This document shows, piece after piece, positions 1-64,000 of a stretch of 64,000 nucleotides of DNA. Origin of the DNA: Candidatus Thalassarchaeaceae archaeon. GTDB taxonomy: Archaea; Thermoplasmatota; Poseidoniia; Poseidoniales; Thalassarchaeaceae. The position numbers were made by a program, and so were the translations under genes. Position 1 is the first letter of the stretch. Every line of letters starts with the position of its first letter. The stretch spans positions 6,006 through 70,005 of the forward strand of contig JASLKP010000005.1 of NCBI GenBank assembly GCA_030747485.1. Direction: 5' to 3'. Under the pieces are notes generated by a model that saw only the letters and a list, made by a program, of their open reading frames with translations, did no database searches and had not been told where the DNA came from.

Positions 1-1
1 A

Positions 2-1804
2 CAACTCTCTGAAGTAGGTGGTGACGCAGTTCTTCTGGCTGATCGAATCTCCCACCTCGCAAATGTTGCAGGTAACAATTTGACTACAGAGAGCGCATCT
101 ACTTCTGATGCAGTTCAAGTGATGACCATTCACGGTTCCAAAGGTCTGCAAGCCCGATGTGTGATTGTTGGGGGTTTGTTTAGCGAAGGTCAAGGCAACA
201 TTCGCCACGATTTACGTGATCGGGTCCTCGCCACTCCAGAGATTTTCGCAGCGAACCCGAATCCTTGGTTAACTGGAGCCAAAATTGAGAGTGGTGTGTG
301 GACATTTGCGAAGATGCTTCAAGAAGCCCAAATTCAAGCCGAAGCGCGTCGTTTATTCTATGTCGCTTGTACACGCGTAAAGGACATTCTCATTCTGGCT
401 GGTAGTCCAAACGATTCCGTTTGGGAGGGAGATGCAATTTCCCTCAAACCACGCCCATTGTCGATGCCAACCTTTGGCCACATGTGGTTTGAAACTCAGG
501 GTTGGGAGCCAGACGACGACGGCCGGTATCGAACATGTGTTCCACTAGAGTTAGCTGAATTCCCCATCCATTCACACGTGTCTGAATTAGGTGACATGCA
601 TTCCACACGTAGCCCCTTGGTTCGTATGCACCGTCTTCATCAAACCACTACTGATGCCTTTGAAGAAGTGTCTCATACAATCTCAACGGATGTACCGAAT
701 CGACAGCGATTGTCACGAATTGCCCCACACGCTTTGGATGCAGCAGCATCGTGTCCACGTAGACATTGGCTGTCAACGAGAACAGGTCTTTCAACAGAAG
801 CGATTCGATTAGACATGGCTGCTGACCATCTAACCGACACAACCGCCTCAAGAGTCGGTTTACCACCAGCAAATGTCATCGGTTCGATTGTACATCGATT
901 GATGGAGGTTGGTTTGGCAAATCCTGGCCCATCATCAGCATTGACTGCCCCGTTATCTGAACAGTGGACCCAGACTTCTACGGATTTGCTAACCGATACA
1001 TCAACGCTCGCTCAAGTGATATCTGAATTGTTACCTGCTGATGCAGATGCAGATGCGATGACGACTTTGATGATTCAGATGTCTGAATTGTTACGCAAGG
1101 GACCGCTTGGAACTCTAACACGCGGTGAAGCGTGGAATGATGAAATCGTTGAGGGTTTACGAACTGAATGGCCATTCAGTATACGCCATACAATTCCAGT
1201 CGATACTAACGACGAGACATGGGCACCTCATGGCTCCCAATCACTCGCTGAAATCAATTCATTTGAAATTTCATCGAGTGGTATTGCTGACCTTGTTCTT
1301 TGCACTCGTTTAGAATCTGGAGAGGGGGCAATACGTGCTGTCGATTTGAAAACAACAGGAGCAGCCCATCTTCACGCCGGACGGCCTCATCCATTGCTAG
1401 AGGCAGATGGTCCATCTCGACATCATGAAGAGTCCGCATTGCTTGAAAAATACCGTATGCAACTTGCATTGTATACTCGCGTCCTCATCTTGCAAGAAGA
1501 ATCTCGGAAAGCGGTTGGCATTCAACACCGTAGAGTATTGCCACCAGCAATTCTCGCAACATCCACTGGTCGTATGATTACAATGTCTGATGATGAAATG
1601 ACTACTGCGTTGGATGATCTCGACAATTTGTTCAAACAAATCGCTGAACTTGCACTTCGTCCAGGTGATGCTGACCTACCTCCTCGCCTCTCCGGTGAAG
1701 CGGCGGAGGCATGTCACCACTGTCCATTTTCAATGGGTGATATTCGCCTGTGTGCACCAGAAGGTGAGCCTCTCGGTTTGCGACCGATTGAAGAGTCTGA
1801 ATAA
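2..1804 (+). CDS. UvrD/AddA-like SF1 helicase-nuclease, C-terminal part (5' truncated by window edge)
   Basis: The reading frame is open from position 2 with no stop. It carries a motif-VI-like TIHGSKGLQ, a downstream PD-(D/E)XK signature (GIADLV ... AVDLKTTG) and a Cas4/AddB-like Cys set (C...CHHCPFSMGDIRLC) suggesting an Fe-S nuclease domain. Confidence 0.6.
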   Translation, partial: QLSEVGGDAVLLADRISHLANVAGNNLTTESASTSDAVQVMTIHGSKGLQARCVIVGGLFSEGQGNIRHDLRDRVLATPEIFAANPNPWLTGAKIESGVWTFAKMLQEAQIQAEARRLFYVACTRVKDILILAGSPNDSVWEGDAISLKPRPLSMPTFGHMWFETQGWEPDDDGRYRTCVPLELAEFPIHSHVSELGDMHSTRSPLVRMHRLHQTTTDAFEEVSHTISTDVPNRQRLSRIAPHALDAAASCPRRHWLSTRTGLSTEAIRLDMAADHLTDTTASRVGLPPANVIGSIVHRLMEVGLANPGPSSALTAPLSEQWTQTSTDLLTDTSTLAQVISELLPADADADAMTTLMIQMSELLRKGPLGTLTRGEAWNDEIVEGLRTEWPFSIRHTIPVDTNDETWAPHGSQSLAEINSFEISSSGIADLVLCTRLESGEGAIRAVDLKTTGAAHLHAGRPHPLLEADGPSRHHEESALLEKYRMQLALYTRVLILQEESRKAVGIQHRRVLPPAILATSTGRMITMSDDEMTTALDDLDNLFKQIAELALRPGDADLPPRLSGEAAEACHHCPFSMGDIRLCAPEGEPLGLRPIEESE

Positions 1805-1841
1805 GAGCAGTCCTTTTGCTGCGAACCGTTGTGGCAGTGTC

Positions 1842-3254
1842 ATGGCGAGCATCAATTTCGCTCAGATTCATGAATGGGTTGATGAACAATGGGAGGGCCA
1901 TGCCCTTGAATCATTGGAGCGATTCATCGAGATTCCAGCATTATCTCCAGCATTTGATGAGGAATGGGCTGCCAACGGTTATCTGGATGCAACCATTGAT
2001 CACTTCGTCGGATGGCTTGGTACACTCCCAATGGAAGGAATAACTTGCTCAGTGCACCGAATACAGGGTAGGACACCGGTTCTCATAGTTCAAGTGGAAG
2101 GCACCGGTGAGGGAGAGGTTTTGTTCTATTCACATCTTGACAAACAACCACCATTTACCGGTTGGTCTGAAGGCAAGGGGCCTTGGATTCCAGTCAGAGA
2201 AGATCCGTGGCTATTTGGTCGTGGCTCAGTCGACGATGGTTACGGTGGATACCTCAGTATTCTCTCCATTCTCGCCCTCCAACAGCATGGGATTCCTCAT
2301 CCAAAGTCAACATTCTTGATTGAAACCTGTGAAGAATCAGGCTCTTTCGATTTACCAGCATATTTGGATGAATTATCAGATTTGTTAGGTACACCCGATT
2401 TGGTTGTCGTGATGGATTCAGGTGCCGGTGATTATGAGCGATTATGGGTCACGACCAGCTTGCGAGGCTTGGTCGGCGGCACACTACGAGTCGGTGTCAG
2501 TAAGGAAGGAGTACATTCAGGAATGGCGGGGGGTATCATTCCTTCATCATTCAGAATCGCACGTTCTCTGATTAGCCGAATTGAGGATGAAGGAACCGGT
2601 AATGTGCTGTTACCTGAATTAACAGTCAATATTTCGGATGAACTTCGTGGAGAAGCTCAAGGTATCGCCGACGTACTTGGAGACAATGTATGGACCGATC
2701 TTCCTGCCCTTGAGGGCTTGCAACCACAGACTCCAGGGATCACTGAAGTGATTCTTTCAGGCAATTGGCGGCCATCTCTATCCGTCACTGGAGCAGATGG
2801 GATACCAAGCATTGCCAATGCAGGCAATGTATTGCGAACACATACATCTTTGAAACTCAGTATGAGAATCCCGCCTGGTGTTGATGCTGATCACGCGGAG
2901 TCCATCATGAAGGCGGCGCTTGAAGCAGATTCACCACACGGTGCTCACGTCTCCTTTGAAGCAGATGCAGCAGCAAATGGTTTCTCAGCACCATCGATGG
3001 ATCCTTCTTTTAGAAATGCATTGAATGAGGCAAGCCTCGCCACTTTTGGCAATCCAATGCAGGTATTCTTTGAGGGTGGAACAATCCCTTTCCTCGCCAT
3101 GATGCAAGAGAAGTATCCCAATGCTGATTTCCTCGTTACAGGCAGCCTCGGTCCCGGTGGAAATGCGCATGGACCAGACGAAAAGTTGCATATTCCTGCC
3201 ACGAAAGCAGTCACGACTTGTGTTGCAGCAGCAATCGCATCATTGAATCCCTGA
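1842..3254 (+). CDS. M20 family metallopeptidase (ArgE/DapE/carboxypeptidase G2-like)
   Basis: Motifs HLDKQPP and GRGSVDDGYGG with a downstream E-E metal-ligand pattern are typical of the M20 family. The first ATG after the upstream stop is at 1842; the track ORF 1614..3254 is a stop-free extension. Confidence 0.7.
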   Translation: MASINFAQIHEWVDEQWEGHALESLERFIEIPALSPAFDEEWAANGYLDATIDHFVGWLGTLPMEGITCSVHRIQGRTPVLIVQVEGTGEGEVLFYSHLDKQPPFTGWSEGKGPWIPVREDPWLFGRGSVDDGYGGYLSILSILALQQHGIPHPKSTFLIETCEESGSFDLPAYLDELSDLLGTPDLVVVMDSGAGDYERLWVTTSLRGLVGGTLRVGVSKEGVHSGMAGGIIPSSFRIARSLISRIEDEGTGNVLLPELTVNISDELRGEAQGIADVLGDNVWTDLPALEGLQPQTPGITEVILSGNWRPSLSVTGADGIPSIANAGNVLRTHTSLKLSMRIPPGVDADHAESIMKAALEADSPHGAHVSFEADAAANGFSAPSMDPSFRNALNEASLATFGNPMQVFFEGGTIPFLAMMQEKYPNADFLVTGSLGPGGNAHGPDEKLHIPATKAVTTCVAAAIASLNP

Positions 3255-3345
3255 TGATTCGGGAACACTACGTGTTCCCCGTTAGAACGGGTATCTATCA
3301 GGGAGCGGGTTATAATACGGGGCCATAGGTGGGACCTGACGAGGG

Positions 3346-3966
3346 ATGCCGATGTCCGATGATGGTGACGATGCTGGAACACTCACTCCTGAGGTGCGAA
3401 TGCGCCAGATGGAGGCACGCTTGGCAGATGAAACAGAGCGTCTAGTGAAACTCTACGATGCTTACGAGCAGCAAGAGAAGGAAATTGTGTCCCTTAGGGC
3501 TGAAATCGAAGTTTTAGAGAAGGACGGAGTCGACAAGGCGATTGAAATCGCCAGTGGCGAGGATCGTATCAAAGAGAAGAACAATCGAATTGAAGACCTT
3601 GAGAAAGCAGGTGCTTTAGCCAAAACCAAAGTTGAGACTCTTGAACCAGCATTAGAGAAGATGGAAGAGAGGTTCACCCGAGAGAAAGAACGTCTTTCTC
3701 GTGTCTTTGAGATTGCAGAGGAATTAGATGGTGACCTACGTCTTGCTGTTGCTGAGATGAAAGCGCGTGACGATTGGTACGTATCACACATGCAAGTGTT
3801 TGAAGATTTGAATCGCGCAATCAAGACTCGCTATGAAATGATTGAGAATGCCGTTGAAGCAGAGCGCAAATCGGCTCACATGAAGCGTGCTATTCGAGAG
3901 CAATTTGAGGATGCAGAACAGGCTCGTGCTGATGATGCAGCCGAAGCTGCTGACGAAGAGGAGTGA
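3346..3966 (+). CDS. Acidic coiled-coil protein, function unknown
   Basis: 206 aa with a heptad-like E/K/R/L-rich sequence throughout and an Asp/Glu-rich C-terminus. Its stop overlaps the next gene's start, which suggests translational coupling. Confidence 0.5.
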   Translation: MPMSDDGDDAGTLTPEVRMRQMEARLADETERLVKLYDAYEQQEKEIVSLRAEIEVLEKDGVDKAIEIASGEDRIKEKNNRIEDLEKAGALAKTKVETLEPALEKMEERFTREKERLSRVFEIAEELDGDLRLAVAEMKARDDWYVSHMQVFEDLNRAIKTRYEMIENAVEAERKSAHMKRAIREQFEDAEQARADDAAEAADEEE

Positions 3967-3971
3967 GGTCA

Positions 3972-4811
3972 ATGGGTGCCATCGCCCCAGGGGGCGTGGT
4001 TCCAATCATGACTTGGTTTTCGATGGGGATTGCTATCGAAGCCATTGCGTTACTGGTTTCAGACCTTGGTGGAATGGCCCACGTAATGGGCATGCTCTGT
4101 TGGATTTTCACTGCATTGATTGCCAATTTCTATCGTGACCCTGACCGCCCGATCCCCAAAGATGAGGGAATCATCGTTTGTCCTGCTGATGGTCATGTCA
4201 TGTTCGTGATGCGAGAGCGCGCCACCGGTCGTCGACCCAACACAGAAGAAATGGAATCGGTAGAAACTGACCCATTGACTGGGACTTGGCACCCCGAACC
4301 GTGTTCATCAGCACTGTCGTTTGAAATTGAACAACGATGGGAGTCGGTACCATCTGGTGAGGAATCTCGTACAGATGCTTGGCGAATTGCAGTCTTCATG
4401 TCTCCATTAGATGTTCACGTGAATCGCAGCCCAATTGCTGGCACAATATCACATATGGAACACCGTACGGGCAAGGGTTTGCGCCGAGGTCCATTCCTTC
4501 CAGCATATCGTAAGGAATCAGCTTGGAATGAACGCGTTCGTACACTGTTTGAGCGTGATGATGGACTAGTCGTGGAAGTCACCCAAATCAGTGGTCGCCT
4601 CGCCCGTACAATTGCGCCATGGACAGACAAAGGAGACGCCTTACGCCGAGGCCAACGTTACGGTATGATCCGCCTCGGCAGCCGCGTGGATGTTAGAGTC
4701 CCAGCAAGTCAATTTGAGCCATCAGTCATTGGCGCGAATGCCAATGACCGTGAACATCCAAAGGGTCAATTTGTTCAGGCTGGCACGACAATATTGTTCA
4801 AACCAACTTGA
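3972..4811 (+). CDS. psd: Phosphatidylserine (archaetidylserine) decarboxylase proenzyme
   Basis: FMSPLDVHVNRSPIAG matches the PSD FxSPxDYHRxHxP core. The C-terminal LGSRVD resembles the LGST self-cleavage site and there is an N-terminal TM segment. A GTG at 3963 is an alternative start. Confidence 0.7.
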   Translation: MGAIAPGGVVPIMTWFSMGIAIEAIALLVSDLGGMAHVMGMLCWIFTALIANFYRDPDRPIPKDEGIIVCPADGHVMFVMRERATGRRPNTEEMESVETDPLTGTWHPEPCSSALSFEIEQRWESVPSGEESRTDAWRIAVFMSPLDVHVNRSPIAGTISHMEHRTGKGLRRGPFLPAYRKESAWNERVRTLFERDDGLVVEVTQISGRLARTIAPWTDKGDALRRGQRYGMIRLGSRVDVRVPASQFEPSVIGANANDREHPKGQFVQAGTTILFKPT

Positions 4812-5543
4812 TTATTCAGGTTTTGAACCATCTGCTTTGCGAATACATTTGGCGGGGATTCCACCCCATACTTCGCCAGGAGGAATGGTGGTGAATTTCG
4901 GAAGGACGGCCTTGCTTGCGACGACTGCTCCATCACCTACTACACAACCAGGATTGATTTGAGCCATGGTACCGATGACGACTTTCGCACCGATTCGTAC
5001 CTTGGAGAGATGAATTCCATCACGCTCAAACAGATGACCATTGATGACAGCATCTCCACCGATAATCGTTCCAGCCCCAATTTCAACCATGAAACAATCA
5101 TTCACACTTGAGGAGTTAATTTGCGCGCCCTTGCCTACTTTGCACCCCATCATTCGATAGTAGAGATCTGCGACAAATGATGGTACCATCCATTGTAACG
5201 ATGGTAGTGCAAGACGATGGAACAGTGCTAGAAACGCCCAACGAATGGTCAACCAACTTTCAGTTGGTGCTTTTGCGTCGTCTAAACTTGGTCTCATAAT
5301 CATTCCAAGAATGCCGAGCATCAATAAATCCGACAAGCACCATAGTAGCGCTCCAATGCCAATCGATGCACCTAGGGCCAACAATTGTTGCCACTCAGGC
5401 CAAGTCGAACTCGCGTCAATCACTTCTCCACAGAGGTAAATTCCTGGAACAGTCGCTAAGCCCCAAAGAACGAAACCTAAGGGCATGACCAGCATAGATA
5501 GAATTGGTTGAATCCACGAAAACCCACGCAGCTTCTTCGCCAT
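4812..5543 (-). CDS. Membrane-anchored hexapeptide-repeat (left-handed beta-helix) acyltransferase
   Basis: N-terminal TM helices followed by imperfect hexapeptide repeats (IGAGTIIGGDAVINGH ... IGAKVVIGTMAQINPGCVVGDGAVV). Confidence 0.65.
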   Translation of the reverse strand: MAKKLRGFSWIQPILSMLVMPLGFVLWGLATVPGIYLCGEVIDASSTWPEWQQLLALGASIGIGALLWCLSDLLMLGILGMIMRPSLDDAKAPTESWLTIRWAFLALFHRLALPSLQWMVPSFVADLYYRMMGCKVGKGAQINSSSVNDCFMVEIGAGTIIGGDAVINGHLFERDGIHLSKVRIGAKVVIGTMAQINPGCVVGDGAVVASKAVLPKFTTIPPGEVWGGIPAKCIRKADGSKPE

Positions 5544-5546
5544 TAC

Positions 5547-7619
5547 TCACTCCTCTTCTGTTTGTCTACTGTTACGAGCATCTTCCTCTTCGGCTACACG
5601 TATGCCTTCCTCGATGTCGACCTTACTGGTGAGATAAGTACCGATTAGAATCACAATCGTAATCGTTAGCAATGCGACTCTACTATCGAAAGTAGTGCTC
5701 GCAATTCCATAGAGGAATGTACCAATCATCGCCGCAGATTTACCTAGGAATCCAAAGAATCCGAAGAATTCAGATGTGCGTGTTTTCGGTGTCAATTGTG
5801 AGAATACCGAACGGGCCTGAGCACCTGCCGAACCCATGGCACAACCAACAAACAATCCAAGAATAATCCATTGCATTGCCACACTAATTCCAAGAGGTGC
5901 CCATACCATGCTACGCATTAATGACGGCCACCAATCAACAGGTCCACCTCTGTCGACAACTGTTGGGTGAGTATTGCCAACTTCTGAAGCACCGGCCTCA
6001 TTCCCACCGATGAAAATGATGGAAAATCGGTGATCATTTGTATCATTAAACGAAGCGACCATTGCAGTCGCATTTCCTTCACTAATTGTTTTGATTTCTT
6101 TCTCCTCAACAGTCGCACCATCTGCAAGGAATGATGCTCCAAAGATTCCAACAGTCACAATAAGGAATGCTGCAATGACACCCATCCATCCCATTTCTTT
6201 ACTTTGCACCCACATGATGGCACCTCCCAGTATGGATAACATGGCCAGGATAAACAAACAAACCATCAATCCTTTTTTCATGTCAGTATCTTCTGCTCCT
6301 TCACGACTCCAATCTGGTTCTGGGAAATCATTTTGGAAAGCATCACGGAAGGCAGCATCACCATCTGAATCACTACTAATCCAATCTTCATAAGGAACTT
6401 CATACAATGTCTTCATCACATAAACACCGTCATCAGTTGTATTGTCTCCATCTGGATCCTCATCCCATTCAAATTGGAAATCATAACGCTCTGCATCATC
6501 TTCACCTTCTAGTTCGAGAGGTGCAAAACCTGCTGCTGTAACAGCGACTCCACAATAGATGAGTAGGGCCAACATCAATGCAAATTTTGTACCCTTCACA
6601 TCGGCCAGTTTACCGAATACGAATGTCATTGGGATTGCAACAATATTGACCGTTAACAAGAGAATGATATTCATTTGTTGATTGAGTCGCAATACTGAGT
6701 CTCCAAACGCACTGGCCATACTGGCGATGGTATTCACACCATCATAGAACAGCAGATAAGCAATTAAGAAGAATGCAAGGACCTTGAATTTTCGAATTTC
6801 CATCGCGGTATTGTATACTTCTGTATAAGCAATCTTCGCGGCTCCAAAAAATCGCGTAACGTTGTTTTCTCCCAAACTTTCCCATTCCAATTCTGAAGCG
6901 ATTTCAGGTTCAGGCGTCCACTTGAACATCAATGCTCCAAAACCCCACCACCATAGTGCAGATGTCACAAAGATGACCGCGAGTTTGAAATCCATATCCC
7001 AATCAAATGGTCCCATTAGAATGAGCAGATGGAAAATAAGCAGCAACGATCCACCCATAAATCCGTACATGTACCCCCAAGTAGAGACATGATCCTGACA
7101 TCGTCTTTCAGCGAGATAGGGCATGAACGAGTAATAGATGACGTTACCACCAGTGAATCCGATGGTACCGATGGAGAACATCACTGCAAGCACAATATAC
7201 CCATCTGAACCAAAGTAAGGTGCAGCTCCCATCAATGCAGTGAAGCCAATTCCCGCAACTGTGTACCATTTGAGTAATTTCTTCTTGACTGGCACACGAT
7301 CTGCAATGACCCCCAAAGCCGGTGCGGTGAGTACAACAAAAATCATTGAAATTGTGAGAACGAATGCATAGAACGAATCACCGGTTTGAGTACCAGTAGC
7401 TTTGTTGTACAAGTTGGACATCAGCGCCGGTGCAATCACCGTCATGACGGTCAAGGCATAGGCTTGATTTGCCCAGTCAAAGAAATACCAACCTTTGACT
7501 GCCTTTTTGTCATCTTCAGGCATTTCATCCATCAATCTCTTGACCAATCCGGGTTCCCGTGTCTCTGTAGATACTGTCTCGCCCATGCACCGTGAGGCTC
7601 GATAGAGGGCTATAACCAA
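5547..7619 (-). CDS. MFS transporter, UMF1/Atg22-like family, with large acidic loop insertion
   Basis: WYFFDWANQAYA N-terminal signature of the UMF1 family. About 12 TM segments, interrupted by a roughly 150-aa D/E-rich soluble loop (ELEGEDDAERYDFQFEWDEDPDGDN...). Alternative start at 7586 (MGETV). Confidence 0.6.
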   Translation of the reverse strand: MVIALYRASRCMGETVSTETREPGLVKRLMDEMPEDDKKAVKGWYFFDWANQAYALTVMTVIAPALMSNLYNKATGTQTGDSFYAFVLTISMIFVVLTAPALGVIADRVPVKKKLLKWYTVAGIGFTALMGAAPYFGSDGYIVLAVMFSIGTIGFTGGNVIYYSFMPYLAERRCQDHVSTWGYMYGFMGGSLLLIFHLLILMGPFDWDMDFKLAVIFVTSALWWWGFGALMFKWTPEPEIASELEWESLGENNVTRFFGAAKIAYTEVYNTAMEIRKFKVLAFFLIAYLLFYDGVNTIASMASAFGDSVLRLNQQMNIILLLTVNIVAIPMTFVFGKLADVKGTKFALMLALLIYCGVAVTAAGFAPLELEGEDDAERYDFQFEWDEDPDGDNTTDDGVYVMKTLYEVPYEDWISSDSDGDAAFRDAFQNDFPEPDWSREGAEDTDMKKGLMVCLFILAMLSILGGAIMWVQSKEMGWMGVIAAFLIVTVGIFGASFLADGATVEEKEIKTISEGNATAMVASFNDTNDHRFSIIFIGGNEAGASEVGNTHPTVVDRGGPVDWWPSLMRSMVWAPLGISVAMQWIILGLFVGCAMGSAGAQARSVFSQLTPKTRTSEFFGFFGFLGKSAAMIGTFLYGIASTTFDSRVALLTITIVILIGTYLTSKVDIEEGIRVAEEEDARNSRQTEEE

Positions 7620-7671
7620 CTCCCCGTATACATGAGTATAGTCTAAGTCCCGTATTGATTAGTGGGATTCC

Positions 7672-8457
7672 ATGCGAAGCCCTGCCAAAACAATGTATGT
7701 ACTGCTGCTGAGTTCGATTCTGGTTGCTGGGTGCCTCAATGCTGGCACCACAGGATCATCATCTTCACAGCCGATGAATGGACCCGCCGTCGATGCGGAG
7801 TTACTTTCGATTGAACCCGATTATAGGGAAAGCGGTAGTCTCCGCGAAATCGATATCACTGCATATCACGCGATGCTCGATTGGAATGGTTCAATTGATT
7901 TTGCAGGATGGGACGTAGATCTCGATGGCATTGTCGATTATGAAGTCACTTCACCAAATGGAATTACAGATATTACTGTGGATGACGATGATGTCGTAGA
8001 ATCAGATGACTTTCTTCGATTTACAGTTGCCTTTGGTGCCGTTGATAGTGATGGAAATTGGGGTTGGGAGATGTTGTCGAATGGTGATGAGATGGTGAAT
8101 TACGCATCAACAACAATGAACAGCTTTACTGCTTCAGACAGCGATGCATCGACATCTGGTGCAATGGACGACAACCTAATGCGCATCACTTGGCAATTCG
8201 CCGAGGATGACCTAAACTGGGCATTCGTCAGCATCAAGTTGGGCGTAGGCGACATGACCTACGACTGCACAACTGATGGCACTGAAGAGTGCGCAATCGG
8301 TCAGGACGGAAGCGATGAAGGCTCTTGGGAAACCACAGAGTTCCTCACTCTCTCAGAGAGTGGTACCGACATCTGCGACGGTTCGTGCAGTGTTGACATC
8401 TACGTGAAGTACCGCGGATCAACTGTATCTGGTACCTCCAACGTAGGCGTCGCTTGA
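7672..8457 (+). CDS. Secreted acidic lipoprotein-like protein
   Basis: Signal peptide with a lipobox-like LVAGC, an Asp-rich mature region, and a strong terminator hairpin downstream. Confidence 0.5.
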   Translation: MRSPAKTMYVLLLSSILVAGCLNAGTTGSSSSQPMNGPAVDAELLSIEPDYRESGSLREIDITAYHAMLDWNGSIDFAGWDVDLDGIVDYEVTSPNGITDITVDDDDVVESDDFLRFTVAFGAVDSDGNWGWEMLSNGDEMVNYASTTMNSFTASDSDASTSGAMDDNLMRITWQFAEDDLNWAFVSIKLGVGDMTYDCTTDGTEECAIGQDGSDEGSWETTEFLTLSESGTDICDGSCSVDIYVKYRGSTVSGTSNVGVA

Positions 8458-8502
8458 ACCTAACAGTTTGACTGTAGCTCAAAACAAAACAAGATGACAA
8501 CC

Positions 8503-8551
8503 GTGCCTCCCGGTGGGCGCCCTTTGGGTGCCCCCGGGGGGCCTTTTTTTT
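8503..8551. terminator. Bidirectional GC hairpin + T8 tract terminator between convergent genes
   Basis: gcctcccggtgggcgccc-ttt-gggtgcccccggggggcc followed by tttttttt. The reverse strand also ends in a T-rich run (ttgttttgtttt). Confidence 0.55.
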
Positions 8552-8570
8552 GTTTCAATTTCTGAATCAA

Positions 8571-9752
8571 TCATTCGCGATTGGATGTGATTTGATTCCA
8601 TCGATGTAAACTTCTTCCAGTTTGAGTGAGATACATTCCATATGCCAGATTGAGGTTCTGGTGAAGATAGGATACAATTGTGCCACACAATGGGATACGA
8701 GCCCCAGAGACACCAATGGCAAGCGAGAAGAGTACAAGTGCGTCGATAAGTAACATGATTCGATCTAATGGAAGTGCTTCACTACCAGTCCAACCAATTA
8801 AAATGACAGTTAGTGCATGTGCAACTCCTGACAATATGCCAATAATTACAATCCATGGAATCAAGGTATGTTGTACCCCATTGATTCCAAGAATGGTTCT
8901 CCAGGTACCGTGACCAAACCAATGTTTTCTGTTGCGCCAAAAGTGTCGTGACAAGCCCTGACCACGTCGAATTGCGCGTGCCCTCAGTTCACGTGCATCT
9001 GTAATCGGACGTTCATGGAATTGTATCGCAGAGTCTGAAATCGCACGCAATCCTGATTGACGGATCTGCACGGCTAATTGGGAATCGTCTGCATTTGAGC
9101 CAGAATCAATAGGGGACAAGAAGGATGTTCGATAAGCGGCAATTGACCCCTCAAATATTGGAGTCGAATCTACTCGAGATTCTCCTTCTCTGAACCAACG
9201 ATACCAATCTCGATAGATGGTTTGATCCGTATCAATGGCAATCGACCCACAAACTGCACCGATTTCTTCATCCTTCATCCGACGACCAATTCTTCGAAGA
9301 GCACCGGCGCCAAGCAAGGCATCTGCATCAGTCATTACGAATACATCATCAGTTGATTTGATTTCTGTAATCGCACGATTAATCGCTTCTGATTTACCCA
9401 ATCTTGCAGGCATTTCAATAATTTCAAGATTTAACTGATGTTTGGCATCCCAAGCCTTTGCCAACGAAACAGTATCATCTGTTGATGCTGAATCTATGAG
9501 AACGATTCGTCGTCTTGTCGGTGGATATTTCTGAGCCAAAAGATTATCCAATTTTTCTTCGATGATTGCTGCCTCATTCCATACTGGTAAAACGATAAAC
9601 AAGTATGGAAGTTCTTCATCAGTACATGCAGAAAGAGAGGGTAAAGATTTCTGTATCCATTTACGATTCAACCAATAATGTATAACCAAAGTCAGGACGA
9701 CACAAATCGCTGCACAAACCTGTACAGTAAGGAATGTGATACGAAGCACCAT
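8571..9752 (-). CDS. Family 2 glycosyltransferase (membrane-bound, dolichol-phosphate sugar transferase-like)
   Basis: LFIVLPVWNEAAIIEEKL ... IVLIDSASTDDT ... TDADALL (DxD) GT-A fold signature, with an N-terminal TM and C-terminal TM helices. Confidence 0.7.
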   Translation of the reverse strand: MVLRITFLTVQVCAAICVVLTLVIHYWLNRKWIQKSLPSLSACTDEELPYLFIVLPVWNEAAIIEEKLDNLLAQKYPPTRRRIVLIDSASTDDTVSLAKAWDAKHQLNLEIIEMPARLGKSEAINRAITEIKSTDDVFVMTDADALLGAGALRRIGRRMKDEEIGAVCGSIAIDTDQTIYRDWYRWFREGESRVDSTPIFEGSIAAYRTSFLSPIDSGSNADDSQLAVQIRQSGLRAISDSAIQFHERPITDARELRARAIRRGQGLSRHFWRNRKHWFGHGTWRTILGINGVQHTLIPWIVIIGILSGVAHALTVILIGWTGSEALPLDRIMLLIDALVLFSLAIGVSGARIPLCGTIVSYLHQNLNLAYGMYLTQTGRSLHRWNQITSNRE

Positions 9753-9825
9753 TTGTTGGCCTCAAGGGTCGCTGAACCTAACGCGAGATAAGTACACCGT
9801 TGGGAAATTGGGTGGCGAGCCCTTC

Positions 9826-10848
9826 ATGCAGGGGATTGCGCGTGAGCCAGATAGCGGAGGGGTAGCATTGCGAACAGTTCTCCATGTCGGCCCAGTCAAC
9901 TCAAAGGGTGGCATGGGTGCAGTAATCCAGATTTTAGCTGCGAATCCACCAATCAATTGGAGGACTGAAACCCTCCCCAGTCATGCAGACGGAGGAAAAA
10001 TCATCGTAGTATTCGCATGGTGGAGAGTCTTGAGAAAGTTACGACGACGATTGAAACAAGGGGGTATCGATTTAGTACATATCCATACTGCATCACGTTG
10101 GTCGTGGACTCGGAAAAAAATGTTAATCAAAATTGCAAGAAAGGCTGGATTACCAGTGGTGCTATCTTTTCACTCTGGTGATTTTGATCGCCATTGTGAA
10201 AAACATGGAGAAGATGTTCGAAATATCTGTTATGATCAGGGAGTTCATCCCGTGTTACTCAGTAGTAATTGGCAAATGAGACTATCAAAATGGATTGAAG
10301 AATCCACTGTAATCCCCAATCCATGTCCTGATGTAGAAATCAATGTTGAACGTGATCGAACAACATTCCTACTCATGGGAAGGAATAATCCCATGAAAGG
10401 GCAAGACATTGCAATCCAAGCAGCAGCGATGTTGATTGAACAGGGTCACCAAGTTACAATACACATGACGGGGATTCAGAAAAATTATCCTGGTGTGATT
10501 GGGCATGGATGGGTGGATGGTGAAGAGAAAGAACACTTGTTGTCAACATGTGGAACACTGTTGTCACCATCCGAATGGGAAGGACTGTCAATGACGATAA
10601 TAGAAGCGATGGCAAGAGGAATGCCCATCATCGCTTCAGAAGCTAGTGAAGGTGTGTTCTCAAATTCTGGGCGCATTGTCGAACGGAGTCCCATCGCATT
10701 TGCTGAGGCCATGGCCGAGATGATTGATGGCGATTTATGGAGTGAAATGGCCACATCCGGTCCGAAGGAAGCCGAGAAATATCGATTGGGAAATATCACT
10801 CAACAATGGATGGCACTATACAATCATGTGATGGAGTTGAGTGAATGA
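9826..10848 (+). CDS. Family 4 glycosyltransferase
   Basis: C-terminal EGLSMTIIEAMARGMPIIASE (E-X7-E motif) and an N-terminal LHVGPVNSKGG. The track ORF starts at 9736 but overlaps the convergent GT2 gene; ATG 9826 is more plausible. Confidence 0.65.
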   Translation: MQGIAREPDSGGVALRTVLHVGPVNSKGGMGAVIQILAANPPINWRTETLPSHADGGKIIVVFAWWRVLRKLRRRLKQGGIDLVHIHTASRWSWTRKKMLIKIARKAGLPVVLSFHSGDFDRHCEKHGEDVRNICYDQGVHPVLLSSNWQMRLSKWIEESTVIPNPCPDVEINVERDRTTFLLMGRNNPMKGQDIAIQAAAMLIEQGHQVTIHMTGIQKNYPGVIGHGWVDGEEKEHLLSTCGTLLSPSEWEGLSMTIIEAMARGMPIIASEASEGVFSNSGRIVERSPIAFAEAMAEMIDGDLWSEMATSGPKEAEKYRLGNITQQWMALYNHVMELSE

Positions 10849-11861
10849 AATTGCTGTGGATTACGCATCGTAGGCTCGATGAGGATCTGTCTGCTCGCTC
10901 TAGACATGGGATTGCAACTGCGCTAACACAACGTGGTTGGGAGGTAGAATGGATGGCACCATCTGGTGGCCACCATGAGGTATATCGTTCTAAACGAATG
11001 GGATTTGGACATCGTTCATTCACAAAATCTGTCAAAAAGAAAATGACTCAAATCACTCTAAATTACGACCTGGTAATCGTTGAGTGGACCGCAGTTGAAG
11101 GTGCTGTAGAAATATTGTTGGCCAATGATTTACCATGGGTTCTGATGGATCGTAGTCCACCCGTTTCGACCGGTTTTGTAGGTTGGATTCAAGGGGTCCA
11201 ATACAGAAATGCTTGGAATATGGCACGCATATTTGCTTCAGCATGCGCGGTTAAGAGTCAATACATGGCAGACAGTCAAACTTGGGAAAAACCACTGGCG
11301 ATTGTTCCAGCAGGAGTCAATATAGATGATTTTTCAATCACAAAAATGTCTGATGAACCATGGATTGTGTGTCATGGAACGCTATCAAAAGAACGAGAAC
11401 TTCATCGTATACTGAAATTTGATTACCAGATACGATTCATTGGTTCAGGCAATGATGCAAAAAATCTCAAACAAATGGGTGCTATAGTTGAAGGGCCCTT
11501 CTCTACCGATGAATTAGCCAGTAAATTAGCGACATATGATATCGGAGTTATGCATCTACCAAATCGTGAAGTTTGGCGGCATGCTTCTCCCCTCAAGGTA
11601 GCAGAATATGCTGCTGCTGGACTTGTGATTGTTGCATCTGAAGTAAGTGGCCTTGAACAATATCGTGATTCGAAATGGATTCGTCTTATTCCACTTGGTG
11701 ATGATCAAGCCTGTAAGGGTGCGCTGGATGAATTTCTGTCCATTAGTTCAAATGAACGTCAACAACTTGGTGCTTTAGCCAGAAAAGAAGCTGAAAAATC
11801 GATGACTTGGACTCATTGTGTAAATGAATTACATGCCATGTTACGAGAGGTGAAACGGTGA
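10845..11861 (+). CDS. Family 4 glycosyltransferase (second copy, divergent sequence)
   Basis: GT-B like, with LKVAEYAAAGLVIVASE (E-X7-E). A 4-nt ATGA overlap with the upstream GT4 indicates an operon. Confidence 0.6.
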   Translation: MKLLWITHRRLDEDLSARSRHGIATALTQRGWEVEWMAPSGGHHEVYRSKRMGFGHRSFTKSVKKKMTQITLNYDLVIVEWTAVEGAVEILLANDLPWVLMDRSPPVSTGFVGWIQGVQYRNAWNMARIFASACAVKSQYMADSQTWEKPLAIVPAGVNIDDFSITKMSDEPWIVCHGTLSKERELHRILKFDYQIRFIGSGNDAKNLKQMGAIVEGPFSTDELASKLATYDIGVMHLPNREVWRHASPLKVAEYAAAGLVIVASEVSGLEQYRDSKWIRLIPLGDDQACKGALDEFLSISSNERQQLGALARKEAEKSMTWTHCVNELHAMLREVKR

Positions 11862-13120
11862 CTCGCCGTGTTAGACTAGAGCGTGACACTCTCTGGCTTT
11901 CGGGAGCAGATATCGCAGCATTACTGGTTGGAATTACAGTACATGTCATCCTCACGCAAACGTATACAGATGGTGATTATGGACGCTGGGTACTATTATT
12001 GGACCTATACTATGTCTCTTCAACTTTGATTGATTTAGGATTACCTACCCTTATTGGTCGAGATTCTGAACGCATGGGGAAAATGGCACAAAACCTCGTA
12101 CATCGGACGTTGAGAATACAAATTCGTTTGACTTTACCAATCATTTTGATTGGAGGCGTGGTTGGTTGGTATTGGATCGGTGGATCGATTATTTGGTTGG
12201 TAGCAGCACTAATTTTAGCACTCTCTGCTGCTGTCCAAATCCTTGCATATGCTCACCGTTCTGCATTACGAGCACTCGGAGAGTCGAGACAAGAGGCATT
12301 GGTCCGCCTCGTTGACCGTGGGGCTACTGCAATCGGAATTGTTCTCGCCGCGTGGTTTTTTGGTGCACACCCAATTGCATTGTCATTAGCAACATTTGCG
12401 GGCCCACTAGGAGCGATTTTAATTGCTATCAATTTAGGTGAAAAGAAGTTAACTTCGATTACAAACATGGGAGAATCACTTGATTACGCCAATGATAATG
12501 TGAGAACATTACTCACGTTAGGATTGCCTTTCCTTCTAGCATCCATAGCATTAGTTCTGAATGTACGTGTAGAAAAATTAATGCTCGGAGTAATAGCAAC
12601 ACCAGAAGATGTTGAAGTGTTCCAAATTGCTTGGTTGGCATTCATCGCAGGTTATGCCCCAATTCTTTCGGTACGTGCAGTCATGCTATCTTGGTTTGGA
12701 GAGACGAGGCATGATTTAGAAATTCTTCAACATCGACAACAACGTGCACTCAAGATGATTTTCATTGTAACTGTGCCTGGATTAATCATTGGTTATACCC
12801 TTGGTCAAGCATCAATTGGTTGGGTTTTTCCAGATTATGCGATGGAAGCAAAACCAATTTTTCTCCTATTGTTAATTGCATGGGCTCTCGCTCTAAATGC
12901 TAGTGTACCAATCACAATCATTCAGGTGAGTGAAAAACCAATGTACTATGCCGCAGTACTTTGGTTGGGTATCATTTCTGATGCAATCATCTGTGTGTTG
13001 ATGATTCCGGATCAAGGGACAGAAGGTGCAGCAATAGGAGCAATAGTTGGTTCCGCAATAGTATTGTTCACAGCAATGATATTGAGCCGAAAACTCAACT
13101 TGAATTCAACGGCGATTTAA
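11858..13120 (+). CDS. Polysaccharide/oligosaccharide flippase (MOP/Wzx-like multi-TM protein)
   Basis: 420 aa with about 12-14 predicted TM helices, coupled by a 4-nt overlap to the upstream GT genes. Confidence 0.55.
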   Translation: MTRRVRLERDTLWLSGADIAALLVGITVHVILTQTYTDGDYGRWVLLLDLYYVSSTLIDLGLPTLIGRDSERMGKMAQNLVHRTLRIQIRLTLPIILIGGVVGWYWIGGSIIWLVAALILALSAAVQILAYAHRSALRALGESRQEALVRLVDRGATAIGIVLAAWFFGAHPIALSLATFAGPLGAILIAINLGEKKLTSITNMGESLDYANDNVRTLLTLGLPFLLASIALVLNVRVEKLMLGVIATPEDVEVFQIAWLAFIAGYAPILSVRAVMLSWFGETRHDLEILQHRQQRALKMIFIVTVPGLIIGYTLGQASIGWVFPDYAMEAKPIFLLLLIAWALALNASVPITIIQVSEKPMYYAAVLWLGIISDAIICVLMIPDQGTEGAAIGAIVGSAIVLFTAMILSRKLNLNSTAI

Positions 13121-13455
13121 TCATCTGAAGATTCTTCTGAGATTCCAAGCATTTCTTGTAATTCTCCACTTTGATACATCTCAAGTGCGAGGTCTGAGCC
13201 CCCAATTAATTCACCATTCACAAACACTTGGGGCATGGTCGGAAAATCAGACCATTCACAAACACTTGGAATTGCTCGGGAGTCCATGAGGACATTGACA
13301 CTGACAAATGGTATACCAATTGCTTTCAAGACCTGAGAGGCTCTATTTGAGAAACCACACTGTGGCATCTCAGGTGTTCCTTTCATGAAAAGTACAAGCT
13401 GATTGTTGTTGATGATTTCGTCTAATTCTGTAGGTGTCCAATTAAATTCACTCAT
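13117..13455 (-). CDS. Monothiol glutaredoxin (CGFS-type, Grx4/Grx5 family)
   Basis: LVLFMKGTPEMPQCGFS is the signature of monothiol Grx. Confidence 0.85.
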   Translation of the reverse strand: MSEFNWTPTELDEIINNNQLVLFMKGTPEMPQCGFSNRASQVLKAIGIPFVSVNVLMDSRAIPSVCEWSDFPTMPQVFVNGELIGGSDLALEMYQSGELQEMLGISEESSDD

Positions 13456-13796
13456 TCTATTTCCTCCTTAGGTCTGATACTGATGCCAACAAAATCTGCA
13501 TCACTGCGACGATTAGGGTGAGGATGGAAGACATCTCCATCATCTTGTAATGCCTGTTCTGGAGTAAGACATTTGAGATCTAATGCATGTACTTCATGTG
13601 GGATAAATGGTTTGAAGTGACCCAAGAGAATACGCTGGCGAGGTAAGGGCCTCATGCCCTCAAAAGTTGCACAAACAACTCGAACATGGAAATGGTCTTG
13701 CCCCCCAGTTAGGTCTACAATCTTAATTTCAATGGCATCAGGAACCGCCTTACGGACTTCAGCCTCCATCCACTCGATACTCGGCATAGTCATCAC
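13452..13796 (-). CDS. BolA family protein
   Basis: IEIKIVDLTGGQDHFHVRVVCATFEGM ... H is BolA-like, and it overlaps the downstream CGFS Grx gene by 4 nt. Confidence 0.7.
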   Translation of the reverse strand: MMTMPSIEWMEAEVRKAVPDAIEIKIVDLTGGQDHFHVRVVCATFEGMRPLPRQRILLGHFKPFIPHEVHALDLKCLTPEQALQDDGDVFHPHPNRRSDADFVGISIRPKEEIE

Positions 13797-13823
13797 TCAA
13801 TGTTCGATGGTTTTGAATCCTTG

Positions 13824-14504
13824 TTACTGTTGAAGTGCATTTTGAATCTCGCTAAGATTCTCTGCGATGGTTCCATTGTCATTGATTAGACCTGAGCCGA
13901 CAACGGCAATTTCAATCCCCCAATCAGCAACTTGTGCAATATTATGAGCCTTGATACCTCCGTCAATCATGAGTTTCGTTGGTCGACCTCCAGCAACAAT
14001 CTGAGCATCGATGGCCGCTCGGAATGTCCGTGTCTTTTCCTCCATCTCTGACATAAATGATTGGCCGCCCTTACCGGGGACGACACTCATCACAAGAATG
14101 AGGTCTAAATTGGGAAGATGGGGGAGAATGGCATCAGCGGGTGTTGCCGGATTCAATACAGCTCCAGCTTGACATCCACATGCATGTAATTTCTCGATGA
14201 GGGTTGACATATCATCTACTGCTTCAATATGAGCAATGACTAAGTTGACTCCTGCATCGACATATTGATTCCAATTCTCTTCTGCATTTGTTACCATCAA
14301 GTGACAATCCATGAAGACATCTGGGCCAATTCGATCGCGTATTGAACGGATGACTGCGGGTCCAAATGTGATGGTTCGATTCACGACCCAATTTCCATCC
14401 ATCACATCGAGATGAATCCAATCGATTCCAGCCGCAATAGCCTCATCAATCGTTGTACCGAGTTCACAAAAATCAGCGGTGAGGATGCTTGGGGTGATTA
14501 TCAC
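13824..14504 (-). CDS. rpe: Ribulose-phosphate 3-epimerase
   Basis: SILTADF ... HLDVMDGNWVVNRTITFGP ... DCHLMV motifs of Rpe. Confidence 0.85.
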   Translation of the reverse strand: MIITPSILTADFCELGTTIDEAIAAGIDWIHLDVMDGNWVVNRTITFGPAVIRSIRDRIGPDVFMDCHLMVTNAEENWNQYVDAGVNLVIAHIEAVDDMSTLIEKLHACGCQAGAVLNPATPADAILPHLPNLDLILVMSVVPGKGGQSFMSEMEEKTRTFRAAIDAQIVAGGRPTKLMIDGGIKAHNIAQVADWGIEIAVVGSGLINDNGTIAENLSEIQNALQQ

Positions 14505-14618
14505 AATGACCGCTCCGTACCGGGCGAGGAGAAGCCAGTTCTCAAGTCTTGACCTTCAAATAACTCGTACATCAGGTTGATAGAACGCCGAAACACGCCC
14601 AATGAAGCAGGTGATTGT

Positions 14619-14942
14619 ATGGCAGGTAATCTAGTGGAGGCTACAGATGCAGATTTTGAGCAAGTGACGACTGAGAATGAATGGGTCTTGGTCGATTTCT
14701 GGGCCCCTTGGTGTGGACCTTGCAAGATGATTGGGCCTGTTCTGGACCAAATTGCTGGTGAGCGCGAAAATCTCACTATTGCAAAAGTAAACACAGACAT
14801 GAATCCAGTCACGCCTGGAAGATTTGGAGTTCGAGGAATTCCATATCTCGTTCTATTCCATAATGGACAACCGATTGATACTAAGAGTGGAGCAATGCCA
14901 AAGCAAGGTTTCGATCAATGGTTAGATGCACATATGATTTGA
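14619..14942 (+). CDS. trxA: Thioredoxin
   Basis: WAPWCGPCK active site. The first ATG is at 14619; the track start at 14577 is TTG. Confidence 0.9.
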   Translation: MAGNLVEATDADFEQVTTENEWVLVDFWAPWCGPCKMIGPVLDQIAGERENLTIAKVNTDMNPVTPGRFGVRGIPYLVLFHNGQPIDTKSGAMPKQGFDQWLDAHMI

Positions 14943-16538
14943 TTACGGCTGCGCATTTTGTAAACGCTTTCTTCGAGCATCTTGCGGAGCACCTACCTCA
15001 CGCAATAAACGCTCTCTCAACGCTTCATGTAACCACATTCCATCTGATAATTCAAGAATTAATCCTCGTTCAATTAGAGCAGATGGTGGCGGTCCATCGT
15101 GTTCGCAAGCGGCTGCTAATATGGACCACTCAACGGGTCGTTCAGATACCGCAAGGACGGCTAACAATTCTCGTTCATCTTCAGGGAGAACATCAAGGAT
15201 TTCTTCATCGAGGAATCGTAGCCAATCACCGTGAGAAATTTCACCATACATCTCCATCAATTCAATTGCCAAGGGATGGCCACCAGTAACTTCGTGAACT
15301 TCTGTAGCGGTTGGTAATTCCTCTGCTGAAATATCTGAAAGCCAAGCATCTAAATCTTCTACATTGAGACCAGACAAGGCTAGTTCACTGACTCTGTCTC
15401 GAGTATGAACATCTCTTCGATCGTAGAATGTCAATGTGGTTCGACTGATTAACAAGAGTTGCAATGGAGAAGAGTCTGCCACTTGAAGCAGGGCGCCCAA
15501 CAAATCTCGTGCTTCTTCAGCAAGATGGTGTACGTCGTCTAATACCAACAGGAAATAAGGTGGGGCGGTCGACTCATCATCTATGAAGCGCTCACGTAAC
15601 ACAGTTGGATCTGTCAAATAAGACAAGAGTAATCTCCGATATGCATCGATATCTAACTTCGCACCGGGAGTAAGTGGCAATGTTTCCATGAGTTGATGAG
15701 GGTCATGAGCAGCATCAATGCCGACTCGATGTAAAAGCGAAGTCGCTAGACCAAGGGATGTATCCCATGGTTGACAGGGGTACCAACATACAGACAATTG
15801 CTCATCTGTGATTATTCGCTGTCGTAACCAATGAGCACCAAGGGTTGATTTCCCGATTCCTGCAATTCCGTGGAGAAGCATACAAGGTGTTCTAGAGATA
15901 ATCCACTCATCCAGAACTGAAATCTCTGTTTTTCGACCATGTACTTCACGAGTGAGGGGGGGTTCTGTATGATACGTCGCGTGAGCACCTGAACCAAGCG
16001 TGATTCTACCAGGTGCTGGCGTATCATCAGCACGTGACTGAATGAGGCCAAAGCGAATGTCTCCAAACGTTAGAACACCCTCGTGTTGTGCATGCATCAA
16101 TACCTGTAATAGGCTCAAATCCGCAGCCAATCGGTCGCTTGCTTGATTGGCAACAACCTCCAATAATTGGCCATTTGAATCTCGAATTAATACTTGAGTT
16201 AATCCAAGTTCACGCATTCGAGAATTGGCTTGAACTCTACCTTCTTCTGTAAGTTGCCATGTCTTCTGTCGTCGACTCTCTCCACGTACGGTTCGACTAT
16301 GCTCAGTAACCCACAAATTTCGTAATAATCCACGCATTGTTCGACTAACATTTGGAGGATGTAATGCACAAGCCTCAGCAATGCCCGGGCGTGTTACTGC
16401 GTGGCTAACCATGTAGAGATCTGCCTGATCATCTTGCTCCAATAAATGTAGTAAAATTCGGTCTTCGACCGCGATATGAACACGCAAGTCATTGCTCGGC
16501 ATTGGACCTGCCTTATACTCCGTCCTGTTGAACTTCAC
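14943..16538 (-). CDS. wHTH-fused STAND (NB-ARC-like) P-loop NTPase, putative signal-transducing regulator
   Basis: N-terminal winged-helix domain (RILLHLL ... ACALHPPNVSRTMRGL), Walker A GIAGIGKSTL, Walker B LLVLDDVHHL and a GxP motif TGGHPLAIELM typical of STAND NTPases. GTG start at 16538; ATG 16502 is an alternative. Confidence 0.6.
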   Translation of the reverse strand: MKFNRTEYKAGPMPSNDLRVHIAVEDRILLHLLEQDDQADLYMVSHAVTRPGIAEACALHPPNVSRTMRGLLRNLWVTEHSRTVRGESRRQKTWQLTEEGRVQANSRMRELGLTQVLIRDSNGQLLEVVANQASDRLAADLSLLQVLMHAQHEGVLTFGDIRFGLIQSRADDTPAPGRITLGSGAHATYHTEPPLTREVHGRKTEISVLDEWIISRTPCMLLHGIAGIGKSTLGAHWLRQRIITDEQLSVCWYPCQPWDTSLGLATSLLHRVGIDAAHDPHQLMETLPLTPGAKLDIDAYRRLLLSYLTDPTVLRERFIDDESTAPPYFLLVLDDVHHLAEEARDLLGALLQVADSSPLQLLLISRTTLTFYDRRDVHTRDRVSELALSGLNVEDLDAWLSDISAEELPTATEVHEVTGGHPLAIELMEMYGEISHGDWLRFLDEEILDVLPEDERELLAVLAVSERPVEWSILAAACEHDGPPPSALIERGLILELSDGMWLHEALRERLLREVGAPQDARRKRLQNAQP

Positions 16539-16609
16539 GCCACCATGTTTCAGCCATTTTCGGCCTTTTTCTCGCGTGCGCGCGTGATGCAGAACGACCG
16601 CAATCCCTT

Positions 16610-19600
16610 ATGCAGATGAATACAGCCGCCCCCATGGTCCAGAACCTGCGAGTCCAATCATTGGCTTCGACTCGGGCCATTTTACTGGCGGGTTTGATGA
16701 TTTTTAGCACGACCATCCTGCCCGTCGTCAGTGCGTACGACACAGATAGTGATGGTATTGATGATTCAGTAGATGATTGTCCAGTAGCGGCAGGAAATAG
16801 TTCGGTTGATCGTGTCGGTTGTCCTGACAGAGATGGCGATGGGACCAGTGACAAGAATGATCCCTGGACTATTCAAGGAGGTGGGTTTTCTGAAGAAGCA
16901 CATCAATCGAGTAACGATGACTACTATGCTGTCTTCTTCAATTACGATGGAAGTCAATATCTAACCTCAGCAGAGAATGGATGGATGCGAATTTGGGATA
17001 CGAGCACTCGACAGAATCTCAGATCAGTACAAACTGACGGGATTTTTGATGTCGGGTGGTCGCCAGATGGGGCGTACGTCGCTGCAGTCACTGACAATGA
17101 TGAATTGAGAGTGTACCACGCTTCAAACATGTCTGTCTTATTCACCGCAAGCACAGATGTGGGTAGTGGTGACCAACCCAATGAATTAGAATTCAGTCCT
17201 GACGGGACAATGGTTGCTGTCGTCATCGGAAGATCTGGGAATTCCGGAACGAATGGTGAAGTCCAAATTTACAATGCGATGACCGGGGTAGAAATGACTT
17301 CGTTTAATCCTGGTTCAGCAGATCGATTTAACTCAGTTGATTGGAGTCCTGATGGGAATCGTATTTTGATTGGTGGACGTGAGGATGTATGGATTTACAA
17401 CACCGGTAGTTGGGGCTTCAACAGTAGCGTCAATACGAATCGAGGTACCAACAATGGTGTTGAATGGTCACCAGATGGAAACTCGTTTGCGACCTGTGAA
17501 GCATGGGAAAGTAGTGGTGCCAGAGTCAGGATGTATGAAGTAGCAACCATGCAACAAGTGTGGTCGTATTCAACTTCAACATCATGTAACACACTTACAT
17601 TTTCACCGGATTCAACCCAAATTGGGGCTTCAATGACCTATTATCAGTCAGATGGAGCGAGTGTTAGAATTTTCAATGCAGATACTGGAAGTATCATAGA
17701 TACAGTTTCAGGGCCGAGACCCGGTGGCTGTACTAGTGGCGGTGGCGGAAACAATTGTGGTTCAATCTACGGTGTGGATTGGCACCCCAATGGAATGTAC
17801 ATCATAAGCGCTCATGGACGAGATGATGAGGGCATATACCACTGGATTGTCGACCCTGATATCGACAATGATGGAGTACTCAATGAAGACGATGCATTCC
17901 CTGAAGATGGAACTCAGTGGGATGACACTGATGGTGATGGTTATGGTGATAATCCAGCTCCTGCCACGGAGCCAGATGCCTGTGTGACCATTTTTGGTAC
18001 ATCTAACATGGACAGATACGGTTGCCCTGATGATGATGGCGATGGATGGTCAAACGATGGCGATGCATTTCCCTCTGATCCCTACCAATGGTCTGATGCA
18101 GATGGTGATGGTTATCCTTCAAATCTCGACGATCCGCGTGATCCAAATCCATACGGACATCTAGATGCCTTCGACAACAATCCAACTCAATGGGCTGATT
18201 CGGATGGAGATGGCTATGGAGATAATTTTGCCAACGCATCATGGGAAAGCATTCGACCCGTAGATTGGCCTGGACAATTAATGTCGATGACACCGATCGA
18301 GATGGTTGATATCGACACATTCCCGCTGAATCCCGAACAATGGAATGATACGGATGGTGACTGGGTTGGTGATGAACCATTCACAAGTCGTTCAGATGGA
18401 TGTCCCGATGCATGGGGTGATTCCATCTGGGACCGAATCGGTTGCCCTGATAGTGATGGTGATGGATACTCTGACCCTGGAAACGGCTACCCTGGAGAAG
18501 GTTTAGCAAGTCCAATTGGTGATGCCGATGCATTCGTCGATGACCCTAGCCAATGGCACGACTCTGATGGAGATGGTTTTGGAGACAATACTTCTGGCTC
18601 GCAAGGTGATGCATGTCCTGGCCAACCAGGTACCAGTTGGTGGGCCATCGAATGGGATTATGTCAATGAGACCTATTTCGATAAGCAATGGTTTGGTTGT
18701 GAAGACAACGATGGGGACGGATATGCAAACAGTGGAGAAGCCTTCCCAAACGACCCAACTCAATGGCAAGATACTGATGGTGATGGTGTCAACAGAAACA
18801 GTGTAGCATCATCCTGTGGAGATAATCCTGAAGGCAATAATCCTGATTTATTCCCGTTGGATGGGACTCAATGCACCGACCGTGATGGAGATGGTTACGG
18901 TGATTTTGCAAGTGGACCAAATGGTGACTGGTTCCCAGATGATCCGACTCAATGGAAAGACAGTGATGGTGATGGATACGGCGACAATGCTGATGGGACA
19001 AACGCTGATGTTTGTCCCTTCGTAGCAGGTACCATCAATACGGCTGAAGCAAGAGGTTGCCCAGACAGTGATAATGATGGAACCCCTGACCCCCAAGATG
19101 CCTTCCCAAACAATCCCTTAGAGGATAGCGATTCGGATGGTGATGGATTTGGTGATGCGTTTGAGGATGATTGTATCCTAACACCAGGTGCCTCAAACAT
19201 GGGAGGGACGTTTGGTTGTCCAGATTCAGATGGTGATTATTGGGCCGATTCCATCGACATATTCCCTGATGACGGAACCCAATGGGAAGACTCGGATGGA
19301 GATGGATATGGAGATAATTACACATACACAAATGTTACTGGTCACTCAACATCTGCTGATGGTTACATTTGGGGATGCGATGTTGATCCCGGCCTGATAA
19401 TGTCAAGAATTCAAAATGGTGATGCCTTCCCAGAGGATGCCACTCAATGGAGTGATACCGATGGAGATGGTCATGGTGATAATTACGGTGAAGCATTGAA
19501 TCTCACCACTCGACTAGAGTGCTGGCCGGGAGAATTTGTGGATAATGCCAGAGATGCTGATGCTTTCCCTCTACGTTACACACAATGGAAAGATGCTGAC

Positions 19601-20140
19601 CGAGATGGATATGGTGACAACAGCATTGGAGGCGCTTTCCAAGGTGACCTCTGCAAGAGCGAACAGGGATTCTCATATCTCGATAAATATGGTTGTTTAG
19701 ACTCGGATGGAGATGGTTGGTCCGACGTTGGAGATGCTTGTCCATACGATCCCAATTTCCATTTGGTATCAGAACAATGCAAAATTACTGAACCGGATTC
19801 TGGGCAAAGTGGAGATTCGGAATCCTCTGGTATGGTCATGTACATTATTGGCGGTTTAGTCGCCTTCCTTCTCATGCTCATCTTTGTAGCTCTTGTCGCT
19901 AAACAGATGGGGGCACGGAAGAGAATTGATGAAATTCGTGAACTTCAAGCACACGATGCAGTCATGATTGAAGAAGAAGAACAAAGACGTCAGAAATGGA
20001 TTGATTATTATTTGGCACAAGGTGATATTGAGAAAGCAAAGGAACTCGGCTATGTTGAGAAAGCTGAATGGCAACTTCATCAAGAAAAGACCGAAGCAGA
20101 GGCTGCAGCGTTACCCAATATGGACGACCTATTCAGTTAG
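16610..20140 (+). CDS. Giant surface protein: signal peptide, WD40-like beta-propeller, about 25 thrombospondin-type-3 Ca-binding repeats, C-terminal TM anchor and cytoplasmic coiled-coil tail
   Basis: Signal peptide (LLAGLMIFSTTILPVVSA), repeated (W/F)SPDG propeller blades, many DxDxDGxxDxxD motifs, a TM segment (IIGGLVAFLLMLIFVALV) and a charged tail. Confidence 0.7.
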   Translation: MQMNTAAPMVQNLRVQSLASTRAILLAGLMIFSTTILPVVSAYDTDSDGIDDSVDDCPVAAGNSSVDRVGCPDRDGDGTSDKNDPWTIQGGGFSEEAHQSSNDDYYAVFFNYDGSQYLTSAENGWMRIWDTSTRQNLRSVQTDGIFDVGWSPDGAYVAAVTDNDELRVYHASNMSVLFTASTDVGSGDQPNELEFSPDGTMVAVVIGRSGNSGTNGEVQIYNAMTGVEMTSFNPGSADRFNSVDWSPDGNRILIGGREDVWIYNTGSWGFNSSVNTNRGTNNGVEWSPDGNSFATCEAWESSGARVRMYEVATMQQVWSYSTSTSCNTLTFSPDSTQIGASMTYYQSDGASVRIFNADTGSIIDTVSGPRPGGCTSGGGGNNCGSIYGVDWHPNGMYIISAHGRDDEGIYHWIVDPDIDNDGVLNEDDAFPEDGTQWDDTDGDGYGDNPAPATEPDACVTIFGTSNMDRYGCPDDDGDGWSNDGDAFPSDPYQWSDADGDGYPSNLDDPRDPNPYGHLDAFDNNPTQWADSDGDGYGDNFANASWESIRPVDWPGQLMSMTPIEMVDIDTFPLNPEQWNDTDGDWVGDEPFTSRSDGCPDAWGDSIWDRIGCPDSDGDGYSDPGNGYPGEGLASPIGDADAFVDDPSQWHDSDGDGFGDNTSGSQGDACPGQPGTSWWAIEWDYVNETYFDKQWFGCEDNDGDGYANSGEAFPNDPTQWQDTDGDGVNRNSVASSCGDNPEGNNPDLFPLDGTQCTDRDGDGYGDFASGPNGDWFPDDPTQWKDSDGDGYGDNADGTNADVCPFVAGTINTAEARGCPDSDNDGTPDPQDAFPNNPLEDSDSDGDGFGDAFEDDCILTPGASNMGGTFGCPDSDGDYWADSIDIFPDDGTQWEDSDGDGYGDNYTYTNVTGHSTSADGYIWGCDVDPGLIMSRIQNGDAFPEDATQWSDTDGDGHGDNYGEALNLTTRLECWPGEFVDNARDADAFPLRYTQWKDADRDGYGDNSIGGAFQGDLCKSEQGFSYLDKYGCLDSDGDGWSDVGDACPYDPNFHLVSEQCKITEPDSGQSGDSESSGMVMYIIGGLVAFLLMLIFVALVAKQMGARKRIDEIRELQAHDAVMIEEEEQRRQKWIDYYLAQGDIEKAKELGYVEKAEWQLHQEKTEAEAAALPNMDDLFS
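17850..19750 (+). repeat. Tandem coding repeats (TSP3-like DxDGDGxxD calcium-binding units) inside the surface-protein gene
   Basis: Recurring gatggtgatgg / gatggagatgg nucleotide motifs and DGDGYGDN peptide motifs. They generate spurious His-rich ORFs on the opposite strand. Confidence 0.7.
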
Positions 20141-20892
20141 GCAGCCAAATCATCATCAAACCGATTGAAGGGTAGCGCATCGAAAGTTTCGATATTCGGA
20201 GAATTGAGTGAAATATTGTGCGTCAGTGCTTCTTCAATTGTCACCCAATCTGGAGTTGAACCATCAATCCAATCGTAACGATGGCCAGGAATCAATCTCC
20301 AATCACTTGGAAGTGATTCCAATACGCTTCTTGCGTTTCGTAAACTTCGCCACTGAGCAGCGGGGTCGCTGCCAGGTAAATCTACGCGTCCTGAACGCAT
20401 GGTGAATAACAAATCACCAGCCACATAGACCCCATGTCCGTGAAATGTCACATGACCAGGGGCATGTCCAGGTGAATGGATGACTGAAAGAGAAATGTTT
20501 CCTGCAGTCCAATCCACAGATTCATCAGGTAAATGTTTCCAAACGTGTGTGAAATCAGTTCGACGGAAAATGATTCGACCAAGAATACTGGGGCTCACTG
20601 AATCCTCATGACCCCATACTTCGATTTCAGGGTAGACTTTTCGAATTTGAGCGACACCATGTGTATGATCTCGATGAGTATGTGTCAACAGAATATGAGA
20701 GGGTGTAATCTCTTCTTTTTCCAATGCAGAAAGCCATCCCTTACCATCCCACGGATCGACGATAATTGCAACATTATTTTCACGATTAATGAATGCAATA
20801 TTCATATTGGCAAAAGGCCCCATTTGAGCAATCCAAATTTCGACACCATCGTGTGAAATTGAGACTTCAAAATCTCCCTTTGCTAGGACCAT
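20137..20892 (-). CDS. MBL-fold metallo-hydrolase (glyoxalase II/hydroxyacylglutathione hydrolase-like)
   Basis: LTHTHRDHTHG (HxHxDH) zinc-binding motif, 251 aa. Confidence 0.75.
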   Translation of the reverse strand: MVLAKGDFEVSISHDGVEIWIAQMGPFANMNIAFINRENNVAIIVDPWDGKGWLSALEKEEITPSHILLTHTHRDHTHGVAQIRKVYPEIEVWGHEDSVSPSILGRIIFRRTDFTHVWKHLPDESVDWTAGNISLSVIHSPGHAPGHVTFHGHGVYVAGDLLFTMRSGRVDLPGSDPAAQWRSLRNARSVLESLPSDWRLIPGHRYDWIDGSTPDWVTIEEALTHNISLNSPNIETFDALPFNRFDDDLAA

Positions 20893-21007
20893 AGTTGGGC
20901 CAAGACAGGGGGCCGAATAGATATTTGTGGCAACATTGGCCCCCCTTAGGGGGTGCCAATGGGTTCAAACGGGAGTGGTGCATTCCGAAATTACTGGGGG
21001 ACAGCGT

Positions 21008-23638
21008 ATGCGAGGTGAATTGAGTGGCCGCGCGATTGTACCAATGCTACTCATTGGAATGCTTGTACTTGTTCCATTTTCATCTGTAAGTGGTGAAATC
21101 TCTTCAAATGGATTGGAATTAGTCATCGAAATTGATGATCAAAATGGTGCGCTCTATCACACAAATGAGGCCCCACTTGAATTGACTGTGAAAATACAAA
21201 ATCACGGAGATGTCAGTCGAGAAGTGACATACAATCCTGCTTGTCCATTCAATTTAGTCATACATTCTGACAGTTGGTCGTATGACCTCGATGAAGACAG
21301 AATCTGCCCTACACAAGAGCGTGCAATCACCATCCAACCAGGTCAAACTCGAGTCATTTCTACATTGAATTGGGATTGGGCTGATGCACCAAGTGGCACA
21401 CTGATTCTTGAATTTGAACAACCAGAATCATCACTTGCTACAATTTCAACTGTTGAATATCATTCAATCATTGGAATGCCTGAACATTTAGAATTACAGG
21501 CAGTGTTAGGTGAAACCATTGGTGAACAGATCGGACACACTGATTCAATGCCAGCCATGTTCCACTTGAAATTGGTCAACACAGGTGACGAAGTAGTCGA
21601 GGTGCCTTTTGATGAATCATGTCATATCCTGATGACGATTGATGAACTGGTTCGTTCACTCACAAAGGTTGGGTGTGGGGGTGGTATCCTTGATGCTGGA
21701 GAAAGTGTTTCCCTCGGATGGACAAGTTGGAACTTCGACAATGTCGACGATGGTATGCACTCTATTGCATTCACAATGACCGGTGTTGAAGATGTAAGCA
21801 CAACAGTAGACACAATGTACACTCATAATCCATTCCCATCTCGACAGACGAACCTATTACCTAGCGTTAGTGTTGAGCTTGATGAGGAACTGAAGTGGCA
21901 ATTTAATGTAGAGAATGTTGAAGAGATTCCTGCAAAACTTGTCTTTGACAGTTTATGTATCACAGAGATGCATGTCATTTCACCCGAGGGTGGTATCGTA
22001 TACGATTCACGCACTGAACGTAATTGTCTATCCTCTGGAAGTCAACAACAAATCAAATCAGGTACAATTCATACATTGGAAAGCAATGTTTGGAATCTAC
22101 AAGATAGTAACGATTGTGAAATTAATGATGGATTGCACTTGTTGGTCATTACACAACCCGATTACAATCTAGTCTCGACGCAATCATTCGATTATGTTGG
22201 AGAGGGAACTGGTGATGAATGTCGAGCAGTTGCACAGGATTCATCGAACATTCGCTTTGCTGTCAACGATTTACAAATTCTAGATGCTGACTCTGTTGAT
22301 GAACGAATGTTATTTGATATACAACTTGAAAATCTTGGATTGGAGGATTTTGATATATACTGGGCCACTGATTGTTCTCTTGAAATTACAGTGAGTCAAC
22401 ATCAACATATCTACCGAACATGGAATCATGGTTGTGGAAACTCTGGACAAATACTCACTCTATCACCAAGCCAATCAGTTGTTTGGAGGGGGATAGAAGT
22501 CGCGTTTGTGGATGAGGGAGTAGCTCTTGAGAATGGCACATGGATCGTCACAATACGTTCAACATCTTCTCCAAATTTCTTCGTTGAGGCTGCGCATACA
22601 TACGATGGTCCTCACATTACTACTACCGATGTTGGAGACATTACAGAAGTCATTGAAATTGTGGATGAGAATCCAACACCTGAAGAAATTCCAAGTAATT
22701 TCATCCTTGAAGGGAAATGGCATTATGTTACTCAAACCAATCAGGGTTGTTGGCTCCTCACTGATTCAAGTGGAAGCGAACGCTCCTTTGTTGCACACAT
22801 GCAAGATGGACGATGGGCACCAATTCCGGGACTAACTGGAACCTACGATGTAGAGGAGACACCTGCTGCGGGAGACTGTGCTGCATGGACTGGCTTTGCA
22901 ATTCTTTCAACCATTGAGGAAGATGTACCAGCATCCATCATTGAAGAGCCTGTTGTCACTTCAAAACCAGTAGAGAGCCCTACTGAAGTTGTACTAGAGA
23001 GTGCACCCACTGTTGCTGCCGCTGTCGCGACCACCTCTCTGTCAATCATGGTCCTGTTATACATCACCAATACAGAATGGATTCGAATTTCTGCCCTTCA
23101 ATTGGGTATCGGTTTAGTTGGAATGGTACGCAAGACTCGAGAACATGATGGAGAATATCAACGGGGACGTATCATGGGTTACCTGACTGCGAATCCAGGT
23201 GTCCATTTCCGGGCATTGTTGGGAGCATTGAACATGAGTAATGGGCAATTAACTCATCATCTGAAGAGTCTTCAGGGTGAAGAAAGAGTATGGCGACGAA
23301 AAGATGGACGTCTTGTGCGATTCTATCCAGCGAGTATCCAACCATCCACTGAAGAGGATGATTTGCCCGTACCTCTACTCACACCAGATCCAAACAGTCT
23401 ACAAGGCAAGATTCTGAGACTCCTCGATGCAACTGAAAACGACATTGTAAATCTCAGTCAAAAAGAGTTAGCTGTTCGCCTAGAAGCAAGTCAACAATTG
23501 ATTAGTCACCATCTACGGACATTGGAAAAGTTCGGCCTCATTGAACGTGAAAAGGTCGGCATGAGATATCGGTATCAACTCACCCGAGAAGCAATCTTCT
23601 TGGTAAACAACAGTGAGTTCGAAGTTGACGGTGAATGA
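21008..23638 (+). CDS. Membrane-tethered transcription regulator: signal-anchor, four BsuPI-like extracellular beta-sandwich repeats, TM helix, two cytoplasmic winged-HTH domains
   Basis: Four internal repeats, each with a conserved Cys pair. A TM helix follows, then MarR/ArsR-like wHTH segments (YLTANPGVHFRALLGALNMSNGQLTHHLKSL and ILRLLDATENDIVNLSQKELAVRLEASQQLISHHLRTLEKFGLIE). The track start 20927 is in the same frame; 21008 gives a clean signal anchor. Confidence 0.55.
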   Translation: MRGELSGRAIVPMLLIGMLVLVPFSSVSGEISSNGLELVIEIDDQNGALYHTNEAPLELTVKIQNHGDVSREVTYNPACPFNLVIHSDSWSYDLDEDRICPTQERAITIQPGQTRVISTLNWDWADAPSGTLILEFEQPESSLATISTVEYHSIIGMPEHLELQAVLGETIGEQIGHTDSMPAMFHLKLVNTGDEVVEVPFDESCHILMTIDELVRSLTKVGCGGGILDAGESVSLGWTSWNFDNVDDGMHSIAFTMTGVEDVSTTVDTMYTHNPFPSRQTNLLPSVSVELDEELKWQFNVENVEEIPAKLVFDSLCITEMHVISPEGGIVYDSRTERNCLSSGSQQQIKSGTIHTLESNVWNLQDSNDCEINDGLHLLVITQPDYNLVSTQSFDYVGEGTGDECRAVAQDSSNIRFAVNDLQILDADSVDERMLFDIQLENLGLEDFDIYWATDCSLEITVSQHQHIYRTWNHGCGNSGQILTLSPSQSVVWRGIEVAFVDEGVALENGTWIVTIRSTSSPNFFVEAAHTYDGPHITTTDVGDITEVIEIVDENPTPEEIPSNFILEGKWHYVTQTNQGCWLLTDSSGSERSFVAHMQDGRWAPIPGLTGTYDVEETPAAGDCAAWTGFAILSTIEEDVPASIIEEPVVTSKPVESPTEVVLESAPTVAAAVATTSLSIMVLLYITNTEWIRISALQLGIGLVGMVRKTREHDGEYQRGRIMGYLTANPGVHFRALLGALNMSNGQLTHHLKSLQGEERVWRRKDGRLVRFYPASIQPSTEEDDLPVPLLTPDPNSLQGKILRLLDATENDIVNLSQKELAVRLEASQQLISHHLRTLEKFGLIEREKVGMRYRYQLTREAIFLVNNSEFEVDGE

Positions 23639-23722
23639 GGTCTCAATCGTAGGACCTTTCAAGAATACATCCCAAAGTCGGACAACGTGCACCATAGGTG
23701 CACGCACATGTGAGGACGATTC

Positions 23723-26578
23723 ATGGAAGAGTACAATCCAAAAGCCATTGAGACTCACTGGCAGCATGCTTGGAGTGATGCAAAGGTGTCGGATTCTAAG
23801 GCCGACAAATCATTACCGAAATTCTACTGTCTAGAGATGTTTCCATATCCTAGTGGCCACATGCATATGGGGCATGTGAGAAATTACAGTATTGGAGATA
23901 GCATGGCTCGTTTCCGGAGATTAATGGGGTACAATGTGCTATACCCTATGGGATACGATTCATTTGGAATGCCCGCAGAAAATGCTGCGAAGAAAATTGG
24001 GGGGCACCCTCATGATGTAACTTGGTCAAACATCGAAAGTATTCGTGAAGATTTGAAGCGGATGGGATTCTCATACGATTGGCGTCGTGAATTGGCTACA
24101 TCAGACAAAGAGTACTATCGATGGAATCAATGGATTTTTCTGAAATTCCATGAAATGGGCTTGGTTGAACGACGTACTGCTCCAGTGAATTGGTGTGATG
24201 CGTGCGATACTGTTCTTGCCAATGAACAGGTGAAAAACAATCGCTGTTGGCGTTGCTCAGGAGAAGTGCGTCAGAAGGATATGGCGCAATGGTTTCTGAA
24301 AATGACAAAATATGCAGATGAACTCCTAGACGACCTTGAAGAGATTGGATTCCCTGAGAATGTAAAGGCAATGCAGCGTAACTGGATTGGTCGATCACAT
24401 GGTGCTGAAATTCACTTTCCAATTGTAGACAGTGATGATATCATTCAAGCATTTACGACAAGACCAGATACAATCTTTGGAGTAACGTTTGTCACTCTAG
24501 CACCAGAACATCCACTTTGTGAGACGTTGGTATCAGGTACTGAATTTGAGAGTGATTATCGTGAACTTGCAGATGAATGTGCACGAATGAGTGAATTTGA
24601 CCGAATCAATATGTTGCGAGATAAAAAAGGTGTTTTCTTAGGTCGATATGCAACGAATCCACTCACTGGTGATGCTATTCCCATTTATGCTGGAAATTTC
24701 GTTGTAGCCTCATATGGAACTGGTGCAGTGATGGCCGTACCTGGACATGACCAACGAGATCATGACTTTGCGAAAAAGTATGACATCCCAATCGCCCAAG
24801 TTCTAGCAGAAGAGGAAGGGCGAGAACCAAAACAAACAGGACGTGCGTTTGAGGGATTGGGATGGATGGTAAATTCAGGCAGAGATGGTTTTGACGGACT
24901 CTATGGGTCCGAGGCAAAGGCTGCTGTCATCTCTGCGTTAGAATCAGAACAAATGGGCTCGGGTACGATTCAATATCGTCTCAAGGATTGGTTGCTCAGT
25001 CGCCAACGATTTTGGGGTACACCTATCCCATTCATTCATTGTCCACAATGCGGAGTAGTACCTGTTCGTGAAGCTGACCTTCCTGTTGCACTACCTCTCG
25101 ATGTCACATTCAGCGAAGGACTATCGGGAAACCCACTTGCATCTCATGAAGGGTTTGTGAATACATCGTGTCCATCTTGTGGTACGGCTGCAAAGCGAGA
25201 AACTGACACAATGGATACATTCTATGATTCAAGTTGGTATTTTCTCAGATTTTGTGATGCCATGAATGCTGAAGAAGCATTCAACAAAGATGTCGTCGAT
25301 TATTGGATGGAGGGTGGCGTTGACCTATACATTGGTGGAATTGAGCACGCAGTCATGCATTTACTCTATGCAAGATTCTTCACCAAGGCGCTTCGTGATG
25401 CTGGACTAAATGATGTATCAGAACCATTCTCTAGGTTGGTATGTCAGGGCATGGTGAATGCTCCTGCTCCATTCTGTAGTGATTGTAATGTTGAGTATCA
25501 TGTTGAACATGATGGAAGAGATTGTCCAACATGTAGCAAGCCCCTAGGAACTAGATCTGCGAAGATGAGTAAGAGTCTAGGAAACACTGTCAGTCCCGAA
25601 ATTATGATTGAAAAATATGGAGCTGATACTGTTCGTCTATTCATTCTCTTTAGTGCCAATCCTGAGGCAGGTATGGATTGGTCTGATTCAGCAATTGAGT
25701 CTAATTTCAAACAAATGAAAGCAATTCACAGTGTCCCTTCACAAATTGCGACACTATCTGGTGCCTCAAGCCCCATGGATGACTGGTTACTTGCTCGAAC
25801 TCGCAGTAATATGATTCGCTGGTCTAATTCAATGATGGATGTGAGTCTAAGAGATGGTGTGATGGCGAGTCACTTCGACATGTTGACTGATTGGCAATGG
25901 TATTTGCGAAGAGGGGGGAATAACCGAGAAGTTGCTGAGTCATGCCTCTCTGTGTGGGCTTGTATGTTGTATCCCGCGACACCACACCTTGCTGAAGATT
26001 GGTGGTCATCACTTGGACACGATTCGATGCTTGCACAACATGTAGTTGAAATTCAAAATGAAATGGAATCTGATTGTGCTACTTTAGCAAAAGAACTGTA
26101 TCTGCGTAATGTAATCGATACTGCTCGTAATGTAAAACAACTCGCCGAACGACATGTCGATGGTGAATTGGAAATGATCGTCATTCAAACAGCCCCTGCT
26201 TGGAAACATGAATTGGTCAAGAGTGCGGTTCGAATGCATGCTGAAGATTTTGATTTCAAGGAAGGAGGAAACAAGTTCCTACAATCTCATCCTGTATTCC
26301 AAAATGATGAGATGCGTGGGGATGTGATGCAACTGTGGCGCAATGTGGTGGTTGGGCAAAAGAAACGCAGAGGGCGTGTACATACTTATTCAGACGGTCA
26401 ACGTGCACTTATTGAAACTCAATTTGACGAAACTGTATTCTTACTCGAAAATTCAGAATTTATTGGAAGGGCATTAGATATTGGAATGGTACAAATTCAT
26501 GTTTCTGGAGAGGGTGAAGACGTTGCTGGAAAGGCAAAGACAAGTATGCCACTTGAACCAGGTATTGCTTGGAGATGA
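23723..26578 (+). CDS. leuS: Leucyl-tRNA synthetase (archaeal/eukaryal type)
   Basis: HIGH-class motif PSGHMHMGH, KMSKS motif AKMSKSLGNTV, 951 aa. Confidence 0.95.
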   Translation: MEEYNPKAIETHWQHAWSDAKVSDSKADKSLPKFYCLEMFPYPSGHMHMGHVRNYSIGDSMARFRRLMGYNVLYPMGYDSFGMPAENAAKKIGGHPHDVTWSNIESIREDLKRMGFSYDWRRELATSDKEYYRWNQWIFLKFHEMGLVERRTAPVNWCDACDTVLANEQVKNNRCWRCSGEVRQKDMAQWFLKMTKYADELLDDLEEIGFPENVKAMQRNWIGRSHGAEIHFPIVDSDDIIQAFTTRPDTIFGVTFVTLAPEHPLCETLVSGTEFESDYRELADECARMSEFDRINMLRDKKGVFLGRYATNPLTGDAIPIYAGNFVVASYGTGAVMAVPGHDQRDHDFAKKYDIPIAQVLAEEEGREPKQTGRAFEGLGWMVNSGRDGFDGLYGSEAKAAVISALESEQMGSGTIQYRLKDWLLSRQRFWGTPIPFIHCPQCGVVPVREADLPVALPLDVTFSEGLSGNPLASHEGFVNTSCPSCGTAAKRETDTMDTFYDSSWYFLRFCDAMNAEEAFNKDVVDYWMEGGVDLYIGGIEHAVMHLLYARFFTKALRDAGLNDVSEPFSRLVCQGMVNAPAPFCSDCNVEYHVEHDGRDCPTCSKPLGTRSAKMSKSLGNTVSPEIMIEKYGADTVRLFILFSANPEAGMDWSDSAIESNFKQMKAIHSVPSQIATLSGASSPMDDWLLARTRSNMIRWSNSMMDVSLRDGVMASHFDMLTDWQWYLRRGGNNREVAESCLSVWACMLYPATPHLAEDWWSSLGHDSMLAQHVVEIQNEMESDCATLAKELYLRNVIDTARNVKQLAERHVDGELEMIVIQTAPAWKHELVKSAVRMHAEDFDFKEGGNKFLQSHPVFQNDEMRGDVMQLWRNVVVGQKKRRGRVHTYSDGQRALIETQFDETVFLLENSEFIGRALDIGMVQIHVSGEGEDVAGKAKTSMPLEPGIAWR

Positions 26579-26933
26579 TGGGCTGCCAATCGTTCTTTTC
26601 GACGGGTTTTGCTCCACCTGTAATCGATGGGCTCAGTGGATTTCAAAACGTGATTCAAATCACGTGTTTGAGTTAATCGCACAAGACTCTCCTGAAGGTG
26701 ACAATGTAATGTCACAGTGTCCTGAAAAATTACGTTTAGTGGATTCTGTTTACATTGTTAACGGAGATTCTTGGCATGTGCGATCTAGTGCTGTATGTCG
26801 AATGCTTTGGGGACTCGGTATCCATTGGAGAATCATTGGGACGTTGCTATGGCTGATACCTAGGCCACTTCGAGATATGGGATACAATATATTCGCCAAA
26901 CGGAGGCATAGAATGGTGCCCTTGGATTCATGA
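26565..26933 (+). CDS. DCC-family thiol-disulfide oxidoreductase (DUF393)
   Basis: IVLFDGFCSTCNRWAQWI matches the DUF393 LFDGxCxLC motif. The ATG start at 26481 would overlap leuS by 98 nt; TTG 26565 is an alternative. Confidence 0.55.
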   Translation: MLGDDGLPIVLFDGFCSTCNRWAQWISKRDSNHVFELIAQDSPEGDNVMSQCPEKLRLVDSVYIVNGDSWHVRSSAVCRMLWGLGIHWRIIGTLLWLIPRPLRDMGYNIFAKRRHRMVPLDS

Positions 26934-26957
26934 ACCTCCTCCCTCTGGCAATGAACA

Positions 26958-28088
26958 GTGAGTACAAAGAAGAATCCAAAATCGGGTTCTCCTCCCTCTG
27001 ATTCCAACGCTCCAAAGAAGGGTGCGTCCGGTTCGCGTAAGAAGCGAGGAGGTGGGAAGAGCCATCGTCAAAGAAGGCCAAAACGGAATAATGCATCGAA
27101 AGATGATGTGAAAGCACTGGACCAAGAGGCCATTATGCGAGCCAATGAGCGCTTCAAGAGAAATCCAAGACCCATGGGGCTTGAATCAGAAATTGATCCA
27201 CCTCCAAGAAATGTCAAACTAGAATGGGAACTCAATCCAGTTCCCAAATCAGTTGAACGTGAAGTACATGATATTGTCACAAAGCCTGGTGAATTCGGAT
27301 TTTTAGAAAATGATCGTGTTGATGAAATTGCTGAGCAACTAGGCAAGCGACCCATTACGCTGGAACAAGCATTGAGTCTACGAGCGGCGTTAAATCAAGA
27401 AAAAGCGGTATTCAGCCATGGCCGATTACAACGACGTGCACGAGAAATGCTAAGACGGTATGAGGGAGGAGAAAGTGTTCTTTCATTATCCAAACGTTTT
27501 GATTTCCCACCAGTGAACTTGTTTCGTGCAATTCTCAGTGCCAGAAATTGGTCCAAGAATCGAATCAAAGATACATTGAGGGAACCTGAAAAGAAACTCA
27601 ACAAACGCGATTTGAGTCAATTCCGGAAAGCAGAGGCTCAAGACAGGGTGACTCATGTTAATCAAAGTGAAACTCACCATGCTGCAGACCTATTTGAGAA
27701 AGTTCTCTGTGACCATTTCACAGCCAATGATATCCGATTTCGTACACAGACTGAACTTCTCAAAGAACAGGTGGCTGCTGAAGGGCGTCCGGTACGAACA
27801 CCTGATTTGTTAATGCTAGATCATGTCGAAATCAACGGAGTACCAGTAGCTTGGATTGATGCCAAGCACTTCTATGGAGCAAACCTTTCATTCCAACGAA
27901 AGAAGACTCAAAAACAAGTCAACCGTTATGTCGAGGAATGGGGGCATGGTGCCATTATCTATCGACATGGGTTCTGTGATGGGCTCAATTTGAAGGGAGC
28001 TATCAAATTAGATGCAAGTCCAATTGATTTAACTGAATTAATTGAACACAATAAACGATTCAATACTAATCGAGAGAGTGAAGATTGA
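26958..28088 (+). CDS. TPD-motif PD-(D/E)XK nuclease family protein (CDIN1/C15orf41-like) with Lys/Arg-rich N-terminal tail
   Basis: RTPDLLMLDHVEINGVPVAWIDAKHFYG contains the literal T-P-D motif and a D...(D/E)xK nuclease core, with helical (HTH-like) segments upstream. The first 60 aa are about 45% K/R/G/S. Confidence 0.5.
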   Translation: MSTKKNPKSGSPPSDSNAPKKGASGSRKKRGGGKSHRQRRPKRNNASKDDVKALDQEAIMRANERFKRNPRPMGLESEIDPPPRNVKLEWELNPVPKSVEREVHDIVTKPGEFGFLENDRVDEIAEQLGKRPITLEQALSLRAALNQEKAVFSHGRLQRRAREMLRRYEGGESVLSLSKRFDFPPVNLFRAILSARNWSKNRIKDTLREPEKKLNKRDLSQFRKAEAQDRVTHVNQSETHHAADLFEKVLCDHFTANDIRFRTQTELLKEQVAAEGRPVRTPDLLMLDHVEINGVPVAWIDAKHFYGANLSFQRKKTQKQVNRYVEEWGHGAIIYRHGFCDGLNLKGAIKLDASPIDLTELIEHNKRFNTNRESED

Positions 28089-29055
28089 GGGCATCGTCGA
28101 TGACTGAGGCCTCACTTGCACCAAGTCCCCGACCGATTAACGATTCAACGAGTGTTGTTTGCCAATCATCTGGCAATGGTTTGGAGAAATCCGTAGGCAA
28201 TATGATCACGCTTTCTCCAAGCATACACAAACGTGCCGCAATGGGTGAATCAATGAGACCTGCAGAAATGAGTGCACCGCCGACCAGATGAAGTAATTCA
28301 GTTCGTTCTGCATCTTTGATTAGACCTGAAAGGTCTGCAAAGGATGCACTCGCAGAGAGTAGTTCACTCCAACGACTCTCATCCCAGCGACCTTCGCGTA
28401 AACCAAACATGACTTGTTCGCCCGCAGCACGTATGGCTAATTTCCATTGGCCATCATCGATGTAACTTGATGTGTGTCTGCTTGCAGAAGTTCTCCAACA
28501 GACCACTACAGGAATATTCTTGAACCAAGAAACTACGGCACCTGACCCTCCTAAATCACCATGAAGTGGTGGGCAACCTGGTTCCAATCTGAGTTCCACA
28601 CCACCTGCATGTAAAGCAGAAACATCTCCCAGACCACCTGATAATTGACGTTCTACACGGTGGGCAATATGGATGGAACGCGCACGAGAAATATCTTCAG
28701 GTTCTCCCAAAGCTCTCTGCATCGATAATGCACAAGCGATGGCACCTGCGGCTGAAAGACCAAATCCTTGTGATCTAGGTAATGATAATGTTTGATTTAT
28801 TGTCCAATCAAATGAAAGTACTTCTGGGATGAAAGTACTCAATTCCTCCAGAACATGTTGATGTATTTTCTGACCGGATGGTGTCGTGGATGTCAGAATG
28901 CCATTACCCTCACTAGCATGTGCAATGATTTCAACGCCACGATCTAGAGCAAGGCCGGCCCCCCGACTACCTTGTTCAAGAAGAAATTCAGAATCATCAT
29001 GAATACTGAAAATCAAGGTGATGTGGCCACCCACACAGGCTCTTCCTTCCATCAT
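28066..29055 (-). CDS. GHMP kinase family protein (substrate unresolved; pantoate kinase / mevalonate-pathway kinase candidates)
   Basis: PRSQGFGLSAAGAIACALSM is the GHMP ATP-binding motif (PxGSGLGSSAA). It sits immediately downstream of rpoD, where archaea often place GHMP kinases. Confidence 0.6.
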   Translation of the reverse strand: MMEGRACVGGHITLIFSIHDDSEFLLEQGSRGAGLALDRGVEIIAHASEGNGILTSTTPSGQKIHQHVLEELSTFIPEVLSFDWTINQTLSLPRSQGFGLSAAGAIACALSMQRALGEPEDISRARSIHIAHRVERQLSGGLGDVSALHAGGVELRLEPGCPPLHGDLGGSGAVVSWFKNIPVVVCWRTSASRHTSSYIDDGQWKLAIRAAGEQVMFGLREGRWDESRWSELLSASASFADLSGLIKDAERTELLHLVGGALISAGLIDSPIAARLCMLGESVIILPTDFSKPLPDDWQTTLVESLIGRGLGASEASVIDDALNLHSLD

Positions 29056-29097
29056 CAGCCCCCCGTAGGGATTCTTGGACTTGAGAGAATCGTTGCC

Positions 29098-29988
29098 TCA
29101 AAGTGCTTCATCCAACTGAGATGAAATCTCACTAAATCGAGTTGAAAGTACCTTCACTGCTTCAGTAAATGCTGTTCTTGCTGACATCGAACCATCGGTG
29201 TCGTAACTAAATAGGAACTCACCGGGAATTTCTTCGATTGTAATCGCATCACCAAAATCTTCGATGCGTTCGGTGCCATCGCCTACATGATGTAATTCTC
29301 GAATCAACTGCTCTACCTTAAGCACGTCATCTAATTTCTTGTCTTTGAAATCACTCTTTGTGATTGATAATTCAAGGTCCCAAAGTGCTTTGGCTTTCTG
29401 TGGCCGGGCAATGGTTGCCACTCTACGAGGTGTGAATGATACACCTGCAACTGGATTCCACTTTGCGTGTTCACTTCCACAACCTAGAATTGCAGTCGCA
29501 TAGAACTCAAGGTATTGTCCCGTAAACAATTTTGTAATTGGAATTGAATGATATGCCTCTGGAATCTTTAGTTTGTCTTCACCAAGAACCTTGAGGGAGC
29601 CTGCAGTGACAAGATGTCCTTCTGGTGTTCCTCGCTCATTACAATGGTAGATGATTTGGCTTGCAGGGCTTCCCCACTCTTCTTGTGGGAGACCTTCATT
29701 TGCAGGGTCATCTGCAAGGAAACAAAAATCGTCATGGAATGTAGGGATTGGCAACATTGCCAAACGATGTGCAATGACCTCGTCAGGAAGAGCACCTACT
29801 GATTCATACATTTCACCAGTTTGATCATCTTTGAATGTACCTAGTTCAAATCGAACCTTGTGGATTGCCATCTTCGGGACATCTGTCATCAATGTACGAC
29901 GAAGCGCATTTGCAAATGCTCGTCCACTCTTCTGCAACAACACTTTGATATGATTGTCACGTTCTTCAATGACCTTTATTTTCACCAT
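29098..29988 (-). CDS. rpoD: DNA-directed RNA polymerase subunit D (Rpo3)
   Basis: MVKIKVIEERDNHIKVLL...ANALRRTLM N-terminus, in conserved operon position after uS11, 296 aa. Confidence 0.9.
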   Translation of the reverse strand: MVKIKVIEERDNHIKVLLQKSGRAFANALRRTLMTDVPKMAIHKVRFELGTFKDDQTGEMYESVGALPDEVIAHRLAMLPIPTFHDDFCFLADDPANEGLPQEEWGSPASQIIYHCNERGTPEGHLVTAGSLKVLGEDKLKIPEAYHSIPITKLFTGQYLEFYATAILGCGSEHAKWNPVAGVSFTPRRVATIARPQKAKALWDLELSITKSDFKDKKLDDVLKVEQLIRELHHVGDGTERIEDFGDAITIEEIPGEFLFSYDTDGSMSARTAFTEAVKVLSTRFSEISSQLDEAL

Positions 29989-30003
29989 AATTATTCCTCC
30001 TAA

Positions 30004-30390
30004 TCATACTCGGCGGCCTCTTCGGCCACCCTTCTTCTTTGTACCATCGTGAGGAATAGGTGTTACATCCTCAATACGTGTAATCGTCATTCCTGCACGT
30101 GTAAGTGCCCGGATTGCTGCTTGTGCACCGGGTCCAGTATTCGGTGATTTATTTCCACCGACACCTCGATACTTGACAATAACTTGTGTGAAATCCTTCT
30201 CACGCAGCAAATCAGCGATTTGTTCTGCTGCACGGGTCGCAGCGAATTGACCACCAGCATCACTGGCTTTCTTCGTAACCTGTCCGCCACTAATCTTAGC
30301 CAATGTTTCCGCGCCAGTCAAATCAGTCGCTGTGAGTAGAACGTTGTTAAACGAACTGTAAATGTGTAGAACTGCTTTGTGAGACATCAT
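30004..30390 (-). CDS. rps11: 30S ribosomal protein uS11
   Basis: [23 protein letters not shown] ... [11 protein letters not shown] ... [11 protein letters not shown]. Confidence 0.95.
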
Positions 30391-31064
30391 TCATCGCCTC
30401 CTTCAACAACTGTACTTTCCGCGTCTGGAGCCGCTTCTGCTCCCGCTGCAATACCGGCAACAAATTCTTCACTTGGCGCCTCTGTACCTGATTCCTCATC
30501 CTCTCCTGCACTCGCTCGAATTTCTTCAATTTCCTTGCGGATTGGATGCTCTGGATTTGTCAATGGTGAGGTGTGATGATATGTGAGGGTATTTTCGTCA
30601 TTCCGTGTAACCAGATAGCTCGGTACAGTCATCTTTTGAGCACCTACAGCGATATGTCCGTGGACCACCAATTGTCTTGCTTGACGCATAGATGAGGCTA
30701 GTCCCCGATAGTATACCTGACTTTGTAGACGGCGGTTCAACACATGATCCACCTCGACTTTGAGAATATCATCCAAGGTCGAGTTGTCACCCACTATTCC
30801 ACGTCGATGCAGTGAGTTAACGAGGTCCTCCTTTTCACGTGCATAATGTCCTTCAGATGAGTCAACTCTACCAATGAGTTTCATAGCGTTTTGACGCCAT
30901 CGGCGCAATTTGGATTTGGCCTTCCAAATCTCCTTCATTCCACCAACCTTCTTCAGGCCATATTGTTCTTTGAGTGCATGTTCTTCCTCGATACGAGTTT
31001 TCTTCCACGGATGTGTTGGAGTATCGTACTTTGGTCGTGCAAATTTTGGATGTCCCATATTCAT
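30387..31064 (-). CDS. rps4: 30S ribosomal protein uS4 (with acidic C-terminal extension)
   Basis: [13 protein letters not shown] ... [24 protein letters not shown]. The 4-nt overlap with rps11 indicates coupling. Confidence 0.95.
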
Positions 31065-31076
31065 TCACCTCCAATC

Positions 31077-31544
31077 TCACTTCTTACGCTGCACTCCAAG
31101 CGTGAGGCCTGTTCGGCCATTTGAACGAGTTCGCTGACCGCGAACTGATTTACGAGCAGCGTGGCGTAGACCGCGATATGCTTTGGAAGCACGTAAACGA
31201 TCGATGTCGTCTTTCTGTGTCATTTCAACATCCATTGAAAACAATTGGAATTCATCCCCTGTCTCAATATCTCGTTGACGGTTCAACATCCACACAGGTA
31301 CCTTCGTAGGATATGATTCAATGGCGTCTCGGATACTGTCTTGCTCTGAATCGCTAAGATGTCCACCCAACTTGTTGGTGTCGATTTCTGCAATTTTACA
31401 AATCATTAGAGCTGTTCTAACTCCCACGCCTTTCACACTGGTAAGACCCATTCCAATCGGAGTGAGTCCGTCTACGTCACTGTCAGCAAGTCTGATGATG
31501 TAATTGAAATCATCACCAAGTTCTGACTCGTCTATTTTCGCCAT
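31077..31544 (-). CDS. rps13: 30S ribosomal protein uS13
   Basis: IIRLADSDVDGLTPIGMGLTSVKGVGVRTA ... YRGLRHAARKSVRGQRTRSNGRTG. Confidence 0.95.
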   Translation of the reverse strand: MAKIDESELGDDFNYIIRLADSDVDGLTPIGMGLTSVKGVGVRTALMICKIAEIDTNKLGGHLSDSEQDSIRDAIESYPTKVPVWMLNRQRDIETGDEFQLFSMDVEMTQKDDIDRLRASKAYRGLRHAARKSVRGQRTRSNGRTGLTLGVQRKK

Positions 31545-31646
31545 TTTTGGGTCCTCCCCTGTTCACCAGTTGCCCAGTGGCCTCGTTTGAAGCGTCTTCG
31601 CGACTCGCCTCCCCTATTTGAACAACACGCAGGGAGTGAGATGCCC

Positions 31647-32954
31647 CTACGGGGCAGGTGAATCATGTTCTTTACAAATTAAATAGCCGTTATTGGCCTC
31701 AGCGATGAAACCTGGATTTGATGCATTTTGTTGAGATATGTTTCGCATTTCTCGATCTATTTTTGATTGTAATTTCGGTTGTAGTTCAGGATTTAGGGCA
31801 CAGCGTAATTTGAGAGAGGAAAGGCCCAAATCACCTGCTTTTTGAGCAATTTCCTGAATCAAATGAATTTCTAATTCAGGAATATATGCAACGACTTCTC
31901 CAGAAATTTGGACAAATGAAAATACCATTTCATATGTTTTTTCAGAGACATGAAGTTCATGAAAAGTGGAAAGGATGGGTTCCGAACTGATTAATGTCGG
32001 TCTGCGACCTGTGACGACATCCCACCTTGGTTCGCTCATTGATGCGATCTTCTTCCATGATTCAGCCAAGCCACTGGCGATGAGGCAGGGGTCTGTGATT
32101 GTCAGGTGCTCTCCGATTTCAACATCCTTTTGATTGACAACTGTAGGCTCTGATTCACCTGTGAATATACCTGAAAAGTCTCCGCTCTTGTTCAATCGAA
32201 CCAAACGATTAGGTTGAGGACATGCGGCTGGTCCGACCCATAGAGACAATCGGTCAATGCGTCCTCTACCTTGTGTCATCCATTGCCAAGTCATTGGAGA
32301 ATTGGGCCAAATTGTAGAAACAATCGCCGCGACTTCCTCTCTTTGAGTATCTGACAACCTTGGTGACAAGTCAAGAATCAATGCTGCTTGAGGAGGCATT
32401 AATGGTGCCCATGCTGAGAGTAATTTGTCCAAGGGAGGTTGCATTTCACTCAATGAATGCTGTTGTGCATCCGGTGGGCGTGCAGGATCTACATGAAGTA
32501 GTGAAATTGGTAATGTAGATTCTGAATGCTCTCTGTATATCTGTAAAATTTCATTTGCGTCAATTCCATTTCCCCATAGTATTCGACTTGATTCACTCCA
32601 ATTGCTCCCATCTTCTGCCCAATCTCCACATCTCTCAAGATTAATTGCGGCCAACGGAGCCACTGCACCAGACAATTCAACACCCAATCCCGGTTGATTC
32701 AAGTTCGCACACAAAGCAGCAAGTTGTGTGCCACTGCCACATGCTGGATCTAGAATGATTCCTGGCTCAAGGTTACAATCGTCCAATAACTTCGATTTTG
32801 CACGGGCCACGGTCCAAGGAGTTGCAAAACGGTGCATTTCATTTGTTGCATGAATTGGAGGGCCACTCAATTCTTGTCGAATGGGTGCGCTAGATTCTGC
32901 GTAATCTTTGGCCTTTTCATCGACCACCATCACAACCGGTTGGATGGCAGGCAT
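31647..32954 (-). CDS. Class I SAM-dependent methyltransferase-like protein with long C-terminal extension
   Basis: ILDPACGSGTQLAAL is Rossmann motif I, as in m2G RNA MTases (RlmL/Trm11) and HsdM-type N6-adenine MTases. The motif IV position reads DPARPP, a degenerate version of (D/N)PP(Y/F). Confidence 0.5.
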   Translation of the reverse strand: MPAIQPVVMVVDEKAKDYAESSAPIRQELSGPPIHATNEMHRFATPWTVARAKSKLLDDCNLEPGIILDPACGSGTQLAALCANLNQPGLGVELSGAVAPLAAINLERCGDWAEDGSNWSESSRILWGNGIDANEILQIYREHSESTLPISLLHVDPARPPDAQQHSLSEMQPPLDKLLSAWAPLMPPQAALILDLSPRLSDTQREEVAAIVSTIWPNSPMTWQWMTQGRGRIDRLSLWVGPAACPQPNRLVRLNKSGDFSGIFTGESEPTVVNQKDVEIGEHLTITDPCLIASGLAESWKKIASMSEPRWDVVTGRRPTLISSEPILSTFHELHVSEKTYEMVFSFVQISGEVVAYIPELEIHLIQEIAQKAGDLGLSSLKLRCALNPELQPKLQSKIDREMRNISQQNASNPGFIAEANNGYLICKEHDSPAP

Positions 32955-32999
32955 GCCGTGAGCAGACCACTAGATGGCATGGGTCTTTCGATATCATTG

Positions 33000-33977
33000 T
33001 CAGACGAATAATTGTTCAAGTTCTAACTCAAATCTAAGCCAACTTTGTTGTAATTCGTGTCCGTCATTATTTCCATATGCTAAATCCGGAGGCAATAGGA
33101 TTGTGTGTGATGTTCCCAGTAACGTCAATGATTCTTCCATATCAGCATCCAAACCTACCAATCCCCAACCGAATCCTTCAATGTAACAAACCCAAGGAAT
33201 TGGGGGTTCGGTATTGCACATTGGGTCTTCTCCAGCAGTTGCAGGGAGGATTCCATCGTCCAACTGTTCGCCAGTGTCTTCATCCCATACCGTATATTGA
33301 ACATTCATGCGTTCATTTCGGGCGTGTCGGTCTTTTTCACTACCATCTGAATATACTTCAACGTCAAGATACACTGTTGCAGAGGGTAGTGATACATGGG
33401 TTAGACTGACTGTAAACATGCCATCATCAATTCCTGCTTCCAATTGTAGAGGGACAACAACCGAATCCCCTGCTTCAATTTGCAACAATATTCCTTGTCC
33501 TTGTCCATCTATACTCACCGCTTCATGGTTGATTTTGATTGACAACGGTAAGGCATTATCGGAGTCGACATTGTGTATAGCCAAATGTGCATAATCACCC
33601 TGTCCTTGGTGCGCCCACGTACATAGTAACTCTCCGGGGAACCAGAATGTTTCATCTTGGGAGGACAAATCTGATGGCCAATTCCAATCGTCATTACGTG
33701 ACTCACAGCCTGGATCATAGAAGAGAAGGGTGGCCTCCCATGTCCAACGGCCATCCAATTGGATATCTTCTTCATCGATTGCTGCAAATGCACCATCGAA
33801 CTGATTGAGGAATGTCCATGCACCAATTCCAATCCAAATTCCGGCGATGATAATCATCAGTATTGTCCCGATACTTGTCATGATTGCTAGGCGAGGAACA
33901 GCCATCTCATTGAAGCCCAATGGAACGATTGGGTGTTCTTCCGCTTCAGGACGATCCGATATCCAAGAGCCGCTCAC
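33000..33977 (-). CDS. Membrane-anchored FKBP-type peptidyl-prolyl cis-trans isomerase
   Basis: N-terminal TM (AIMTSIGTILMIIIAGIWIGIGAW). The C-terminal FKBP domain reads VQYTVWDEDTGEQLDDG ... IEGFGWGLVGLDADMEESLTLLGTSHTILLPPDLAYGNNDGHELQQSWLRFELEL. Confidence 0.65.
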   Translation of the reverse strand: MSGSWISDRPEAEEHPIVPLGFNEMAVPRLAIMTSIGTILMIIIAGIWIGIGAWTFLNQFDGAFAAIDEEDIQLDGRWTWEATLLFYDPGCESRNDDWNWPSDLSSQDETFWFPGELLCTWAHQGQGDYAHLAIHNVDSDNALPLSIKINHEAVSIDGQGQGILLQIEAGDSVVVPLQLEAGIDDGMFTVSLTHVSLPSATVYLDVEVYSDGSEKDRHARNERMNVQYTVWDEDTGEQLDDGILPATAGEDPMCNTEPPIPWVCYIEGFGWGLVGLDADMEESLTLLGTSHTILLPPDLAYGNNDGHELQQSWLRFELELEQLFV

Positions 33978-34036
33978 GGTGTCCCTTCAACAAAGGTCCC
34001 GCATCAACATTCGCACGGCTTAATTCATCAAAAATA

Positions 34037-37000
34037 TCAATCCTGAGCCAATTGAAGTTGATGGCGCGTCCCCAGCCAGGCCACAATACCGAGTTCCACA
34101 CCTAGTGCGAGAAGCATGAGGAGTAACATCTCAGAATCGAGGACATTGTCCTGTAAGATGAGCAACCAAACAGCAATTGAAAGAACCAGATCAAATGCAC
34201 CCATTACCCGCATTCCTCTTCTAAGTTGTAAGATGCCCCCCACCCATGTAACAAGTGAAAGAGCAAGGATTGAGACAACCATCCAACCATTCCAACCTGT
34301 CACTGCCAATACGCCAATCGGGAGTAGGATGTGAGCATTCCAAAGCCATGCAGTTGTCCATTTTGGTAGGTTGTACAATATTGTGTATAAATGTGCTAAC
34401 ACCATGACGAGGGCTGTCAACAAAATGGTCCATGAAATGTAGGTCATGTAGGTGCTTGAATAATCAAACCACGGACTGAAAGCAAGTAATGATGCTAATC
34501 CCGCATTGATTGCCATTGCAGCACCTGCGGGTTGCTTCCAGTCAAAGGAACGGCGAAGACAGAGTAACGATGCAAGAAGGCCGGCAGGGCCTGCTGATAC
34601 AAGGACAATCATGAATGCAAAACCACCTCTTCCTGCTGCACCACGATGGTCAGGCATTCCTTTTGTCCGACGGAATCCCTCAATCCATTCCCATACGCAT
34701 ACAAGCATGAAAAGTACTGCTTCGTGGAATAACCATGGAACCATCCAATCGACCATCGAGATATTGGAATCTAGAGGATTTACAGACATTGGAAATGGAA
34801 CGGCGTTGATGAATAACGCACCAAATACACGGGTTAGTAACAGCACCATTACGACCCATTCAACAGCACTAGGAATTCGCCATGCTAAATCATCACGCCC
34901 GTATAGTGAATTCATCGCCAAACCCAACAATGCAAAGGTGAGAACGAGCAGGTCCAACTGAGCATTCAGGGAACCATGTATTCCAAAATGTCCCACGAGG
35001 TAAATGAGGCCTAAGCCACACATTGTCACAGCAAAGGGCAATTCTATGCCATTAAAATCGGGTAATCGAAGGTGTTGGATTCTCGCGCGCTCTCGTGAAA
35101 TCCATGTCAACGCGAGTGCAAATAATGTGACGACCAACATCAAACCAGGATTTGATGACGAATCAAAATATGCAAACCAACATGCTGCAAATGTAGTCAC
35201 TGCAATAAATGAGATTACAATGATTGGTCTATGGTGGATATCTCCAACCAAGAGATCCATCTCTTCGTTACCATATGCACCTGCCTTGCGTCGTCTTTTC
35301 CTTTGTTTTTCCATTAATGATAACAGTTCTGAATCTGCCATTTTCATACTACCTTTAGAAACTGCTTGTGAAATTGATTTTGCCAATTCACCAGTCGGGT
35401 CTGAAGCAGCCTTGGCGGCGAGAGTTTCATCAGAAAAATGATACAAATTCGAACCCTGTTGCAACTCTAGAGGAACTTCATCAGCATCTTGTGAAACTAC
35501 TAGAGCAGATTCTGAAGTAGAAACTGTTTCTGGAATCAGCGATGTGCCACGAGTTGGGGCTTCAAGCAATGGACTCTGTTGAGCGGATACATTGGCAAGA
35601 TTACCCGATTCAAGCGCTGCTGCAATTTGCTGTTTTCGTGCAATTGAAATTAATCTCGCTTCTCTTTTACCAACCTGTTTCAGTTCAGCACGGAGTTCAC
35701 CTTGAGCGGCCAGATACAATGCTGTTCCAACAAACAGAGCCAATGCGATGATTGATTGGCTCCAATGCATATCATCTCCTGATGTAGCCCAAATCAATAG
35801 AGTCAAGAGAAGTACAATTGTAATTGCTGGCTGGAGAATTTTCTCTAATTTACTGGCAATCGGGAGATATACTGCGACGATGCAAATACTAGCTAACAGA
35901 ATCACACCTCCCGTCATACTACGCGTAAGAGGTTCTGGATCAATGAGAGGGAAGGAGATGTGTCGATCCAATGAGAAGAGCATGATTTGTACACTAAGTA
36001 GCCCCATTGTTAGCGATAATAACTCAGAGTTTGGTCCGTCTTCTCCACGTGTCAGAAGAATGATGACTGAAGCCGCTGTAAGTATAGTAATCCAAGCAAC
36101 ATGTACTCCAAAGTTCCATTGGAATACAATCATGACGATTGCTAAAGAAATGAGAATCAACCGTGGATTGTCCTGATGTCGGCCCTGTGCTTCTGCTGTA
36201 ATATGGACGATTGCCAAAACAGAGAATCCAATGATTGAAAGCGAACCAATATTATGGCTGACATCGACAAACATCAACCACACAATGAGACCTGATATTA
36301 GGCCTAAGTTCCACAATCTCATTAGACCTGAATCCCTAAGTCGAGCTGTCAATTCAGATGCTCCAATCAGTTTTCCTGCGATGTTCACACCAGTTTCTCC
36401 TAATTTCATATTCACTGGATATTGTAACAACGCCGCGATTGTCAAATATATCGCAACAAAGGAAGGGTCCAACATAATCACATCCCATCCGCTAACATCA
36501 ATTTCTCTAGCATCTGAAAAGTTATCCAATGAAGATGTCCAAAATCGATATACTAACATCCACAACCAGGGTGCGAGAACAGTAACACCTGCAATACTTG
36601 GAGAGTCACGATGAAGGGCAAGAGCTGCCGTTGAAATATGAAGTATGACAAATGAAATGAGGAGTAACTTGCCTTCATCACCGCCAATATTAGTTGACTC
36701 TGCAGGGATTAGAATAGTTAACAATAGCATGAGGACCAAACTTCCAATCCACAATACACGATCGGTGACATTTGATTGGTGTTTTAGTAAGATACCAATG
36801 GTCACCAATGCCGACAATGCCGCAAAGGATTCATATCCAGAAAATGGCAATTGAGAATCACCGATGATGGCCTTCGAGATTTCTTTTGACTCCAACATAA
36901 CCAGTAATATCAAGAGAATCGGGAGAGCACTCAATAGGGGTTTGAGGACTTCTTTCTCATCTACTCCACGGACGACCAAGTACGAGCCACCATAGACTGC

Positions 37001-38215
37001 GATTAAAGTCATCAAAATTCCGAGGGCATATCCTGTTACATCTCTCCCACTTGCCAATAGTAACATTGCACCAATCATTCCCAACCCGATTGATACACCC
37101 CACAATCCTGGTTTACCCAGTCCAGTAATTGCAATTCCTTTGCTGAACCAATTTTCCTCGCGCGCGAATCTTGCCGCCATTGCTCCGTTGATTCCTGTGG
37201 TTGCCAATGCAAGCAAAAACAAGGGCATTGGATCATTCAATGGCAATATGACCAATGCGCCAATGTGCAGTGGATTAGATTGAATCGCATGGAATCCTAT
37301 CCATAAATGACTAGCAGCAATCCCGAGCGATGCTAAATTTCCACTGCGGCGATGAAGGGCAAGTCCGTGTAACAAAATGATTGCAATGAGAATCATTATC
37401 GTAACTCCCAATTCTCCACCAATCGATCCTGCCGCAGATGCAATGGCTAGAGAGACTAAGGTTGCTTGGGCCATGATGGCATCATGACCATGACGATATC
37501 CTACGAGAATATTAACGCCAACCAATCCAATGAGAGTGACGCCTAGAGTTTGGGTGTCTATCCATTTCCAATGATGTGCATCTAAGGCCAAACCATACAT
37601 CAATTTCATTGAAATTATCACCCAAGTTACACCAAGTAAATGCATTCCTTTGTCAGGAATCCAACGCTCACCAAGAACAAAACCAAGAGTCGCTAAACCG
37701 ACGAGTCCTGCTGTCGCTGCAAAAGGGTCGAGGGCAGTTGCAACCAACCAACCCACTAGACTGTATACGAAGATCATTGCAACCATCAGGGCCCAATGTA
37801 AACGACGTTCCCCCTCTACTGCAATTTCTGTAATGGTATCCATTTCGGGCGTCATATACACCGTTCCATCTGGGAGAACATCTCCTGGATTCGGCCCAGA
37901 ATCTTTCTCAAATGGATCAAACATATCGCCTATGGCCTCATCAATTTCTTCTGAAGGTGATGGTTCAGGCAAAGCGCCTGCGGTCGCATCAGTGGGAGAT
38001 GAACCAGCCTTAGCGGGCTTCTTTGCTGATTCTAATGAGTCATCTGAAAGGAAGGCTCCAAGGTCAATTCCGCCACCCATCTCAAAGTTACGAGAATCGA
38101 TGATTCTGTCCTTCGCAGGAAGGGGAGCATCGTCCTCTTGGCCCTCGCCCATGACACCAAGCCAAACCGATGCAGCATAAGACTCGCCCTTCTTTGAATA
38201 CACCTTATGCTTCAA
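34037..38215 (-). CDS. Giant polytopic integral membrane protein (1392 aa, more than 30 predicted TM helices), unknown function
   Basis: A single uninterrupted ORF. An N-terminal acidic soluble region of about 130 aa is followed by dense hydrophobic helices along the whole length. No recognisable catalytic motif. Confidence 0.6.
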   Translation of the reverse strand: MKHKVYSKKGESYAASVWLGVMGEGQEDDAPLPAKDRIIDSRNFEMGGGIDLGAFLSDDSLESAKKPAKAGSSPTDATAGALPEPSPSEEIDEAIGDMFDPFEKDSGPNPGDVLPDGTVYMTPEMDTITEIAVEGERRLHWALMVAMIFVYSLVGWLVATALDPFAATAGLVGLATLGFVLGERWIPDKGMHLLGVTWVIISMKLMYGLALDAHHWKWIDTQTLGVTLIGLVGVNILVGYRHGHDAIMAQATLVSLAIASAAGSIGGELGVTIMILIAIILLHGLALHRRSGNLASLGIAASHLWIGFHAIQSNPLHIGALVILPLNDPMPLFLLALATTGINGAMAARFAREENWFSKGIAITGLGKPGLWGVSIGLGMIGAMLLLASGRDVTGYALGILMTLIAVYGGSYLVVRGVDEKEVLKPLLSALPILLILLVMLESKEISKAIIGDSQLPFSGYESFAALSALVTIGILLKHQSNVTDRVLWIGSLVLMLLLTILIPAESTNIGGDEGKLLLISFVILHISTAALALHRDSPSIAGVTVLAPWLWMLVYRFWTSSLDNFSDAREIDVSGWDVIMLDPSFVAIYLTIAALLQYPVNMKLGETGVNIAGKLIGASELTARLRDSGLMRLWNLGLISGLIVWLMFVDVSHNIGSLSIIGFSVLAIVHITAEAQGRHQDNPRLILISLAIVMIVFQWNFGVHVAWITILTAASVIILLTRGEDGPNSELLSLTMGLLSVQIMLFSLDRHISFPLIDPEPLTRSMTGGVILLASICIVAVYLPIASKLEKILQPAITIVLLLTLLIWATSGDDMHWSQSIIALALFVGTALYLAAQGELRAELKQVGKREARLISIARKQQIAAALESGNLANVSAQQSPLLEAPTRGTSLIPETVSTSESALVVSQDADEVPLELQQGSNLYHFSDETLAAKAASDPTGELAKSISQAVSKGSMKMADSELLSLMEKQRKRRRKAGAYGNEEMDLLVGDIHHRPIIVISFIAVTTFAACWFAYFDSSSNPGLMLVVTLFALALTWISRERARIQHLRLPDFNGIELPFAVTMCGLGLIYLVGHFGIHGSLNAQLDLLVLTFALLGLAMNSLYGRDDLAWRIPSAVEWVVMVLLLTRVFGALFINAVPFPMSVNPLDSNISMVDWMVPWLFHEAVLFMLVCVWEWIEGFRRTKGMPDHRGAAGRGGFAFMIVLVSAGPAGLLASLLCLRRSFDWKQPAGAAMAINAGLASLLAFSPWFDYSSTYMTYISWTILLTALVMVLAHLYTILYNLPKWTTAWLWNAHILLPIGVLAVTGWNGWMVVSILALSLVTWVGGILQLRRGMRVMGAFDLVLSIAVWLLILQDNVLDSEMLLLMLLALGVELGIVAWLGTRHQLQLAQD

Positions 38216-38250
38216 AATGCACTATAAACATCAGAGGGACGGAGGACGGC

Positions 38251-39867
38251 ATGGAACTCCCAATCATTGGCTGCGCAGGAGTTCATGGGACCATTGGATT
38301 GAGTGAACATGGAATAACACCTCAAGGTGAGGTTCACTGGAATTTAGAATGGCAAGCACTATACCGATTAGCATTGGCAAGAGATGAAGCTGTTTTATCA
38401 GCCAACGGGGTATTAGTTGCCCGTACAGGCGAACGTACTGGTCGCTCACCTAACGACAAATTCATTGTCAAGGAAGGTGAATCAGCAGAACAAATTTGGT
38501 GGGGCGAGGTGAATGTCCCAACGACACCTGCAGTGTTCAACGCACTGAAGGACAAAGTGTGTGACTATCTATCATCGAAAAAAGATTTATTCGTGCAGGA
38601 TTTACATTGTGGGGCTGACGCTGATGAGAGGTTGGCGATTCGTGTAGTCACAGAGAATGCTTGGCATGCCGCATTCTCAAGGAACATGTTTCTCAGACCA
38701 TCAAGCAGTGAAATTGAGACGCATTTACCTGAATTTACTATTCTACACGCCCCTCATTTTCTAGCAAATCCCGAAGAAGATGGAACAAACTCTGATGTTT
38801 TCGTGATGATTTCATTTGAAGAACGTACAGTCATCATCGGAGGAACTCAATATGCTGGAGAAATTAAGAAATCCATTTTCTCGATTATGAACTATTTATT
38901 GCCCACTCGAGGACACTTACCGATGCATTGTTCTTCAAACACGACGGGTGAAAATACAGCCGTGTTCTTCGGTCTATCTGGTACCGGGAAAACTACACTG
39001 TCAGCAGATCCTGCTCGGGCACTTGTGGGGGATGATGAACATGGATGGAATAAGAAAGGTGTGTTCAATTTTGAAGGAGGGTGTTATGCTAAACTGATTG
39101 ACCTCTCAGAAGAAGATGAACCAGCAATATATGCGACAACACGAATCCCTGGTTCTATTCTTGAAAATATTATCTTAGACAAAAATGGAATTCCTGATTT
39201 CAATGATGACTCAATTACTGCAAACACTCGAGGATCATACCCGATTGAATATATCGAAAATCGAACCATCGATAGTATGGCAGGTCATCCTCAAAATGTC
39301 GTATTTCTCACCTGTGATGCATTCGGTGTTCTTCCACCAATCAGTAGACTCACTCCAGAACAAGCAGCCTATCACTTCATTTCGGGATATACAGCAAAAG
39401 TCGCAGGAACCGAAGTGGGAGTGAAAGAGCCACAAGCAACATTCTCCGCCTGCTTTGGAGCCCCATTCATGCCGATGCATCCTAGTGTATATGCTGATCT
39501 TCTAGCAACAAAGATGGCTCAACATGGGGCCACGTGTTGGTTACTCAATACTGGTTGGGTTAATGGGGGCTATGGTCATTCAAAGCGTATCAAAATCAAA
39601 TGGACGCGTGCCCTACTTAATGCAGCACTGGATGGTAGTCTAAACAACGTAGACTTCGTCATAGATCCACGATTTGGCTTTGAAATTCCTCAATCTTGTA
39701 ACAATGTACCTGACGAAATTTTGAATCCGCGTGACACGTGGAGTGATACAAGTGCATACGACGTTACAGCAGACAAATTATCAAGGATGTTTGGTGAAAA
39801 TTTCATTCAGTTTGCTGAAGGAACAAGTGAATCTGTCCTAAACGCAGCACCCAAACCCCTCTCATGA
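38251..39867 (+). CDS. pckA: Phosphoenolpyruvate carboxykinase (ATP)
   Basis: GLSGTGKTTLSAD kinase-1a motif, 538 aa from ATG 38251. The track start at 38170 overlaps the upstream divergent gene. Confidence 0.9.
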   Translation: MELPIIGCAGVHGTIGLSEHGITPQGEVHWNLEWQALYRLALARDEAVLSANGVLVARTGERTGRSPNDKFIVKEGESAEQIWWGEVNVPTTPAVFNALKDKVCDYLSSKKDLFVQDLHCGADADERLAIRVVTENAWHAAFSRNMFLRPSSSEIETHLPEFTILHAPHFLANPEEDGTNSDVFVMISFEERTVIIGGTQYAGEIKKSIFSIMNYLLPTRGHLPMHCSSNTTGENTAVFFGLSGTGKTTLSADPARALVGDDEHGWNKKGVFNFEGGCYAKLIDLSEEDEPAIYATTRIPGSILENIILDKNGIPDFNDDSITANTRGSYPIEYIENRTIDSMAGHPQNVVFLTCDAFGVLPPISRLTPEQAAYHFISGYTAKVAGTEVGVKEPQATFSACFGAPFMPMHPSVYADLLATKMAQHGATCWLLNTGWVNGGYGHSKRIKIKWTRALLNAALDGSLNNVDFVIDPRFGFEIPQSCNNVPDEILNPRDTWSDTSAYDVTADKLSRMFGENFIQFAEGTSESVLNAAPKPLS

Positions 39868-39902
39868 GTCAATAGGCTGCAAAACCTTAGGCGAGTGTCC
39901 TT

Positions 39903-40601
39903 GTGGGACCCACAATGGAGACCCTCGCGGCGGACTACTTCCCTTCGATTTTCCAATCAGGCGGTAGTGTTACTGGACTCAATTTTCCAGATGAAGAGCC
40001 CATTTGGTCGATGTTGGATCAATCTAATCCATCAGGATTAGCATCACAACTAGAGTTTTTACTCAAAGGATTAGGATCAAACACACGTGGATTGCACTCA
40101 TCAATCACTGTTGATGAACGTAAAGGACCAGTACACATTGTAGATGGATCATTAATTGGGCCCAGTAGCCATATCGAAGGGCCAGCATACATCGCTGGAG
40201 AAGTACGTCATGGTGCCTTGGTACGAAGTCATTCATGGATTTGTAGAGGGGCGATTGTTGGGCACTCAACTGAAATCAAACATAGTCTATTGTTGCCCGG
40301 AGCAAAAGCGCCTCATTTCAATTACGTAGGAGATTCAATTCTAGGGCGGGATGTCAACCTAGGGGCAGGATGTAAGCTCTCTAATTTGAGAAATGATGGA
40401 CGACAAATCAGAATTAGAATTCATACAGGGGAATTCGTGGAATCTGAATTGAGAAAGTTTGGGGCGATTCTAGGTGAAGGTGTTCAAATTGGTTGTAACG
40501 CAGTTTGTAATCCCGGAACCATGCTCGGGCCAGAATGTAATGTCTGGCCAAATGTGACGGTTACGGGCTTCCACTCATCAGGTACTGTCCTTAGGAAGTG
40601 A
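39903..40601 (+). CDS. Left-handed beta-helix (hexapeptide) domain protein resembling the C-terminal domain of sugar-1-phosphate nucleotidyltransferase/acetyltransferases
   Basis: Hexapeptide-like repeats (IGPSSHIEGPAYIAGEVRHGALVRSHSWICRGAIVGHSTEI ... VGDSILGRDVNLGAGCKLSNL). There is no nucleotidyltransferase N-domain. Confidence 0.5.
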   Translation: MGPTMETLAADYFPSIFQSGGSVTGLNFPDEEPIWSMLDQSNPSGLASQLEFLLKGLGSNTRGLHSSITVDERKGPVHIVDGSLIGPSSHIEGPAYIAGEVRHGALVRSHSWICRGAIVGHSTEIKHSLLLPGAKAPHFNYVGDSILGRDVNLGAGCKLSNLRNDGRQIRIRIHTGEFVESELRKFGAILGEGVQIGCNAVCNPGTMLGPECNVWPNVTVTGFHSSGTVLRK

Positions 40602-40605
40602 AGAT

Positions 40606-42279
40606 ATGGAACGCCCGCGATTACACGGGACTGATGGAATTCGTGGACGAATTGGGTTGTTTGAAGGTACCGACGAAGATGCATTGATTGCCCTCGTTGA
40701 AAATCGCCTTCTGAGTCATCGTTCGATGAGAATCATTGGAGAAGCAACCGGATTGTATCTGTGTGAAACAATTGGACTTTCTCCCCTCGTACTGATTGGA
40801 TGGGATCGGAGAGATGGAAATGCTGGACTTATTGACAATTTGGAATCTGGCCTTTCAGCGGCAGGTTGCCGAACTCTGAGAATTGGAGAGGTCCCCACTC
40901 CAGGCATTCATCATGCGGTTCTTTCAGCCTCCGCAGATGCTGGTATGATGATTACAGCGAGTCATAACCCTGCAACAGACTCTGGTGTCAAGTTGTTTAA
41001 TTCCGGGGGATTCAAATCGATGCCAGAAGAAGAAAATCAAATTTCTTCTCTTGCTTGGTCTCTAGTCGATGGTAGGTTAGCAACCCCACAAGAATCAGGG
41101 GAAATAATGGAAGTCATGGATGGAATAACTCTCTACCGCGAGAACCTGAAAAATCGATTAGAAACGTTTTGTGAACTACTCAATATACAATTTGAAGAGA
41201 TTGATTGGTCAGGAATTATTGGAACTCAAGGTCTTGTTTTGGATTGTTCAGGAGGAGCCGCAACATCATGGTTTTCAGATGGACTTAGTCGACGAGGTTT
41301 GAATAGCATCGAAGTGAGTAGTCTACTTGACCCCATTAACAAGAATTGCGGAGCGGGTGGATTATCTCCTACTGATTCATGGTCACTAGAAGAATTACTA
41401 CTCAATCACCGAGAGCATCGGCTACTATGGACACTCGGTCAGCGTTTACAAGAAAACGATGGGGTTCCCCCATGGTCTGTAGGTGAAATTGTTGGCGCAG
41501 CATTAGATGGAGATGGGGACCGCTGTTTGTTAATCGAAGCAACAGAACACGGATTGAAAGTTGTTGATGGTGATCTAATTTGTGACGATATATTGAGAGC
41601 AACTTCGATGATGGATGAACGGGCTTGGAAAGTAGCTACTAGTATCGAAAGTGATTTGGGGTTCTCTGCAAATCTTCAAAGATTGAATCAGCAGCATGAA
41701 TCAATCACAACTGCTGTCGGAGATCGTTGGTTATCTGTTGCTCTCTCTTCAGATGCTATTGGTAAGCAGAGATGGTTGCACTGTGAACAATTCCCTGCAG
41801 TCATCGGAACGGAGGACTCTGGACATTTGGTAATGCCAGTTCCTGTCCCAAATGAGGATAGACTATGGGGCATGGTAGGTGATGGTGCTGCAACACTATT
41901 GCTGGCATTATTATCTCGTGTTAAATTACGAGATGGTACTGGACCCAATTCGTTTGAACAGGGATGGAAAAAACGAATCTCAATCCAACCTAGTAATCGT
42001 AGCCTATGGACAGGAGACAATCGATTGGCCGATTTAATGCATGAGACTGCCGAATCCTGGTGTAAATCACCACTTCAAAGAATCTCAATTGAAGGTGAGC
42101 CTGCATTACTATTCCTTTCTGGAACCCTTCAAGAAAAACCGATCTCGATTGCAATTCGCAATTCTGGAACAGAAGCCAAAACGGCAATATCAGTCAGATT
42201 TTCGTCAGGAATTGAACGAGATGGTAGCGAATTAATCGAAACCTTGATTGATACACTTCAACCTCATCTAAAGCCATAA
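40606..42279 (+). CDS. Phosphohexomutase (phosphoglucosamine/phosphomannomutase family)
   Basis: GTDGIRG N-terminus and TASHNP active-site serine loop, 557 aa. Confidence 0.85.
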   Translation: MERPRLHGTDGIRGRIGLFEGTDEDALIALVENRLLSHRSMRIIGEATGLYLCETIGLSPLVLIGWDRRDGNAGLIDNLESGLSAAGCRTLRIGEVPTPGIHHAVLSASADAGMMITASHNPATDSGVKLFNSGGFKSMPEEENQISSLAWSLVDGRLATPQESGEIMEVMDGITLYRENLKNRLETFCELLNIQFEEIDWSGIIGTQGLVLDCSGGAATSWFSDGLSRRGLNSIEVSSLLDPINKNCGAGGLSPTDSWSLEELLLNHREHRLLWTLGQRLQENDGVPPWSVGEIVGAALDGDGDRCLLIEATEHGLKVVDGDLICDDILRATSMMDERAWKVATSIESDLGFSANLQRLNQQHESITTAVGDRWLSVALSSDAIGKQRWLHCEQFPAVIGTEDSGHLVMPVPVPNEDRLWGMVGDGAATLLLALLSRVKLRDGTGPNSFEQGWKKRISIQPSNRSLWTGDNRLADLMHETAESWCKSPLQRISIEGEPALLFLSGTLQEKPISIAIRNSGTEAKTAISVRFSSGIERDGSELIETLIDTLQPHLKP

Positions 42280-42789
42280 TCAAAGTATGAATCGTGGCAA
42301 ATGACGAGCTGCTGTGCCGACACCAACCATTCCAATCAGGGCGCCTTCTTCATCGACAACTGCAAGTTGATTCAAATCATGGGTGAGTAACAACACGACT
42401 GCCTTCAGTAATGGTGTGTTTTCTTTCACACTCAAAGGCGGGGTACTAACACATTGTAACGCAGGAACGGCCTCAGCCCATGCCATATCTCGATTCACAC
42501 GTTTCAAATCCACCATTTTCAATAAATCTACAGCGTGAACACGACCAACGGGTAGTAGATATTCATCAACAAGGAAAAGATGATCCCAATTATTTTCAGT
42601 CATTACATGGATGACTTTCGATACTGATGCCTTGGCATCTAGCATGTGTGGTGCTTCCATCACTTCTCCGCATTGCAACTTACGCACTGCGGCAGACCGT
42701 GATGACTTGGACATACTGCGTCGGCCCGCTGATGAATCTTTGAACATAACACCCATACACATCTCCTCCTGCTGCGCCCCCAAACGCAT
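42280..42789 (-). CDS. CBS-domain pair protein
   Basis: Two CBS-like segments (KVIHVMTENNWDHLFLVDE ... ; LLTHDLNQLAVVDEEGALIGMVG). The start is uncertain; internal Mets are plausible alternatives. Confidence 0.6.
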   Translation of the reverse strand: MRLGAQQEEMCMGVMFKDSSAGRRSMSKSSRSAAVRKLQCGEVMEAPHMLDAKASVSKVIHVMTENNWDHLFLVDEYLLPVGRVHAVDLLKMVDLKRVNRDMAWAEAVPALQCVSTPPLSVKENTPLLKAVVLLLTHDLNQLAVVDEEGALIGMVGVGTAARHLPRFIL

Positions 42790-42894
42790 CCTATTTCAAT
42801 CCATACACTTCCAGCATACGGAAACATATTCGTTCTAATAATCAATTAAACTACGAATTCTGGAATTGTGGGCACAGTGAACGGTTAGCGGCAA

Positions 42895-43326
42895 TTGCTA
42901 AAATACATCATGGATGGAGTTGATTCGATTACCGTGCTACCAGAGAGTGCATTGCAGAAACTCGATTCGATGGATGATTATGATCGATTGCTAGCTTTCG
43001 ACAGATTTGGCAGTGATTATCGGATGAGTGCAGGGGAGGTTGAGGTTCAATTCAATGCTTGGAAACGTGGAGAAGCCGCTCCTACTCCGAGTACTTCAAC
43101 TCCACAAGCGCCTCCCGTAGTTGGAGGAGAAGCTGCAAACTACTTGTCCGATGCACATCGTTATCGAGTTGAATATGATCCAAGTAAAGATGGATTACAA
43201 CGGCAAGCCCAAGTTGAACAAGCTGTAATTTGTCCAGGTTGTGGTTCTGCATTGGGCATTCCTGCAACCCGTCCAATCAAGGTTACCTGCCCGAATTGTA
43301 TGACAGACTCAACATTCACGTCGTGA
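42895..43326 (+). CDS. Small zinc-ribbon protein, function unknown
   Basis: C-terminal CPGC...(17 aa)...CPNC zinc ribbon and an Ala/Pro/Thr-rich linker. Confidence 0.45.
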   Translation: MLKYIMDGVDSITVLPESALQKLDSMDDYDRLLAFDRFGSDYRMSAGEVEVQFNAWKRGEAAPTPSTSTPQAPPVVGGEAANYLSDAHRYRVEYDPSKDGLQRQAQVEQAVICPGCGSALGIPATRPIKVTCPNCMTDSTFTS

Positions 43327-43407
43327 ATGGTGCGGATTGTACAATGATTGAAAGCAGAATTCGGTCCCTCGCAGGGCACGGGGAACCGTCAAGGGGGGAT
43401 ATTGGAT

Positions 43408-44532
43408 ATGGTCAGGACACTAGTAATGACCGTTGATCGTGACAACGATTTAGGGGTCAAAGCGGGAATCCGCGGCTCTGTTGTAGGTCGTCGACAGGTC
43501 CTCACAGCAGCATTACGACTGGGTATTGCAGACCCTGAAGAAAGTGATACCAATGCAATTCTAGGGGCTTTACATCAACACGACTTGCTCGCAGAACAAG
43601 CAGAACCCAGTGATGCCGTAGAAATTGCCATTCTAACTGGTGATGAACGAGTTGGGATAAAATCCGATAGGATGATTGCTCAACAACTTGAAGATGTGAT
43701 TTCTGAATTCCAACCAGACCGTGGTGTTTTGGTGACTGATGGAATGGAGGATGAATCAATCATGCCGATTCTCTCAAGTCGGCTATCAATTGATCATGTT
43801 GAGAAAATTATCGTGCGCCAATCAAAAGGGATTGAAGGTACGTACTACTACATCGTGAAGGCAATTGAAGATCCAAGATGGAGAGCTAAGTTGCTAGTGC
43901 CACTCTCAATCTTCATGATGATTCTCGGACTAGGGATGATTTTACCCAATGGTAGCGCTTTGATCGGAGCAATGCCTTTGATTCTGGGGATTTACCTATT
44001 GTTCAAGGGATTGGGAGCAGAACAACAACTTGAACGATTGGTTAGAGAAATGAGGGAGTCTGCAGATGCCGCGATTTTATCCTCACTCTTATGGTCAATT
44101 ACTGGCGTAGCCGTATTACTCGCCGTGGTCGAAGGGTATGATACATTCACTGAGATTGATAATATGTCAATACGACCAGAGGGTGGGGCATTTTATGTCG
44201 GTTTGAAGGTCTTGCAAAGTGCACTAACATGGATCGTGTTGGGTGCACTAGCATTTGCATTATCTTTGATGGTACTGCGTTGGAGAAAGGGAACGTTTAC
44301 TGGACGTTCCATCCTCATTGTTGCTTTCGGTTTCGTTCTTTGGACAATGTCGAAAGCAACGCTAAGTGTTGCGATTACAATTGTCAGCGGTGCTGGTTAT
44401 GAATACGATGTTAGCACCATTATGGCTGATTGGGGAGATACCCTTGTTGCATTATTCATCTTCTGGGCAGTACGTGTCGGTGTGCGCTCATGGGTGACTC
44501 GTCAAGACACGGGGCGTTATTGGGGCGTTTGA
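43408..44532 (+). CDS. DUF373-family archaeal membrane protein
   Basis: The N-terminus VRTLVMTVDRDNDLGVKAGIRGSVVGRRQVLTAALRLGIADPEESDTNAILGAL resembles the DUF373 soluble domain, followed by about 6 TM helices. ATG 43408 is preferred over the track start 43348. Confidence 0.55.
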   Translation: MVRTLVMTVDRDNDLGVKAGIRGSVVGRRQVLTAALRLGIADPEESDTNAILGALHQHDLLAEQAEPSDAVEIAILTGDERVGIKSDRMIAQQLEDVISEFQPDRGVLVTDGMEDESIMPILSSRLSIDHVEKIIVRQSKGIEGTYYYIVKAIEDPRWRAKLLVPLSIFMMILGLGMILPNGSALIGAMPLILGIYLLFKGLGAEQQLERLVREMRESADAAILSSLLWSITGVAVLLAVVEGYDTFTEIDNMSIRPEGGAFYVGLKVLQSALTWIVLGALAFALSLMVLRWRKGTFTGRSILIVAFGFVLWTMSKATLSVAITIVSGAGYEYDVSTIMADWGDTLVALFIFWAVRVGVRSWVTRQDTGRYWGV

Positions 44533-45665
44533 GAATTTTCGGCACTTTCCGTGATTTGGTCATCACGATGTTTTGATCTCTGTTTTGCACGAAGAAATTT
44601 GAGTGGATGGTCCATCCATTCTTTACTACAAAGGGACGATTGAACATCCCCCCTACTCACTGGGCAACAGGCATTGATTTGGAGTTTAGAACAACCATGT
44701 GGAGTGTATTCATTTTCGTATACATGGGCGATTTGGTATCGCGTAGTCTCCTCAGAATAATCTGGTGCTTGTTTGAAAAATGCATGTGCATCATCTTCTG
44801 ATAAACCAATGACTCGAGAAATGCTAGCGAGGAACACTCGACCGACATGATTCACGTTGACGGATTGTGCCAACTGTGTTGAAATCTCACTCATACAAGG
44901 TGGCCAATCTCCTTCATCAGTAGCAGTAAACGATACCTCGGTCGTTGCTTGATGTTGTAACAGACCTAGAATTCGTCCCACTTCATCAGCCATCTTTCCT
45001 GCAAATTCTTCATCCATTCGCTCCATTCGTTCCCGGCAATCATCAATCAATTCCAAGCGAATTCTTTCTTTGAGCAAACGAGATAGGCGCTGTTGACTAT
45101 TTTCATTTCCAGATGGTGACATGGTTACCCATCCTTGCCGTACTGGCCGATTAGGCAATCTCCAATATGGACCACTGATTTTGGGACATAATTCTATGAA
45201 GTCGATCATTGGAACTTCCCAATCACCAGATTCTCCAAATCTTACCTCTGAAAGATATGTGGAGGCGAGTTCCTGAAACATCTCGGGACGCTCGACAGAT
45301 CCCCATAGTTGATCTGCGCGACTAGATTCACCTTCAGCCCATCGAGCAAGTAAGCGTTCATCGAATGATGCACACACAGTGACCATCGCATACAGGAATG
45401 ATAGGCACTCAACCATCTGTCCATATGGAGTATGGATATCGACGGATGTCGCAGCATCAATGTCTTTGTGAACGATCGATTCAACCAATCTAACTCTAGC
45501 ACGCTCTCGTACTTCTTCAAGCCATTCCGTTTCAATCAATGATTGGATGTCAATATTATTCGCATCCATGTGAATTTTGATGATAGAACGAGCCTGGGGG
45601 AGGAATGGATACCGTGCTGTGATGACGGGGTCCTCGATGGTCGGCAGGCCGATTGGCATGGGCAT
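44517..45665 (-). CDS. priL: DNA primase large subunit PriL
   Basis: The helical N-domain is followed by a C-terminal Fe-S domain (WPPCMSEI ... C ... CC ... C ... HPLKFL). The start codon may lie further upstream, up to the track's 45731. Confidence 0.7.
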   Translation of the reverse strand: MPMPIGLPTIEDPVITARYPFLPQARSIIKIHMDANNIDIQSLIETEWLEEVRERARVRLVESIVHKDIDAATSVDIHTPYGQMVECLSFLYAMVTVCASFDERLLARWAEGESSRADQLWGSVERPEMFQELASTYLSEVRFGESGDWEVPMIDFIELCPKISGPYWRLPNRPVRQGWVTMSPSGNENSQQRLSRLLKERIRLELIDDCRERMERMDEEFAGKMADEVGRILGLLQHQATTEVSFTATDEGDWPPCMSEISTQLAQSVNVNHVGRVFLASISRVIGLSEDDAHAFFKQAPDYSEETTRYQIAHVYENEYTPHGCSKLQINACCPVSRGDVQSSLCSKEWMDHPLKFLRAKQRSKHRDDQITESAENSQTPQ

Positions 45666-45722
45666 GGAGTCTCTACCCTGTGAACGAGGGTTCTTCAAGG
45701 CTCTCCATACCTCACAAAGGTA

Positions 45723-46454
45723 GTGGCCCACACAATATCGCCGGACCTGATTGCAATTCAGGATGAAATTAGATTTGATTTTGGTTGGACTTTAGATGCA
45801 GATCTAAATTCTGCGAGAGAATTACGAGAAGAGTGTGAATTGAAAGCATGGCCAAAAGGAATTTGGTCAGATTCCGGTAGAAAACAAACGTTACTTGATT
45901 TGCAAGAGAGATTAATTTCAGGACCAATCACTGTACTTGGTGCAGCTGCTACTGCTGATGATGTAAATGCTGCAATCAATGCTGGGCATGGGATTATTGC
46001 AGCAGATGGTGCTGTTGGTGTGTTGACTGATTTTGGTTTTTCAGAAATTGTTTGGAATTCATTACGATGTGTGGTTAGTGATGCTGATGGAGATGAAGAA
46101 CATCTAGCAAATGCTGCTGAGCGAGGGATTCCATTCATATTACACGCACACGGAGATAATTTTGATGAATGGAGGGCACTTCTGGATGTTCTCTATCTCT
46201 ACAAAACTCCACTCGTCATCACCCATCAGACCCCGGACGACATCATTGGCATGTACAATCCAGGAGGATTTACTGATGGTGATCGTGCCGTTTGTTTTGC
46301 CTTGTCAATGAATGTCAGTGTGGAACTACTCACCCTGCGGGGATTTGCGACCGACCATATTGGAAAGTGGACAGGAGCAACCAACCCAAAACAAAAGATG
46401 CGAAAATTAGAGTGGATGGCTCGCGTCCTTGAGCTCGCGGGGGTGGAGTGGTGA
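45723..46454 (+). CDS. MptE-like 6-hydroxymethyl-7,8-dihydropterin pyrophosphokinase (DUF115 family)
   Basis: IIAADGAVGVL ... VVSDADGDEEHL ... FILHAHGDNFDEW matches the conserved DUF115/MptE motifs, 243 aa. Confidence 0.6.
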   Translation: MAHTISPDLIAIQDEIRFDFGWTLDADLNSARELREECELKAWPKGIWSDSGRKQTLLDLQERLISGPITVLGAAATADDVNAAINAGHGIIAADGAVGVLTDFGFSEIVWNSLRCVVSDADGDEEHLANAAERGIPFILHAHGDNFDEWRALLDVLYLYKTPLVITHQTPDDIIGMYNPGGFTDGDRAVCFALSMNVSVELLTLRGFATDHIGKWTGATNPKQKMRKLEWMARVLELAGVEW

Positions 46455-47425
46455 ATCTCATTCAAGAAGCGATGAAGCGAGAAGAAAGTGATGATGTGAA
46501 GCCGAAAAAAAGGGCTTCAAAAAATCCTCGAGTACGAACAATGACGACCATTGTGACTTGGATTTTACTCAATGTAATCTGGATGTTTGCTGTCAGTACA
46601 CCATCTACTCACTATGTGATGGACCATGATACTAAATTCGATACCAGTCATCGTTTGGAAGCCCCTAATCTAATGAATATTGGAAGCAATGTTCCTGTTA
46701 CATTGACCTGCGAATTCAAGCCCACAGAGAATATTGGTGCTACAGCATGGATTGAAATCACACTCAAACACAATGATATTGATACCACTCTGTGGGAAGG
46801 AAATGTTACTGATGATTGTCCTGCCATTAAACTAGAATTAGCACCAGGGACATACTATTTCATCTCAACAGTATTCAATGAATCAAGAGGAGATGTGTTT
46901 CATCATCCAAATATTCCAATATCTGGAAAAATGAATTTGGACATGTATCTATGGGAAGCACATACGATAGGTGGATATGTTGTTCTGAATATCTTAGGTT
47001 TGGTGCTCTTCGTTAGTGAAAAAGCAATTCGTCATTGGGCCTCACTAAAACGTAAACGAAGAGATGAGAATATTCCATTACACAAACGGCGTCAGAGAGA
47101 GGAATGGGAACAAGTCATGGGGAGCATGTCTGGTGGCGATGCTGTCGATATTGAAGACCTAGATATTCAACGAAATGAGCCGATTGAAGATGGTATGGAA
47201 AGTAAACGTAGGCGAATGCGTGAACAGTTTGCTGCACAGGCAGCCAATGCCGATGGTGACATCGATGAATATGAAGATGATACTGTCGAACATGACGATG
47301 AACTCGGCGAAGGGACGACCGAAGGTTTGACTGGAGAAGTCAAGGAAGATCGCAACATTCGAACGGTCGGAGATATCTGGCGGCGACTAAGTAGTCGTGA
47401 AGACAAAAAGAAAGGTAAACGCTGA
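46448..47425 (+). CDS. Bitopic membrane protein with extracellular beta-rich domain and K/R/E-rich cytoplasmic tail, unknown function
   Basis: Two TM helices (IVTWILLNVIWMFAV and GGYVVLNILGLVLFV) and an acidic/basic low-complexity C-terminus. Confidence 0.45.
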   Translation: MVNLIQEAMKREESDDVKPKKRASKNPRVRTMTTIVTWILLNVIWMFAVSTPSTHYVMDHDTKFDTSHRLEAPNLMNIGSNVPVTLTCEFKPTENIGATAWIEITLKHNDIDTTLWEGNVTDDCPAIKLELAPGTYYFISTVFNESRGDVFHHPNIPISGKMNLDMYLWEAHTIGGYVVLNILGLVLFVSEKAIRHWASLKRKRRDENIPLHKRRQREEWEQVMGSMSGGDAVDIEDLDIQRNEPIEDGMESKRRRMREQFAAQAANADGDIDEYEDDTVEHDDELGEGTTEGLTGEVKEDRNIRTVGDIWRRLSSREDKKKGKR

Positions 47426-47427
47426 AT

Positions 47428-50400
47428 TCAAATAAAATCATCAAGTGTGAATACCTTGATTCGATCATTATTGAATAATGAATCTACGCTTTGCGCCAAC
47501 CATTCTACACGCTGACGTGTATACAGGTCTACACCGTAGGTATCCATCACATGTCGCATGACTTTGATGTACTTTCGAACCGCACCTTCACTAACTGTGA
47601 GTGCCAAATTACCACCACAAAAATTTGATTCGCCACGAGTACCAAATGACATTCCTTTTTCACCACCCCTCCCTCTTGTCGAAGCCTTAGGATCTATGAT
47701 GCATTTTCCTGCGAGTGGCATACGACGGTACTTTTCGCCGCAGCGCACGCAGCGGAATTTTTGACGCGTGAATGCGATCAAATTGCCACGTAAATCAGGA
47801 AGGAAATGCGACTCTACGACCTGACTGGCAACCCTTCGAACATCTACTGCTCGGAGTATTTGACCGAGATGGAGTTGGCCATTCATTTTGTCTTCCATTG
47901 TTTCTAACGTTTTGTAGGACGAATTGACGGGGCCTGAATCAATACTATCTGAATCATGTGTGAAACCATATCCTCGCATGGCCCCAATGCTTCCCAATCG
48001 ATTTTCAACGATGTCCATTTGTTTGGAAAGTGATTCTGGATGTGGCTGATCTTGTGTCGCATTGTAGAAAGAACTGGGGTACCACCAAGCGGTATCGACA
48101 TTGAGGGCTTCTTTGTCTAGTTCATCGGGTTTCAAACGAGTGGACAATACCAATGGTACATCCATCCTGCCACCTCGACTGCTCGGTAGCAATACTTGGG
48201 AGAAATTCAAAAGACCATCCAATAGAAGCATGAGGGCGTCTTCATCACCATCACAATTGCGACGTTTTGCCGCATGGAATAGTGTGTGCCCATAACCCGC
48301 ACTAGCATTAGACCACCCAATGATTCGAGTGAGAACACCTCCTGAAGTGTGTGGTGCCAATGCAATGCAAAGGTGCCCGATTAAGTCCTGAACTGTTTCA
48401 ACGTTGTAGAATTCTTCCATCTTGTAATAACGAACCAATAATTCATCGACGAATTGGCATGTTCGAATCAAATAATCTGCAGCTAAATGACTGGGGATGA
48501 AATCTTGTGGATACAATTCAAGAATCTGATCTTCTCGCTCAAGTTCGTCACCATCAATATCATGCGTATATCCTAGGTTAACCAATTGACTAACACTCGT
48601 TCCAATGTCTCGAGGGCGGAAATGAGTGATTGGAACATCAATCATATCGTAACGAATAGTACCTGCCTTGAAAGTGGGAAGTTGATGCTTGGCTCTCAAG
48701 ATCCCCTTCTCAAGAGGTTCTGGAGATTGCTGCTTTGAGGTGAGGCCTTTCACGCCTTTGAATTTCTGAGGGATGCGATCAAGTCCTAAATTCCGGCGCT
48801 TGACCTCTAGCAGTCCGACGATGTCGATGGTCTGGTAGATGCCCTTTCGACGTTGGCTAGTACTCATTTTCTCATCAATGGGTTCCGTCTGCCCCCCACA
48901 TTCAACCGGTTCATCTGGAATGGCTCGATGATGACAAATCGTGTAGGGTGTTTTTTTGTCGCATCGCTTACATTTTCGATTACTGATTTGAACTCGATAA
49001 CTCCCCTTATTTGCAGCGGTTGTAATCAATCGCTGAGGGCCACCTTCATTTCCAATCGGGAAGATACAATGTGGTTTCCCCTTCATCTCACGGGGAGCGG
49101 CCTTTTCCGGCCGACCCATACGACAACCTACTCTACAGGGGGCCGCTAATTCCCAGCGTAATGCACTACAATTCCTCACGACCCAAAGGCTGCCATCGAC
49201 CTCATGGTCATCTAACAATTGTTCAGCAGATTTGAGTGCCTCAGAATCTGCAGGACCAGCATCTTCAATGTCTGCAGCGGCAAGATCACCTTCGTCTTCT
49301 GTTTCTGCAATCGTTGCTCCTCGTTGTCGTGCCGCAGTTTCTGCCTCAGTTCGAACGGCGGCACGATTCTCACTCAGTGTGGTTCTTCGGGCACTCTCCT
49401 CTCGAACGACGGTCAGCGCCGAGGCCAATCCTGCCAAGCGTACCTGCACATGTTCCTTCGCATCTGCACGTTGTCTAACCGGTCTGTCTGACGCTTCATG
49501 GTCCTCAAATTCAAGACCGAGGCCTTCAAGGAGTGGTTCCCACCCATGTGTGATGAGAATATCATCACCATCGTGTATGTGAGCCACACCTAGAATCATG
49601 AGAGACGATTTGATGATGCCATGCTCTTGACAGTGGGTCCAGCGTGGCCAATCTCCCTGAATCGATTTTGGCAAGGATTCAATCAAGCCAGGCATCGATT
49701 TTGAGTCCCAATCCTGATCTAAAGCAAGTACAGTTGGTTCGGTTGCAATCCAATTTTTGGCGGCACCGGGAATACGCATCCAAGTGCGCCCTGGCTGAGG
49801 TGTTGTCACAATCCCATCGTCAGAAGATATGGCTGATTCCAGCCGGCCAGAACATAGGGAATCAATGAGATCTGGAATAAATTCGATTGGGAGGTCATGC
49901 CACCAAAGATTCCAAGGAGGCGGAACTGCAGTGAGAAATGTGTTTGATAATTCTACAACTGTGGACCATTCTACAGTCATTCGACGGAGGCGGCGATGCC
50001 AAATTCGTTGACGTTTGTGGGCAGAAATGGAATCATTGTCACCATCAATGAATCCACTTGAAGGAATTCCTTGTGGCAAACGACGACGGGGAGCACCTAG
50101 GATTTCAGCAAACTGTTCAACTTTAGATTCTGAATCTAGAGACTCAAGTAAATCACTAGCAAACCATTCAGGAACGTATCCAGAAGGGACGAGGTTCTTG
50201 TTATTCTCAACAAATTCACCGTAGCCAATCATAATCTCACCATTGTCCCAAATCGAGATGACTTCTGGTTCAACTCGATTCCACATCTCCGTAGATTGTA
50301 TTCGACCATATTGTCCACTGCGTAACAACACAGTAGGGCCATCTAATTCGTCACTGGGTGTGACTGCACAGGCTTTTCCTGGCCGCTCTATTTTCATTTG

Positions 50401-51591
50401 AGTGCCCACTGCAAGAAATCCCCCCATTGCATGCATCGATGCAGGGTTGATACCGGCAGCAGCCAATCCAGAAGTTCGTGGGCGGCCGTATCGTAATCTG
50501 AAACCACCGGGTGTATTGGGTTCACCAAAAACTGGGCGCCCAGCAATGATGTCATCCATGTAACGGTCGATTGTTTTGATACTGCGTGTGGAACTCACTG
50601 ATGCTTCAGCGTCTTTTGATTTTCCTTTTGTCGCAACTTTACTAATGAATTCCCATCCAGGGATTTTCAATCGTTCAGTATGTCTTTGAATTTTAGGTGC
50701 TTTCAAACAAAGACCCTCACCAATGACTAGCATGACACCACCTCGAATTCGGCTTCCTTCGATGTTGCGAACTTCACGATAACCTGCACATTCGATTTTT
50801 TCTGTTTCCTCTCCATTGACCATGACTGGACAGGCACGGACAATCATATCGATTTCTTCTGGAGGAGGGCGATATTGCAAACCGCCACGATACAGTCCAA
50901 ACTCTTCCTTTACTCGTTCAACTTCTGCATCTGTTGGCATATATCTAGCCAATCCTAGTTCTCGTCGAATCATATCTGCAATCAGAACCGCAAGTGCTTG
51001 AGCTGTTCCACCAGCGGCTCGTATTGGACCACAAAAGTCAACGGACACGAATCGAGATCCGTCGAGATTATTCAAGACTTGGATTCTTCCTATTCCTTCC
51101 AATGGAGCGACGAGAACGGCCTCTGTCAAAACGGCCAATCCAACACGCAAACCGGTGTCAATGCTCTTCTGGATATCCCCCGTTTTGTCGTGCATTGCTC
51201 TGGCCACTTTTACGGCCATCTCAATTGAAGATGTTTCTCGGTCTTTTTCTGCGAGCATGATTCGAATATCATCGGCAATTTTGATGCCGTCCAGATAGTC
51301 GACCTCAAGCAATTTTTCGGCTCGGTCCGCTAAATCCTCTGCTCTTGGAATTTCGACAACGTCGCGTAAATCAAGACCCTTTGCACGAGCTTCGGTGGCA
51401 ATACGGTACACTGTTTCACAATTTGTATCCATCCAATCTTGATACCTGTCCAATTCACTCTGTAATCGATTAGAGTCATATGGAGCCACTGCGGAATTGA
51501 CGCTGTCACCAGACATGATATGCACCCCGCCACTGCGAACAACTAGCATAGAACAGTGAGCGTCCAAAAGCATTGGGTGGTGGATTTGCAC
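47428..51591 (-). CDS. polC: DNA polymerase II (PolD) large subunit DP2
   Basis: Extensive match to the DP2 N-terminal region (GPIRAAGGTAQALAVLIAD ... RGGVMLVIGEGL ...) and a C-terminal Zn-finger region (CKRCDKK ... C). The true start is probably the internal Met at about 51516 (MSGDSV...). Confidence 0.9.
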   Translation of the reverse strand: MQIHHPMLLDAHCSMLVVRSGGVHIMSGDSVNSAVAPYDSNRLQSELDRYQDWMDTNCETVYRIATEARAKGLDLRDVVEIPRAEDLADRAEKLLEVDYLDGIKIADDIRIMLAEKDRETSSIEMAVKVARAMHDKTGDIQKSIDTGLRVGLAVLTEAVLVAPLEGIGRIQVLNNLDGSRFVSVDFCGPIRAAGGTAQALAVLIADMIRRELGLARYMPTDAEVERVKEEFGLYRGGLQYRPPPEEIDMIVRACPVMVNGEETEKIECAGYREVRNIEGSRIRGGVMLVIGEGLCLKAPKIQRHTERLKIPGWEFISKVATKGKSKDAEASVSSTRSIKTIDRYMDDIIAGRPVFGEPNTPGGFRLRYGRPRTSGLAAAGINPASMHAMGGFLAVGTQMKIERPGKACAVTPSDELDGPTVLLRSGQYGRIQSTEMWNRVEPEVISIWDNGEIMIGYGEFVENNKNLVPSGYVPEWFASDLLESLDSESKVEQFAEILGAPRRRLPQGIPSSGFIDGDNDSISAHKRQRIWHRRLRRMTVEWSTVVELSNTFLTAVPPPWNLWWHDLPIEFIPDLIDSLCSGRLESAISSDDGIVTTPQPGRTWMRIPGAAKNWIATEPTVLALDQDWDSKSMPGLIESLPKSIQGDWPRWTHCQEHGIIKSSLMILGVAHIHDGDDILITHGWEPLLEGLGLEFEDHEASDRPVRQRADAKEHVQVRLAGLASALTVVREESARRTTLSENRAAVRTEAETAARQRGATIAETEDEGDLAAADIEDAGPADSEALKSAEQLLDDHEVDGSLWVVRNCSALRWELAAPCRVGCRMGRPEKAAPREMKGKPHCIFPIGNEGGPQRLITTAANKGSYRVQISNRKCKRCDKKTPYTICHHRAIPDEPVECGGQTEPIDEKMSTSQRRKGIYQTIDIVGLLEVKRRNLGLDRIPQKFKGVKGLTSKQQSPEPLEKGILRAKHQLPTFKAGTIRYDMIDVPITHFRPRDIGTSVSQLVNLGYTHDIDGDELEREDQILELYPQDFIPSHLAADYLIRTCQFVDELLVRYYKMEEFYNVETVQDLIGHLCIALAPHTSGGVLTRIIGWSNASAGYGHTLFHAAKRRNCDGDEDALMLLLDGLLNFSQVLLPSSRGGRMDVPLVLSTRLKPDELDKEALNVDTAWWYPSSFYNATQDQPHPESLSKQMDIVENRLGSIGAMRGYGFTHDSDSIDSGPVNSSYKTLETMEDKMNGQLHLGQILRAVDVRRVASQVVESHFLPDLRGNLIAFTRQKFRCVRCGEKYRRMPLAGKCIIDPKASTRGRGGEKGMSFGTRGESNFCGGNLALTVSEGAVRKYIKVMRHVMDTYGVDLYTRQRVEWLAQSVDSLFNNDRIKVFTLDDFI

Positions 51592-51627
51592 TTCCTAAGG
51601 AAGTGAACTGTTGCACACCCAAGGTTC

Positions 51628-52251
51628 ATGGAAGGCCACTCCTCACCCAAATCAGGGACAACCATGGCTGACAGTACAAATGTCGATGAGGCACGAGTCA
51701 GACTGACTGAGAATATTCGCGAGTTGGCATATCTTTGTGCGGACACAGAGGAATTTACGCTAGCATCCGGTCGAAAGAGTCGCCATTTTTTTGATACGAA
51801 ACCCGTGATGTGTCATCCAGAATCTGCTCACCTACTAGGGGTCCTAATCCACGATATAATTGACAATATGGATGGTGGAGTAGATGTTGTCGGTGGCCTT
51901 GAACTCGGAGCAGTTCCTCTGACTGGAATAGCCATTGCCAAAGCTGGAATTGGAAGTTCACTGCGTGGATTCATCATGCGCAAAGAACCCAAGGGAAGAG
52001 GTGGTCGGAAAACCGGGAACCCCCCAGGGATTGAAGGTAGTACTCTGATTGAAGGTGATCGTGTGGTTATTCTAGAAGATGTGACGACCACAGGGGGCTC
52101 TGCATTGAAGGCTGTTGAAAGATTACAAGAGATGGGTTGCAAAGTGATTGCTTGCATCAGTATCGTAGACCGAGAAGAAGGGGGTAGTGAAGCATTCACA
52201 GCGGCAGGAATTCCATTAATTCCTCTTACCACCCTCTCAGATTACGCATAG
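51628..52251 (+). CDS. pyrE: Orotate phosphoribosyltransferase
   Basis: VVILEDVTTTGGS PRPP-binding motif. Alternative start at ATG 51664. Confidence 0.85.
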   Translation: MEGHSSPKSGTTMADSTNVDEARVRLTENIRELAYLCADTEEFTLASGRKSRHFFDTKPVMCHPESAHLLGVLIHDIIDNMDGGVDVVGGLELGAVPLTGIAIAKAGIGSSLRGFIMRKEPKGRGGRKTGNPPGIEGSTLIEGDRVVILEDVTTTGGSALKAVERLQEMGCKVIACISIVDREEGGSEAFTAAGIPLIPLTTLSDYA

Positions 52252-52288
52252 TGAACATTGATGTCTGAATGGTCATTCCCGCAATCAG

Positions 52289-52771
52289 GTGCAGGGTGTT
52301 TTTTCGATGAGTGAAGATCAATCTGGTGACGATGTTCTCGATACCACAGTCTCACGATGTATCGACAATCTTCGCAGATGGTTTGGAGATGGGTGGGGAC
52401 AACGAGACTTTGACCTAATTGACGAACTCTTTGCACCTGAATTCCAAGCAGAAGGTGGAGGGGCGGCACGATTAGATCGTCTAGGATACAAAGCCTACTG
52501 TGAAAGCATCATCAAAATGACTCCTGACCTCTCTACCCACGTCGTGGAACTCATTCCTGCAGGTGATATTGTCGTCTCTCGCGTGCGCACCTCTGGCACA
52601 CATTCTGGCGAAGTTCAGGGACATCGACCAACAGGACGAACTTTCGATACAATTGTCACAGATGTTTGGAAGTTTGATGATGATGGACGGATTATTAACA
52701 GAGTAAATGCAGAAATGGACGCTGAATATCTAACCAAGATTTTTGGTAAAACGCCACGATTCAAACCCTGA
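52289..52771 (+). CDS. SnoaL-like/NTF2-fold protein (predicted ester cyclase family)
   Basis: About 155 aa with a pattern (FAPEF ... G ... R ... G..V ... R..G.H.G.) consistent with the SnoaL-like polyketide cyclase fold. Confidence 0.45.
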   Translation: MQGVFSMSEDQSGDDVLDTTVSRCIDNLRRWFGDGWGQRDFDLIDELFAPEFQAEGGGAARLDRLGYKAYCESIIKMTPDLSTHVVELIPAGDIVVSRVRTSGTHSGEVQGHRPTGRTFDTIVTDVWKFDDDGRIINRVNAEMDAEYLTKIFGKTPRFKP

Positions 52772-52817
52772 TTTATTGAGCCACATCCTCAAAGACCTCG
52801 GATAGAAGCGAGGCAAT

Positions 52818-53324
52818 ATGACAAACGTACTCATGAAGACTAGCAAGGGAGATATCACCATCGAACTTTTCACAGATAGTATGCCAATAACAGCCGGAAA
52901 TTTTCTTGAACTTGTAGACAAGGGTTACTACGATGGTCTTCACTTCCATCGAATCATTAGTGGATTCATGCTACAAGGTGGATGCCCTCACAGTCGCGAC
53001 CCCAACAGCCCACGGTGTGGAACTGGGAGCCCAGGGTATTCAATTTCCGATGAACATCTGCAAAGTGCGAGATTCTCAAATGAACCAGGGACATTGAGTA
53101 TGGCCAACTCTGGACCAAACAGTGGAGGGAGTCAATTCTTTGTCAATACAGTACACAATTCATTCCTTGACTGGTGGGATATGAGAACACAAAGTAAGCA
53201 TCCAGTATTCGGCAAGGTTGTAGATGGAATGAATGTAGTCATGGATATTGAAGGCGTACGTACTGGGCAGCAAGACCGCCCAATTGATCCCGTCCAAATT
53301 ATCTCAGTGGCTAGAGTCGGCTGA
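52818..53324 (+). CDS. ppiB: Cyclophilin-type peptidyl-prolyl cis-trans isomerase
   Basis: [13 protein letters not shown] ... [18 protein letters not shown]. Confidence 0.9.
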
Positions 53325-53384
53325 AATGATGTGTTCCGGACTTTTTTCCGCCGTATTTATTAACTAAATACTATTGGAGAACAC

Positions 53385-54983
53385 ATGGCAAAGCATCGGG
53401 CAGGCGACCGACGAATCATGAGCATCAGCATCCCAGAGGATCTTGCAGCAAGACTAGACAGGAGAGTCGGAAAGGGTCGAAAAGATGGACGTAGTGCGAC
53501 CATTGCCAAGATGATTCAAGATTCGTTAGATGGAAAGAACGATGTGAAATTTACTACAGCGATCGATGCAAAAGTTGCTACGGCGACATCTGGTGAAATG
53601 AGAATTGAAAAGGATACCATGGGCACCCTAGAGGTGCCTGCAGATCGATATTATGGCTGTCAAACGGCCCGTTCCCTCATCAATTTTGACATAGGTGAAG
53701 ATGTGATGCCCCGTGGCGTCATTCGTGCATTCGGCATTCTCAAACAAGCTGCTGCAAAAACGAATAAGCAACTTGGAACATTAGATGCCGAAGTTGCTGA
53801 TTTAATCATCGAGGCATCTGAAGAAGTGATTTCAGGCGCCCTAGATGGGCACTTTCCATTACGAATATGGCAAACTGGTTCAGGCACTCAATCAAACATG
53901 AATACCAACGAAGTCATTGCCAACAGAGCAATTGAGATTGCTGGTGGATCATTGGGATCCAAGTCACCAGTTCATCCCAATGATCATGTCAACAAAGCCC
54001 AATCGTCGAATGATACGTTTCCAACTGCAATGCACATTGCTAGTGCCGAGGAGATTCACCATACCCTATTGCCTCAAGTTCGGCATTTGCGAGATACATT
54101 GGAGTCCAAAGTAAGTGAATTCGCAAGCGTTGTAAAAATTGGCAGAACACACCTCATGGATGCAGTACCACTAACTCTTGGACAAGAATTCAGTGGATAT
54201 GTTGCAATGTTAAATGCAGATTTACGCCGACTAGATTTCATCCTTGACGATCTCTATGAATTGGCATTGGGAGGAACTGCTGTAGGAACCGGACTCAATA
54301 CCCATCCGGATTTCGCCTCGATTGTTGCAGAGCATATTGCAGAGAAAACCAACATATCATTCACATCTGCTGAAAACAAATTCGCGCAACTCGCAGCACA
54401 TGATGCAATTGTTTCTGCAAGTGGTGCACTCAACACATTAGCTGTTAGTCTGATGAAGATCGCCAATGATATCCGATGGCTAGGCTCAGGCCCTCGTTGC
54501 GGCCTAGGCGAATTATCCCTGCCTGCAAATGAACCAGGTTCAAGCATCATGCCTGGGAAGGTGAACCCGACTCAAGCAGAAGCAATGACAATGGTTTGTT
54601 GTCAAGTTATGGGTAATCATACCGCAATCACCATTGGAGGAAGTCAAGGAAATTTTGAACTCAACGTGTACAAGCCAATGATGATTCATAACCTCTTACA
54701 CAGCACTCGAATCTTAGCAGACACATGCAGAGCATTCACAGACAAATGTGTGACTGGGCTAGAAGCAAATGAAGATGTCATTCAAAGACATCTTGAGAAT
54801 TCATTGATGTTGGTCACTGCACTGAACAATCATATCGGTTATGACAAAGCAGCAAAGATTGCAAAAAATGCACATGAAAAAGGAATCACATTACGAGAAT
54901 CGGCACTTGAACTTGAACTCCTTACCAACGAACAATTTGATGCATGGGTAAGACCTGAAGAGATGACCGGCCCTCAAGCCTGA
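53385..54983 (+). CDS. fumC: Class II fumarate hydratase with about 70-aa in-frame N-terminal ribbon-helix-helix-like extension
   Basis: [17 protein letters not shown] signature. The fumarase core begins at [20 protein letters not shown]. The upstream in-frame segment [37 protein letters not shown] has a CopG/RHH pattern. Confidence 0.85.
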
Positions 54984-55002
54984 ACTGAGAAAATGTACTC
55001 TG

Positions 55003-55021
55003 GCGCTTGCGCGGCGCGCAA
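55003..55021. repeat. Perfect GC-rich palindrome immediately after fumC stop
   Basis: ttgcgcggcgcgcaa (7-bp arms around a central g), embedded in gcgcttgcgcggcgcgcaa. Confidence 0.5.
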
Positions 55022-55079
55022 TCATCAAAAGGTGAATTGGAAGGAAGGCCCCCTGTCCTCATGAGAGGAAGTTGGGAGT

Positions 55080-55126
55080 GCTGGCTGGCGGGTTCGAATC
55101 GAGTAGATCTTTCCCCGCCAGCCAGC
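55080..55126. repeat. Hairpin copy 1: 13-bp perfect stem (gctggctggcggg / cccgccagccagc) with 21-nt loop ttcgaatcgagtagatctttc
   Basis: Read directly from the sequence; all 13 pairs are Watson-Crick. Confidence 0.8.
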
Positions 55127-55410
55127 CTCCGCATCCGTAATCCTTTCACCGTCCGAAAACGGTTTCCAAATTTCGGCCGGTTCGACCAATACTTGCGTAT
55201 CTGTCGTTCCTCAAGACGCCCGATACAGTTGCCTGTTTCGGTTCCTGATGCGTCGTCTAGTATCCGGAGATACCGTTCTATTCATCGGTTCCTAGTTCGG
55301 ATTGCTCCGTTCTAGCGTCTCATAGTGATCTGCGCACCTTTCGATTTGCATCTCACCCCCTAGTTCACTCCATCTTACGATTTTGTTCACCTGGAGAGGG
55401 AGTTGGGAGT

Positions 55411-55457
55411 ACTAGTTGGTGGGTTCGAATCGAGTAGATCTTTCCCCACCAACCAGC
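55411..55457. repeat. Hairpin copy 2: homologous stem (actagttggtggg / cccaccaaccagc) with identical 21-nt loop; two C-G to T-A double compensatory changes relative to copy 1
   Basis: Loop 21/21 identical. Stem positions 4 and 8 (counted from the loop) changed on both strands so pairing is kept; positions 10 and 13 became A-C mismatches. Confidence 0.8.
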
Positions 55458-56440
55458 CTCCGCGTCCAAGACCTTTTCACCGCCCGAAGGCAGTTTCCGG
55501 ATCCCGGTCGGGTTAGCTCAGCGCGGAAGCGCTGGCCTTCCCTCAGAACGCCCAGTACAGTTTCCTGTACTGATTCCCATCGCTTTGTCCAGCGTTCGAA
55601 AACGCCTTCCTCTTCGATGTTCCCGACTTGGATTGCTCCTTCGGATTTCTCCTCGCCGGCGCCCTTGGGTGGTCGCGTCCCTTTCGGTTCGCGCCAAACT
55701 TCAGTTTCACTCCTCCTTTCGGATTCGATCCCCTGAAGCGGAAAGTGACATCTCTGTCACCCCCTCCCCTTCGGATGAGATTGAGGTCTTACGACCCGAC
55801 CTCACCCAGGGGCGGTTTCAACCGAAGTCTCCGCCGTCCCTCGGCAGTTGATCCAGTATTGCTACCTTTTCGACCGCGCACAGGAGTGTGGCCATAGGTC
55901 GTGACAGGTCGGCTTTTCGCGATTGAGTTCTTCAGATTCTGATTGCTCTAGGTCGCTGAGGTCACCTTACGGCTTCCAGTGTTTCCCTTTGCGTTCTTCT
56001 TCCTCGGAAATCAATCACTATTTCCTCCCTGTTCGGTTCCCGCTCTTGCGAGCGACCGTGTCCCTGTGATGTGTACTCAAGCCCAGCTCTCATACACGTT
56101 CACAGATGATCTCCAACATAATGCAAGCACGATGTCTTTGTTCTCCTGTAGGCCTGCGCCTGAGTGACATTACTGCCACGCGCACGCCCCACCTTTCCCA
56201 ATCTAAAGATCGAGTCTAGTGGCCCACTGCCGTTTCCCGATAAGGGTCCCTTGTGGGCTGGGGCCTGCCGGTAATGCTGGGCACTCCGACACCACTTCTC
56301 GGAAGCGGCAAGCATCCCGTGTTCCGGCGCGTTCGATAAACCTTTCGTCGAATTTCGTACTTTTTCGATAGGAAATGAGGGTTAGTGTGATGTTTTTCCA
56401 TTGAAATGGAAATTCGATATTGTTAACTTTTGGACGTTAT

Positions 56441-57628
56441 TTATCCTCGTAATGCTCGAAGTTTTGCCGCCATTACTCGGCGATTGTCATGAGATTCTGT
56501 AGGATCTGATGGCGACTCCAAGCGGCGTGCGAGTAAATCCCCCTGAATGAGATAAAGTGTGCCATCGTCAAAACCAATGGTAAGATGCTCAGAATTGGCT
56601 GTGCAAACATTTGCGCGAAATGATGCTTCAAATCTGGCTTCAGGAGTGCCTTCCATTTCAGATCGAATTTCAACGATGGCAGAGGTTAGGTCCCATGATA
56701 GAATCCAAACGGATGGAGTTCCACAAAGATTTGGACCATCAATAACGTGTTCCACACTACGGCCCTGTGGTGTTTCCATTTGCCATCGAAGATGGCCATC
56801 AAGGTCGTATGCACGAGCCAGTCCCTCCGCACCTCCAAAACCTGCACCTGCAGTGCCAGATTCAATTGTAGAAGCTACGATGAGGCCGTTAGGAGTGCTA
56901 CCCAAACTCTCGATTGATCCTGGTTGCTTCGCGAAGGGACCCTCATCTAGAACCATACCTCCCTCAATACATGTTAGAGATCCATCGGCATGACCAATGA
57001 CGGTATTTGCACGGCCAACCAAACCACATGTTGCTGGAGCATCAGATGGTAAGGGGAACCAATGTAATCCTTCAGAATCTGAACGAATCATTCCACAACG
57101 AGGGCGACCTAATGCCAGATGCGCGACACCATCGCCCCTCATTTCAACCGACCAAGGGCGTTCATTGATTTCATCTTGTTGCAATATTTCACCATTCTCA
57201 TCAAATCTCCAAATGGTAGACTCCATGAAATCATTGACCTCAATATCGAAGACTGATGATGTGGCAATCACATGTTTGCCATCAGGAGTGCACGCAACAA
57301 GATCCGAACTACCTTCTAATTCAGCACTCCAATTAATCGTCCCATCAATAGAATTCAAACAAACCAAATCTCGCCCACAAATAGCATACACATATTCTCC
57401 ACCTCTTGCAAAACCTGAAACGCGGTTACTAGTTTCTGCATTCCAAATTTCTTTGCCTTCAAGATTCCAACAACTAATGTGTCCATCCCAATCTCCTGCA
57501 AGAAGATGGTTGTCATCCAAATGTAATGCACCCACACCTGCAGGCATGGTTCTCTCAAACCACGCCACGTCACTCAAATCACGGAGAGGGGCTTGCTCCA
57601 TCGTTACACTCACACCCCCACTAAGCAA
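56441..57628 (-). CDS. PQQ-like/WD40-like beta-propeller repeat protein
   Basis: Repeated (W/F)xxxxDG blade motifs (GHISCWNLEGKEIWNAE, TINWSAELEG, GHLRWQMETPQG), 395 aa. Confidence 0.55.
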   Translation of the reverse strand: MLSGGVSVTMEQAPLRDLSDVAWFERTMPAGVGALHLDDNHLLAGDWDGHISCWNLEGKEIWNAETSNRVSGFARGGEYVYAICGRDLVCLNSIDGTINWSAELEGSSDLVACTPDGKHVIATSSVFDIEVNDFMESTIWRFDENGEILQQDEINERPWSVEMRGDGVAHLALGRPRCGMIRSDSEGLHWFPLPSDAPATCGLVGRANTVIGHADGSLTCIEGGMVLDEGPFAKQPGSIESLGSTPNGLIVASTIESGTAGAGFGGAEGLARAYDLDGHLRWQMETPQGRSVEHVIDGPNLCGTPSVWILSWDLTSAIVEIRSEMEGTPEARFEASFRANVCTANSEHLTIGFDDGTLYLIQGDLLARRLESPSDPTESHDNRRVMAAKLRALRG

Positions 57629-57640
57629 TGAGAGTTCGCC

Positions 57641-59152
57641 TTAGGCTTTAATTCCATATAACCGCTCAATTTTTGCTCTGAGATAATCAATGAATGGTTG
57701 CGGAGAGGGAGATGTCCCGGTAGCCTCCTCAATGAGATCAGATGGAGATATGATGCTGCCTCTCGCGTGCACGCGCGAGCGCATCCACTCAAGAAGGGGA
57801 GTGAATTCTCCTCGCGACCACATCTCTTCTAGAGACTCTGTGGATTCAAGATCGTGGCGCGCCGCTAAGAGTAATTGTGCACTGTAGAGGTTTCCAAGCG
57901 TGTATGTTGGGAAGTAACCAAACGCACCCATTGACCAATGGATATCTTGTAATACGCCCTGAGTATGATTTGATGAACGGATACCGAGATACTGTTCGTA
58001 CATGTCATCCCATGCATCTGGTAAATCATCGATGGCCAAATCACCATTGATGAGTTGCTTCTCAATTTCATATCGAATCATAATATGAAGATTGTAAGTG
58101 GCCTCATCTGCCTCTACCCGAATAAGGCTCGGTTCAACCAAGTTAACACTACGCCACAACATCTCTCCAGTTACACCGTTCATATTCTCTGGAAAGTGCT
58201 TGTTCCAATGAGGTAGGGCCCATTCGCTAAATGCAAGAGAGCGCCCAACTTGATTCTCCCAAAGGCGACTTTGTGATTCATGAACCCCTAAACCATCTGC
58301 ATGCCCAGCAGGTTGGAAATCCAAATGCCGTGGACGACCTTGCTCATACAATCCATGCCCAGTTTCATGAAGAGAACCATACAGTGAACCGAAGGGTTCA
58401 GCCTCGTCATATCGAGTTGTCCATCGGACATCATCAGGATTGGCTCCACCACAAAATGGATGTGTTGACTTATCACGACGCCCTGCATCGAAATCAAACC
58501 CAATAGATTCCGAAATACCGTGAGACAATTGTGCCTGATCCTCTTCATTCCAGGTGTGGGAATTAATCCAAGACATGTCAGGAGATTCGCAATTTCCAAC
58601 GGCTGCAATCAATGGAACCAATGCTTCACGAAGCCCTGCGAACAATGGATCCACCTGTGCTACACAAAGACCAGATTCGTAGATGTCAAGTAGCGCATCG
58701 TACGGATTGTCATCGTATCCAAGATACTCTGCAAGTTCACGATTAAGTTCAATCATCTCAGCGAGGTCATCTCGAAAGATAGAGAAATCATTCTTTTCTC
58801 GTGCCTCTGCCCATGAAACAATAGATTTGGATTTGTGGCGTGCAAATCTCTCGACAAAATCAGCCGGTTTCTTGGTGGCCTTGTCGTAGGCATCTCTAAT
58901 CAAACGAAGATTTCCTGCCGCCACTTCATCACCAGCACCTTCGGATTCAGCTGCTGCCAATACATCACCCATACTAGTTTCAACCATCATAGAATGACTG
59001 GTCCTGGATAACCATGCTAACTGTTCTGCACGCAATGGTGCAGCCTTAGGAGGCATCATGACTTCCTGATCCCAGCCGAGGAGGCCCTGAATTTGACCTA
59101 CAGTTTCAATCTCTTTCATCCGCGACATCAGTGCTGCGTATGCATCGCCCAT
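57641..59152 (-). CDS. M32 carboxypeptidase (carboxypeptidase Taq family)
   Basis: HETGHGLYEQG (HEXXH), HESQSRLWEN, DIHWSMGAFGYFPTYTLGN conserved M32 motifs. Confidence 0.85.
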   Translation of the reverse strand: MGDAYAALMSRMKEIETVGQIQGLLGWDQEVMMPPKAAPLRAEQLAWLSRTSHSMMVETSMGDVLAAAESEGAGDEVAAGNLRLIRDAYDKATKKPADFVERFARHKSKSIVSWAEAREKNDFSIFRDDLAEMIELNRELAEYLGYDDNPYDALLDIYESGLCVAQVDPLFAGLREALVPLIAAVGNCESPDMSWINSHTWNEEDQAQLSHGISESIGFDFDAGRRDKSTHPFCGGANPDDVRWTTRYDEAEPFGSLYGSLHETGHGLYEQGRPRHLDFQPAGHADGLGVHESQSRLWENQVGRSLAFSEWALPHWNKHFPENMNGVTGEMLWRSVNLVEPSLIRVEADEATYNLHIMIRYEIEKQLINGDLAIDDLPDAWDDMYEQYLGIRSSNHTQGVLQDIHWSMGAFGYFPTYTLGNLYSAQLLLAARHDLESTESLEEMWSRGEFTPLLEWMRSRVHARGSIISPSDLIEEATGTSPSPQPFIDYLRAKIERLYGIKA

Positions 59153-59222
59153 GGTCTGTCCGAGTCGTCTTCATCCTCAAACCCACCGCTGAACGAATTA
59201 GAGATTTATTGGCATGAGTGCT

Positions 59223-59648
59223 TCAACAGCAACCCGTGGTTCGCATTGGAGCCACAATAAATTCAACGCGATCAATATCTTGTGTGTTTTTCAAGGAATC
59301 AATAATTGTCCGTATCATTCCAGCCTTCCCATTCAGTTGCATCGTATCGACACAAGTGTGACTCTCGGTGAGACAATTGTGGTGATAGGAATTTACAGTG
59401 ATTGAATGCGTGTGTCTCAATTCCATTAATTTGTTCTCCACACCATGCTGATAATAGATGACCAGCGTGCCCTCAATTTTCTCATTCTTGTCCATGGTGT
59501 TCAAGTCACCACGTCGTGTTGCTTCGGCAAAATGAATGGTTGCATCTCGAAGAAACATACTCCGATTTTTGTATCCTGAATCTACAATCATGCGATCTAA
59601 TTCGTCTGCGAATTCTTTGTCGGTACTAAACGAAAATACTCGGCTCAT
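59223..59648 (-). CDS. nikR: NikR-like nickel/metal-responsive regulator (N-terminal ribbon-helix-helix + C-terminal metal-binding ACT-like domain)
   Basis: The N-terminus FSFSTDKEFADELDRMIVDSGYKNRSMFLRDATIHF is RHH-like. The C-terminus HTHSITVNSYHHNCLTESHTC carries a His/Cys cluster like the NikR high-affinity site. Confidence 0.6.
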   Translation of the reverse strand: MSRVFSFSTDKEFADELDRMIVDSGYKNRSMFLRDATIHFAEATRRGDLNTMDKNEKIEGTLVIYYQHGVENKLMELRHTHSITVNSYHHNCLTESHTCVDTMQLNGKAGMIRTIIDSLKNTQDIDRVEFIVAPMRTTGCC

Positions 59649-59710
59649 AATTTGTTCACATAGATGTAATTAATAACATTTTTTAAATATGTAATAAAAA
59701 ACGGCGAGAC
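59649..59710. promoter_or_regulatory. AT-rich divergent promoter region between nikR-like gene and ZIP transporter, with candidate operator repeats
   Basis: Inverted repeat ATGTaattaataACAT (59664..59679), a second tatgtaat copy (59688..59695) and a TATA-like tttttaaatat centred about 25 nt upstream of the ZIP ATG. Confidence 0.4.
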
Positions 59711-60865
59711 ATGGCCACAAATCTAATTGCATTTGCAATAGCGACACTATTCATTGGTCTAGTATGCGGTTTAGCACCAATTTTCACTAAACTAAAAGAC
59801 GATAAAAACAGATTGAAGCAACTGACTGGGATTGCTGCTGGAATTATTATTGCATCAGCAATGTTGGTTGTGATTCCAGAAGGTTATGAATTGGCGATGA
59901 CGGATGGGCATGAGGTGTCAGAACATGAAGAAGAATATGCATTGGCAGGTTCTGTCGCATTGGTCATTCTCGAAGTTGATCATGGAGATATTACCGCTGA
60001 AGAAGGTATCGAGGAAATTGAAGGATTGATTGGAGGCCATGAACATGGCGAAGAGGGACATGAAGAAGATGGCCATGAAGACCATGGGCACGATTCAGAA
60101 GCAAGTTTGTCAGATTCTATTGCAGCCGTAATTGAAAAGGTTGAAGATGGTGACTTCAATGCGACAACCGGAATTGAAGAAATTGAAGATTTGATTTCAT
60201 CTCATGGACACGAAGAAGAGGCTCACGGACACGAAGAAGCATCCCATGATGACCACGTAAGTGGGTTGTTGATGGGTGGTGCAATTATGGCCGGCTTCCT
60301 CCTGATGTTTGTCCTTGAAGGTTCAGGAATTGGTCACGCCGTTCATGAAGAACATCATGATCACGATCATGAACACGGGCACGGACACATACATCACGCA
60401 GCTGCTGGTGGGTTACTGGTGTTTGGACTCACATTGCATGCGGCAACCGATGGAGTTGCCATTGGTGCAGCCGCAGCGACTAGTGATTTTGCCTTGACCA
60501 TGACCGTGTTGCTAGCTGTTTTGATTCACAAAGGTCCTGCGGCATTCAGTTTGGGTGTATTTTCGATGCATGAGAGAGATGAGAGAAAGGATTCGATTCG
60601 AGACGTTGTCATCTTTTCATTGGCAACGCCTGTGATGATTATCATCGCTGGTCTTGCCCTTGCAGAACTTGAAACCCACATGATTGGTCTAGCAATGCTA
60701 TTCTCTGCAGGAACTTTCCTATATGTGGCAACAGTCGATACTCTCCCTGACATCCACAATCCCGAATCAGGAAAGAAAGCGATGACTCAGGTCCTAATTG
60801 GTGTTGCAATTCTTGTTGTTTTACTACTGATTGCAAATACATTGGATCTCGGACATGCGCACTGA
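59711..60865 (+). CDS. ZIP-family (ZupT-like) divalent metal permease with two His/Glu-rich loops
   Basis: HAATDGVAIGAA and HKGPAAFSLG ZIP signature motifs, plus HEHGEEGHEEDGHEDHGHD and HEEHHDHDHEHGHGHIHH metal-binding loops. Confidence 0.75.
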   Translation: MATNLIAFAIATLFIGLVCGLAPIFTKLKDDKNRLKQLTGIAAGIIIASAMLVVIPEGYELAMTDGHEVSEHEEEYALAGSVALVILEVDHGDITAEEGIEEIEGLIGGHEHGEEGHEEDGHEDHGHDSEASLSDSIAAVIEKVEDGDFNATTGIEEIEDLISSHGHEEEAHGHEEASHDDHVSGLLMGGAIMAGFLLMFVLEGSGIGHAVHEEHHDHDHEHGHGHIHHAAAGGLLVFGLTLHAATDGVAIGAAAATSDFALTMTVLLAVLIHKGPAAFSLGVFSMHERDERKDSIRDVVIFSLATPVMIIIAGLALAELETHMIGLAMLFSAGTFLYVATVDTLPDIHNPESGKKAMTQVLIGVAILVVLLLIANTLDLGHAH

Positions 60866-60876
60866 ATGCATAGATT

Positions 60877-61254
60877 CTAGGCGTAAGGAATTGGTGGCCT
60901 CAAGCCTGCTGAATTTCCATTGTCAGGGACTGGCCCGTATTGGTTTGGGTGTTGGTCCCCTTCTTGACAAAACACAATCAGATTGTAAAATGGTACCAAC
61001 TGCCACCAACCCGACAAATCATTATCGTGCATTCGTCGAGCACCTGAACAAATTACTGCGGGCCAAACTGGCAAGTAAAATAGCATACTGAATACGTTGG
61101 CATAGATTTCCACTTCCATATCCGTATCACCAATTAAGAATGCGAGACCAATTGCAAGGCCCTGAGATACTATGCCATAAATTCCTGTGAAAACCCAAAA
61201 CCACCAAAATTCTGACCTTGATGCACGACCTTCGAGTACGAATGATTTACTCAT
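60877..61254 (-). CDS. DUF805-family small membrane protein
   Basis: GRASRSEFWWFWVF ... RRMHDNDLSGWW signature. The start is chosen at MSKSF; the track ORF extends to 61407. Confidence 0.6.
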   Translation of the reverse strand: MSKSFVLEGRASRSEFWWFWVFTGIYGIVSQGLAIGLAFLIGDTDMEVEIYANVFSMLFYLPVWPAVICSGARRMHDNDLSGWWQLVPFYNLIVFCQEGDQHPNQYGPVPDNGNSAGLRPPIPYA

Positions 61255-61457
61255 GCAGGTCCATATGGCTGCACTGAAGGACATTGCTTCGAGGGGACGA
61301 CCCATTCCAACACCAACAGAGGTTGTGGAAAATGGTGACATTACTTCGCCAATAATGACTGTTTGGGGCTGTCCACTCTGGCCACTTTGCATGACATTGC
61401 TAATCAATCACATTACTTCTAATTGATGCAAAACTCACAGGTTATTCGCGGAGAAGA

Positions 61458-63386
61458 TTGATGTGTACCTTGTCACGACCAAAGGTCGTGTCAGAAGAGA
61501 TTCTTGAGGCGGAAGTTATCGATGAGGAATCCGCTGAAGAGAGGCGTGACGTCCGTCACCTCAACTTCGCAATGGGAGCTACTGTAGCCGTTGTGGTTCT
61601 TTTCATGGTACTCGCTGCGACCTTTGGTTCAGGGATTTCAAATTCGATGAGTGGACCCGGTGGGAGTGATCATTGGTTACCTCCTGTCGATGAAAGAGCA
61701 GGTCTACATTACGACAATACCGATGTATTCAGCCGAGTGTCATGGAATGGGACCCACAACATCAGCGAGCCGCTATCAGTTTATGTCCCTGTGACGACGA
61801 TTTCGCTCTCGGACGGAGGGGCTGGTGCCACAGGAAATGCAGAGGTTCATCTGGGACTCTGGTTACCTGAAATTCCTGGATGTGATTTTACTGCTGACAA
61901 TCTCACTGCGGATTGCCAAGTGCCTGTCATCGCAGAAATTGGACCATACTACGATGATGGCGATGTCGATGCTCTCACACCTGCCAATCGACTCGGAAGA
62001 TTCCTCATTGAGAATTTTGTACCCCACGGGTATGGGGTTGCTCAAGTGAGTGTTTTTGGTACAGGTGAATCGAATCATTGCATGGACCTGATGGGCCTAG
62101 ATGAACAAGAAGGGATTCATGCTGCTGTTGAATGGTTGGGTTCACAATCATGGTCAAATGGAAACGTCGGAGTCATCGGGAAATCATACGACGGGAGCAC
62201 TCCATGGGAGGCTGCAGCCATGGGATCAGTACATCTCAAAACGATTATCCCCATGTCTGGTTTGATTGGAGTTCACGACTTGATGTGGCGAAATGGAAGC
62301 ATGGAGGCAAGGGGTGCAATCATGCACAATGGTGTCTATGGTAGTTTTGGACTTGATGGCGATTTAGAGGATTCTGAAAATGCTTGCGAGGGTTACATGG
62401 AGGGATACTATGCAGGCGTGGGTGCATATCTCAGCGGCGATAATCTGGCATGGCTAGGCAGTGACTATTGGGAAGAAAGGACATTTTTAGAACGTGCATT
62501 AACCAATTACAATGGCTCAGTGTACATCATTCATGGAATGCAAGATTGGAATGTAGACCCTCATATGGCCTTCCCAACTCACAATATTCTCATCGAACAT
62601 GGATTTGAAACCAAGGGACTGTATGGACAATGGGGTCATGACTATCCTGATCGATTATCTGGGCATCAAGGCCTATCATCTGGAAGAGGAGCTGAGGCCT
62701 TTCCCTACACTCTGCGTTGGGATTGGGCTGATGATTTGCTAGAATGGTTCGATTATTATCTCAAAGACAAGGGGCCACAACCAGCACTTCATGCTGAAAT
62801 CCAAGACAACATGGGTGGATGGCGGGCTGAAGCGATGTATCCTCCGGCTGATACGGAGTGGATGAACTTCGGGTTGGATGAGTTCGAAGTGCTCTCTGGG
62901 GGGACAAATGTCAATTCAATTTCTCAATTGGTAATTCAATCTCCTCAATTGGAAAATGAAATGAGAATTGTTGGGACCCCCACCTTACATATTGATGCTA
63001 CAACCTCTATTTTAGGAGGGACTTCAGGACATCTGGCTGTTGAAATGGTTCTCGCAAGTAGTGGAATGCACCTTGGACACGCAGTGATGGATCTCAGATT
63101 CCATGCTGGTGGAAAAGATGGAGAGGTGCTTACACCAGGTCAGACAGTCAATGCAAAGATGGAATTTTTCGGAATGGATGTCATTGTCCCAGCTGGAGAT
63201 GCCATTCAACTCATCATTACTCAAACTAATGAGGATTATATTCCCAGTCCAGTGAGTACGACCCCAGTGAGTGTGGATCTCTCTAGTAACAGCATACTGG
63301 GACTCTCTATGGTCAAGAGAACATGTGCAGATTTGTTCCTACCACCAATGCAAGAGCCCTATGCAGCCTGTATTGAAGATTTGTGA
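61458..63386 (+). CDS. S15-family peptidase (X-Pro dipeptidyl-peptidase / CocE-NonD hydrolase) with N-terminal membrane anchor
   Basis: GKSYDGSTPW (GxSYxG nucleophile elbow) and an N-terminal TM (TVAVVVLFMVLAATFG), 642 aa. Confidence 0.7.
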   Translation: MMCTLSRPKVVSEEILEAEVIDEESAEERRDVRHLNFAMGATVAVVVLFMVLAATFGSGISNSMSGPGGSDHWLPPVDERAGLHYDNTDVFSRVSWNGTHNISEPLSVYVPVTTISLSDGGAGATGNAEVHLGLWLPEIPGCDFTADNLTADCQVPVIAEIGPYYDDGDVDALTPANRLGRFLIENFVPHGYGVAQVSVFGTGESNHCMDLMGLDEQEGIHAAVEWLGSQSWSNGNVGVIGKSYDGSTPWEAAAMGSVHLKTIIPMSGLIGVHDLMWRNGSMEARGAIMHNGVYGSFGLDGDLEDSENACEGYMEGYYAGVGAYLSGDNLAWLGSDYWEERTFLERALTNYNGSVYIIHGMQDWNVDPHMAFPTHNILIEHGFETKGLYGQWGHDYPDRLSGHQGLSSGRGAEAFPYTLRWDWADDLLEWFDYYLKDKGPQPALHAEIQDNMGGWRAEAMYPPADTEWMNFGLDEFEVLSGGTNVNSISQLVIQSPQLENEMRIVGTPTLHIDATTSILGGTSGHLAVEMVLASSGMHLGHAVMDLRFHAGGKDGEVLTPGQTVNAKMEFFGMDVIVPAGDAIQLIITQTNEDYIPSPVSTTPVSVDLSSNSILGLSMVKRTCADLFLPPMQEPYAACIEDL

Positions 63387-63482
63387 CATTGTAGCACAGT
63401 GCTACATCGACATATTGAGAACTGAAAGTCTCAGCGAACAATCATGGGCGAGGTCATTGGGGCAGATATACCCGTATTGCAC

Positions 63483-64000
63483 ATGTTGCATACCTGCCCA
63501 TTTTGTTGGAAGATTCGTAGCATTGCTGAGCATCTTGATATCGATTATCAAAAGAAGCAAGTCAACGCAATGAAGACAAAGAAGGAACTTGCATTTACTG
63601 ATGGTTGGGGGAAGGTCCCAGTTTGGACTGAAGTCGATGGGGAGATTGTTGTCGATTCAACACCCATCATGAAACATATCGATGCAACCTACAATCAAGG
63701 AAATCTTTGGGCATCCGATGATGAATTACGAAGAGATCAATGGATGGAATGGGTGGATACTAAACTTTCTAAAGCCACTATTCCCATCCTTTATGGAGGA
63801 TTATTTTCAGCATTACAAACAACGACCCGCGTCTCAAAGTTAGAGAAATTCGGTTTCTTTTCTAAGAGAATCTACGCATGGGCAGGATTCCCCATAATGT
63901 GGGGATTCATTGCGAGAAGTCGTGTCAAGAAAGATGGGCGAAAACCAAAGCAACTGTGGCACGACTTGCTTACAGAATTTACCAATGAATTCGGGGACTC
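63483..64000 (+). CDS. Glutaredoxin-2/GST-N-like protein, 3' truncated by window edge (absent from ORF track)
   Basis: MLHTCPFCWKIR ... thioredoxin-fold CPFC active site. The frame is open through position 64000. An upstream in-frame ATG at 63444 is an alternative start. Confidence 0.55.
   Translation, partial: MLHTCPFCWKIRSIAEHLDIDYQKKQVNAMKTKKELAFTDGWGKVPVWTEVDGEIVVDSTPIMKHIDATYNQGNLWASDDELRRDQWMEWVDTKLSKATIPILYGGLFSALQTTTRVSKLEKFGFFSKRIYAWAGFPIMWGFIARSRVKKDGRKPKQLWHDLLTEFTNEFGD

What the first reader, a model, noticed from the sequence alone, without database searches (positions are those of the whole stretch)
53385..53600. In-frame ribbon-helix-helix-like N-terminal extension on class II fumarase
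The fumC core starts at [20 protein letters not shown], but the open frame continues about 70 codons upstream with no stop. That extension reads [37 protein letters not shown], the beta-strand / helix / G-x-S/T turn / helix pattern of CopG/NikR-type RHH DNA-binding domains. Either a metabolic enzyme is fused to a DNA-binding module, or a small RHH gene is fused to fumC by a sequencing frameshift or a lost stop. Fumarase has moonlighting DNA-damage roles in other organisms, which makes a genuine fusion intriguing.
Basis: partly seen in the sequence, partly recalled or inferred. Interest (0 to 1): 0.6.

Follow-up and report, generated by a model that had tools for sequence, protein, structure and literature searches.

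The report
Fumarase fused to DNA-binding RHH domain
In many Marine Group II (Poseidoniales) archaea, which are abundant in the ocean, the TCA-cycle enzyme fumarase carries a conserved N-terminal ribbon-helix-helix DNA-binding domain, so the enzyme probably also acts as a gene regulator, most likely of its own promoter, though no DNA binding has been tested.

Summary
ORF 53385-54983 (+) encodes 532 aa: a 48-aa ribbon-helix-helix (RHH) domain, a variable linker of about 23 aa, and a complete class II fumarase. It is not a frameshift or a lost stop. The top 120 database relatives (75-96% identity) almost all carry the extension, as do 16 of 28 Poseidoniales species genomes (two SAGs included) and dozens of metagenome contigs.

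- **Selection:** the RHH is as constrained as the enzyme (pN 0.21 against 0.17), while the linker is nearly free (0.62).
- **Obligate fusion:** the Met of "MRIEKD" is not conserved, so the enzyme cannot generally be made without the RHH.
- **No free-standing relative:** no close one was found among 1.84 billion representative proteins.
- **Start codon:** the true start is 53385 ([11 protein letters not shown]), not the "MSIS" Met.

All 52 distinct fusion promoters carry an invariant palindromic TTA[T/A]TAA 28-32 nt before the ATG. It is rare elsewhere in these loci and absent from RHH-less fumC loci.

The best reading is a PutA-like "trigger enzyme" that binds its own promoter. This is inferred, not shown. 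I found no paper describing this architecture.

In passing, a conserved structured RNA candidate of about 1.3 kb lies just downstream.

The parts
53385..54983 (+). Complete CDS of the RHH-fumarase fusion (532 aa plus stop)
   Evidence: ORF list. Lyase_1 and FumaraseC_C domains. TIGR00979 at 774 bits against a 665 cut-off. Full-length orthologues of 530-538 aa.
53385..53408 (+). Basic N-terminal arm, residues 1-8 (MAKHRAGD); the true start of the protein
   Evidence: M1, R5 and G7 are invariant; H4 and D8 are at least 90% conserved in 28 orthologues. Sequence upstream of the ATG diverges and contains stops.
53409..53435 (+). Predicted RHH beta-strand, residues 9-17 (RRIMSISIP)
   Evidence: Extended in the monomer model and a strand at 9-17 in both copies of the artificial tandem model, which is low confidence. 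R9, R10, I11, S15 and P17 are invariant. Aligns to the strand of Pfam RHH_1.
53436..53468 (+). RHH helix 1, residues 18-28 ([11 protein letters not shown])
   Evidence: AlphaFold helix 18-28. E18, A21, L24 and D25 are invariant.
53469..53489 (+). Inter-helix loop, residues 29-35 (GKGRKDG), leading into the G35-R36-S37 turn
   Evidence: G29, G31, R36 and S37 are invariant and G35 is at least 90% conserved. The loop length resembles the NikR RHH in the weak in-register PDB alignment.
53490..53528 (+). RHH helix 2, residues 36-48 ([13 protein letters not shown])
   Evidence: AlphaFold helix 36-48. hhalign to RHH_1 protein P0165 covers residues 10-48 at 96.7% probability.
53529..53597 (+). Variable linker, residues 49-71
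   Evidence: Almost no sequence conservation, and 19-33 residues long in the 28 aligned orthologues, mostly 21-24. pN 0.62 against 0.21 for the RHH and 0.17 for the core. pLDDT below 50 in the tandem model.
53598..54980 (+). Class II fumarase (FumC) core, residues 72-532, with the [11 protein letters not shown] signature
   Evidence: TIGR00979 spans residues 72-528. The signature is visible in the translation and was used to locate orthologues. The M72 codon is ATG or GTG in only 15 of 54 distinct orthologues, so there is no conserved internal start.
53356..53363 (+). TTTATTAA box, 29 nt before the ATG: a TATA-like element and candidate RHH operator (the inner heptad TTATTAA is a 3+1+3 palindrome)
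   Evidence: Six positions are invariant (2.0 bits) in 52 distinct fusion promoters, at a fixed 28-32 nt from the ATG in 51 of them. It is the only TTTAWTAA in the 64-kb window. About 61 of 77 occurrences in 553 kb of fusion loci lie in the fumC promoter. It is absent upstream of RHH-less fumC.
53353..53371 (+). 19-bp imperfect palindrome GTATTTATTaACTAAATAC overlapping the box
   Evidence: Found by script. Local composition-preserving shuffle gives p = 0.03. No other copy in the window.
53325..53384 (+). Intergenic region between the cyclophilin gene and fumC, holding the fumC promoter. The box position suggests a leaderless or very short-leader mRNA.
   Evidence: Sequence. Gene order cyclophilin then fumC is conserved. 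The leaderless reading is inference from box-to-ATG spacing.

Best explanation

Shown here:
- The fusion is real and obligate, because no conserved internal start exists.
- The RHH is under purifying selection as strong as that on the enzyme.
- The RHH belongs to the CopG/NikR-type RHH class.
- No close free-standing relative was found.
- The gene's own promoter carries an invariant, fumC-specific palindromic AT-rich box (TTA[T/A]TAA). The box is missing wherever the RHH is missing.

Inferred:
- FumC forms its usual homotetramer.
- The four tethered RHH chains pair into two RHH dimers, an architecture like NikR with a tetrameric core flanked by two RHH dimers.
- These dimers bind the AT-rich box, and in many lineages a second box or dyad next to it. 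The site overlaps the TATA-to-start region of the fumC promoter.
- Binding there would hinder TBP/TFB or RNA polymerase and give negative autoregulation, as the RHH-bearing 'trigger enzyme' PutA does at the put promoter.
- Whether fumarate or malate occupancy modulates binding is unknown.
For: - **Fusion is real.** Nearly all of the top 120 relatives are 529-544 aa with 98-100% query coverage (three of 521 aa are called from the MSIS Met and one of 478 aa lacks the RHH) and share [22 protein letters not shown]...GRSATI. Sixteen of 28 Poseidoniales species genomes carry it, including two isolates I take to be single-cell genomes from their names (L008, L012); none of the bacterial loci does.
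- **Selection.** pN is 0.21 for the RHH, 0.62 for the linker and 0.17 for the core.
- **Obligate fusion.** The M72 codon is a possible start in only 15 of 54 distinct orthologues.
- **RHH identity.** Pfam RHH_1 matches 28 of 28 orthologues, best E 4.2e-6. The profile finds a bona fide RHH_1 protein at E 8.6e-4 among 1.84e9 proteins. hhalign gives 96.7%. AlphaFold shows an extended N-terminus followed by helices 18-28 and 36-48. The tandem construct gives a strand and two helices in each copy; its top Foldseek hits are small F-relaxosome chains at probability 0.82 but E 0.18, which is not significant.
- **No close free-standing relative.** All strong representative hits are fragments of this same fusion.
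- **Cis-element.** The invariant TTAWTAA lies 28-32 nt before the ATG in 51 of the 52 distinct promoters. It occurs once in the window, and about 61 of 77 occurrences in 553 kb are at this promoter. Neighbouring genes use a different, weaker box. Dyad symmetry exceeds local shuffles at p<=0.05 in 9 of 27 promoters, against 1.35 expected. RHH-less fumC loci lack the box.
- **Precedent.** Trifunctional PutA has an N-terminal RHH and is an autogenous repressor (PMC5293562).
Against: - No DNA binding, oligomer state or transcript start has been measured.
- The AT-rich box sits exactly where an archaeal TATA box would be for a leaderless mRNA. It partly resembles the weaker CAAWAACC box of neighbouring genes, so it may simply be a strong promoter element.
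- The dyad or second box is not universal: the window's close relatives L001-L003, and L025, show none.
- Promoter counts are not phylogenetically independent.
- The window's own RHH scores just under Pfam's cut-off (19.5 against 20.5 bits).
- Fold searches gave no significant hit, and both models are of modest or low confidence (pLDDT 69 and 54).
- Twelve of 28 species genomes do without the RHH, so whatever it does is dispensable.
Confidence: 0.5

Rival explanations
1. Assembly or sequencing artefact: a small RHH gene joined to fumC by a frameshift or a lost stop codon in this contig.
For: Three database entries start at the internal MSIS Met, which is a difference in gene calling.
Against: The same in-frame architecture appears in more than 100 independent assemblies from ENA, JGI, NCBI, Logan and Tara. 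No close free-standing relative of this RHH was found among 1.84e9 representatives. The variable but always in-frame linker shows long-term maintenance.
Confidence: 0.01
2. The RHH tethers fumarase to DNA for a non-transcriptional purpose, such as local fumarate/malate conversion at the nucleoid during a DNA-damage response. Such a role is reported for class II fumarases in Bacillus subtilis, yeast and human cells.
For: B. subtilis class II fumarase is induced by DNA damage and co-localises with the nucleoid (PMC5711358; review PMC6068284). The RHH here is basic, roughly +5 net charge over residues 1-50 by my own count from the sequence. It is attached by a long flexible linker, as a tether would be.
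Against: RHH domains are normally sequence-specific operator binders, by established knowledge. The invariant palindromic box sits in the gene's own promoter and is lost together with the RHH, which points to regulation. Nothing in the neighbourhood (cyclophilin, OPRTase, a SnoaL-like gene, PolD) changes with presence of the RHH.
Confidence: 0.15
3. The RHH-fumarase is a transcription factor for a wider regulon, such as TCA-cycle or C4-dicarboxylate genes, with the enzyme tetramer acting as the fumarate/malate sensor. Its own promoter would be only one of its targets, or not a target at all.
For: A tetrameric ligand-binding core flanked by RHH dimers is how NikR works (established knowledge; weak in-register similarity to the NikR RHH). 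RHH residues are nearly invariant across families, as expected for a conserved target motif.
Against: There is no second copy of the box or of the palindrome in the 64-kb window. Only about 16 TTTAWTAA occurrences lie outside the fumC promoter in 553 kb, below random expectation. Whole genomes could not be scanned with these tools.
Confidence: 0.2
4. The extension has an RHH-like fold but does not bind DNA. It would serve as an extra oligomerisation or partner-binding module, as in some antitoxin-type RHH proteins, or simply affect stability.
For: Weak matches to the HicB-like antitoxin RHH region in 23 of 28 orthologues, best E 0.016. The monomer model's top Foldseek hits are antitoxins but are not significant, E above 2. 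Repeated loss shows it is dispensable.
Against: The most conserved residues are the basic arm and the strand (H4, R5, R9, R10, S13, S15) and the G-R-S helix-2 cap. By established knowledge of the fold, these are the DNA-contacting elements of RHH proteins. No partner gene co-occurs with the fusion.
Confidence: 0.12

Closest known systems
Trifunctional PutA (proline utilization A) of E. coli, Salmonella and Pseudomonas putida
   Same: An N-terminal RHH domain of about 47 residues sits on the same polypeptide as a central metabolic enzyme. The enzyme moonlights as an autogenous repressor of its own promoter (PMC5293562). The RHH domain is likewise absent from many orthologues (the bifunctional PutAs).
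   Different: The catalytic part is an unrelated lyase-fold class II fumarase, not PRODH/P5CDH. The organism is an archaeon with a TATA/TFB-type promoter. There is no flavin redox switch or membrane association to drive derepression. The candidate operator is AT-rich (TTAWTAA), whereas the PutA site as I recall it is GTTGCA. Function here is inferred only.
NikR (nickel-responsive RHH regulator)
   Same: It gives the closest, though weak and not significant, sequence matches for the RHH, with a similar long helix1-helix2 loop (NCBIfam PRK00630 E 0.058; PDB NikR chains E about 0.5, in register). The expected quaternary layout is the same: a tetrameric C-terminal core with RHH dimers formed from pairs of N-termini.
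   Different: NikR's core is a small ACT-like nickel-binding domain, whereas here it is a 460-residue enzyme. The NikR half-sites are far apart (N16, by my recollection). No metal-site residues are present.
Canonical class II fumarase FumC (TIGR00979), including the B. subtilis enzyme with a DNA-damage role
   Same: The core is a full-length, high-scoring FumC with the signature loop. The closest non-archaeal relatives are bacterial FumCs at 58-68% identity.
   Different: None of the bacterial FumC loci examined, and 12 of 28 Poseidoniales ones, has any N-terminal domain. Nucleoid association of B. subtilis fumarase does not involve a fused DNA-binding domain (PMC5711358).
Small free-standing CopG/RHH_1 regulators and RHH antitoxins (Pfam PF01402)
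   Same: Same fold class and motif layout: strand, helix, G-x-S turn, helix. hhalign gives 96.7% to one such protein.
   Different: Those are proteins of 45-90 residues. This RHH lineage was found only as the N-terminus of fumarase.

Membership tests
Ribbon-helix-helix, CopG family (Pfam RHH_1, PF01402) | Score at or above the Pfam gathering threshold (20.5 bits) | tested here: inconclusive
   The window sequence scores 19.1-19.5 bits (E about 1e-3), just below the cut-off. All 28 orthologous extensions match, best E 4.2e-6. Profile-profile comparison to P0165, a protein that itself scores 34.5 bits on RHH_1, gives 96.7%.
Ribbon-helix-helix, CopG family (Pfam RHH_1, PF01402) | Strand-helix-helix topology of about 45 residues | tested here: met
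   The AlphaFold monomer model (28-sequence alignment, pLDDT 69) has an extended 9-17 segment and helices 18-28 and 36-48. The tandem construct gives a strand at 9-17 and two helices in each copy, at low confidence (pLDDT 54).
Ribbon-helix-helix, CopG family (Pfam RHH_1, PF01402) | G-x-S/T/N turn capping helix 2, and an alternating hydrophobic/polar strand | tested here: met
   G35-R36-S37 is invariant or nearly so. The strand R9 R10 I11 M12 S13 I14 S15 I16 alternates, with R9, R10, I11 and S15 invariant.
Ribbon-helix-helix, CopG family (Pfam RHH_1, PF01402) | Dimerisation through an antiparallel two-stranded ribbon that inserts into the DNA major groove | not testable with these tools
   No multimer or DNA-complex prediction was available. 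The artificial tandem model only hints at strands in both copies, and strand pairing was not reported.
Class II fumarate hydratase (FumC, TIGR00979) | Equivalog HMM above the trusted cut-off, with Lyase_1 and FumaraseC_C domains | tested here: met
   774.3 bits against 664.75 over residues 72-528. PF00206 at E 2.5e-110 and PF10415 at E 4.7e-26.
Class II fumarate hydratase (FumC, TIGR00979) | Catalytic signature loop GSSxMPxKxNP | tested here: met
   [11 protein letters not shown] is present in the translation. The same regular expression located the orthologues.
Class II fumarate hydratase (FumC, TIGR00979) | Homotetramer with fumarase activity | not testable with these tools
   Inferred from family membership only.
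PutA-type RHH-enzyme autogenous repressors | N-terminal RHH on the same chain as the enzyme | tested here: met
   Single ORF with no conserved internal start.
PutA-type RHH-enzyme autogenous repressors | PRODH and P5CDH catalytic domains (homology to PutA) | tested here: not met
   Only Lyase_1 and FumaraseC_C were found. It is therefore an analogue of PutA, not a member of that family.
PutA-type RHH-enzyme autogenous repressors | Operator sites for the RHH in the enzyme's own promoter | tested here: inconclusive
   An invariant, fumC-specific palindromic TTAWTAA box, with dyads in many lineages. The box coincides with the expected TATA position, and no binding data exist.
NikR | C-terminal ACT-like tetramerisation and nickel-binding domain | tested here: not met
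   The C-terminal part is FumC. Only the RHH part shows weak similarity.

The most novel reading that the evidence does not exclude
The fumarase tetramer acts as the sensor module of a one-component archaeal transcription factor. Occupancy of its active or allosteric sites by fumarate or malate would change how the two tethered RHH dimers engage AT-rich operators, coupling TCA-cycle flux directly to transcription in some of the ocean's most abundant archaea. Alternatively, the RHH recruits fumarase to DNA as a hard-wired form of the fumarase DNA-damage function known from bacteria and eukaryotes.
Probability: 0.25. Interest if true: 0.8.

Novelty: new variant of a known kind. Interest (0 to 1): 0.6.

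Why it matters
Enzymes that double as transcription factors ("trigger enzymes") are rare. PutA is the textbook case of one with a fused RHH domain. A second, unrelated example would show that this solution evolved independently, here in a TCA-cycle enzyme, in archaea, and maintained across both families of Marine Group II. It would also give a tractable handle on gene regulation in an abundant but uncultured group, because the domain, the enzyme and a 60-bp promoter can all be tested in vitro.

The finding also bears on the unresolved question of why class II fumarases associate with DNA in bacteria and eukaryotes.

In practical terms, current annotations call these proteins plain "class II fumarate hydratase". 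The precomputed domain lists show only PF00206 and PF10415, so the DNA-binding domain is invisible in databases.

Tried and rejected
- **Frameshift or lost stop:** rejected, because orthologues everywhere keep the frame.
- **Internal translation start at M72 giving free fumarase:** rejected, because only 15 of 54 distinct orthologues have ATG or GTG there.
- **Separate RHH gene next to RHH-less fumC (gene fission):** none within 3 kb.
- **Free-standing relatives or other fusion partners of this RHH:** none. The profile search of 1.84e9 representatives returned only fragments of the same fusion, then generic RHH proteins at E about 1e-4.
- **PDB sequence profile search:** only non-significant NikR hits.
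- **Foldseek with the monomer model:** nothing significant.
- **Alignment-based tandem (single-chain dimer) prediction:** The single-sequence version ran but with low confidence.
- **Extra copies of the promoter palindrome or box in the window (regulon search):** none.
- **A single common dyad operator for all lineages:** not found. Second boxes differ between lineages and are missing in the window's closest relatives.
- **Sigma-70 promoter and terminator scan:** uninformative for an archaeon.
- **Literature:** no paper combines RHH with fumarase, or Poseidoniales/Marine Group II with this feature.
- **A palindrome I first thought recurred upstream of several window genes:** it is a single site seen from two divergent genes.
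Full report
**1. The observation**

The window carries one ORF, 53385-54983 on the + strand, of 532 aa. Residues 72-528 match the class II fumarase equivalog TIGR00979 at 774 bits against a cut-off of 665. Pfam finds Lyase_1 and FumaraseC_C. The reading frame actually begins 11 codons earlier, at [11 protein letters not shown].

**2. The fusion is real, not an artefact**

A search of 5.8 billion clustered proteins returned 120 top relatives at 75-96% identity. Nearly all are 529-544 aa and cover 98-100% of the query. Where named, they are Thalassarchaeaceae, Poseidonia or Thermoplasmatota, that is Marine Group II.

Their N-termini share [11 protein letters not shown][IMVL]SISIPE.LA..LD..VGKG...GRSATI..MI. 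A stretch of 19-33 residues, mostly 21-24, with almost no sequence conservation follows, and then the fumarase core. In an alignment of 28 diverse orthologues, 16 positions of the first 51 are invariant and mean column identity is 78%.

Across 26 loci the proportion of non-synonymous differences is 0.21 in the RHH, 0.62 in the linker and 0.17 in the core. Synonymous sites are saturated at about 0.84 in both the RHH and the core. The extension is therefore under purifying selection as strong as that on the enzyme, and the linker behaves as a spacer.

The residue equivalent to M72 is V, I, M, Y, T or A. Only 15 of 54 distinct orthologues have ATG or GTG there, so free fumarase cannot generally be made from an internal start.

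**3. Distribution**

In one genome per GTDB species, 16 of 28 Poseidoniales fumC loci carry the extension. This count includes the window, two isolates that I take to be single-cell genomes from their names, and two divergent variants (L009 and L023). Twelve lack it and start at MGE[MV]R or MANVR. None of the bacterial loci has it.

In a neighbour-joining tree of the cores, Poseidoniales FumC forms one clade. RHH-bearing sequences occupy the basal branches and RHH-less ones are scattered among them. This fits one early gain followed by several losses, although NJ topology is weak evidence.

No separate RHH gene lies within 3 kb of RHH-less loci. A profile of the domain, searched against 1.84 billion representative proteins, found 45 hits. 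The 41 with E below 1e-5 have N-termini matching this fusion's domain; the 18 of them I read are fragments, frameshifted or chimeric calls of the same fusion. Apart from one repetitive 860-aa protein that I take to be spurious, the rest are generic small RHH proteins at E about 1e-4. This RHH lineage therefore appears only on fumarase.

**4. Is it an RHH?**

- The window's own sequence scores 19.1-19.5 bits on Pfam RHH_1, against a cut-off of 20.5.
- All 28 orthologous extensions match, best E 4.2e-6. Twenty-three also touch the RHH part of HicB-like antitoxins.
- One generic protein found by the profile, P0165, is a bona fide RHH_1 member at 34.5 bits. hhalign of the domain alignment against it gives 96.7% probability and 38% identity over residues 10-48.
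- The AlphaFold model from the 28-sequence alignment (pLDDT 69) shows an extended N-terminus and helices at 18-28 and 36-48. The invariant G35-R36-S37 sits at the start of helix 2, the classical RHH turn.
- An artificial RHH-linker-RHH chain, folded from a single sequence (pLDDT 54, weak), gives a strand at 9-17 plus two helices in each copy.
- Its best Foldseek hits are small chains of the F-plasmid relaxosome, at probability 0.82 but a non-significant E of 0.18. I suspect these are the tandem-RHH protein TraY, but the tool does not name the chains.
- PDB sequence search gives only NikR RHH domains, in register but not significant, at E about 0.5.

Taken together the fold assignment is sound. 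Dimerisation and DNA binding remain inferred.

**5. The promoter**

Gene order is conserved: PolD large subunit, OPRTase, sometimes a SnoaL-like gene, cyclophilin, then fumC, a gene-poor gap, a beta-propeller gene and an M32 carboxypeptidase.

In 52 distinct upstream regions of fusion genes, TTA[T/A]TAA is invariant at six positions (2.0 bits each). The 8-mer TTTAWTAA starts 28-32 nt before the ATG in 51 of the 52. The heptad is itself a 3+1+3 palindrome.

Many lineages add a second box or a longer dyad:
- the window has GTATTTATTaACTAAATAC at 53353-53371;
- L008, L010, L011 and L012 have TTAATAAnTTATTAA;
- L006 has TTAATAATTAATTATTAA;
- L009 has TTAATAAC-N11-GTTATTAA.

With shuffles confined to the 32-nt AT-rich block, 9 of 27 promoters show dyad symmetry at p<=0.05, against 1.35 expected. 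These promoters are not phylogenetically independent, and the window's closest relatives (L001-L003) show no dyad.

The 8-mer occurs once in the 64-kb window. In 553 kb around 65 fusion loci, about 61 of 77 occurrences lie in the fumC promoter, leaving fewer elsewhere than chance predicts. The cyclophilin and propeller genes next door use a different, weaker box of roughly CAAWAACC. RHH-less fumC loci have no such element, and in some the gene abuts cyclophilin directly.

The box is thus fumC-specific, extremely conserved, and lost together with the RHH. However, it sits exactly where a TATA box would be for a leaderless transcript. These data cannot separate "operator" from "unusually strong TATA box", and it may be both.

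**6. Mechanism**

The most economical reading is a trigger enzyme. FumC tetramerises as usual. The flexible linkers let pairs of N-termini form two RHH dimers, a layout like NikR. The dimers bind the AT-rich box or dyad over the TATA-to-start region and repress the gene's own transcription, as the RHH of trifunctional PutA does (PMC5293562). I put this at about 0.5.

The rivals are:
- a wider regulon with the enzyme acting as a fumarate/malate sensor (0.2; no extra sites in this window);
- a non-regulatory DNA tether related to the DNA-damage role of class II fumarases (0.15; PMC5711358, PMC6068284);
- a non-DNA role for the domain (0.12);
- an artefact (0.01).

**7. Novelty**

Full-text searches found no paper linking RHH and fumarase, or Poseidoniales/Marine Group II and this feature. 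Source annotations and precomputed domain lists show only the fumarase domains. Because RHH-enzyme fusions are known (PutA), I class this as a new variant of a known kind. It is of moderate to high interest because it involves a core TCA enzyme in a very abundant uncultured archaeal group, and because it is directly testable.

**8. Seen in passing**

The 1.35 kb after fumC (about 54990-56400) has no credible ORF. Its GC content is 55-58% against about 45% around it, and its minus strand is purine-rich. It matches no Rfam family.

It contains two tandem units of about 331 nt. It is conserved at 67-71% identity over about 1.1-1.3 kb at the same position in L001-L003 and more partially in L081/L082.

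A 61-nt hairpin module, GCGGAGGCUGG...CCAGNNCUCCCAA, shows clear compensatory changes. Eleven of 32 pairs covary in 12 copies and 6 of 17 pairs in 20 distinct variants. Its terminal loops swap between UUCG and GNRA types.

A covariance model scores 79-84 bits on the minus strand against 30 on the plus strand. It finds the module after fumC in both RHH-bearing and RHH-less loci. A pattern scan found it in about 67 marine metagenome contigs. Where fumC is on the contig it almost always lies within about 100-250 nt of the fumC stop and is convergent with it.

This looks like an undescribed large structured RNA of Marine Group II. Its presence does not track the RHH.

Noticed in passing
window 54990-56400 (minus strand); hairpin modules at 55072-55132 and 55403-55463: A GC-rich region of about 1.35 kb between fumC and the beta-propeller gene has no credible ORF and no Rfam match. 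It holds two tandem units of about 331 nt and a 61-nt hairpin with many compensatory base-pair changes and UUCG/GNRA loop swaps. It is conserved downstream of fumC, convergent with it, across Poseidoniales and in about 67 marine metagenome contigs. It is a candidate novel large structured RNA.
   Followed up: partly
window 51589-51605: A perfect 17-bp palindrome, CACTTCCTAAGGAAGTG, lies in the short divergent intergenic region between the PolD large-subunit gene and the OPRTase gene. A similar CACTTCCgtaGGAAGTG lies about 39 nt before an ORF start at position 900 in L003, which I did not identify. It may be a shared regulatory site.
   Followed up: partly
L009:2971-3000 and L023:2937-2970 (upstream of their fumC genes): Two divergent RHH variants are fused to fumarase: MAKHNVGDRRIVSVSIPEDVAQELDRW... 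in L009 and MSSKGRPKTHDARIVSVSMPSEV... in L023. L009 has the same half-sites spaced differently (TTAATAAC-N11-GTTATTAA, ending 3 nt before the ATG). L023 has a 25-bp dyad.
   Followed up: partly
L013-L022, L024, L046 (RHH-less Poseidoniales fumC loci): Twelve of 28 species genomes lack both the RHH and the AT-rich box. In some (L016, L019) cyclophilin is still the upstream gene, and in L019 fumC starts only 14 nt after its stop. This suggests clean deletions of promoter plus RHH and co-transcription with the upstream gene.
   Followed up: partly
upstream of the cyclophilin gene (window about 52790-52800) and of the beta-propeller gene, and the same positions in about 50 loci: Neighbouring Marine Group II genes share a weak conserved box of roughly CAA[A/G/T]A[A/T]C[C/T], about 20-30 nt before the ATG. 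This may be the ordinary promoter or TATA element of these archaea and suggests widespread leaderless or short-leader transcripts.
   Followed up: no
window 59660-59710 (upstream of the ZIP transporter gene 59711-60865): An AT-rich upstream region contains TTAATAAC and the palindrome ACATTTTTtAAATATGT. It is the only other strongly AT-rich promoter-like stretch noticed in the window. No TTTAWTAA box is present.
   Followed up: no
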